Positions 1 through 64,000 of a DNA stretch of 64,000 bases are shown here, one piece after another. Position 1 is the first letter of the stretch. Each line of letters opens with the position of its first letter. The stretch comes from Eledone cirrhosa. Its lineage: Eukaryota. The notes below the pieces were generated by a model. The model was not told where the DNA came from. It saw nothing but the letters and a program-made list of their open reading frames with translations, and did not search any database. The DNA is taken from assembly GCA_964016885.1 (NCBI GenBank), contig CAXHJY010000103.1:1-64000 (forward strand), read 5' to 3'. Position numbers and translations under genes: made by a program.

Positions 1-13559: not shown

Positions 13560-14637
13560 TAATAATAATGACTATCTATAACATGTTCCACAAGAGGAGT
13601 GATGTCGATAGACTCTACTTAAGGAGATCTGAAGGTGGAAGAGGTCTTATCAGCATAGAGGACTGTGTTCAGATGGAGAAAAACAACCTACAAAAATACG
13701 TGACTGATAGTAAAGAGCCAATACTCAGAATTGTACTGAAGGAGAGGACAATAGACCAGGGGATGTCCAAGGAGGAAATAACGAGGAGAAAGAGCAGCCT
13801 TCATGAAAAATCCCTTCATAGTACCTTCTTTGAGAAAACTAAATTCAGAGATCCACAGACATGGAACTGGTTGAGAAGAGGAGACCTTAAAAACGCTACA
13901 GAAGGAATGCTAATGGCTGCGCAAGAGCAGGCGTTCAAAACGAAGTGCCTGAAACACCATATTTACAAGGAGGAGGCTAGCCCACTGTGCAGGATCTGTG
14001 GAGAGAGAGAGAGGAGACTGTGGCTCACATTGTGTCCGAGTGTAAACACCTAGCCCAGACTCACTATAAAGGCTGGAGACATGATGAGATGGGCAAGGTG
14101 ATCCACTGGCACCTATGCAAAGTAAACAATTTACCACATTCTGAGAAGTGGTATGAGCATAAGCCAGAGTCGGTGATAGAAGCGATCAGGTGAAGGTGCT
14201 GTGGGATTTTAGTATACAGACGGACAAGAAGCTGGAACACAATAGACCTGACCTGGTGGTTTTGGACAAGGAAAAAAGATCGTGCTGATTGTGGATGTGG
14301 CCTGCCCATTCGACACGAGAGTGCAACAGAAGGAGAGGGAGAAAATTAACCGATACCAGGACTTAAAGTGGGAGGTAAAAAGGATTTGGAACTGCCATGA
14401 AGTCAAAGTGGTCCCGATTGTCATAGGCGCACTAGGTACTATCTCAAAAAGTTTCCAGGGATGGTTAAAGAAAATTGGCCCCGCCCCGCTTTTTGGAACA
14501 CTTCAAAAGGCATGCTTACTGGGAACAGCAAGAACCCTCCGATACGTCCTAAATATCTGGGGCTGCAGGTAGTGGCTTGATATTCATTTCAACAAACTTT
14601 CCAGTTAACTAACATCAATGACTGAGACTCAAAGAAC

Positions 14638-14678
<41 letters not shown>
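13560..14678 (+). mobile_element. R4/Dong-clade (RLE) non-LTR retrotransposon, 5'-truncated, frameshifted
   Basis: GGRGL motif, CCHC CRICG..ETVAHIVSEC, RHD, PD-(D/E)xK remnants; (TAA)n at both ends. Confidence 0.85.
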
Positions 14679-14680
<2 letters not shown>

Positions 14681-15052
14681 CATCATCATTTTACGTCCGC
14701 TTTTCCCTGCTTGCAAGGGTGGGACGAGAACTGATTCTGGTTTGATTTCTACAGATGGATGCCCTTCCTAACACCAACCTCATTTAGAGTTAATGCTGGG
14801 TGCTTTTTTTCCGTGGCGACTACACGTCCACTTTCGAGTGTGGACTGGGTGCTTTTTTGCCGTGGCACCTCCACGACCACTTTGCAGTGGAATGATATGG
14901 ACCCCAGTCCCTATCATCTCATTTCTACAGCTGCGTAAACTGGAGCAATGTGAAATAAAGTGGCTTGCTCAAGGAAACAACACATCACCCGGTCTGAGAA
15001 TTGAACTCACAACCTTTTGATTGTAAGGACAATGCTCTAACCACTAAGCCAT
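14679..15052 (-). mobile_element. tRNA-head CORE-like SINE with RTE-derived tail
   Basis: A box tggcttagtggt, B box gagttcaattc, cttgagcaag core, 3' end shared with the RTE 3' UTR (39290-39540). Related copies 34905-35003, 36200-36455, 50418-50740. Confidence 0.8.
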
Positions 15053-16150
15053 ATGAAGACTAGGAAGCCATTGACTATCTACAACATGTTCCACAAGAGG
15101 AGTGATGTCGATAGACTCTACTTAAGGAGATCTGAAGGTGGAAGAGGTCTTATCAGCATAGAGGACTGTGTTCAGATGGAGAAAAACAGCCTACACAAAT
15201 ACGTGACTGATAGTAGGGAGCCAATGCTCAGAATTGTACTGAAGGAGAGGACAATAGACCAGGGGATGTCCAGGGAGGAAATAACAAGGAGAAAGAGCAA
15301 CCTTCATGAAAAATCCCTTCATAGTGCCTTCTTTGAGAAAACTGAATTTAGAGATCCACAGACATGGAACTGGTTGAAAAGAGGAGACCTTAAAAAGGCT
15401 ACAGAAGGAATGCCAATGACTGCACAAGAGCAAGCCCTCAAAAGGAAGTGGCTGAAACACCATATTTACAAGGATGAAGCTAGCCCACTGTGTAGGATCT
15501 GTGGAGAGAGAGAGGAGACTGTAGCTCACATTGTGTCCGAGTGTAAACACCTAGCCCAGACTCACTATAAAGGCTGGAAACATGATGTGATATGCAGGGT
15601 GATCCACTGGCGTCTATGCAAAGTAAACAATTTACCACATTCTGAGAAGTGATATGAGCATAAGCCAGAGTCGGTGATGGAAAACGATCAGGTGAAGGGG
15701 CTATGGGATTTTAGGATACAGACGGACAAGAAACTGGAACACAATAGGCCTGACCTGGTGGTTTTGGACAAGGAAAAAAGATCGTGCCTGATTGTGGATG
15801 TAGCCTGCTCCTTTGACACAAGAGTCCAAGAAAAGGAGAGGGAGAAAATTAACCGATACCAAGACTTAAAGTGGGAGGTAAAAAGGATTTGGAACTGCCA
15901 TGAGATCAAGGTCGTCCCGATTGTCATAGGCGCACTAGGTACTATCTCAAAGAGTTTACAAGGATGGTTAAAGAAAATTGGACCCGCCCCGCTTTTTGGA
16001 ACACTTCAAAAGGCATGCTTGCTGGGAACAGCAAGAACCCTCCGATCTGAATATCTGAGGCTGCAGGTAGTGGCTGGATATTCATTTCAACAAACTTTCC
16101 AGTTAAATAACATCAATGACTGAGACTCAAAGAACAATAATAATAATAAT
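15053..16150 (+). mobile_element. R4/Dong-clade (RLE) non-LTR retrotransposon, second truncated copy
   Basis: ORFs 15053-15652 and 15674-16123 with CCHC and RPDLVVLDK..IVDVAC..KINRYQDL; (TAA)n tail. Confidence 0.85.
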
Positions 16151-18845
16151 GATTTCTTTATTGGCCACAAGGGCTGGCATCAAGAAAAACATTACAGACG
16201 GCACATGACGGTACAGGACGGTACGATGTGGGTTTTGTGCGTGTCAAGATTTTTATTATTTTTATAAGAAAAGGAAAAAAAGACATAGAGACATATATAT
16301 ATATATAAACAATAAAAATGAAAATTGAAACAATGAAAAATTCCCCAATAGGGGGGAAACCTCCGAGGGTTACTCGTGGCGAAAACCACACAAAAGACCA
16401 CGGCCACCCTGACCACCAGGAAAAGCGCCCTCTCTCAATTTTTCCATTTCTCAAACTACAGATGTATATTCAGAGCGGTCCCATTCACTCGGATCATTCT
16501 CGCTACATTCACCCACCTTTCAACAAACTTGCTAGAAAGCAGCACTTTCCTCTCCACCCTGTTTTTCCTCTTCAAGTGAAACTTGAAAAAGTTAATTAGG
16601 GATTCGCCGAACAGGAAAATGTCTGTCTTTAACCCTTTCAACCTTGTCCACCACACAATCTCTTTCGCCATGGCCACCAGGCAGATGAAAACCGCCTGCC
16701 CTTCCTCCTCGAAGGAAGACGGCGAGACCATCTGCACAATGGACTCAGTCGATAACCGGATCAGTCCTACACGCGACAGCAACTGTTCGACATAGCTCCA
16801 CAAGTCAGCAATGCTCGGGCACTGAACGAGTGCGTGCAGGACGGTTTCGTTACTCTGCGCGCATCTCGGATAGGCTCGGCTGACGGCACTTCCGTGCCTG
16901 TAGAGCTTATCTCGAACCGGTAGCGCTCCCCGGTAGCACTGCCAGGCCAGGGATTTTTGGAAGTTATCCATAGTCCCTGGGCTGAAAGTTCTCCGAAAGA
17001 GAGCAAACAGCTGATCTTCCTCGACGCCCAGGATCTCTCCGAGAACGTCGTCGCTCTTCCCCTCCACTAGTCCTCTATAGAACGCCGAGGTGGATGTTCC
17101 ACCGATACTGGTGCCCAGCTGGCAGAGGGCAGTGAGCGCCTGGAGACATTCCAGTTTCCAAGCACTATACCTCGGTCTTTTCCTGACCCAGGACTGCAGT
17201 TCCGTCAAGGAGACGAGCTGTGGGAAAACGTGCCTGGTGAACGGCGACCATACCTATTCACCGTGAAGGAAGCACCAGAGATGTCGCAGCCTCAGCGCAT
17301 GTTTGCGCATCATCAGCCATGGCATGCCCAGTCCTCCACGCAACGGGTGTTGACAGCAGATGGATCGTCTGACCATGGGAGCGCGTCCCTTCCACAAAAA
17401 ACGGAAGAGGAGGCGCTCGATTTTGGTGAGAGTTAGGCCAGAGCAAGGGACGACAGTGAGGTGGTAGCAGATGACAGATGCGATGTACGCATTCGCCACC
17501 TCTGCCCGGCCTTTCAGGGACAGCTTCCTCTCGGCCCATTTCTGGGTGAGGGAGGCCACCTTGCTCGTCACCTCGTTCCAGTTTTTCTCCATCTGGAGAC
17601 CCCGAGCAATTTAAACGGTCCGTCCATCCAACGCCCCACGACGTTGTCGGACGGCATGGACTTGCCTCTCCAGGTGACGAGCTGCAAGCCCACTGACTTT
17701 TCCTGGTTTATCTTTGCACCTGTCACCACTTCGTATTCCTTAAGTGCGGTGCCGAGCATCTGGACGTGTCTGGTGCTCGACACCACCACGGTGACGTCGT
17801 CGGCGAAAAACGACTCGGATTTCCCGCATCCTAGTTCGCGTGGGACGCCCCTCATCGCACCCAGTTTGTGCAGTAACGGCTCGAGAGCCAATACATACAA
17901 GAGGGACGAGAGGGGACGACCCTGGCGGACTGAGCGCATGATGCTGAACGGCTGCGACAGGTGACCGTTCACCCTCACAATTGAGCAGATGTCGCTGTGC
18001 ATCGCAGCGATCCAACCCCTGAAAACGGGCCCAAAACCGGCTGCCTCGAGGACCGCCGCCAGATACCGATGGTCGACCCTATTGAATGCTTTAGATTGAT
18101 CCAAGCTGATCAGAGCCCCACCCGTGCCAGGTTCCTTAACCACCCTCTCTATGATGTATCGCATGAGGTGGCGGTTGTCGTGTATGGATCTGTCCGGAAT
18201 GACGCATGTCTGCACCTCTCCCACCAGAACCTCGACGACAAGCGCCAACCTCATTGCTAACACCTTGGCCAAAATCTTGAACTCTGCGTTTAGCAGATTT
18301 ATGGGCCTGAAGTTATCAATAACATCTCCCTTGTTTGGGTCTTTTCTCAGCAGCGACACCACTCACCAGCTCACAAAAATAGGAATGCTCCCGTTCTGCT
18401 ACCAGTTGCAGTAGACATCTGCCAAGAGGTCACCGAACAAGTCTGGCATAAATGCATAAAGCTCGTAGGGCAGACCATCCAAACCTGACGATTCACCCCT
18501 CGTGCAGTTAGCCATCGCTTCCCGTATTTCACCGGCTGTTATTGGCTTTTCGCAACACTGTGCTGCGGTCGTCGAAAGCCGAGGCAGTCCGTCGAGGTAT
18601 GCACAGAAGTCAACACCCCGATCCGGCCCACCGCCGCTCCCGAACAGTTCAGCAAAGTGCTGTTGAAAAGCCTCACACATCTGCTCGGGTTCGAGCAACA
18701 CGTACCCGTTTTGGTCAGACAAAAACCGAATTGTGGCTTTGTTTCCACGTCGTGCCTCTGCCACCCATTGAATGGCTTTCGTCCCCTCGTGTTTAAGAGC
18801 ATGAGCTCTAGCTCTGATAATGCAGCCTTTGTGTTTTGCAGTCGT
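16151..18845 (-). mobile_element. Tx1/L1-clade LINE, 5'-truncated ORF2 pseudogene
   Basis: RT motifs GLDGLPYE, FRPINLLNAEFKILAK, LDQSKAFNRV, VRQGRPLSSLLY, FADD; GGLGMP; C-terminal Zn region; several frameshifts. Confidence 0.9.
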
Positions 18846-18849
18846 AGTA

Positions 18850-20150
18850 CCCGGCAGCAACAACAAAAGTAACAGCAGCTCTGACGACAACAACAACAAT
18901 AAGAAAGAAAAACCAATCTCGTTTGCAGGTATCGCAAAGAACCTGGAAACCATCCAACATATGAGGAATTACAGAAAGCAAGGAAGATGGTGACGAAAAC
19001 AGGATACCGAGCAATCTGCAAGGCAGCCGAAGAATTTTTCGAAACCCAACAACACTGTACGGTCACATACCGTACAGTAAGCACAAAATCACGTAGGGTT
19101 GAAAGAGCCACAGAGGCTCAAATACAAAAAGCCTTAGGATTTGTGTGGCAGCAGAAAACGCATATCACCTGAGGCAAGAAATATGCCACTGTGAACGTGC
19201 TTTTTTCCACACGCCAGGAGGCAAAAGCTCAATCCTTAGTGACCCTAAGGAGCGAGGAAATGGTGTTGGTGCCCTCCTACTGTGGGCAAAAAATTGTGAG
19301 GGTCAAACTGACCCAAGTCCTCCCTGGGATGGCCCCTTCTTGGCTGGCCACGTCTGTCCTCGTCAGAATCGAGGACAAAACAACTGTACTGCAAGTACAG
19401 AAAAAAGTACGAGCAGATTGGGTCGGCGCCTCCATTGAGATGTTAATTCAAACTGACCAGGAGTGTATCGAAGCTATCCCGGATGTGATAGACTTCGATA
19501 ACAGCACTCAACTTTCCATAAGTGTTGAGGGCAAACGCCCGAAATGCTTTCGCTGTGGGTCGAAAACTCACCTCAGGGCCTTTTGCAATGAGAAGACCCT
19601 GAGAAAGGAGAAAACCCCCCTCCTTCCGAAACCGGCCCCACTGCAACCATCACCAACAAGATCAAGTGAAAGAGTGGAGCTGGTACCCCTCCCTGACCTC
19701 ACAGAATCGGACATGGAGTGTGAGGTGAGAGAGGGATGGCAAAAGGTCACAAGAAGGCACAAACGCAGAAGCAGTGCATCGTCGCCTTCGAAAAGGGAGG
19801 GAAGAGATGAAAAAAGGGTAAAGGCTACTGCAAAGAGACTTACAGCAGCAACACCACCAACACCATCACCACCCACACTAGCACTACCATCACCACTGGC
19901 AGCAACCCCACCGCCGACAACAACAACACCTTCAACACCACCACCACAAGCACCAACATCGCAAACACAACAACAAAACACACACACCCAGCAACAACGA
20001 CAAGAAAATAGCAAAACCCCACCCACCCCCCAAAAAAAAAGAAATGCACAGCAATAAATACACACAACAAGAAACTAATGACTTACATAATTGAACACAG
20101 ACATTTCACAGCACGACTACATAATACCAGCACCAATCAAAACACCAATC
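18850..20150 (+). mobile_element. LINE ORF1 (gag-like) pseudogene with CCHC knuckle
   Basis: ORFs 18987-19172 and 19191-20057 are in the same frame, split by one TGA; CFRCGSKTHLRAFC knuckle, WQKV..R motif, Pro/Thr-rich tail. Confidence 0.7.
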
Positions 20151-21469
20151 CTTTATTATTAATGAAAATGATGGTGGTAATTATAACAACAATGTCTATA
20201 ATGCTAACATACTTAACACGTCTACTAACAGCCGTTTGGGTAAAAATAACCATAGCATACATAATCCCCTTAATACAATAGTACCTAGTAACTGCAGGAA
20301 CTGTAACCATAGGGCCCCTAATAACTGCCCACTACAGGTTCACTGGCTGGTTAGAAATGTGATCTATAAGTGCACAGTCACTATGAATAATAGTATTAAT
20401 TCTGACATAGGAGCTACCACTAATAATTTCAAGACTAGATTTAGATCTGACCTTCATTGTTAAAAATAGAAAACTTAGGAGCTCAGCTTCTCTTGCTAAC
20501 TATATCACTCAATTAACTTAATCTAACACTAATTACATAACTCAATGGCGTATAATAGACAGGGCAGCCTCATATAATTTTAAGAAGAAATGCAACTTAT
20601 GTCTGATGGAGGCATATTATATCATATCCTCCAAGGGCGGTGGATTGGCAGTATCGGTAGAGGGTCGGACGCCATGCTTTGTAGCAAAAGAGTTACGGCC
20701 CTTGCCATTCTGAGTTCAAATCCTGTCGAGGTTGACTTTGCCTTTCATCCTTAAGAGGTCGATAAAATAAAGTACCAGTAATGCATTGGGTAATTGCTGG
20801 CCTTGTGCCAAAAGTAGAAACAATTATATTATATGCTCCATATCTACACTAATTAACAATAGAGCTGAAACAGTAATCAACTGCTCACATAGACTTCCCT
20901 ATTCCTTCTCTAACAGAATCTATGATCCCATATAACCAACTAAATTGTTCAGACCTAAAATTCCCCCCTCAACCATAAAGTATATCCCCTGTTAACTATT
21001 TAATATAAACTAGTCAACATCTTTTAATAACATTTTTTTTTTCTTTCTTTTACGTTTTAAAATGTAATGTTCGCTTTATGACACTATTCTGTACCACATT
21101 ACCAAGCAATTATATGCAGCCACAACACTAGACCACCGCAGCTTATGATTGATAGTTTAATTTAAGACTGAAAGCCTTGGTCAGCCATACACTATTTAAC
21201 CTATACTCTATTAATATCACATAATTTTGGGAGGCCACAACTTAATTTACAAATACACCACAGGTATCTCCCTTAGGATAATTACACTCTTTTAACACTG
21301 CCATTTTAAAAATTAAAAATAAAATAAATAACCGACTAACTATGAATGCCAATGTGTTCTTATACCTCCAAGCATTCTTCTTAAAGAATAGACATATCAT
21401 GAATGTGTAGCTTTACTTTGCTGTCGAACGAATTAGACTTTCCTTCAAGCAACATCTATATGGACAATC

Positions 21470-21875
21470 ATTTTTCTCTGATGAGTCTTATAAGTGTATC
21501 TTTACTGTAGTATATATACACACATATATGTCTACCTACTGTATTAGTGGAGGCACGTGGCCTAGTGGCAACGGTGTTGGACTTACGATCATAATGTCGT
21601 GGGTTCGATTCCTGGGCTGCGTGTTGTGTTCTTGAGCAAAACACTTCATTTCACGTTGCTCTGGTATACTCAGCTGAAAATGAGTACCAGCAATAGCTGG
21701 GAGTTTAACCCTGTGGTGGACTGGTGTCCTGTCCAGGGGAAGTCCTGTACTCTCAGTCGCTTCATGCCATGAAACCGGGATAAGCACTAGCCAAATGAGC
21801 CTTCTGGCTTAAGACAAACTTTAGACTTAGACTGTATTATAAATGTACTTGAAGATGAAACACTGTGTAAGAATT
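21470..21875 (+). ncRNA. Hammerhead ribozyme of the Penelope pLTR, stem II interrupted by a SINE
   Basis: ttct-CTGATGA(21478-84)-gtctt...aagat-GAAA(21857-60)-cactgtg-TA|agaa. Confidence 0.75.
21547..21830 (+). mobile_element. tRNA-derived CORE-like SINE with 9-bp TSD
   Basis: A box tggcctagtgg, B box ggttcgattcc; TSD ACTGTATTA at 21538-21546 and 21831-21839. Related copies near 24897-25210, 26130-26435, 49438-49595, 56105-56310, 57030-57245, 60530-60795. Confidence 0.85.
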
Positions 21876-22117
21876 AAATCTTGTTTTTAAATGTCTTGCT
21901 TTCTCCTCCATATATTTTTGATTATACCCGTTCTGCTTGCCTTCTCCCTTAACTCTCCTTAAATATTAACTCCGCTATAATATTTAACATTGCATCTCTA
22001 AGCATCGAGCATGCTTTGTTTCGGCTATAGGCATCTAATATATTATATCATAGTTCATTCTCCTCTATTCTTATGATATAATGCTCTTACTTTTATATAT
22101 ATATATATATATATATA

Positions 22118-22767
22118 TAATTAGTAATAAGATGTATCATACCTATCCTGTCCGCATGTATCTGTGTGTTTCTCAATATATTGTTTATAACTCCCTCTGG
22201 TCGAGTAATCCTTGAAGTGTAGTGACTGCTGGAAAGCTACCATTACTCATACTTCTTGCCTCCTTAACCACCTCTTCTACGGCCTCGATATAAATACCCC
22301 CTCCGCCTCTGTGGTATTTTTTTCAGGGTTATAAGAGGCTTAGCTCTGTTTCTTGACCGCTGTATCACGTGATTGACTCCCCCTCCGCCTTTTGGGATTC
22401 TATCTCGCATCTTACAGACGTGTTTTTGAAGCCCTTAATGAGGTATCCTCTTGATAAGTCGGCAGACCTCACAAAAACTCTATATCTCTGTGATGTATTG
22501 TTTTTGATTATGCCACGAAACTACGTAGTCGAGGAATTTAGAAGCAGTTTAGGTATGATACATCTTATTACTAATTATATCTAATGTTTCTTCTCTCTTC
22601 ATAATGTACTTTATAGCTCTGATACTGGTTCAGTCTAATCCATTCGGATTGGTTTGTCCCAGTTATTCATAGAGCAACATCGGTTAAGGTTGGCACCATT
22701 AACTCAAGGATGGATGTGGATATATTCATGTATATGTGTGTGTCCGCATGTATCTGTGTGTTTCTCA

Positions 22768-22775
<8 letters not shown>
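22118..22775 (+). mobile_element. Non-coding pLTR-like element with degenerate hammerhead, flanked by (TA)n
   Basis: Direct repeat 22149-22182/22741-22774; inverted repeat 22118-22144/22551-22577; cctc-TTGATAA-gtcggca...tgccac-GAAA-CTACGTAG-TC|gagg at 22447-22534. Confidence 0.7.
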
Positions 22776-22815
<40 letters not shown>

Positions 22816-23099
22816 GTGACAAAGGCACTGTGTGGTTACTAATAAATATTGTTTAGAAAACGTAAGAGAAACACAAACATAAGGACAATTCCCACTCTTT
22901 GGCTGTCTGCTGTGGGTCGCTGACGTTTCCACGCATTAAAGACAGTACATCTCACCACAGGGCATTAATAACTAAGAGGAATAGTTATTAGGGAAGAACC
23001 CCCCCCCCCCAAAAAAAAAAACAGAATCGATAGTGAAGAGAACAGAAAAAGGAAATAAACGTTTTTTTAATTTGATATAAGTATGTATGTATGTATGTA

Positions 23100-23680
23100 T
23101 CTATCCCAGTACAACCTGTCTCATTGTCGGGTCGTTGGCGACTAAACTGGCAACCCCACCAAGGTTTCTTGGTGAGGAGGGTGACTTTGGACATCCTGCA
23201 GGACTAAAAACAAAACCTGTCAAAGGGCAAAGGAGCTCTTAAGAGTCAATGGCCATCCAAAATCACTGGGAGAGATGACCCCTTAGCCTTTGTCAAGGCA
23301 GAATTCTAGGAGAAGGAAAACTCTGATATAACACCTGCAACTCTGATGGTATCCAATGATGTTGACTTGTTCTTCTTTTTGGTAAATATCATCTTGGTTA
23401 AGAGAGTGGGACTGGCTTTGTGCAGTGCCTTTGCTCACTATAAAAGCTTCACATCACAGGCATTGCTTTATATCTAGAGATCTCTCTGCACTTGTCATCA
23501 CATGGTATCATGGGCCCAGCACTATGTGTCAATATTTGTCACAAGTGTAGTGTTTGTACCAGAGTTTTCAAGTCGCTGGCTGGACTAAAAAGTCACACTC
23601 GTTCAGCGCATCAGTAGGAGTTCTCCTACATGGATATAAAGTAGTGGCCGTACTCGAAAACGAGTTGGCAGCCACCATGT
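23100..23680 (+). mobile_element. Probable RTE-clade LINE 5' UTR fragment
   Basis: GC-richer block between (TATG)n tracts with a ctaggagaaggaaaactctga motif that I recall from RTE 5' UTRs. Confidence 0.4.
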
Positions 23681-23754
23681 ATGTATGTATGTGTTAAGTA
23701 TTTCCATAGAAAGGTAATGGGAAGAAGAGTGTTCAATATATTGTAAAGAGCTAT

Positions 23755-23925
23755 TTAATTACACAATAAACAACACAATATAATTATTTCATTTACAGAA
23801 GGTTTCAAGAACTAGATGATTCTTGCAAGAAATGTCCAGCTCGTTCGTCAGACAAAATGATTATTTTGTCTGACAAACAAGCTGGATGAAATAATTATAT
23901 TGTATTGTTCATTATGTAATTAAAT
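23755..23925 (-). ncRNA. Hammerhead motif within a fold-back element
   Basis: Minus strand: CTGACGA(23851-45)-acgagctgga...tctagttctt-GAAA(23806-03)-ccttctg-TA; internally deleted inverted copy immediately to the right. Confidence 0.6.
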
Positions 23926-26856
23926 ATATATATATACATATATGTTAAGTAGTGATAATGATGGTATATATTATTTCTTTCCTTTTCAGTAACAAACAAA
24001 GGATAAAGAAAAGAGAGAAACCAATTTTTATTTTTTCTTCAGCATCAATCCCCAAATCAAAGACAATTCTTTAACAATATCTCCCTACCCAATATTCCAG
24101 AGGGAGCAAAAGGAACTAAAAAGGAAGAAGTGATACTCCACCACCACCACCACCACCACCAAAAACGACATTTTATTATTATTATTTTTTCTGTTTTCCT
24201 TTTCATCATTTACTTTAAACCACTTGTGTTTACTGTGTTTTCTGCTAAATTATAAAACTTGTTGAATTAGAAAAATATTTCATGAACTGATTTTGATACC
24301 CTACATTTTCTGACTCTATCTCAACAAATCTATGGAGAGAACCCTAATTTGATCCAATAAGTTAATTAATCAATCATTACTAATGGATACTTGATTAGTG
24401 TCAAGAATTATACAATCCAGCATCATCATTCTTATAATTAATCTTTTGCTGGTTTCAGTCATTGGATTGAGGCCATGCTGGGGCACTAGATTAAAGGGTT
24501 TTTAGTTGAGTTTATTGACAGAGAATTGGTAGTAGAGATGTTAAAGTGTTGGATTAAATGCCTTAGTATTTGTTCCAGCTTTCTATGCTTTGAGTTCAAA
24601 TCCTGCCAAAAGTCATAACAATCAGTATCAGCAATGGAACCATAGCTTCATTAGTCTGATTTAATGATTGGCTTCTTTCTTTTATTGACAACAGTACTTA
24701 TTTTATTGATCTCTAATTGTTTAATACATACACAAACCACTCAGCAAATGATTAACCATATTATGTTTAACTTAAGATCAAAACTCGAACAACATTATGG
24801 TACCAGGTTTGATCCTACTGTGAGTTGAGGAGGACAGCAACAGTGTGGAAGCCTGTTGTATGTTTACACACACACACACACATATATAATAATAATGAAG
24901 GTGTGTGGCTCAATGGTTGTAGGTTTGAGCTCACAATCGTAAGGTTTTCAGTTCAAATCCTGGACTGGGGAGTGTGTTGTGTACTTGAGCAAGATATGTT
25001 GTTCCAATTTACTCAGCTGTAGAAATGGGTTGCAACATCACTGGTGTCAAACTGTATCGGTCATTGCCTTTCCCTTGGACAACATCGATAGCATGGAGAG
25101 GGGAGGTTGATATGCATGGGTGACTGCTGGTTTTCCACAAACACACCTTGCCTCAGAAAGTAACTTTCAAGGTGCAAAACCATGCTCATTCATGACTGAA
25201 GTGGCCCTACGATAATAATAATGAACAGGAATGAAGTATCAATATAGCATCATTATGTTTATTCACACATTACTGGGTAATTGCTGGCCTTGTGCCAAAA
25301 GTAGAAACAATTATGTTTATTCACACATGACACATGTTTCACAATTGATCAGCTGAAATTACAATTGGTAGTGATCAGGCCCTTGATTCTAGAGATGAGC
25401 CTACTGATTGTAGCTTGAGATGATCAATAATGAAACACATGTTATGTGATTAAACATAATTGTTTCTACTTTAGGCACAAGGCCAGCAATTACCCAGTGC
25501 ATTACTGGTACTTTATTTTATCGACCCCGTAAGGATGAAAGGCAAAGTCAACCTCGGCGGGATTTGAACTCAGATCGTAAAGGGACGTAACTATGCTAGA
25601 AAGCATGGCGTCCGACACTCCACCGATACTGCCAATCCACCACATAATGATATTATATTGATATTTCATTCCTGCTCCTTATTATTATTAATACTCTGTT
25701 TCTTATGGATACCAACTATGGTGAAATACCAAACATAGAATCCCACATTGGTAGCCGGACACAAATATTAGCTTTGAGTGTTCAAACTGATGAGCCAGCA
25801 GTATCTAAACATTACACATCAATACACTATATATATATGTGTGTGTGTGTCTGTCTGTCTAACAGCATCAAGTGCTTCGACCAGTGTCGTAACTAATGAC
25901 CACAAGTTACTCACATAATAACATATATATATATATATATAATTGTATATATCGAATTATACGTATTTCAGTGATACCAGTGCAGAGCTGTTATGCAATC
26001 ATCCCCACAGCCACTGGCACCAGTGACATTATGAGATGTTCACACAATTATGAGTTGATATGTCCTAGGCAAAGACTTCCATGGTTGCAAAAGTCTAGTG
26101 AAGTATATATATATATATATAAAAGTGTTACTGGTTAAGACCAGTAAGACCCTTATTCAACTTAGTACTCAATTGTGAGGCTGTGAGTTCAATTCCTGGA
26201 CCAGATGGTTTGTTGTGTCCTTCAACAAGACACTTAATTTCATGTCACTCCAGTTCACTCAGCTGGAAAAGTGAATTGCAAGGTGACTGGTGCTAAGCTG
26301 AATTAACCTTTGTTTTTCTCTTGGACAACATCAGTGGTGTGGAGAGGGGAGACCAGTATGCCTGGGCAACTTCTGATCTTCCATAAAACACCTTGCCCAG
26401 GCTTATGCCTCTGAAGGAAACTTTCCAGGTGCAAATTACTCTATACTTACGAAAAGTAGAGTGTAAATATTATAAGAGTTTTCTTCTATACAGAAAACTT
26501 TTACTAAATGGTTAGCAGATAAATAACTGAATGTAATTTAATTCAATATATAAACAGTGATGAATATGATTATATATATATATATATAACGGCGATGAAT
26601 TAGTTTTGCGAGGTTTTTGATATGAAATCGTGCAACGAAATAACTTTGATAAACTATATATATGTGTTGTGTTTGTGTCTATATTGTATCTGTATTATTT
26701 TTGACTGTTGGTCAGTCAATGGCAACATTGAGGACCGAATAAATTAGATTACCGATATAAAAGACACAGAAGCGAAAAGTGAAAACCAACCAAACAGTGA
26801 GTGTGTTCTGTTATTAATTCTGGCAATGTTACACAAATATGACCCTCCCCAAGTAT

Positions 26857-26894
<38 letters not shown>

Positions 26895-27133
26895 ATACTT
26901 TGGGAGGGTCATGTTGCCAATAAGAATCTTGCCAATGAAGAATCTTGCTAAACAAATTCAGAAACGAAATATATATATATATATATATATAAATACAAAT
27001 ATATATATATTAATAATAGTAATATTTATGCAACAATTGTCAGTGATTAAGTATCATGCACTTTTAATTTTGGTTTATAAGCACATTGTAATTCCATCCC
27101 GCCCGTCCCCTCAATCTATCTTATTTCTCATTT

Positions 27134-27172
27134 TTTCTTCTGATGAAGGACTAGCGTCCGAAATGTTAAGAC
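27134..27172 (+). ncRNA. Minimal Penelope-type hammerhead motif
   Basis: tctt-CTGATGA(27140-46)-a-ggac-tagc-gtcc-GAAA(27160-63)-tgtt-aaga; in a ~250-bp element between (TA)n tracts. Confidence 0.7.
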
Positions 27173-27255
27173 CCTCTTCCTACTATATCAAGCGTTAACC
27201 TAATATATCCCTAACATATACTGTACCGATTGTGTTGTTATTTCTGTTTACCTTT

Positions 27256-27293
<38 letters not shown>

Positions 27294-28645
27294 AAAATTG
27301 TCAGGATCCCAACAGCTGAGCTCCTGCCATTTCAACAGCTAGATCCGTGTGTGTGTATCAGTTGGCTAAACATAGATCAATAAAATAAATAACAAATTGG
27401 ATTAAGTAGTCATATCAATATGATGACTAAAACTCTACAACTGCACAACTGCAGTTCAACAATTGAAACCAACAAAACACTGGCTTTTGTCTTCTTTTTT
27501 TAAAAAACTATTTTCTTTGTATTTTTCTTATATTTGTTCAATTATCTACTTTATCTGAATAAAATGTTTAAAAACAACCAAATTTCATGTCAATATTATT
27601 CCAGTGGATTGGTAATATCAGTAGAGCGTCAGACATGCTTTATGGCATAGAGTTACGCCTCTTTACAATCTGAATTCAAATCCTGCTGAAGTTAACTTAG
27701 CCTTTCATCCTTACAGGGTCGATAAAATAAAGCGCCAGTAATGCACTGGGGTTGATTTAGACTACTTTCTCCTCCCCCAAAATTGTTGGCCTTGTGCCTA
27801 AATCAGAAGCCAATATTATTATTTCTTTTAAGTGGCTGGGAAGGGTGACAGATATATGGTCACCCTGCCTGGACTGAGCTAGTTGACCAATGGCCTGCTT
27901 ATTTCCCTGCATCACTGGCTGATGGTCTGTCTGCCTGGTAGACTGCCATGTATGTAGGCACACACCCAGCCAAGTCTATCAGCTAAATAAGCAAGGTAGT
28001 TAACCTTCTAAACAACACTAACAGATATGGAACCCTTTACAAGCACACAGTTTAGTACATAAACCATCTAACAGGCACACTTGTAGTCAAATGCTGACAA
28101 ACTGTCTGAGGTCTGGATTTAGGTTTTCAACAAAGTTTCTGTTTATGCTGCTAGTCATCACTTAACCCTTAAGTATTTAAACCGGCCGTATCCAGCCAGA
28201 ATTCTCTCACCTCTTTCTGTTCAGACCAGCTGTAACTGGCCACTTATACTGGTAAAGACAACAGAAAAACAGACAGTCCCATCTCCTCAGTCAACCTCTG
28301 GAGATCACTATAGTTTCATAGCTTTAAGGTTGATACTGTTCAATCAATTGCATATTAGAACACAACAAAACAGGTAAGAACAAAGATAGGACGAGTTACC
28401 TTTCAGCGAATTACACAAGTATAGATGAAAACAGAAAAAAAGAAAAAATACTACAAATCAAAGTTTGTTAACTGAAAAAGAAGGGAAAATGAAAGTCAAC
28501 AAGTGCACAAATGCTTGGCCAAAGGAAAGGGAAATATAGAAAGGAGAGAAATAAAGACAATAAGTCCAGCATGTAGACAATGAGGTGTTGAAAAGTAGGA
28601 AGGCAGAATAAAGAAAGACAGATAGGGTGGTGTGACATCTATTAA

Positions 28646-28864
28646 CCTTTTAGCATTTAAACCAGCTGTATCCGGTCAGAACTCTCTCACCTCTTTCTAT
28701 TCAAACCAGCCATGACTAGCCACTCATACTGACGTTAAGGTATTGTTCTCAAAATAAATAATATCAAAATCTCATAGATTCAATATTATGTAAGATAATT
28801 GTGAGCCAAAGCCTTTACCACGAAAATACAATAGTAAATATAGAGTAATGTAAATGCTAAAGGG
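28646..28864. mobile_element. piggyBac-type MITE
   Basis: TTAA on both sides; terminal inverted repeats CC(C/T)TTTAGCATTT. Further copies near 28165-28250, 48430-48637, 60855-61045, 61316-61487. Confidence 0.8.
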
Positions 28865-28999
28865 TTAATATGATATAGATATTGCACAGCTTTCACCACC
28901 TGTCATTTTCCTTTGGCTTACATTCTCTTGAGATCAACTCTCCCCACTTCTGTTGATGTCTTCCACTTCTTCATTCCGCTCAATGAAAATCGTGAATAT

Positions 29000-29397
29000 C
29001 ATTATATTTAACAACCCTGACCACCTTTTTGAATTCCATGTGTCTAACACCTGTGAACATGCTTACAAAATCAGAAAACAGCACAGCTCCCATGACTTTC
29101 AGAAACATCTTTTCATACTCAGAGTTGCTGAAGCATGGAACAAACTACCTGCATCAGTTATTAACTGTCGAGACACTGAATCCTTCAAAACTTCCATGCT
29201 TCCCAAAATTCGCCAACACTACACCTCATATTTTCCTGCCACACACACACATGCACGCATGTGTCTGTGTGTGTGTGTATCATGATTCATACACTGTTCA
29301 CTTTCCTGACTTTTGTACATTATGCTATGTACTATACATGCACCTTTGATGAGTTGTAGTGCACCTGACCACTGTACACAATAATTTTCATTATTAT
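29000..29397 (+). mobile_element. CR1-clade LINE 3' fragment
   Basis: [15 protein letters not shown] motif and 3' UTR shared with 37545-38100 and 43120-44210. Confidence 0.8.
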
Positions 29398-29987
29398 GGC
29401 GGTGGATTGGCAGTATCAGTAGAGGGTCGGACGCCATGCTTTGACGCATAGAGTTATGGCCCTTTATGGTCTGAGTTCAAATCCCGCCAAGGTTAACTTT
29501 GCCTTTCATCCTTACGGGGTCGATAAAATAAAGTACCAGTAATGCACTGGGTTATTGCTGGCCTTGTGCCTAAAGTAGAAACAATTATTAATACTGCATA
29601 TATTAAAAAAATAAAGTTGAAATAAATTAGTGTTAAAATGAAAGTAATGGAAACAACATAGTTGCAGGCATAGCTGTGTGGTTAAGGAGATCACTTTGCA
29701 ATCACATGGTTTTGGCTTCCATCCCACTGTGCAGTGCCTTGAGTCTGTGTATTCTATATTCTCAGGAGAATTTGGGAAACAGAAACTGCAGAAGCCTGTG
29801 TGTGTGCGTTTCTGTCCTATAACCTAGTAGTGCCACAAAAGAGATTGATAAAATAAGTATCAAACTTGAAAAAATAAGAACTGGGGGTGACATGATCAAC
29901 TTTAAGACAGTGCCCCAGCATGGCCACAGTCTGAAATCAGTAAAAGAAAAGAAGGAAAAGTAAATACATATGAATCAAAATTTTATT

Positions 29988-30449
29988 TTATTTTATCCTT
30001 TGCCAATATTTCTCATATTTTTCTTGAATGTTTATCATATTTCTAGAGAGAGATTCTTTAATCTGAGATGGTTCTAAAACTGTCAGGAGGTCAGACATTG
30101 AACCCAAAAGGTGATACACAAAAGAAACATCCATCTTTGAATTGCTTACTGATGGTAATACTTCCATTATTTTATTTTCTGAATCTTCTCCTTTATGTTT
30201 TTTAGAATGTTCTAGATTGTTTGTTTTGGACTGGAACTGAACAGCACTGGTTTCCAGCTGTAATCCCCGAGATGTGTAGGAGTTTAAAAAAGACGTGGTT
30301 TCAAGAAGGTACATCAATACAGTCTCATTGCTAAACCAAGGCATAAATTTCAACATCAAAACCAAGTTGGTAAACACCTGGGAAATCACCAAGAGGACAA
30401 ATATCACATTTGTTGTTTGGTTGAGAACATTCTCAGAGAGGATTAGTTT
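29988..30449 (-). CDS. GEMIN4: GEMIN4 terminal coding exon (462 nt)
   Basis: ctcattccag|AAA through the TAA stop; AATAAA hexamers overlap the stop region. Confidence 0.85.
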   Translation of the reverse strand, partial: KLILSENVLNQTTNVIFVLLVISQVFTNLVLMLKFMPWFSNETVLMYLLETTSFLNSYTSRGLQLETSAVQFQSKTNNLEHSKKHKGEDSENKIMEVLPSVSNSKMDVSFVYHLLGSMSDLLTVLEPSQIKESLSRNMINIQEKYEKYWQRIK

Positions 30450-33400
30450 CTGGAATGAGAAATGATAAGAAAAAAAAAATTATATCATAGAAACATAAGG
30501 AAAACAGTGTTGTTGTTGTTGATGGTCGTGATGAAGAAGCTGATGATAATGATGGTAATGGTAATGAAGAAGGAGGAGGCAGCAGTGACGATGACATTAT
30601 TGTTGTTCAATTCCAAGAGGCGATACTCTCCACTTTTTCCATATTATATTATATTATATGCCCAGCATGTTTGACTATTTTTATTGTCTAAAAACCTATG
30701 TTGAAGTTACTGTCAGCTAAACCCACTTTCAGAATTAGCTCAAAACTTCTTGAATACAGTTAATTCTTTGTTTACATCTTACTGGCTGACAAATAAGGCT
30801 TAAAAATGATGGGTAAGTGGTCAGTTTGCTTTGGTGAAATGGTAGCACAACAGACTGACATATGTCATGTGTGAGTTCAATTCCCACAGATGATACTGTG
30901 CATGTCTTCCATCTCTAGGGGTTTCTATTCCCAACTTATTTGACTATTTTCATAGTTCAAAAACCCACCTTGAAACAGCTGACATTAAGCTAAAATACTT
31001 TTAAGATTATATGTATTAGAATGGTACTTGAAATATCTTCTTCTTCTCCTACTTATTCCTGAGAGGGTCGTAGGGGCAGAGTCCTTATACACTCCTTCCA
31101 GCAGGTCTTATCAGAAGCAACCGTCTTCAACTGATCTGGCTGGATCCCCAAGCGAGACCAGCTGAGCTCATGGATGTTATCCAACCATCTTGCTCTCTGT
31201 CTCCTAACAGTTGGTTTTGCCCATAAAATCTGTCCAGCAATTCTTTCCTGAAACATTCTAACCACATGTCCATAGTATTGGAGCTGTGATCTCTCGATTC
31301 AGAGAAGTAGTGACTCTACATGGAGTGACTCAATATGAGTAAGTAGAGTGTAAATTTTATTTTCTGAGTAGAAGAGTGACAGTGACTTCAAAGTTTCAAC
31401 TTGATTGCTTTATCTGGCTGTTTATTGTTTATTATATGGAACATATTGAGCAAGATGTGGCCCTTGGCCCTGTCTAGGAGGGCAGTAGCTCTGATAAAGT
31501 ACAGATTGGTTTATAATAATTCATCCAACTATACCAGCAGGATCTGGGTTCAATCCTACTGTATGGCTCATTGGGAAAGTAATTCTACTACTATAAGCTC
31601 GTCAACCAAAGTCTTGTGAAGTATATTGGTTAGATGGTGACTGCCCATTGGAGAGACTAGAGATAATAACTCTCCCTTCACCCTGCTTCTGTTAGAGAGA
31701 CAATAGATGTACTCACTGAACCCCTCACCCACTAACCCTCCTCTTGTCATCACTCCTTCTCTCCTCACCCTCCTCCTGATGTCATCAAAGAACCAATAAT
31801 ATGTTTTGCTTACTCTAGTCACTGCTAGAATATTGTTCAACACATGTCTGCTACTAGTGCCATCTAGTGGACCTTGAAGAACTGCAGAATCAATAAGAAG
31901 CTGAGACAACCCAGAATATTCATATAAACCTAAAATGGAGAAAAAATATAAAGCATGGTAAAAAAAACATGAGAGAATTCACATGAAATATTTTGAAGTG
32001 TACCTATTGAAAACTAGATATACATACAGGGATGTGGTGTACCTATTGTTAACTAGATATATGTACAGGGATGTGGTGTACCTATTGTTAACTAGATATA
32101 CATACAGAGATGTGGTGTACCAATTGTTAACTAGATATACATACAGAGATGTGGTGTACCTATTGTTAACTAGATATACATACAGGGATGTGGTGTACCA
32201 ATTGTTAACTAGATATACATACAGAGATGTGGTGTACCAATTGTTAACTAGATATACATACAGAGATGTGGTGTACCTATTGTTAACTAGATATACATAC
32301 AGGGATGTGGTGTACCAATTGTTAACTAGATATACATACAGGGATGTGGTGTACCTATTGTTCACTAGATATACATACAGGGATGTGGTGTACCTATTGT
32401 TAACTAGATATACATACAGAGATGTGGTGTACCTATTCAGATACATACAATGAAATATTGAAAAGAAAACAGAAAACAAAAAACAAAAAAATGAACCCTC
32501 ACCTGTGACATCAAAGAAAGGTAGTACAGGTAGAAAGTCTGCTTGGCATGGCACAATAAGTTGCTTCAGGTGTAAAAGATGCATCAGAAAGTGACAAACC
32601 AGAACACATTCTGAACTTAGAAGATTAGGAATTAGCTAGGGAAAAATAAATAAATCCATTAATTAATTAATTAACAGAAACTGTCATGGTTCCAATTTCA
32701 GAGTGATCTTGTTAAGCCTCCCCGGTAAAATCTATGCTAAGTGTCTGGCAAAGAGATGCAGAGGGATTCCCGGAAACAGCACAGCTGACCAAATATTCAC
32801 ACTGTGGCAGGTCATTGAGAAATCACGAAAGTATTGCCAAGAGATATATTCTTGTTTTGTAGACCTCGAAAAGGCATATGACAGCATTCCTCGGGATCTG
32901 CTGTGGAAGGCCGTGCAGGAGTATGAGATTGATTGTCAGCTTCTTGTTGCCCTGATGTCTCTATATGAATGCCTGAGTATTTGTGTTGGATAAATGGTGC
33001 TAAATTGAAAACATTCAATGTGGCAGATGGACTCTGCCAAGGGTGCATACTGTCACCTATCCTGTACATTATTTACATGAACAGGATTGACATGCGCAGA
33101 CGGGTTAGTAGTTGTATCATGACAGGTGGGTGTAAAATCAAGCAAATGGAATTTACTGACGATAAGGTGTTACTTAACTCAACAGAAGGTGATCTCTGAC
33201 TTGCACCTGATAGGTTTTATGCTGAGTGCTGCATGGCTGGAATGAACATCAGTGCTGTGAAAACTGACACACTCGTCCTCTCAAGGAAGCCTGGGCAGTG
33301 CACTCTACATGTGAATGCAGTTTCACTGAAGCCGGTAGAGAAATCAGTTAAAGAATAAATGAATATTACTCTACATAAGAAGGCATGGTTGTGTGGTCAA

Positions 33401-35997
33401 GGAGTTTACTTCACAACCATGTTGTTTCAAATTCTGTCCCACTGAGTGGCACCTCGGGCAAGTGACTTTTTAGCAGTTAAGAATGTGTTATTATTAGTAG
33501 CGCTACGAGTGACCAGTTCTGTAGAAAGGTGTGGTAAGAACATCGACAATGACTTTGGCTTGTTTTACATTATTTATTAACAAGGTTGAGCTATGTAGAG
33601 CTGAGTAGAGCAGGCATGCCAAGAGTAATAAAACAAACGAATTAAGGATTTCAGAAGGCACGGTCCACTGGCTGAAGTGTTGCCAGGCCGTGGTTAAGTT
33701 GTTGCGTTACATGTTGGCTAGTTATTTCACGACGAAAGAAAGTTAGTTGTTTACCTTTTTACAGTCAGGATGCGAGAGACATTTCTCAAATCAACACAGG
33801 AATTTTTCCCTCAGGGCACGTAGAGATACATTCTCTTCTACTGGCACTGATTGGCTGAGCTGAACCAAATCACGCACAGATAATGTATGTGAGCCTGCGG
33901 AATGTAGGTCACTACAACTTCTACTAAAGCTTTGGGTTGATCAATGCCTTGTGAGTGGAGTTTGATAAACACAAACTGTATCAATAAACCATCATATATA
34001 TTATATATATATATATTTATATATTTATACTGGTTACTGCCCTAGGCATGCTGTGAATTTCTCTCTACCACGTGTGGCTGGACGGTCGCTTTAGATTCTT
34101 TTAGTGTTGTCTGAAATGTATAGCCTTACATACGCTGATGAACCATAGGCTAATCATTTCTGTCAACAAATTAGTTGGTGAAACAGATCCTTTTGGATTT
34201 GTACATCTGTGTTAGATAGTTATCAAGGTACGTATTTGCACTTTGATTTATATTTTTAATTATTGTGTCTACTTTGCCTTCCATGGGCTATAGATTCCAT
34301 ACACTGGTGGTTTTTCCCTGTTTGACTGATGGCGAACTATCTCTCTCTCTGGTGTGTTATCTTTTCTACATATTGTATTATAAAGAGCTCGGGATTCCTT
34401 CTCCCTTGAGCACATTGCTGACAGGGAATAGCGAGAGTCTATGGCTCCGTTAATTTATCGTAATATTTCGCTCCTTATAACAGTCTCTCCTCTCTCTGTT
34501 TGGTTGAGCACACTTCTCTGAGTGGTTTGGGCTGCCCTTTCTAGCAGCTCGTCCCTCAGAGTCCACTGGTTACTGCCCTAGGCACGCTGTGAATTCTCTC
34601 TCCCACGTGTGCTGGACGGTCGCTCTAGATTCTTTTAGTGTTGTCTGAAATGTTATAAAGGGCTCGGTATTCCTTCTCCTTTGAGCACATTAATGACAGG
34701 GAATAGCGAGAGTCTATGGCTCCGTTAATTTATCGTGATATATATATTTATATATATTTGAAATTGAACAAACAAAACACAGGAGGCAATTGTACACAGT
34801 TATATTAGGTTTGCGGTCGGTGGATGTGGAGGAGGTTTCAACGTTTCGGACAGAAGTCCTTCATCAGGAAGTTTGGAGATCATTTTCATCATTTTTCATT
34901 TCATTTTATGTCCGCTTTTTCCCTGCTTGCAAGGGTGGGACGGGAACTGATTCTGGCTTGATTTCTACAGCTGGATGCCCTTCCTAACACCAACCTCATT
35001 TACATATATAAGCAAAAGGGATATTTAATTTGTTGGTAATTCAACAAATATATATGTTTATAACTGATTCTAAGCACTCAACAGATTTTCTGGAGTATAA
35101 TATCAATGATATTAAATAAATGGAAACTATATTTATAAAACCATATTTATTCTATTATATATATTTCAAGGGTACCAAAACTTTGGTACACTCTCATCAG
35201 ATAAAATATAAAGTTTGTTTTATAAATATTGACATATCCAGGAAGATCTTAACGGTTCAAGTTTTTCCTGGATAGTAAAAGGAAAGAAGGGAAAGAGAAG
35301 AAAAGTCAAATACTTCAAATTATTAAGATAAATATGCAAATGAGGTTGAGGTATAGGTATTTACTGAGTTTTTCTTTAAAAATTTAAATTTTTTAAATGA
35401 TCTTCCTTCTTAAATTTAGTATTTTTACCATTTGATATTCTTTTCCTAATGATACTCTTCTTAATCTATTTTTTAGATGTAGATTGATACTCTTTAATTG
35501 ACATTCTGAAAGATATCCTCTTTATGATAGTTCTTCGAAATGCACTCTTGACTTATCTAATAATACATTTTTTCCTCTCTTTAATCTTCAAACTTTTCAC
35601 TCATCTTTCAACTTAAATAATATGTAATTGAAATTCTCATCCTTGAAAAACATATAATATAAAATACCTTATAATCTCACACAAAATAATATATAATTTT
35701 CTCTACATACTTTCTAAGTAAATCATTCACCAAATTTAATGGTTAGCAAATAATATTGGAGTTATCTTTTCCTTTACAATTGAGCAAACATAGACGTGAT
35801 AACTTGTATGATAAATTATATAATTTCGTTAAATTAACAATGTTTTGAAAACATTTTCAATGTTGGAACAAAATATTTGAATCTACAAATTGTTCTTCTC
35901 TTACAACTAGAACTACGTCTTTTTCTTAAATAAATATGTATAATAATTTCACACAATATGTATAATAATTTCACACAATAATTTCATTATTATTATT

Positions 35998-36046
<49 letters not shown>

Positions 36047-36507
36047 ATTTTAAAAACACCAAAGAATCAACACATTTTCAAACATGTTTAACAATGCATT
36101 ATTGATTCTTTGGTGTTTTTAATATTTGTATATAATAGCTTTGCCTGAAACCCATTACATTGAGCTTCCAACCATCCAGTAATGCAGTTTTAATACTAAT
36201 CATCATCATTTTACGTCCACTTTTTCCCTGCTTGCAAGGGTGGGACGGGAACTGATTCTGGCTTGATTTCTACAGCTGGATGCCCTTCCTAACACCAACC
36301 TCATTTACAGTGAGTGCTGGGTGCTTTTTTACCATGGCGCCTACACGACCACTTTACAGTGGAATGATATGGACCCCAGTCCCTATCATCTCATTTCTAC
36401 AGCTGAGTAAACTGGAGCAATATGAAATAAAGTGTCTTGCTCAAGGAAACAATACAAGAACAAACAACTCCATTTAATAATAATATTAATATTATTATTA
36501 CTACTAT

Positions 36508-36539
<32 letters not shown>

Positions 36540-39500
36540 AAGTGTAGTTAATATGAAGCATTGTGAGATATGTAGTAAATGATTGATAAGTTTTTTAAAA
36601 CCCAGTACAATGTGGTAGAAAATACAAAGGGCAAATGATGGTAAATGAAACAAAACAAAGTAGAGTAATGTTTTACCCAGTGGGTAAAACATTACTTTAC
36701 AGGAGCGGGGAGCGATTAATCAAGATCTGAGAGTAGCTTAGGGGTTGCATGATAGATCCTTACAATGTTTTACAGCTGGATGCCCTTTTAATTGCCTCTT
36801 GTGAAGCACAGGGTTATGGTGTATCATCATCAAAATCAATGTTGGACTAGATCTTCTGTGACAGTTTTTCTATGGCCTTTCCTGGTGCCAACCTATACCT
36901 TACTATTGGTCTCAAATAATCATCTCCCACCACCACCATTTATTAATTTTTCAGACATCCGTCCCATCCTCTTTATTCATTTTTGCTAATCTATCTCCAG
37001 CAAAATATTATTTTAAATGGTAGCATTCCTGCGACAATTAATTTTCTTTAGACATTAAAAAACATTATACATGACAAAAAAGGTACATTACATACGTTAT
37101 AAAATAAATAGGATGGGTTGGGGCCTCAATATGTAAACTAAACGACTAATTGTTTTTTTTTAAATCAATGGTGACAACCTTGAAAAATTACCGATTTTCC
37201 ACCACCACCCGCTTATTCACCCCCCCCCCCCCCCACACACACACACTTATTCCACCCCACCCCTTTATTCCAACTCCCTCACTTATTCTAACTCCCCCCA
37301 CTTATTCCACCCAACCCCCTAATATTTGGGACCCGAGAGTACTTCAAGTATAGTATATAAATGGCTAACAAAGACCCAATAAAGAAACTCACCTGTGCCA
37401 AAGCAAGAGAAACATGTTCTCTGCTGGGATGTAAATAATCAGGAAAATGTTGGATCATCTCTTGACAAAGTTCCTCATCAATACTGACAAACCTTAGAAG
37501 TTCCAATGCTGGAGAAAGATCTAGAGTAATAATAATAATAATAATGAAAAGGATTGTGTACAATACTCAGGTGCACTACAACTCATCAAAAGTGTATGTA
37601 TAGTACATAGAATAATTGTTTCTATTGGCACAAGGCCAGCAATTAACCAGTACATTACTGGTACTTTATTTTATCGACCCCGTAAGGATGAAAGGCAAAG
37701 TTAACCTCGGCGGGATTTAAACTCAGCCAAGGTTAACTTTGCCTTTCATCCTTAGAATAATGTACAAATGTCAGGAAAGGGAACAGTGTATGAGTCACGA
37801 TATACATGTATGCGTGTGTATGGAGGGGGGATATTAGGTGTAATATTGGTGAATTTTAGGAAGCATGGAAGTTTTGAAGGATGCAGTGTCTCGACAGCTA
37901 GCAACTGATGCAGGTAGTTTGTTCCATGCTTCAGTAACTCTGAGCATGAAAAAATGTTTCCGAAAGTAATACGAGCTTTAATGTTTTCTGATTTTGTAAG
38001 CATGTCCATGGGTGTTAGACACATGGAATTCAAAAAGGTGCCCAGGGTTGTTGTTGGCAAGATGGTTAATCATTTTATAGGTCTGTACCAAGTCAGTTGC
38101 CAAAAACAAAAGAAAACAAAGAAGTTAACTTTATTATAATTTATAAATTTTAGATAAAGACTTCATCTGTGATCATCTGTTGAAACTGAAACTGTTACCT
38201 GATGGTAGAGTCTGGATAGCCATTTTATACACACAGCATATATACCTTTATACAACACACACACACTATATATATATACCTTTATATACACACACATACA
38301 CACAGCATATATACCTTTATACACACACACACACACTATATATATATACCTTTATATACACACACATACACACAGCATATATACCTTTATACACACACAC
38401 ACACACTATATATATATACCTTTATATACACACACATACACACAGCATATATACCTTTATACACATACACACACTATATATACCTTTATATACACATACT
38501 CACACACAGCATATATACCTTTATACACACACACACACTATATATATACCTTTATATACACACACATACACACAGCATATATACCTTTATACACACACAC
38601 ACACTATATATATATACCTTTATATACACATACTCACACACAGCATATATACCTTTATACACACACACACACTATATATATATATACCTTTATATACACA
38701 CACATACACACAGCATATATACCTTTATACACACACACACACTATATATATATACCTTTATATACACACACATACACACAGCATATATACCTTTATACAC
38801 ACACACACACTATATATATATACCTTTATATACACATACTCACACACAGCATATATACCTTTATACACACACACACACTATATATACCTTTATATACACA
38901 TACTCACACACAGCATATATACCTTTATACACACACACTATATATATATATATATATATACCTTTATATACACACACATACACACAGCATATATACCTTT
39001 ATACACACACACACACTATATATATATATACCTTTATATACACATACTCACACACAGCATATATACCTTTATACACACACACACACTATATATATATACC
39101 TTTATATACACATACTCTCACACAGCATATATACCTTTATACACACACACACACACTATATATACCTTTATATACACATACTCACACACAGCATATATAC
39201 CTTTATACACACACACTATATATACCTTTATATACACATACTCACACACAGCATATATACCTTTATACACACACACACATTCATCATCATCACCGTTTTA
39301 CGTCCGTTCTTCCACGCTAGCATGGGTTAGACGGGTTGTCCTGTTGTGGGCAGTGTCTGGTCGGCTGACCATGCCTTGCTCATACAGGAACTGATCTGGC
39401 TTGATTTCTACAGCTGGATGCCCTTCCTAACACCAACCTCATTTACAGTGAGTGCTGGGTGCTTTTTCGTGGCGCCTACACGTCCACTTTACAGTGTGGG

Positions 39501-42500
39501 CTGGGTGCTTTTTTGCCGTGGCACCTCCACGGCCACTTTGCGGTGGAGGGGGGGGGGGGCATATTGTTTATATGCTTCAGCATGTACCCATGGGAGGTCG
39601 GGTACCCTGTATTACTGCGTGACGCCAGAAGTCACGGTCGTGTGTCATTGACTTTGAGAGGTGTAGTTGGGTAAGGTCGGCTTTTATCACCTCATCCCAA
39701 GTCATCTTGGGTCTCCCCACTCCGCGGTTTCCATCAACTTCTAGTGCTCTGCACCTTTTTATGCAGCTGTCATCCTTCATACGCATCACATGTCCATACC
39801 AGCGTAACCGCCTCTCCTGCACGCAGCATTTGATTCCTCTTATGCTCAGTCTCTCTCTCAATTCCTTTATGCTTTGTCGTTCACGTATATTACTGTTACA
39901 CATCCATCGGAGCATGCAGGCTTCGTTTCTCTCTAATCTACGTAAGTCTTCCACCTTCAGCGCCCAGGTCTCACTACCATGCAACATCGCTGTTCGGATA
40001 CACGCATCATACAGTCTGCCTTTCATTCTGAGGGAGAAGCCTTTTGCAGCTAGCAGTGGTAGTAGTTCCCTAAACTTCTTCCATCCCGTTCTTACCCTAG
40101 TTATTGTACTTTCTGAGCACCCACCTCCGTTGCTAATTCGGTCACCTAGGTAGCAGAAGCTGTCTACTGTTTCTACAGGGCCCTCCCAGAGATTGGTGGT
40201 ACTTGTTTCCTGTGGCTGTTTGCTTGCTGTTTCAGCACAGCTGCTGCATGTGAATCCTACATTCTTAATTAAGCTTCCTGAGATCCCGCTACATCTCTTG
40301 TGTACCCATTGTTTGCATTTGGGGCAGAGAATGGAGTTTCTACCTACACCTTTCCTACATACTGAGCAAGGCCATTTCCCTGAGGGGATCTGGGTTCTGT
40401 TTTCTCGTCTACTTACAAGGACCTTAGTCTTTGTCATGTTGACTTTGAGACCCTTTCTCTCTAGTCCCTGCTTCCAGATTTGGAATTTATTCTCTAGTTC
40501 TACCATAGATTCAGCTATGAGTGCGAGGTCATCAGCATACAGGAGTTCCCATGGGCATCCGGTCTTAAACTCCTCCGTTATTGCCTGCAGGACTATGATG
40601 AACAGGAGAGGGCTAAGAACAGAGCCCTGGTGGACCCCAACCTGTACGCTAAATTCCTCGCTATACTCATTGCCAATCCTAACTTTGCTGACTGCTCCCC
40701 TATACATGGCTTGTACCGCTTTCACAAGCCATTCATCTACTCCTAGTTTTCTAAGAGCCCACCAGATTACTGCACGTGGAACTCTGTCAAAGGCTTTCTC
40801 AAGGTCGACAAATGCCAAGTAGAGTGGCTTACTTTTAGCTAGGTACTTTTCCTGTAATTGCCTCACAAGGAAGAGGGCATCAGTGGTGCCTTTCCCTGGT
40901 ACAAACCCAAATTGCATCTCGTCTATATTCACCCGGTCCCTAATCAGCTGTGCTATAACTCTTTCTGTTACTTTCATGACCTGGTCCATCAACTTTATAC
41001 CTCTATAGTTTCCTCTATCTAGTGCATCGCCTTTACCTTTGTAGCAGTTGACAATGATGCTACTGCACCAATCTTTTGGTATGGCCCCCTCTAGTATTAC
41101 CTGGTTAACGATACGTGTGGTTATAGTGTGACCTACAGACCCAGATGCCTTCAGCATCTCGGCAGCTATACCCGATGGACCGGTTGCCTTCCCTATCTTC
41201 ATATCTCTGATTGCCTTACTTACTACGCTGCCGCTGACTTGTACTGCTGGTCCCTCTATAGGGTCTACGTGGGGTAGGGTCTCTTCTTCCCATGCATTCT
41301 CCTCATTTAGTAATCTATCATAATGACTCTTCCATGCATCTTTCTTCTCAGCACTTGTGAGGGTAAGCTCACCTTTATCATTCCGGATACACTTCTCTCC
41401 AATGACATCACAACTATCTCTGACACACTGCCTCGCAATCTTGAATACCTCCTGTTTCTGGTCCTCACGTTGTAAAACATGCTTGAATTTTCTATCCTCT
41501 GCTTCCCTCCTAGCTAAGTATACTTGTCGCCTAGCTTCCCTCTTGGTCTCTATGTAATGTACCCTGCTCCCCCCGTTCTTCCATTCTTTCCATGCCTGTC
41601 TCTTGGCCTTGACTGCTTCATCTACCTTATTGTTCCACCACCAAGTCACTCTCCTCCTGCTTGAGGTCTTACTCCAGCCACAAACCTCATCCGTCGCCTC
41701 TAGTAAGTTATTTTTTAGGAACTCCCAGTTCTCTTCTACGTTAAATGTCTCTATCTGTTCTTCTTTACTGTCGTAGGCGTTGAGTAAAATATCTTTAAAT
41801 CTGTTACTGGTTGAGGGGACTTTCAGCTTCCAGATCTTTCTTCTCCAGGTTGGCCTCTGTTTCAGGGCTTGTCTAGTTCTGACCGTGAGGTCGCTGACAA
41901 CTAAGCTATGTTGGGATGTACATTCCTCACTAGGGAAGGCTTTTGTGTTTACGACCGTCCATCTGTCACGTCCTCTGATGAGGATAAAATCTAACTGACT
42001 AGAGTGCTCCCCTGATCTATAGGTGATCAGGTGGTTGTCGGGTTTTTTAAAGTTTGTGTTACATATCGACATGTCATTGGCGTCGCAGAATTCTAGAAGT
42101 CTGAATCCTTCCTCATTCCTTGTGCCAACTCCATGGCCTCCATGTACTCTATTGAAGCCGTCGCAGTGTTTACCTACGTGTCCGTTAAAATCTCCTGCAA
42201 TGATTAGGAAGTCCTTGTCGTCTGTTAGAGCAGTAGTGTGTATTAGGGACTCGTAAAACCTATCCTTAAGTTCGTCTGGCAGCCCCGATTGGGGTGCGTA
42301 AGCTGATATTATTGTGGTAATTGTCTTATTCAGGACTAGTCTAAGTTTAATGATTCTTGCATTTACCCTGTACACTGAGATTACTTTATCTACCCACTTG
42401 TCAGCTAATAGTATACCTACACCACCCATCCCATCGTCATTTCCCACCCAGAAAAATTTGTAGCACTGGCTTTTTCCTACAAGGACTCTAGCAGACCCTC

Positions 42501-45500
42501 CTCTCCATCTAGTCTCTTGCACACAGCATACATCAACTTCCTTTCGCTCTAGCATTTCTACGATTTCTCCTGCTCTTCCTTTCATTGAGCCTACATTGAT
42601 GGTACCAACTCGGAGTTTTGGGCATTTGTCGACACTCGTAGGGGAGGGTCTCTGGGTTGGCGCTTCACGTGGGTGCTTGGTAGCTCGCAGATTCATATTT
42701 CATCTATTGATTCAGAGTTGCTCGTGTATTCCCAGCTCATCCATCCATAACGGTGGGAAAATTGAGGGCTAGAAGAACAGTGGTGGTGGGGTAATGGCAG
42801 GGTGTGTTGGGATGCGCCAGAGGAGGAGAGAGTTAGTTAGGCAGGTAGTAGCAGCAGCAGTGGAAATGGCATGCTAGGTTTGATTGGTCGAATAGACTAT
42901 GGTGGTGTGTGGGGGTGGGGGGGAGGGAAATTGTGAGGTAGGAACTGAGGGTCGCATGGTAAATATCCAAGTTAATACTACATCAGTAAAATTAACAATA
43001 ATAACGTCATGAAAAAAACTACTAAGAGAAACCCTAGAAAATTTATCGCTAATACAGCAGGGAAAATTTAACGCTAATACAGCAGGGAACATCATAATAA
43101 TATAATAATGAACATTATAATTATATAATAATGAAATTATTGTGTACAGTGCTCAGGTGCACTACAACTCGTCAAAGGTGTATGTATAGTACATAGAATA
43201 ATTGTTTCCACCTTTGGCACAAGACCAGTAATCACCCCAGTGCACCACTGGCAACCCACCCCATCGACCCCGTAAGAATGAATGGCAAAGTTAACCTCGG
43301 CAGGACTCAAACTCAGATCAGAAAGGGACGTAACTCTGTGCTGCAAATCATGCTATCCGACCCTCCACCGACACCGCCAAATGTCAGGGAAGTGAATAGT
43401 GTATGAGTCATGATATACATGTGTGCATGTGTATAGAGGGGGAATATTAGATGTAGTGTTGGTGAATCTCAGGAAGCATGGAGGTTTTAAAGGATGCAGT
43501 GTCTTGACAGCTAACAACTGATGCAGGTAGTTTGTTCCATGCTTCAGTAACTCTGAGCGTGAAAAAATGTTTCCAAGTCATGGGAGCTGTGCTGTTTTCT
43601 GACTTTGTGGGCATGTCCACGTGTGTTAGACACATGGAAATCAAAAAGGTACTCAGGGTTGTTGTTGGCAAGATGGTTAATAATTTTGTGGGTGTTTACC
43701 AAGTCAGTTGCCAGACGTCGGAGCTTCAATGTATCCATGCCCAGGGAAGCAAGGCGTTCAGAGTATGGTAGATGCCTGATGGAGGGTATTCGCTTGGTTG
43801 CACATCTCTGAACAGTTTCCAGGCGGTCAATGTTCTGAGCAAGATAGGGGTTCCAGACTGGTGATGCAAATTCTAAGTGTGGCCGCACCATAGCCATGTA
43901 CAGCTTTAAATAGATAGCTGGAGAGCAGCTGACAAAGGTCTTGCTGAGTGATGCTAAGATACCCTCGGCTCTCATGACAATTTTAGAGACGTGCTTCGTC
44001 CAATGCAAATCGCTGCTGACAGTAATGCCCAGGTCACGTTCACAAGAAGACTTCTTGATATTAGTGTTGTGGAGGGAGTATGTGGACGCTGGGTTTTCTA
44101 CTCCCAAAATGAATGATGATACACTTGTCCACAGCTAGCTTGAGTTGCCAATCTGTGATCCATTGTTGCATTGTGTCCAGATTGCAGGCAAGATCTAGTG
44201 TTCAGGATCTGCATATACACACACACTATATACACCTTTATATACACATACACACATCATATATACCTTTATATACACACATCATATTACCTTTATATAT
44301 ACACACACACACACCATATATATACCTTTATATACATACTCATCATATATACCTTTATATATACATCATATTTACCAGTATACACCCATTTGAAGTTGAT
44401 AAAAAAAGTACCAGTTTAGTACTGGGCTGATTCTTCTTCTATATCTCTTTCTCACTTCCATTTATTCACTTTCTATCTTTCTCTGGAAGAAATCTGCTGT
44501 ATTTGGACCAGGAGAGGGATGGGCTCCGTCAGGTTTAAAAATGCCCAAGAAACGCTGTATATCAATTCGGTGCCACTACAACTCCCTGAGGAGTTATGAG
44601 ACCATGCATGCATTCATATATGTGTGTCCAACCCTTGCTTGCAGGGAAAATGGATAATAAATCATACAACACATTGTATATCAGAAATTTAATGTAAATG
44701 TAACTACACTTTTAAAATTATAAGCCTTGCTGTGAAAAGAATGGAGTGCAAACATTTTCGTTTATTTTCTGTGTACACAGGAAAACACGAGATATTACCT
44801 TTAGACATTTTAGAGATTGCTTCCCCATCAGAAAATATCTACCCTTATGATTTTGCCAGCAGCTTATAGCAATTGCTATTTATATCAAGCAGGATGCAGA
44901 ACTTAACTGAAATGTAAAGATGGAATAATAGAAAGTGTGTTTACACTTCATTCTTTTCGCAGTAAGACTTATTAAAACTGCATTTTTTCTGTGTTAATAT
45001 GAAAGTCAGAGTACCAACATGTTTTATGACCAACATCATCATCGTTTTATGTCGGTTTTCTACCTTGATATGGTTAGGATGATATCTAAGACTAGATAAG
45101 TTGGATGACCACATCCTGCTCATACATTCCAATTTGGCATGGTTTCTACAGCTGGAGGCCTTTCCTAATGCCAACTACTTTACAATGTGAACTGGGTACA
45201 TTTTATCATGGCACCAGCACTACCACTTTACAGTGTATACTGGGTGTATTTAATCATGATTCTGGCAGTATCACTTTACAGAATGAACAAGGAGCATTCT
45301 ATTGTGGCACCACTGTTACCAAACACACATTAATCAGAGGAGGAGGAGGAGGAGGATAAATTAAATACTTACCACACTTGTGTACTAAATTCTGTCTCTT
45401 GAGGAATTGACAGCAAACTGATTGATTCACCTGTAAAATAGAATGATTACTTATCACACATACCTGTAGCAATGGAATGATGGAATAATAGCTTATCACA

Positions 45501-45904
45501 TACCTGTGGTAATTTTAAAAAATGTTTAATAATTCTGAAGTGGAGTTTAAATCCAACCAGCATGCTTCTAATATAAACTGAACAAATTTTATTTTCCCTC
45601 AAACCTTATCTATGCACCTCGGAATCTTGTGAAATTATATTCCTCCATGGAAAACTTGCCAAAGAGTAGAGAGGACTCTTCAGTTGTGCCAAAGACATGA
45701 CAACATCCTCAGTTTGGGTGCCATGATAAAATGTATGGTGTACTATGTAGAGTGGCTCCAGCTGAGTTCTGACTTGTCCAGTCCTTGCTAGCAAGGAAAA
45801 CAAACATTAAATGATGATGATGATGGAAATGACGATGGTGGTGGTGGTGGTGAGGATGATGGCGGTGGTGGTGATGATGGCGGTGGTGATGGTAGTGATG
45901 ATGA

Positions 45905-45938
<34 letters not shown>

Positions 45939-48900
45939 GGTGATGGTGATAACGACGATGAAGACAATGATACTTCTAGCTACTCAATCAATAGCTATAG
46001 GTAGAATATGTCTCAAGATGAGACAAAAACAGTTTCTGTTCAACTAACTCCCCTTATAAGGCATTGGTCAGTCTGAGGTTATGGTCAGTCTGAGGTTATG
46101 GTCAATGTGAGGCGATGGTCAGCCTGAGGCTATAGTCAATCTCAGGCTATGGTCAGTCTGAGGTTATAGTCAGTCTAAGGCTATGGTCAATCTGAGGCTA
46201 TGGTCAGTCTGAGGCTATGGCAGAAGACACATGCCTGTGGGGCCAAACAGAGGTTTAGGACCCTTCAACCATGTAGCCACATGTGTGTGTGTTTAGTCAT
46301 ATATGAGCCCTAATAAAACAGACTTATGATTAATTTTCCTCTAAGTAAACCATTAAAATAAATCTAGTCGTATATGTATACATGTGTCTATCTATAGAAA
46401 ATGGTAATATAACTTACATCATTGTCATTTCTGTACAACAATTTCCTAAGCCTTAATTTAACAGTCCAATCCAAAGATCTTATTTCTTCTTCCAACCATA
46501 ACACAGCCTTTTCTGTAGAGGAATAAAAAAAACATGAAAAAAATATATCCCCATTTCTATAGTTTGAGATAATGTATAATTATAGCAGGTACAATAATAA
46601 AAGTATGCTTCTGAGATTAGAAAAAAGACCAGCAGAATCTACAGAACTGCAGATGTTGTCCACAGATGTTGGCTTAGGACTCAGGATTTCTTGGTGTGAG
46701 CACATCATGGAAAGAGCCAGGATACCGTTACTGTAAGATGACAGAAGATGATAGGCCTCATACTTCATATGTCCACATAGACACCAGTGAGAGGATCTCT
46801 TGAATGAGGGGGATGGGTGCAGAGGCATAACTAGGATATAATAAATATGGCACGTGCCATGAGCACCACATGAAGGGGGTGTCACTTAGACTATGAGCAC
46901 ATTCTATTAAAGTCAAATAAGCGTTGTCGGAGAGTGAAAAAAGAAACGCCTTCAGATCTATGATCTGTCTGATTATCATGGGTGAGAACACTATGGAGGC
47001 TGGATCAATAAACCTTTTATATAAATTATTAGGCGCAATTTCATTGCTTGCCATAGGTGATATATTCCCTTATTATGCCTCTAGGTAGGTGGCATATGAT
47101 AGGCAGACCTATGAAGACATGGTCCTGGCTTGGATTCTGGATTGTAATAGAGCTTGCAATTGTGCTGGATGGAGATCTTTTATTGCTCAAAGATTCATAG
47201 GAGCAGGAGGAACCAAGTATTTTGTTTGATTTTGACATCTTGGAAAAAAAGATAAATATAAAATGTGGAAAGTGATATATGTATGAAGGCAACAATACAA
47301 AATGGATGGGAAGATGAAGGCAATGAAAAAGTTAGTTACCTGGTAATCTCTTTTTTTTGTTTTGTCCTAATATTTCAGGACTTAAAATTCTCTGTCAGAA
47401 TGTAAGGAACTCTCAGAGCAAAACATTCTGGTCTATTCGCTTTGAAATTAGATGTAAATAAATATATATTTACTTCTTTTGTTAAATATTAGGTAATGAA
47501 TTGGCAGAGTCATTAGGGTGTCAACCGGAATGCCTTGTGGTATTTATTCTAGCTCTCTGCATTCTAAGGCCAACTTTGCTTTTCATCCTTTTAGGGTCAA
47601 TAAATAAAGTACCAATCCAGTACTAGAATTGATTCTTCTTCTCTCTCATTTTCTTTCTGGAAGAAATCAGTTGTGGTGAAACCTGGAGAGGGATGGTTGC
47701 TATCAGTTTTAAAACACCCAATACAGGTAATGTGTCACTACAGGCCTCCTACAATACCATCAGAAGTGAAGGGAGCAGTGAAATAGAGAAATTAAATATA
47801 CAAATTAACTCACCTGATACAGGAGTGTACTTATTGTTAATCAATATATCAATCACTTGGTCTATCAAACCAATCAGCATTGATTTCATGTTCACCTGTT
47901 GTTTTGATTGATATCTTTGATTGATATCTTCATCTTCCCACAATTCAGTGCAGTCATTCAAAGCATAACAGAGATGTAGAAGGACAACATGGAGTTGTAT
48001 GTTGTCACAACAGGATCTTATTTGGGAATCTTCACAACTGAAAACAACAGATGCCAACTGCAGCATTAAGATGGGGTTATGGTGGTGCCAGTCTGAAGAA
48101 CTAAGTAGATGAAGCTGTGGCAGAATAAAACTCCCCAGAATTTCACTACCCTGGAGGACACTTTGGTTTATTCCATATTTTTGGCAAATACCTATAGAAA
48201 AGGACTAAAGAGGGAAGAGAGAAGAAAAGAGAACAAAAGGAATTAATATTGTTTTGTTAATTAAGGGTGGGGGAGTTGGTGGAATTGGTAGAGTATCGGA
48301 TAAAATGTCATTGTGGTATTTGTTCTGGCTCTTTACATTCTGACTCCAAATCCCACAAAAGTAACTTCAATTTTCATCCTTTTAGAGTTGATAAAATAAA
48401 GTACCAATCAAATATTGGAGTTGATATAACCCTTTAGCATTTACATTACTCTATATTTACTATTATATTTTCATGGTAAAGGTTTTATCTCACATAATAC
48501 CAAATCTATGAGATTTTGATGTTATTTATGTTTAGAACGATACCTTAACGTAAGTATAAGTGACCAGTTACAGCCAGTTTGAACAGAAAAAGGTGAGACA
48601 ATTCTGGCCTGATACATCCGGTTTAAATGCTAAAGGTATAATCAACTTTGCCTTTTGTCCAAATTTGCTGGCTTTGTGCCTAAATTAAAAACCAATGTTG
48701 ATTCGTTGATTAAATATGAAATATTTGGCAGAGGATTTTGCTTTTGGTGGATGTTGTTTTATTGTGTTAAATGTGTTTTTGTAGCTGAGTAATTGTATTT
48801 ATATGGTGGGTCATGGCTGGTTTGACAAATCCCACCACACTTGACATACACCCATAACCTCACACTTATTTCTCTCTCCCAACAGAGCAGAGAAAGTTCA

Positions 48901-51900
48901 TCAGTTGAGACAATGACTGACAACCTCTCAAGTGCTGATATTACAAAAATGCACCCACCACACTGTGCAATAGGAAGGACACCCTGCTGTAGAAACCATG
49001 CAAAAAGGTTTGGAAGGACTTTTCAGTTGTGTCAAAAACATGACAACCTCTCTAGAGTTGGTGATCTACAAAATAAATCCACTCAGTACATTCTGTAAAG
49101 TGATTGGTGATAAGAAAAACAACCAACAATAGAAAGCCTGTTAAACAAAGGGTTAGGAGGATTCTTCAGTTGTGTCAAAGACATGATAGCTTCCTTAGCA
49201 TTGGTGCCTTAATAAAATGCACTTGGTAGAGCATGGGAACATATGTAAGCAAAATGTGAGCTTCTTGGCTATCTGAGAGGTAAATAACTGCGTTTGAGAA
49301 CTGACTTGTCTGTGAAGACCCTCCCAACCTTTGCTAGCAGAGAAAATGGAAGTTAAATGATGACAATGATGATGATGATGATGATAAGGCCAGCAATTTG
49401 GGGAGTGGAGAAAGTCGATTAAATCGCCTCCAGTGTGTGAAGGCGCATGGCTTAGTGGTTAGAGCATTGGGCTTGCAATTGAAAGGTTGTGAGTTCAATT
49501 CTCGGACTGGGTGATGTGTTGTTTCCTTGAGCAAGACACTTTATTTCCAGTTTACTCAACTGTAGAAATGAGGTGACAGGACTGGGGTCCCTATCATTAA
49601 ATTACTCAAGACACCTCCAACGAGATATACCTTGGAGGAGGTCAGCTAAACCTGCATAGGTGTGAGCTGTCACAGAGTGTGTGACTGGTACTTTATTTTA
49701 TCGACCTCGTAAGGATGAAAGGCAAAGCCTTGGTGGGATTTGAACTCTGAACGTAAAGAGCTGTAACTCTATTCTGCGAAGCAGATCTGACACTCTACCG
49801 ATACTGCCAATCACTTGCCCTGATAATAATAATAATGAAAATTATTGTGTACAGTGCTCAGGTGCACTACAACTCATCAAAAGTGCATGTATAATACATA
49901 GAATAATGTACAAAAGTCAGGAATGGATGCAGTGTCCTGACAATCTTGTAATAAATCATACCGTTAAAAGTTGCTGCAGAAACTTAATGTATGTATTTTG
50001 TTGTTTTTCATCCATTGGTTCTGAGGATAAGACATGAAAGAGCTGAGAAGCCAGAAGACTCTGTGGAAGTTGATTCTCATCTTCCATGGTTGAGTAACGT
50101 TTTGGAGATTTGCAAGAATTTGGTAGCAGCTGAAACATCTGCAAATAGATAAACAAAAATGAAAGATATATCTTTTAAAATTCTAATCTTGTAAGGAGGT
50201 TGACCCAGTCTCCATGATGATGATGATGATGATGATGATGATGGTGATGGTGATGGTGATGATGATGAGGAGGAGGAGGAGAGTGAGTGGATGGAATTCT
50301 TGGCCTGCCACATTTCTGTTAGAATGTAAGAAGAGCCAACCTATTCATGAAAATATATACTTTCCTATGTATATTGAAGTGTATATATATATATATATAT
50401 TTCATTCATTTCATTTCATTTTACGTCCGCTTTTCCCTGCTTGCAAGGGTGGGACGGGAACTGATTCTGGCTTGATTTCTACAGCTGGATGCCCTTCCTA
50501 ACACCAACCTCATTTACAGTGAGTGCTGGGTGCTTTTTTTGCCGTGGGACCTCCACGACCACTTTGCAGTGGAATGATAGGGACCCCAGTACTATCATCT
50601 CATTTCTACAGCTGAGTGAACTGGAACAATGTGAAATAAAGTGTCTTGCTCAAGGAAACAACACATCACCTGGTCTGAGAATTGAACTCACAACTTTTCG
50701 ATTGCAAGGCCAATGCTCTAACCACTAAGCCATGTGCCTATATATAGTAATAATAATAAATTTGAAGAGTAAAATCCAAAGAGGGCTCGATAAAGATAAA
50801 TATATATCAAATATATAAGAACCGTAGAGCAAATATTTATTAAAATAACAGATTAAAGTTTAAGCAAAGAATCGCTGCTTTCACCCTTAACGGGATCTTC
50901 TGAATATATAGAAGATCCTGTTAAGGGTGAAAGCAGCGATTTTTTGCTTAAACTTTAATCTGTTATTTTAATAAATATATATATATATATATATAATGTA
51001 TATTCTTTTCTATGCCTATTACATTATATATATATATAAATTTATAAGAGCTTGGAATTTTTTCTTTGAGCTTCCTTTGCAGGTGATATGGTGATTGTAA
51101 TTCTCTCAGAAATGACATCTTTAATCATTTTAGTAATATATATATATCATCATCATCATCAGTGTTTAACATCTATTTTCCAGGGTAGCATGAGTTAGAC
51201 GGGTTTGTCCCATTTGAAGCAAGTTTGGTCGAGTGACCGTGTCTCACTCATATAAGACTGTTTCTGGCTGGTTTTCTACAGCTGGATGTCCTTCCTAATG
51301 CCAACCACATTTACAGTGTGGACTGGGTGCTTTTTGTCATGAAAACTACACAACCTACAGTGTGGGCTGGATGTTTTGTGGTACCAACATAACTTTACAG
51401 AGTAAGGGTAGTGTGGATAGAAGTGGGAGAGAGGTGTAGGTGGTGTGGAGTGTATATTGGATTAAGAGGTGCCTATTGAGTGTAAGTTTAAGTCCATGTG
51501 CAACAGAAGGCAGGTCTTCTGTGTTACTGCATAGCACCAAAGATCTTGATTGGCAGTATCGGTAGAGGGTTGGACGCCATGCTTTCTATCATAGTTACGT
51601 CCCTTTACAGTCTGAGTTCAAATGCCGCCGAGGTTAACTTTGCCTTTCATCCTTACGGGGTCGATAAAATAAAGTACCAGTAATGTACTGGGTAATTGCT
51701 GGCCTTGTGCCAAATGTAGAAACAATTATACATATATATATATATATATATATAGGTGATAAAAGCTGACCTTGCACACTCGAACAACTCTAAGACAATG
51801 ACACAAAATCGAGATCTTTGGCGTTATGCAGTAATACAGAAGACCCACCTTCCCTTGTACACGGACTTAAACTTACACTCAGTAGGCACCTCTTAATCCA

Positions 51901-52472
51901 ATATTCACCCCACACCCCCTCCCATTTCCGCCCACACCACCCTTACTCTGTAAAGTTATGTAAGTACCACAAAACATCCAGCCCACACTGTAAAGTGGTC
52001 GTGTAGGTGTCACAACAAAAAGCACCCAGCCCACACTATAAAATGGTCGTGTAGGAGACATTTCAAAAATCACCTAGCACACACTGTAAATGTGGTTGAC
52101 GTTAGGAAGGGTATCCAACTGTAGAAAACCAGCCAGAAACAGTCCTATACGAGCGAGACATGGTCACCCCACCAAACTTGCCTCAAATAGGACAAACCCA
52201 TCTAACCCATGTTAGCATGGAAGATAGACGTTAAATGATGATATATATATATATATATATATTATTATTATGTAATAAACATTTACCAGTGGTTTCTTAA
52301 AAGCAAAAGGTTTTGCTTTCAATCCTCAGAATGAAAAAATCCTGGTCTGTTTATTGAATTTGGATTTTAAAAACAAAAATGCAATCTATATGAAAGTGAG
52401 GCTGGAGAAGGAAGAAGGAAAGGAAAAATAAAATAAAACTACACATGCAAACACACACACAAAAGCATACAT

Positions 52473-52533
<61 letters not shown>

Positions 52534-52610
52534 CACACATATATACATACACATATATACACATACACATACATATACACATACATACACTCATACACAC
52601 ACACACATAT

Positions 52611-52655
<45 letters not shown>

Positions 52656-53228
52656 TATATATATATATATGTGTGTGTACAAGCATACACATACACTAAC
52701 ATAGCCATACACACACATATATACATACATACATTCACACAATCATACATATATACACACGTACATACATACACATACATAAATGCACTCCTCTACATAT
52801 TCACACACGCAAATAAATATAAGAAAAAAATATATATATATTAAACATTTTTGACAGCGATACAGAAGGCAGCTAACTGGACAGACACGCGTGGTAAGTA
52901 ATACACACAAATGCACGTATACATACGTACGAAATAGTAAATACATACACACACTCTCACACATAAATATACAAATACATAAACACATACATACACATAC
53001 ATGCACAAACACGCACACGTATACAATATATACACACACATATGTATATGTAATTATATACACACACATATATATATATATATATACATAAATATAAACA
53101 TACACACACACACATATGTATACATACACACACATATACATACATAGCTATACAATTATACACATACAAATACGTACATATCATAAACACGCACAACCAA
53201 ATACAAACACACATACATATATATATAT

Positions 53229-53269
<41 letters not shown>

Positions 53270-53532
53270 TACATATACATACACATACACACACACATAC
53301 ATGTGTGTGTGTGTGTGTAAAACTCAGTCTTAGATAATTCATATGAACCTTATATATACATATATATAGTAGTAAAGTAATAAAGCAACATAAGGCAATT
53401 ATTCCATTCACCAGTGGTTTCTTAAAAGCAAAAAATGTTTCCTTCAATCTTCAGAATGAAAAAAAACCTGGTCTATCCACATATACATACATATACACAC
53501 ACAAATATATATACATATATGCACATACACAT

Positions 53533-53563
<31 letters not shown>

Positions 53564-56500
53564 CATATATACATATATATATATACACACAAATACACAT
53601 ACACATAGGTATGTGAAGGGCAAGGCAAAAAGAATATATGGGGGGGGGGGACATAGGAAAAGGTGAAATATAAGGGGAGGTAAGGGAGAAAAAAAAAAAT
53701 AAATATACAAGAGTACAGAACGTAGAATCAGCAAAATAAAAACCGTAGCAGAAGTAAAGAGCAGAAAAGGAGTTCAAGGCGGTTGATTTATCATAGCAGT
53801 GTCAATCCAGTTACAGATCAGATGCGATTTCAGATGAGGACAGCATCTGAAGATCTCAGTCTTTGAGTTAAGGCAAGCGGAAGTGGCTCTCAAGTTTAGC
53901 AAAAATTAAGCTCTGTTACCTACATAGAGCACTCTTTTTTCCTGGACTTTTCCGACGGAATTACTTCATTCACACATATATATATATATAGATAGATAGA
54001 TATACACACACAATTTTCTAGAATATACATATGTTTCTATATCTATTATACAATGCCATATGTCAGTGAGACATGGTCTTGGCTGTAAACCTACAAAGGC
54101 TCGAAAGAAATGAAGCAAGTATGCAGTGAAGGATGTAAAATGTTAGTGTGCATGAATGACATAGCATAAGGGAACTGAGAGAACAACCTGGGTATAAGAA
54201 AAAATAGATGTTATGTGCTAGACTATGTTGGTACAAATATGTGATGCATATGGAAGATGATGGTTGTATAAAGAAATGAAGGAAAATCTCTATGGATGGG
54301 ACTCATGGATAAGGTAGACCTAAGAAGACATCATATGAAGTAGTGGTGATAAGCTTTTGGAAGTTGAATCTTATAATTGAGATGACAATGGAAAATAAGA
54401 ATTAGTGACACGCAGTGATGGTGAAGACCTCCCTACCAGTATAAAAGATGTGACCTGAACTATTCATGTCCCATTCCTTAGTAAATACTTTCACCATCAC
54501 TGTACACCTCACCCCTCTTAAATACACCGATGACATTATATTTATCATCATTCATACTTTCATCACCTTCTGTCATGACATGACAACCTCTCTAGTGTTG
54601 CTGATCTTACACACCAAATACATTCTGTAAACTTACCTTAACAATGACATTCCTTTGTTTGGGATTCCTGAGAGCAGTGCCAACTGAAATCTTTAGGATT
54701 GATTCAATATCCAGCAAAGCATACTGACAAATTTTGGAAGGAATCTGAAAAAATGAAATATATTTCCTGATTTAATTTGTAGGCTATCTTCGATGTTTTA
54801 ATGATAGGTTCCCAGTCCTATCATGAAAAGCAATGTGAAAAGAAGAGTCTAGCTGAAGAACTTATGCTGACCAGTCAAGGAATTGAACCCACAACCATAT
54901 GATCATGAGTCCACAACCACAAGGCCACATGACTTCACAATATAATTTAAACTGTAATCATGAAAATACAAGCTACCATGAGCATTCTAAACATAGATGA
55001 GTGAGCTGTGGAAAATAATTCTATCTGTTTACATTATTTAAAAAGGATTGAAAAGACTCTCCAGTTACATCAAAGATAAAACAAGCTTTCTAGTGCTAGT
55101 GCCATGACAAAATATAGCTTGCACTCTTTGTAAAGTGGCCAGTGTTAGGAAAAGCATCATCCATAGAAAGCATGTGAAAAATGGAGTGTTCTAACTGAGA
55201 TGTGGTTGCATGATCCATTTACGAGGACAGTAGCTCTGATAAAGTTCTGATTTGGTCTGCAACAACCCATCTATTTAAGAAGGCAGTAGCTCTGATAGAG
55301 TTCTGACCTGGTTTGTAACAACCCATCTATTTAAGAGGACAGTAGCTTTGATAAAGTACTCACTTGGTTTGTAACAACCCATCTATTTAAGAGGACAGTA
55401 GCTCTGATAAAGTACTGACTTGATCTGTAATAACCACATGTCAGTGGACAGACATTTACTGTTTAGTTTGAAATAAAAGCTCAGTTGTCATAACTGTTTG
55501 GTTTGATCTGAAAGGTCAGGTGTTTAGCATATGGCAGATGCCTGATGGAGGGTATTCGTTTGGTTCCATCATTATTTTTTCCATTTTATCTATCTAAAGA
55601 CTATAAAAAACGTTTTAGTAATACAATATAATTGTTTCTACTATTGGCACAAGGCCAGCAATTACCCAGTAGATTACTGGTACTTTATTTTATCAACAAT
55701 ATAATGGTTTCTAATTTGGTCATAAAGCCTGCAATTTTAGGATGAAGGGTAAGTTGATTATATCATTAATTTATTGTCCCCTGAAATTATGAGATGCAAA
55801 GAATTTATCACCTTCATGCCTTTAATTTCAGTTAGTTTATTCAACTCCATGGTTAATGGTTGCCTGAAACGAGATATTCTTCGCCACCACGGTCTGTCTT
55901 CTTCACAATTGTCAGCCAAGTATGTTTGACATATGATGTCATCTTGGAGAAATGATGGCAAGAATATGAAAGCCTCAAGTAAGACCTACAAATAACAAAC
56001 AACAGAAATATTCAATTAGTTAAAGTTATTATTTTACACCTGACTTTTGTATGTTTTGTCATAGATTGGATGAAACCCAGAACTTATTTCATGGATATTA
56101 AGTGATTGTGAGTACAAAACTTTCTCCTGGATAGGACGTTAGTCCTTTGCAGGATTAATCTTCCAGCCCACTCCAGCTGCCATTGGTACTCATTTTCAGA
56201 TGAGAAAACTGGAACAATAAAAAGTGAAGTGTCTAGTTCAAGATGTGTCCACCTGGTCTGGAAATTGAACCCATAACCTTATAATCAACACCCTAGTCAC
56301 TAGGCCATATAGGAATATATAAAATATATAATTGCTAATGTTGACAAATTTCTAAGGTGTGGGGGATGATTAAATCAATGTTATTACCTGACTGCTACTA
56401 CAGGGTGAGTAGAAACTCCCTATTGAAAATTACTTGTCACTTTTGACTTACTGACAACTTGGGTCAACATCAATGACCTCATATTCATGCAAGATGTGTG

Positions 56501-59500
56501 TGTGTGTGTGTGTCCCCTCCTCTCATTTTGCACACAGTATCTGTGAGTCCAATTTCCAGGAAATTGGCTGGGTCATCGAGGTCCATCTGAATGGCCAGCA
56601 AGAATCTCTGACTTAAGACCATATGATTTTTTCCTGTGAGGGTGGGTGAAGGAAGAAGTTTATAACTGAAAACTATCGATAAGATAAGGTCTAAGAGAGA
56701 AGAAACTCTGAATAAGGACCTAAATTGGACTGCAACGATCTGTCCAATCCATGCTGAAATGATGATGATAAAGATGATAATGAATACAGCTCATTCTAAG
56801 ATCTGACTGTCTATATGTCTAATCACTTATTAAAGATAGTAGCCATGACCTTTTTCATGGTCACCAAAACTGATTGCTTACAACAAAGTGAACCCTGTGA
56901 AAGGCACCAAGTGCTGGTAATAAACCTGGCAACAGATTAAGTCTACCACCGAGTGGGCAACTGCAGGGTTTGAACTCAGTATTCTAATGACTTAGCCAAA
57001 CCACTGCCCAAGGCTAGTAATTTATTAACCCTGAGAATGTAAGACTCCTTAATGGGCAGGAAGTTAGTCCATTGCTACATTAATCACCAGCTACCACTGG
57101 CACTCATTTTCAGCTAAGTTGACTGGAGTAATATGAAATAAAATGTTTTGCACAAGAACACAACATGCTACCTGGTCCAAAAGTTGAACCCACAGCATTA
57201 CCATTGTAAGAGCAACACCCTAACCACTAAACCATACACCTTCAAAATATGCATACATGATGATAAATGTTTCTAAATATAGGCACACGGTCAGCTATTT
57301 TGTTGGGGTGGGGTACAGTTGATTACATCAACACCCAGTATTCAGCTGGTACTTTATTTTATTGACACTGGAAAGATCAAAAGCAAAGTAGACAGTGGCA
57401 GGATTTGGATTCAGAACATAAAAAGTCAGAACAAATGCCACAAAGTATTTTGTCTGTCACTCTAACCATTATGCCAATTCCCAACCCTTTTGATAATAAT
57501 AATTGTTTCTACTTTTGGCACAAGGCCAGCAATTACTCAGTATATTACTGGTATTTTATTTTATCAACCCCGTAAGGATGAAAGTCAAAGTTAACCTCAG
57601 CAGGATTTGAACTCAGAATGGCAAGGGCCGTAACTCTATGCGTCAAATCATGGCATCCGACCCTTTACCAATACTGCCAAAATAATAATAATGATTTCTA
57701 ATTTAGGCACATGGCCAATCCTTTTTAGGGAGAGGGCAAAGAAGATTATAAATCCCCAGTACATAAATTGTACTTTATTTTATCCACCATGGCAGGATGA
57801 AAGACAAAGTTGACCTTGGTGGGATTTGAACTCAGAAAGTCCTAATTAAATACTACAAAGCATTTTATTCAATGCTCTACTGATACTGCCAATCCACCAC
57901 CCTACAGTATGATAACAACAACAATAATACATATATACCTGAAGATACTTCTCTGTAAGTGCAGTTTCTTCATTTAGGGAAGACATCCAACATATTCCTT
58001 GCCACAAACACAACCATTGTTTTTTCTGAGACAGTAAATTTTTGTGTGTATTTAAATATTCAAAAAACCTAGGAAATATAAGGATTGACAACAATACACC
58101 TCGTACATATACACGAGTCAATGATAAGTTGATGTTTTTTAATGTAAATATAAATCTTTTCATTCAGCTATTTTAACTCTACAATATTATTTCCTATCAA
58201 CGAATTGAAAGAGTCATTAGAATGTTGGATAGAATGCTTTGTAGTAGTCATTCCAGCTCTCTGCACTATGAGTTTAAATTCTGCCGAGGTCAATTTTGCC
58301 TTTCATCCTTTCAAGGTTGATAAAAAAAAGAACCAGTCCAGTTTTGGGATAGATTCTTCCTGAATATCTCTTTCTAACTTGAGGACTTTTCAATCATTTC
58401 AAAAACATGACAGTTGCCACAATAAAATGTGCCTAGTACACTCAGTAAACTGACCGGCTTTATGAAGGGTATCCAGCTATTGAAATTATGCCAAAATAGG
58501 GTTGAGAAGACTCTCCAGTTACATGAAAGACAAATCAACCTTTCTAGTGCTAGTGCCATGACAAAATATTGCTTGCACACTCTGTAAAGTTTACTTAAGT
58601 AAGAAAAAAAAAAAAAAGGGGGGGAAACAAAAGGAAAGAAAAGGGAAATATAGAAGAAAAAGAAAGGGAGGGGATGGCAAAATCTCTGGTGTCACAGAAG
58701 GGGGGGGGGATGAAGAAGGAGCGTGATTGGGTTTGGGTGTAAGGAAAGGGGGCAGAAGTGTGTGCCCCACTGACAAGATGGCCAGTGACACCCGCTGCAC
58801 AGCCATCCAACCTCGCGGGGCTCCCTCCTCAGATGGGCCACAGACGCTCTGATCTTGCAGAGGAGCTTGGCAGTACGGTGTCCAAGTATGCCTGAGGTCT
58901 CAACAGTGACCAGTGCAAAGAGGAAGCGGCCGGACTAACCCCAGTATTTGTTTATTTTATGTTCTTCTGTGAGGCGGGCTGCGATGCCGGGGTTTGAGGC
59001 CGAAGCGACTAAGTTGAAGGCGGAGAACTTGTCGCAGCAGGTGGCGTCCCAGATGAGGGATCTACCTCCTTCGAATGGGAAGAGGGTGATTCTGCCAGGG
59101 TGCTTGCCATCTCCACGGTCTAGGCCTGCTGGCTCCAGTTGAGATGGAAAGCCAGATCCGTCCAGGCTCCTTCTCAATATGTCATTGAGAGTGGCCTGCC
59201 AGGGGAACCAACCGGCCTGCACTCTGGCAGCAAGACAGAGGGTGCAGGCCAAACTTGTCAACAACCACCTCTCAGCAGCATTTGTGTGGTTCGCACACAC
59301 AGAGGCCAAAGCATTGGGTTACTCTGACGCAAGTGCACTCATCGTCAAGTAGGGTACTGGTTGATGAGGAGAGCACCGATTGGAGCCATACGCCACTGTT
59401 GGGCTGAGAAGCAGAGCGGAGGCAGGTGAGGCGGTGTTGGTCCAAGCCGGACTCAATCCGCCTGACAGAGGACCTGCAATTGATATCATCCATTACGTTG

Positions 59501-62500
59501 GACCGTGGTATACTAGGGAATAGAGAAGCCTTCGCCTGTCCAGTAGGCCAGAGCCTGTTCCATCTCAGGGGCCAGGTCAGGTTCAGATGCTTGGCTGAGA
59601 ACCTCGCTAACGAGAGCGCGACAAGAGAAGATAGAGAAGAGGTATACAGGTAAAGCTAGGTCTGAAGCTGATCAGAGGCCAAGGCCACCAAACCTTGCTG
59701 AGAGTGTCACCTGTTGCCAGCCTCTGCTGTCGAAACTGACATTGCAGATGAGTTCCGCACAGCATCGAATGAAGTGGCTGGTGTTAAGAAAAGCATCAGC
59801 CATAGAAAGTATGCCAAAATTGGAATGTACTGACTGAGATATGGTTGCCTGATCTATTTAAGACTATAGTAGCTCTGATAAAATTCTGATTTGGTCTCTA
59901 ACAACCTATCTATTAAAGAGGACAATAGCCCTGATAAAGTTCTGACTTGGTCTGTAACAACCCTTCCAACCCATGCAAGTAAAGGGAAAATGAACATGAA
60001 ATAATGATATTTATAAATTTCTATTATATAACATTAAAACAGACATAATTTACCTGATATCTTTCCAGTCCTCAATTTTTCGATTTTTGAACATCTCAAG
60101 AAAAACATCTGTAAAAATGTTAGGAAGGAAGGAAGAAAAAAGGTTTCATAATGAAAGAATTTAACTGTATACTATATTATCATTTAGCCAAAGGGTCAGG
60201 AGGACACTCCAGTCATGACAACCTCCCTAGTGCATGTGATCTACATGATAAACACATCCAGTTCACACTGTTAAGTGGTTGGTGATAGTAAGGGCATCCA
60301 GCCTTAGCAATCATGCCAAAGGGTTGGGAAGACCCTCAGTTGTGTCAAAGGCATGACAACCTCTCCTGGGCACTCAATGGAATGTAAGACCATACATAAG
60401 TGAGACACAGATCCCTGGCTTGCTTGGGAGATCAGTAGCTCTGCTTCAGTATGGATTTGGTCTATATAGAGCCATTCAACCCTTGCTAGCAGGGAAAGGG
60501 GATGTTAAAACAACAATGATGATGATTTTGAAGATACATAGCCTGGTGGGTGAGGTGTTGATCTCATGATTGTAAGACCATAGGTTCAATTCCTAGATTA
60601 AGTGACATGTTGTGCCCATGAGCAAAGCACTTTGTTTCACTCAGCTGTAAATAAAATACTTCACACAGTAACTAGGGGTTAATTCTACAAAAGATTGGGA
60701 CTCCTGTCCAGAGAGTACTTTCAGTTGTTTAATACCAAAGAAACTGGAACAATCTCTGACCTGCTGAGTTTCTGGGCTTGAGACAGACTTTAGCTAACAC
60801 TACAGTATACTGCCTAGTTGACAAGAATGTGTTATCATCATCATCATCATTACCATTTAATTTTCATGGTAAAGGTTTTACCTCACATAATTATCTCACA
60901 TAATATTGAATCTATGAGATTTTGATATTATTTATTTTGCGAACAATACCTTAACATCAGTATGACTGGCCAGTTACGGTTGATTTGAACAGAAAGAGGT
61001 GAGAGAATTTTGGCCAGATATGGCTGGTTTAAATGTTAATGGGTTAAGCATCAGGCTTTAAAACAGTTTAAAGAAGTGTTCACGATTAAACCAGTTTACC
61101 ATAGAGTAGACATACATCAACTTAGACACTGAAAATAAGAGGTGAAATATAAGGGATTAAACATACATAGTAACATGGTGTAATATATGAACCTGTATAT
61201 ATTGGTTACATATAATAAACATACATTTAGTCTCACTGATAGTATGTTAAGCATAAATAAGAACATATATAAATCATCTTTTTTCATTGCAAACTGCTCC
61301 TAGTTTTATGATCAAAGCTTTAAACAAGCTGTATCTGGCCAGAATTCTCTCACCTCTTTCTGTTCAAACCAGCTGTAACTGGCCACTCATATCGACGTTA
61401 AGGTATTCTCAAAATAAATAATATCAAAATCTCAGATTACCATGAAAATATAAGAGTAAATATAGAGTAATGTAAATGCTAAAGGATTAATGTGTTTATG
61501 TTTATATTTAACCCTTTGTTCTTAATTTATCCTAAACAAATTTTGTTGTTTGAAATAGTTTAATCATGAGAAAGTTAGATATATTAAAAAATTCCTTTAA
61601 ATTTCTGATTATTTAAATAATAAATATAAAATCATAGGCAGTATCTTACATTATAAATATAGTAATGAAAGAATTAAATGTAAAGCTGCCTTACCAGAAG
61701 GATTTCTGTCAAGAGGTGGGCGATCTAAGGCGACAAATTGCTTGCTATCAGTTGATGACAATGTAGCCATATTCTGGCCAAAGTACTGAATAATAAACTT
61801 AACATGATTCAATTCTTCTTGAGATTTCTTAACTAAAGTGTTTGTTACAGATGTACTTGAAAGTTTAGGAAGAAGAGAGTGGAAAATTCCATAACACTTA
61901 TCAACAGAGAATATGCTGAAATCCTGGAAGAGTTTAGAATTTTCAAGTTCTGCTCTCCATTTTAAATACAGACAGATATTTTCCATGAGCAATTTGGCAT
62001 CTGGAACTGAAGAAATGTTGCTGCTATTAAATTCAAAAAGAGATGGAAATTTCTGAAAAGGCTCATTTATAGAAGCTTCCATTTCCATAAAAGTGTTCAC
62101 ATCATTTTCCTTTCTTTGTAAACACTTGGAAACATTTTTAGCAACATCAGGGTAAGCATTATCTCTTACTTCTTGTACAGCGACGTCATTCATGAGGTTG
62201 ATGAGTGAGACATTAATGTCACAGTGTGAACCATAGAAGGCAAGCCATAGACTCACCAGATAATAGAAAATACTATCAGTCTGAGAAACATCAACAATGC
62301 CACTGTCAGTTTGTTCTTGCTTAGACTTCGCAGAATGGCAAGATGATAATAATAGTAATTTCTTAATGCAATGAAGAATTTCATCTAGAAGGTTGGGATT
62401 GGAATTAAGCACATTGAGAAAAGATTTTAATTTGATGGTTTGTAGAAAACATGATGTTGTAGCAAAAGTTCTTTTGATTGAGGGTTGAGGTAGATCAAAA

Positions 62501-62658
62501 ATAACTTCTGGTAGACAAGACCTGACAACTAACATTACAAAGGATGAGAGCAAGGAGATGTCTTTTAATGATTGTGTCTTCTCCTCTGCCTCATTACAAT
62601 ACTTTAACATTTCTCTAAGCAGGCCATGAATATCAACTTCATCCAACAAAGTAAGGTT
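29988..62658 (-). CDS. GEMIN4: Gem-associated protein 4 (Gemin4, SMN complex) homolog, 5'-partial, 13 coding exons in window
   Basis: Exons in transcript order: 62658-61695, 60108-60054, 58068-57939, 55985-55812, 54744-54637, 50138-49962, 48204-47814, 46512-46418, 45430-45373, 37520-37393, 32635-32503, 31929-31814, 30449-29988. All have GT-AG boundaries and matching phases; total 2991 nt with an open frame. Peptides match human GEMIN4 as recalled, in collinear order: [23 protein letters not shown] vs [23 protein letters not shown]; [33 protein letters not shown] vs [33 protein letters not shown]; [12 protein letters not shown] vs YTQVFCHALHIM. Confidence 0.85.
31050..31340 (-). mobile_element. 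RTE-like LINE 3' fragment
   Basis: [12 protein letters not shown]-terminal motif; (AGA)n tail. Confidence 0.6.
31814..31929 (-). CDS. GEMIN4: GEMIN4 exon (116 nt)
   Basis: ccattttag|GT...ACTAGA|gtaagc; [12 protein letters not shown]...NILAVTR. Confidence 0.8.
31998..32450. repeat. 39-bp minisatellite (~11-12 units) filling most of a GEMIN4 intron
   Basis: Unit gtgtacctattgttaactagatatacatacagRgatgtg. Confidence 0.95.
32503..32635 (-). CDS. GEMIN4: GEMIN4 exon (133 nt)
   Basis: ttttccctag|CTA...ACAG|gtgagg; [10 protein letters not shown]...LPFFDVT. Confidence 0.85.
32690..33345 (+). mobile_element. Decayed RTE-like reverse transcriptase fragment
   Basis: [21 protein letters not shown]; [13 protein letters not shown]; FTDD. 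Confidence 0.8.
33469..33916 (-). mobile_element. Solo LTR (Ty3/gypsy-like) inserted in a SINE
   Basis: 4-bp TSD ACTT (33465-68, 33917-20); termini TTTAGCAG (probably mutated TGTAG) and CACTACA; SINE halves rejoin across it. Confidence 0.65.
34028..34737 (+). mobile_element. Retrozyme-like non-coding element with partial tandem repeat and hammerhead
   Basis: Direct repeats 34028-34119/34565-34652 and 34378-34461/34653-34737; flanked by TA-rich tracts. Confidence 0.75.
34126..34212 (+). ncRNA. Type I hammerhead ribozyme with full stem III
   Basis: CTGATGA(34135-41)-acca..ctaat/attag..tggt-GAAA(34180-83)-cagatcc-tttt-ggatttg-TA|catctgtg; stem I has two mismatches. Confidence 0.8.
34835..34875 (-). 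ncRNA. Minimal Penelope-type hammerhead motif
   Basis: Minus strand ttc-CTGATGA-a-ggac-ttct-gtcc-GAAA-cgtt-gaa; same family as 27134-27172. Confidence 0.75.
35005..35990 (-). mobile_element. Internally deleted Penelope-like element
   Basis: AT-rich decayed ORF-like segment followed by the hammerhead-bearing pLTR homologous to 253-530; abuts (TA)n. Confidence 0.55.
35128..35230 (-). ncRNA. Type I hammerhead ribozyme, same family as 305-415
   Basis: Minus strand tattttat-CTGATGA-gagtgtaccaaa-gt-tttggtaccctt-GAAA-TATATA-TA|atagaata. Confidence 0.85.
37393..37520 (-). CDS. GEMIN4: GEMIN4 exon (128 nt)
   Basis: tactctag|AT...GCACAG|gtgagt; [19 protein letters not shown]...SLALAQ. Confidence 0.8.
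37545..38100 (-). mobile_element. CR1-clade LINE 3' fragment with SINE insertion
   Basis: Homologous to 43120-43710; the SINE has TSD TAGAATAAT. Confidence 0.8.
38225..39280. repeat. Compound (CA)n/(TA)n minisatellite
   Basis: Alternating cacagcatatatacctttata(ca)n and ctatatatatacctttatata(ca)n subunits. Confidence 0.9.
39281..43090 (-). mobile_element. Apparently full-length RTE-clade LINE in a GEMIN4 intron, sense to the gene
   Basis: Single intact ORF, 3' UTR, (TGA)n tail at 39281; the 5' boundary is approximate. Confidence 0.9.
39577..42696 (-). CDS. RTE ORF: AP endonuclease, reverse transcriptase and PHD-like finger (1039 aa)
   Basis: APE motifs [33 protein letters not shown]; RT motifs [31 protein letters not shown]; C4HC3 finger. 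Confidence 0.95.
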   Translation of the reverse strand: MNLRATKHPREAPTQRPSPTSVDKCPKLRVGTINVGSMKGRAGEIVEMLERKEVDVCCVQETRWRGGSARVLVGKSQCYKFFWVGNDDGMGGVGILLADKWVDKVISVYRVNARIIKLRLVLNKTITTIISAYAPQSGLPDELKDRFYESLIHTTALTDDKDFLIIAGDFNGHVGKHCDGFNRVHGGHGVGTRNEEGFRLLEFCDANDMSICNTNFKKPDNHLITYRSGEHSSQLDFILIRGRDRWTVVNTKAFPSEECTSQHSLVVSDLTVRTRQALKQRPTWRRKIWKLKVPSTSNRFKDILLNAYDSKEEQIETFNVEENWEFLKNNLLEATDEVCGWSKTSSRRRVTWWWNNKVDEAVKAKRQAWKEWKNGGSRVHYIETKREARRQVYLARREAEDRKFKHVLQREDQKQEVFKIARQCVRDSCDVIGEKCIRNDKGELTLTSAEKKDAWKSHYDRLLNEENAWEEETLPHVDPIEGPAVQVSGSVVSKAIRDMKIGKATGPSGIAAEMLKASGSVGHTITTRIVNQVILEGAIPKDWCSSIIVNCYKGKGDALDRGNYRGIKLMDQVMKVTERVIAQLIRDRVNIDEMQFGFVPGKGTTDALFLVRQLQEKYLAKSKPLYLAFVDLEKAFDRVPRAVIWWALRKLGVDEWLVKAVQAMYRGAVSKVRIGNEYSEEFSVQVGVHQGSVLSPLLFIIVLQAITEEFKTGCPWELLYADDLALIAESMVELENKFQIWKQGLERKGLKVNMTKTKVLVSRRENRTQIPSGKWPCSVCRKGVGRNSILCPKCKQWVHKRCSGISGSLIKNVGFTCSSCAETASKQPQETSTTNLWEGPVETVDSFCYLGDRISNGGGCSESTITRVRTGWKKFRELLPLLAAKGFSLRMKGRLYDACIRTAMLHGSETWALKVEDLRRLERNEACMLRWMCNSNIRERQSIKELRERLSIRGIKCCVQERRLRWYGHVMRMKDDSCIKRCRALEVDGNRGVGRPKMTWDEVIKADLTQLHLSKSMTHDRDFWRHAVIQGTRPPMGTC
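43120..44210 (-). mobile_element. CR1-clade LINE 3' fragment
   Basis: [40 protein letters not shown]. Confidence 0.9.
43200..43380 (-). mobile_element. Nin-domain SINE with clustered A-to-G changes
   Basis: Aligns to the other Nin SINE copies with about 18 plus-strand T-to-C differences. Confidence 0.85.
45373..45430 (-). CDS. GEMIN4: GEMIN4 exon (58 nt)
   Basis: tattttacag|GTG...TGTG|gtaagt; links phase 0 to phase 1. Confidence 0.7.
46065..46220. repeat. 17-bp minisatellite (~9 units)
   Basis: Unit tatggtcagtctgaggY. Confidence 0.9.
46418..46512 (-). CDS. GEMIN4: GEMIN4 exon (95 nt)
   Basis: cctctacag|AA...GAT|gtaagt; contains the conserved LDWTVKLRL motif. Confidence 0.85.
47814..48204 (-). 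CDS. GEMIN4: GEMIN4 exon (391 nt)
   Basis: Long polypyrimidine tract then ctttag|TCC, which keeps the frame (the next AG 13 nt downstream does not); donor TCAG|gtgagt; [11 protein letters not shown] and [15 protein letters not shown] resemble GEMIN4. Confidence 0.8.
49962..50138 (-). CDS. GEMIN4: GEMIN4 exon (177 nt)
   Basis: tatttgcag|ATG...TTAACG|gtatga; MFQLLPNSC...IKFLQQLLT. Confidence 0.8.
51148..52241. mobile_element. Two RTE 3' fragments in inverted orientation around a Nin SINE and (TA)n
   Basis: Minus copy ~51148-51548 and plus copy ~51755-52241; [20 protein letters not shown] matches the C-terminus of the RTE ORF. Confidence 0.8.
52440..53625. repeat. (CA)n/(TA)n/(CATA)n microsatellite field
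   Basis: Simple-repeat composition. Confidence 0.9.
54060..54450 (+). mobile_element. Highly decayed RTE 3' fragment
   Basis: [15 protein letters not shown] remnant parallels [15 protein letters not shown] of the intact RTE. Confidence 0.6.
54637..54744 (-). CDS. GEMIN4: GEMIN4 exon (108 nt)
   Basis: ttttttcag|ATT...GTTAAG|gtaagt; [36 protein letters not shown]. Confidence 0.8.
55222..55435. repeat. ~57-59-bp tandem repeat (4 units) in an RTE/SINE-like tail
   Basis: Unit gaggacagtagctctgataaagt...aacaacccatctatttaa; two more units at 59860-59960. Confidence 0.8.
55812..55985 (-). CDS. GEMIN4: GEMIN4 exon (174 nt)
   Basis: tatttgtag|GTC...ATGAAG|gtgata; [18 protein letters not shown]...[12 protein letters not shown]. 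Confidence 0.8.
56401..56680 (+). mobile_element. Tc1/mariner-superfamily transposon remnant
   Basis: TA|CAGGGTG terminus; translation [23 protein letters not shown] resembles the WPxRSPDLxPxDFFLWG motif. Confidence 0.7.
57939..58068 (-). CDS. GEMIN4: GEMIN4 exon (130 nt)
   Basis: tttcctag|G...CTTCAG|gtatat; [13 protein letters not shown]...EKYLQ. Confidence 0.8.
58591..59771 (-). mobile_element. Decayed CRE-like RLE non-LTR retrotransposon fragment
   Basis: [42 protein letters not shown]; interrupts a repeat that is contiguous at 55050-55200, with AAGT at both junctions. Confidence 0.7.
60054..60108 (-). CDS. GEMIN4: GEMIN4 exon (55 nt)
   Basis: tttttacag|AT...ATCAG|gtaaat; encodes [18 protein letters not shown]; links phase 1 to phase 2. 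Confidence 0.75.
61695..62658 (-). CDS. GEMIN4: GEMIN4 large internal exon (964 nt)
   Basis: Lies within the 332-aa ORF; acceptor ttctaatttcag|AAC, donor TCTG|gtaagg, ends in phase 1. Confidence 0.85.
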
Positions 62659-63429
62659 CTGAAATTAGAATATTAATTATTATTATTAATATTGATGGTA
62701 ATGTTATACTGTTGTTGTTGGTAGTGGTAGTGTCACATTGTTGTTCGTGGTGTTGGTGGTTGTGTTATGTTGTTGATGCTGTTGTTGGTGGTAGTATCAT
62801 TTTGTTGATGTTGTTGTTGTTAGTGTCATGTTGTTGTTGTTGGTGGTGGTGGTATTGGTGGTAGTAGTGTCATGTTGTTGTTGTTGTTCGTGGTGGTGGT
62901 GGTGGGAGTGTTATGTTGTTGTCATTATAAAAAGGCAGTAGATGGACAGAATTGTAAAATGTCAGACAAAATGCCTCGCTGTGGTATTTAATTTATATCC
63001 CTTTACATTCAAAAATCAAATCCTATTGAAATCAACTTTGCCATTGTAAAGTCGTTGGCATTAGGAAAACCATTCAGCCATAAATAACCATGTCAAAACT
63101 GAACATATTAAACAAAGAGGAAGATAGTAGCTCTGTTAAATACTGACTTTGTCTGTCAATGTAGCAAGGTGGGAATAAAATGGTAAGTGCCACAAACTCC
63201 CTAGTGCTGGTGCAGTGATAAAATGCACCTAGTACACTTTGTAAGTGTTTAATGTTGAAGAAACCATGCCAAACAAAGCAACAAGAGGGCTCATCAATTG
63301 TGTTAAAGACATAATAACCTCCCTTGTGCTGGTGCCATGACAAAATACACCCATTACATATGTGTAGGAACACATGTATTGAAATGCAGCCCTTTGCCAT
63401 ATGAGAGGCCTGTAACTTTTATTAAAAAA

Positions 63430-63895
63430 CGCCCAGTCCACACTGTAAAGTGGTTGTGTAGGTGTCACAATAAAAAGCATCCAGTCCACACTGTAAAGTG
63501 GTTGTGTAGGTGTCATGACAAAAAGCACCCAATCCACACTATAAAGTGGTCATGTAGGCATCATGAGAAAAAGCACCCAGCCCACACAATAAAGTGGTCC
63601 TGTAGGTGTCATGACAAAAAGCACCCAGTACTCAGTCCACACTATCAAGTGGTTGTGTAGGTGTCACAATAAATAGCACCCAGCCCTTACTGTAAAGTGG
63701 TCATGTAGGTGTCATGACAAAAGGCACACTGTACATGTGGTTGGTGTTAGGAAGGGCATCCAGCTGTAGAAACCAAGCTAAAATCAGTTCTGTATGAGCA
63801 AGACATGGTCACCTGATCTGGCATTGCCCACAACAGGACAACTCATCTAACCCATGCTAGCATGGAAAAATGGACGTTAAATGGTGATGATGATA
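63430..63895 (+). repeat. RTE/SINE 3' end with a 48-bp module amplified ~6-7 times
   Basis: Unit ccagtccacactgtaaagtggttgtgtaggtgtcaYRacaaaaagcac, followed by gttaggaagggcatccagctgtagaaa and a (TGA)n tail. Confidence 0.85.
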
Positions 63896-64000
63896 ATATA
63901 TAAAAGGTTGATTAATGAAAACAAATAAAAGAAGGTTTAGTAGTTAATCAATTCATTATTTTACAATCATTTCAAATTGCAAAATAAACAAGGATTTTAT

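What the first reader, a model, noticed from the sequence alone, without database searches (positions are those of the whole stretch)
43200..43380. SINE copy that looks like a retrotransposed, ADAR hyper-edited RNA
Seen: compared with sibling Nin SINEs (11762, 25458), this copy has about 18 T-to-C changes on the plus strand, i.e. A-to-G on the SINE sense strand, in 180 bp. For example, ggtactttattttatcg becomes ggcaacccaccccatcg, and ctctaccgatactgcc becomes ctccaccgacaccgcc. Other substitution types are far fewer. On the RNA strand the changed As have 5' neighbours U or A (two have C), and As preceded by G are spared. The flanking CR1 shows no such skew. Known: ADARs favour 5' U/A and avoid 5' G, RT reads inosine as G, and coleoid cephalopods edit RNA extensively. 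Inference: RNA editing was written back into germline DNA through retrotransposition.
Basis: partly seen in the sequence, partly recalled or inferred. Interest (0 to 1): 0.85.

Follow-up and report, generated by a model that had tools for sequence, protein, structure and literature searches.

The report
RNA edits fixed in germline DNA
A short repeat (SINE) copy carries 19 one-strand A-to-G changes, and dozens of other copies in this genome show the same scar, including a duplicate changed only in the two arms of a predicted RNA hairpin, so RNA editing by ADAR was likely copied back into inherited DNA by retrotransposon reverse transcriptase.

Summary
Observation confirmed. The SINE copy at 43197-43380 (sense = minus strand) has A>G at 19 of 49 As and T>C at 1 of 53 Ts. 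As preceded by G are spared (0 of 8). 103 random copies have at most 4 A>G. The flanking LINE shows no skew, and no subfamily shares the changes.

The copy is not alone. 45 of 49 pattern hits (redundant; roughly 15 separate events) are hypermutated the same way. A 2.1 kb duplicate with an A-tail differs from its unedited paralogue by A>G at 46 of 123 As in an inverted SINE pair, against 9 of 461 elsewhere. Five dispersed hairpin copies are edited on both arms of one strand, only in the paired part, with differing site sets. One edited fragment was amplified in at least 19 LINE 5' ends.

Best reading (0.85): ADAR hyper-edited RNA retrotransposed into the germline. Not shown: raw-read confirmation, the target's duplex partner and source copy, and the enzyme. 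Ten paper searches found no germline report, only ADAR-edited proviruses and APOBEC-edited LTR elements. This scan noted similar L1 copies in other genomes (unchecked).

The parts
43197..43380 (-). tRNA-type SINE copy, consensus positions 6-188 (slightly 5'-truncated), with 19 A>G changes on its sense strand
43245..43262 (-). Densest cluster: 10 of the 19 A>G changes, including two whole A-runs
   Evidence: positions listed
43303..43314 (-). Pol III B-box-like motif, hit by two A>G and one C>T; the copy is likely a poor Pol III template (inferred; box consensus recalled)
   Evidence: sequence, changes at 43306, 43308, 43309
43368..43379 (-). Pol III A-box-like motif, hit by two A>G (box consensus recalled)
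   Evidence: changes at 43372 and 43375
43117..43202 (-). 3' end of the host LINE (CR1-like), downstream of the SINE; shares about 6 bases with the SINE tail at a recurrent insertion site; no A>G skew
43381..44205 (-). 5'-truncated CR1-like LINE body (end of the RT reading frame plus 3' UTR); 16 changes in 767 conserved columns, 1 A>G and 1 T>C
11761..11946 (-). Unedited sibling SINE (control)
   Evidence: 2 A>G on conserved columns
25456..25640 (-). Unedited sibling SINE (control)
   Evidence: 2 A>G on conserved columns

Best explanation
This SINE copy has 19 strand-specific A-to-G changes and is likely the DNA copy of one RNA molecule that ADAR had hyper-edited while it was double-stranded, inserted into the germline by a LINE reverse transcriptase. 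Steps: (1) an RNA carrying the SINE paired with an antisense SINE, in the same transcript or in trans (inferred for the target; the inverted pair is present at other loci). (2) About 40% of the As in the duplex were deaminated, sparing As after G (pattern shown; enzyme inferred). (3) Reverse transcription primed at the SINE's AT-rich tail on a hot-spot site in a CR1-like 3' UTR and read inosine as G (hot spot shown by 29 other SINE-in-LINE loci; inosine reading is established knowledge). (4) The copy became part of the assembled genome (shown in the assembly, not in raw reads). The same route recurs genome-wide, mostly through LINE or non-autonomous retroelement transcripts that carry SINEs, and edited sequence can then be amplified as an inherited variant.
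For: Target: 19/49 A>G against 1/53 T>C, and 0/8 As after G changed; p=2e-18 against 103 random copies; LINE flank unskewed. Source/copy pair: G000 C1:296,728,635-296,726,494 is a 2.1 kb duplicate of C5:118,786,300-118,788,653, the only full-length paralogue among 9 of 9 candidates scored. It sits behind the 3' end of a truncated retroelement and ends in seven As. It has A>G at 24/67 and 22/56 As in the two inverted SINE arms, against 9/377 upstream, 0/32 in the spacer and 0/52 in a third SINE (p=5e-26). Its 5' context is T 18/34, A 18/40, C 8/26, G 2/22. Hairpin family: five copies on five chromosomes have both arms changed on one strand. The antisense arm has 9-14 changes, the paired sense part 9-18 of 30 As, and the unpaired sense part 2 of 17, the same two sites in all copies. 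64 of 120 site pairs are incompatible with simple inheritance (42 of 78 without CA sites), which suggests repeated editing. Pattern hits: 45 of 49 triple-A>G hits carry at least 6 same-type changes with 0-3 of the opposite type. Control triple G>A gave 0 hits and triple C>T gave 1 hit with no further skew. Pooled context with pattern sites masked: 5' A 0.45, T 0.40, C 0.22, G 0.11. The changed strand is the sense strand of the host retroelement in the RT-bearing LINE family, the hairpin host (read by eye) and the target's LINE. The genome holds A_deamin (PF02137) matches on three contigs.
Against: The target's bases were not confirmed in raw reads. No unedited source copy was found: 23 copies sharing two private variants all differ otherwise. 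No antisense partner lies within 40,000-48,500, the nearest opposite-strand SINE (48276-48406) is unedited, and the SINE alone folds no better than shuffles (z=-1.14). A 5' A/T preference is also the recalled signature of polymerase eta. The 3' context is inconsistent: G is favoured in antisense-edited copies (0.50) but not in sense-edited ones (0.18), while PMC5625713 reports A downstream in invertebrates. In the hairpin family 12 of 40 changed sites are shared by all five copies, and some reversion may add to the incompatibility. Two multi-SINE edited loci have no paralogue. In human cells ADAR1 did not edit L1 RNA (PMC5224506, passage).
Confidence: 0.85

Rival explanations
1. The changes arose on DNA: a strand-coordinated burst by an error-prone polymerase (polymerase eta type, A>G after A/T), or deamination of a DNA strand in an RNA:DNA hybrid or a single-stranded hairpin, during or after insertion.
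For: The 5' A/T preference fits (signature recalled). The target has no visible RNA partner. Antisense-edited copies are what editing of the cDNA strand would give.
Against: The changes stop at the SINE's edges and at the arms of inverted pairs. Both arms of a hairpin are changed on one genomic strand, which editing of SINE cDNA cannot give. About 40% of As are changed. In the C1/C5 pair only the tailed duplicate is changed, although both hold the inverted pair.
Confidence: 0.07
2. Assembly or polishing artefact, for example edited RNA reads leaking into the consensus.
For: The window lies on a 70 kb contig, and raw bases were not verified. Edited loci without a paralogue are what RNA-based polishing could produce.
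Against: The element ending about 95 bases away matches 7 of 7 copies compared at 99.8-100%. The same edited fragment occurs in 19 LINE copies on several chromosomes and in one random stretch. A new locus with its own junction and A-tail cannot come from polishing.
Confidence: 0.05
3. Ordinary divergence, an unrecognised subfamily, or GC-biased gene conversion.
For: The target also has 7 of 137 other changes, more than its LINE flank (17 of 851, p=0.04), so its source was probably a diverged copy.
Against: p=2e-18 against background. Only A>G on one strand is raised, with 0/46 T>C. The best other match is 84%, and none of the 23 variant-sharing copies carries the Gs.
Confidence: 0.02

Closest known systems
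ADAR hyper-editing of inverted repeats in RNA (Porath et al. 2017, PMC5625713; passages read)
   Same: Dense A>G clusters on one strand, depletion of G upstream, link to long duplexes; the paper reports an exceptionally high rate in Octopus bimaculoides.
   Different: There the changes are in RNA reads against an unedited genome; here they are in the assembled DNA. The paper reports A downstream for invertebrates; the 3' context here is mixed.
ADAR-type A>G clusters in integrated BLV proviruses (PCIP-seq, PMC8025556; passages read)
   Same: Edited RNA reverse-transcribed and integrated: seven or more A>G in about 70 bp, in three proviruses.
   Different: Somatic, exogenous retrovirus. Here: non-LTR elements, apparently germline, recurrent, and in one case amplified by an active LINE lineage.
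APOBEC 'DNA editing' of LTR retrotransposons fixed in vertebrate genomes (Knisbacher and Levanon, PMC4866542; passages read)
   Same: Strand-biased deaminase footprints in single retroelement copies fixed in the germline.
   Different: G>A on the sense strand from C-to-U on cDNA, in LTR elements, and reported absent in 19 invertebrates. Here A>G, in SINEs and LINE passengers, confined to duplex arms.
ADAR1 restriction of human L1 (Orecchini et al., PMC5224506; passages read)
   Same: ADAR meets retrotransposon RNA.
   Different: No editing was found in more than 2.5 kb of L1 RNA, and restriction was editing-independent.

Membership tests
ADAR hyper-edited RNA copied to DNA | Dense A>G on one strand, far above other changes | tested here: met
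   19/49 versus 1/53; p=2e-18
ADAR hyper-edited RNA copied to DNA | 5' neighbour: G avoided, U/A favoured | tested here: met
   Target 0/8 after G; pooled G 0.11 versus A 0.45 and T 0.40; C1 copy 2/22
ADAR hyper-edited RNA copied to DNA | 3' neighbour preference | tested here: inconclusive
   Pooled G 0.41, C 0.38, A 0.32, T 0.18, but sense- and antisense-edited sets disagree
ADAR hyper-edited RNA copied to DNA | Changes confined to a double-stranded region (other loci in this genome) | tested here: met
   46/123 in arms versus 9/461 outside; hairpin family
ADAR hyper-edited RNA copied to DNA | Duplex partner for the target copy itself | tested here: inconclusive
   No local inverted partner; SINE self-fold z=-1.14; a partner in trans or lost by truncation cannot be seen
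ADAR hyper-edited RNA copied to DNA | Retrotransposition hallmarks and an unedited source | tested here: inconclusive
   Met for the C1/C5 pair (A-tail, unedited paralogue; no convincing target-site duplication). Target: tail-primed 3' junction and 5' microhomology as in other insertions, but no source found
ADAR hyper-edited RNA copied to DNA | Host encodes ADAR-family deaminase domains | tested here: met
   12 PF02137 matches on C1, C6 and C25; the family also covers ADAT/ADAD relatives (recalled), and the genes were not assigned
ADAR hyper-edited RNA copied to DNA | Bases present in raw germline DNA; same sites edited in RNA | tested here: inconclusive
   Contigs only, swamped by paralogues; no RNA holder listed
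APOBEC DNA-edited retroelement | G>A excess on the sense strand | tested here: not met
   1 G>A in the target; triple G>A pattern gave 0 hits
Nin-domain SINE | Homology of the body to the Nin-DC domain | not tested
   No reference Nin sequence was available from a call; papers PMC5804259 and PMC4758252 read as passages only

The most novel reading that the evidence does not exclude
ADAR acts as a germline mutator in this genome. Edited transcripts are not only inserted at new sites and amplified by active LINEs, but also overwrite their own locus by RNA-templated conversion. That would explain edited tracts spanning three SINEs in single-copy sequence with no paralogue (C2:367.006 Mb and C1:356.650 Mb), and would open a route for RNA edits to become hard-wired in genes.
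Probability: 0.15. Interest if true: 0.95.

Novelty: new variant of a known kind. Interest (0 to 1): 0.8.

Why it matters
A-to-I editing is usually treated as non-heritable. Here its footprint sits in the assembled genome many times over, with an internal control (an unedited source against an edited, tailed duplicate) and one case of amplification in a LINE lineage. If confirmed, it shows ADAR activity on retrotransposing RNA in germ cells or early embryos. It gives a fossil record of past duplex structures and editing preferences, adds an A>G counterpart to APOBEC footprints in an animal group reported to lack those, and makes 'can RNA edits become DNA?' testable from genomes alone. It also warns that some apparently genomic A/G differences between repeat copies are old edits.

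Tried and rejected
Raw-data check: 24 runs were listed, no RNA holder listed. Laying contigs of 4 runs gave only paralogue signal and no target-specific piece in the part of the table shown, so it is no evidence either way.

A subfamily sharing the changes: none found.

A mobile LINE+SINE composite as the target's source: 29 other composites have varied 5' junctions and SINE subfamilies, so they are independent insertions at a hot spot. The same junction occurs in only 2 other, unedited copies of other subfamilies. A one-off composite RNA is not excluded.

A duplicate of the target locus: the left flank is a separate young high-copy element. Local hairpin partner: none. Paralogues for two multi-SINE edited loci: none found. 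An unedited source for the hairpin family: the junction pattern gave 4 hits, all edited. ARAGORN found no tRNA in the window. Pfam gave no hit on the CR1-like fragment.

False positives of the pattern method: 4 of 49 hits had no extra skew. The control patterns were longer (28-29 nt) than most test patterns (19-28 nt), so hit counts are not strictly comparable.

Ten paper searches found no report of germline ADAR-edited SINE or LINE copies. The library lacks most subscription papers and no supplements were read, so absence from print is not established.

Full report
OBSERVATION. The stretch 43197-43380 is a tRNA-type SINE on the minus strand, with A- and B-box-like motifs (recalled consensus) at its 5' end and an AT-rich tail at its 3' end. 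Against the majority of its 29 closest genomic copies it has 19 A>G among 49 As, 1 T>C among 53 Ts, 5 C>T, 1 G>A, 3 transversions and one inserted base. By 5' neighbour the edited fraction is T 8/13, A 9/17, C 2/11 and G 0/8. On 142 well-conserved columns (46 variable columns dropped) the count is 17/39 A>G and 0/46 T>C. In 103 copies from 61 arbitrarily placed 10-kb stretches the A>G rate is 2.2% and the maximum is 4 per copy; p=2e-18. The LINE around it has 1/218 A>G and 1/193 T>C. The best other match in the 3.0-Gb genome is 84% (40 of 3387 candidates scored).

SETTING. The SINE sits in the 3' UTR of a 5'-truncated CR1-like LINE on the same strand (clade label recalled, Pfam blank). The site is a hot spot: 29 other loci carry a SINE at the same position, with different subfamilies and different 5' junctions. 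The target looks like one such insertion, primed at the tail and joined by a short microhomology. No unedited source and no local antisense partner was found, and the SINE does not fold well alone. Its non-A>G divergence (7/137) is a little above that of the LINE (17/851; p=0.04), which hints that the RNA came from a diverged copy rather than a master.

GENOME-WIDE. Five tight patterns, each forcing three A>G changes on the sense or antisense strand, gave 49 hits. 45 carry at least 6 same-type changes with 0-3 of the opposite type. The hits are redundant: one locus is counted four times and 19 belong to one inherited family. By eye they fall into roughly 15 separate events. Control patterns forcing three G>A or three C>T gave 0 and 1 hit, the latter without further skew; these controls were somewhat longer. 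The pooled 5' context with pattern sites masked is A 0.45, T 0.40, C 0.22, G 0.11.

SOURCE AND COPY. The edited locus C1:296.727 Mb has one full-length paralogue, C5:118.787 Mb, whose inverted SINE pair is unedited. The C1 copy is 2.1 kb long, follows the 3' end of a truncated retroelement, and stops in seven As where C5 continues, as a 3' transduction would (inferred; no convincing target-site duplication). A>G is 24/67 and 22/56 in the two arms, 9/377 upstream, 0/32 in the spacer and 0/52 in a third SINE (p=5e-26). C5 has since gained an extra SINE between the arms, so the fold does not reproduce the ancestral duplex.

HAIRPIN FAMILY. Five copies on C1, C2, C3, C6 and C17 carry the same inverted SINE pair inside a non-autonomous element whose 3' end matches that of an adjacent zinc-finger-ending LINE (RTE-like, recalled). 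Both arms are changed on the host's sense strand. The paired part of the sense arm has 9-18 of 30 As changed, and the unpaired part has 2 of 17, the same two in all copies. Twelve of 40 changed sites are shared by all five. Of 120 pairs of informative sites, 64 are incompatible with simple descent (42 of 78 without CA sites). This suggests repeated editing of transcripts, though reversion may contribute (25 of 140 cells are A at sites changed in two or more copies, against a G>A background of 1-6 of about 55 per copy). No unedited source was found.

AMPLIFICATION. Nineteen hits share one edited antisense SINE fragment upstream of the reading frame of an RVT_1-bearing LINE, on the LINE's sense strand. 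A further member turned up in the random sample. Some copies carry additional, separately edited SINE insertions at the same place. An edited RNA therefore likely founded an active lineage.

UNEXPLAINED. At C2:367.006 Mb and C1:356.650 Mb, three SINEs of both orientations are changed on one strand across 0.8-1.6 kb of sequence with no paralogue. They may be retrocopies whose source is missing from the assembly, conversions in place, or polishing errors. The tools could not separate these.

MECHANISM AND RIVALS. Strand, density, 5' context, confinement to duplex arms, and the tailed edited copy beside an unedited source point to ADAR acting on RNA before reverse transcription (0.85). A_deamin domains are present in the genome. 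A DNA-level burst shares the 5' context but does not explain arm confinement on the copy only (0.07). An artefact is not excluded for the target because the raw-data check was uninformative, but the neighbouring young element matches its copies at 99.8-100% and the family cases cannot be polishing errors (0.05). Against the reading: the 3' context is inconsistent, the target has no partner or source, and ADAR1 did not edit human L1 RNA in cells (PMC5224506).

LITERATURE. Passages only were read: PMC4866542, PMC5974252, PMC2873906, PMC5804259, PMC8025556, PMC5625713, PMC9068888, PMC5224506, PMC4758252. No supplements were read. Precedents are ADAR-type clusters in somatic BLV proviruses and APOBEC footprints in germline LTR elements. 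Ten searches found no report of germline ADAR-edited SINE or LINE copies; the library is incomplete. This scan has noted similar L1 copies in other genomes (unchecked notes, not support).

VERDICT. The feature is real in the assembly, highly non-random, and part of a recurrent process. It is a new variant of a known kind; interest 0.8.

Noticed in passing
window 42450-43102: Young high-copy element abutting the LINE tail; 39 scored copies are 99-100% identical, and many carry tandem units of about 400 bp that include its last 150-165 bases. Not identified.
   Followed up: partly
window 43197-43202 and loci L032-L060: One site in the CR1-like 3' UTR is a hot spot for independent SINE insertions, with varied target duplications, deletions and microhomologies.
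   Followed up: partly
window 37529-38102: Second SINE-in-LINE composite at the same site; its SINE is 5'-truncated with a short inverted segment and a target duplication, unedited.
   Followed up: partly
L108:650-1480 (G000 C18:17.44 Mb): Tandem units of about 62 bp from the CR1-like 3' region and a LINE 3' end that by eye carry several A>G changes on the sense strand; possibly an edited LINE RNA that was then tandemly expanded. Not counted.
   Followed up: no
L073/L074 (G000 C3:122.634-122.635 Mb): Two inverted copies of an element (Penelope-like by eye), each with an edited antisense SINE fragment, so the edits lie on opposite genomic strands, each on its own host copy.
   Followed up: partly
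L122, L143, L145, L149: Edited antisense SINE fragment (consensus 36-188); L143, L145 and L149 share flanks related by eye to the hairpin host element, suggesting a second inherited edited family.
   Followed up: partly
L142:1100-1290: Simple TA/TG repeats next to edited SINEs look G-rich on the edited strand; editing of self-complementary TA repeats could feed microsatellite change. Speculative, not tested.
   Followed up: no
G000 C6:13.644-13.646 Mb: A_deamin domain inside one 700-aa open frame without introns: an intron-poor ADAR-family gene or a retrocopy.
   Followed up: no
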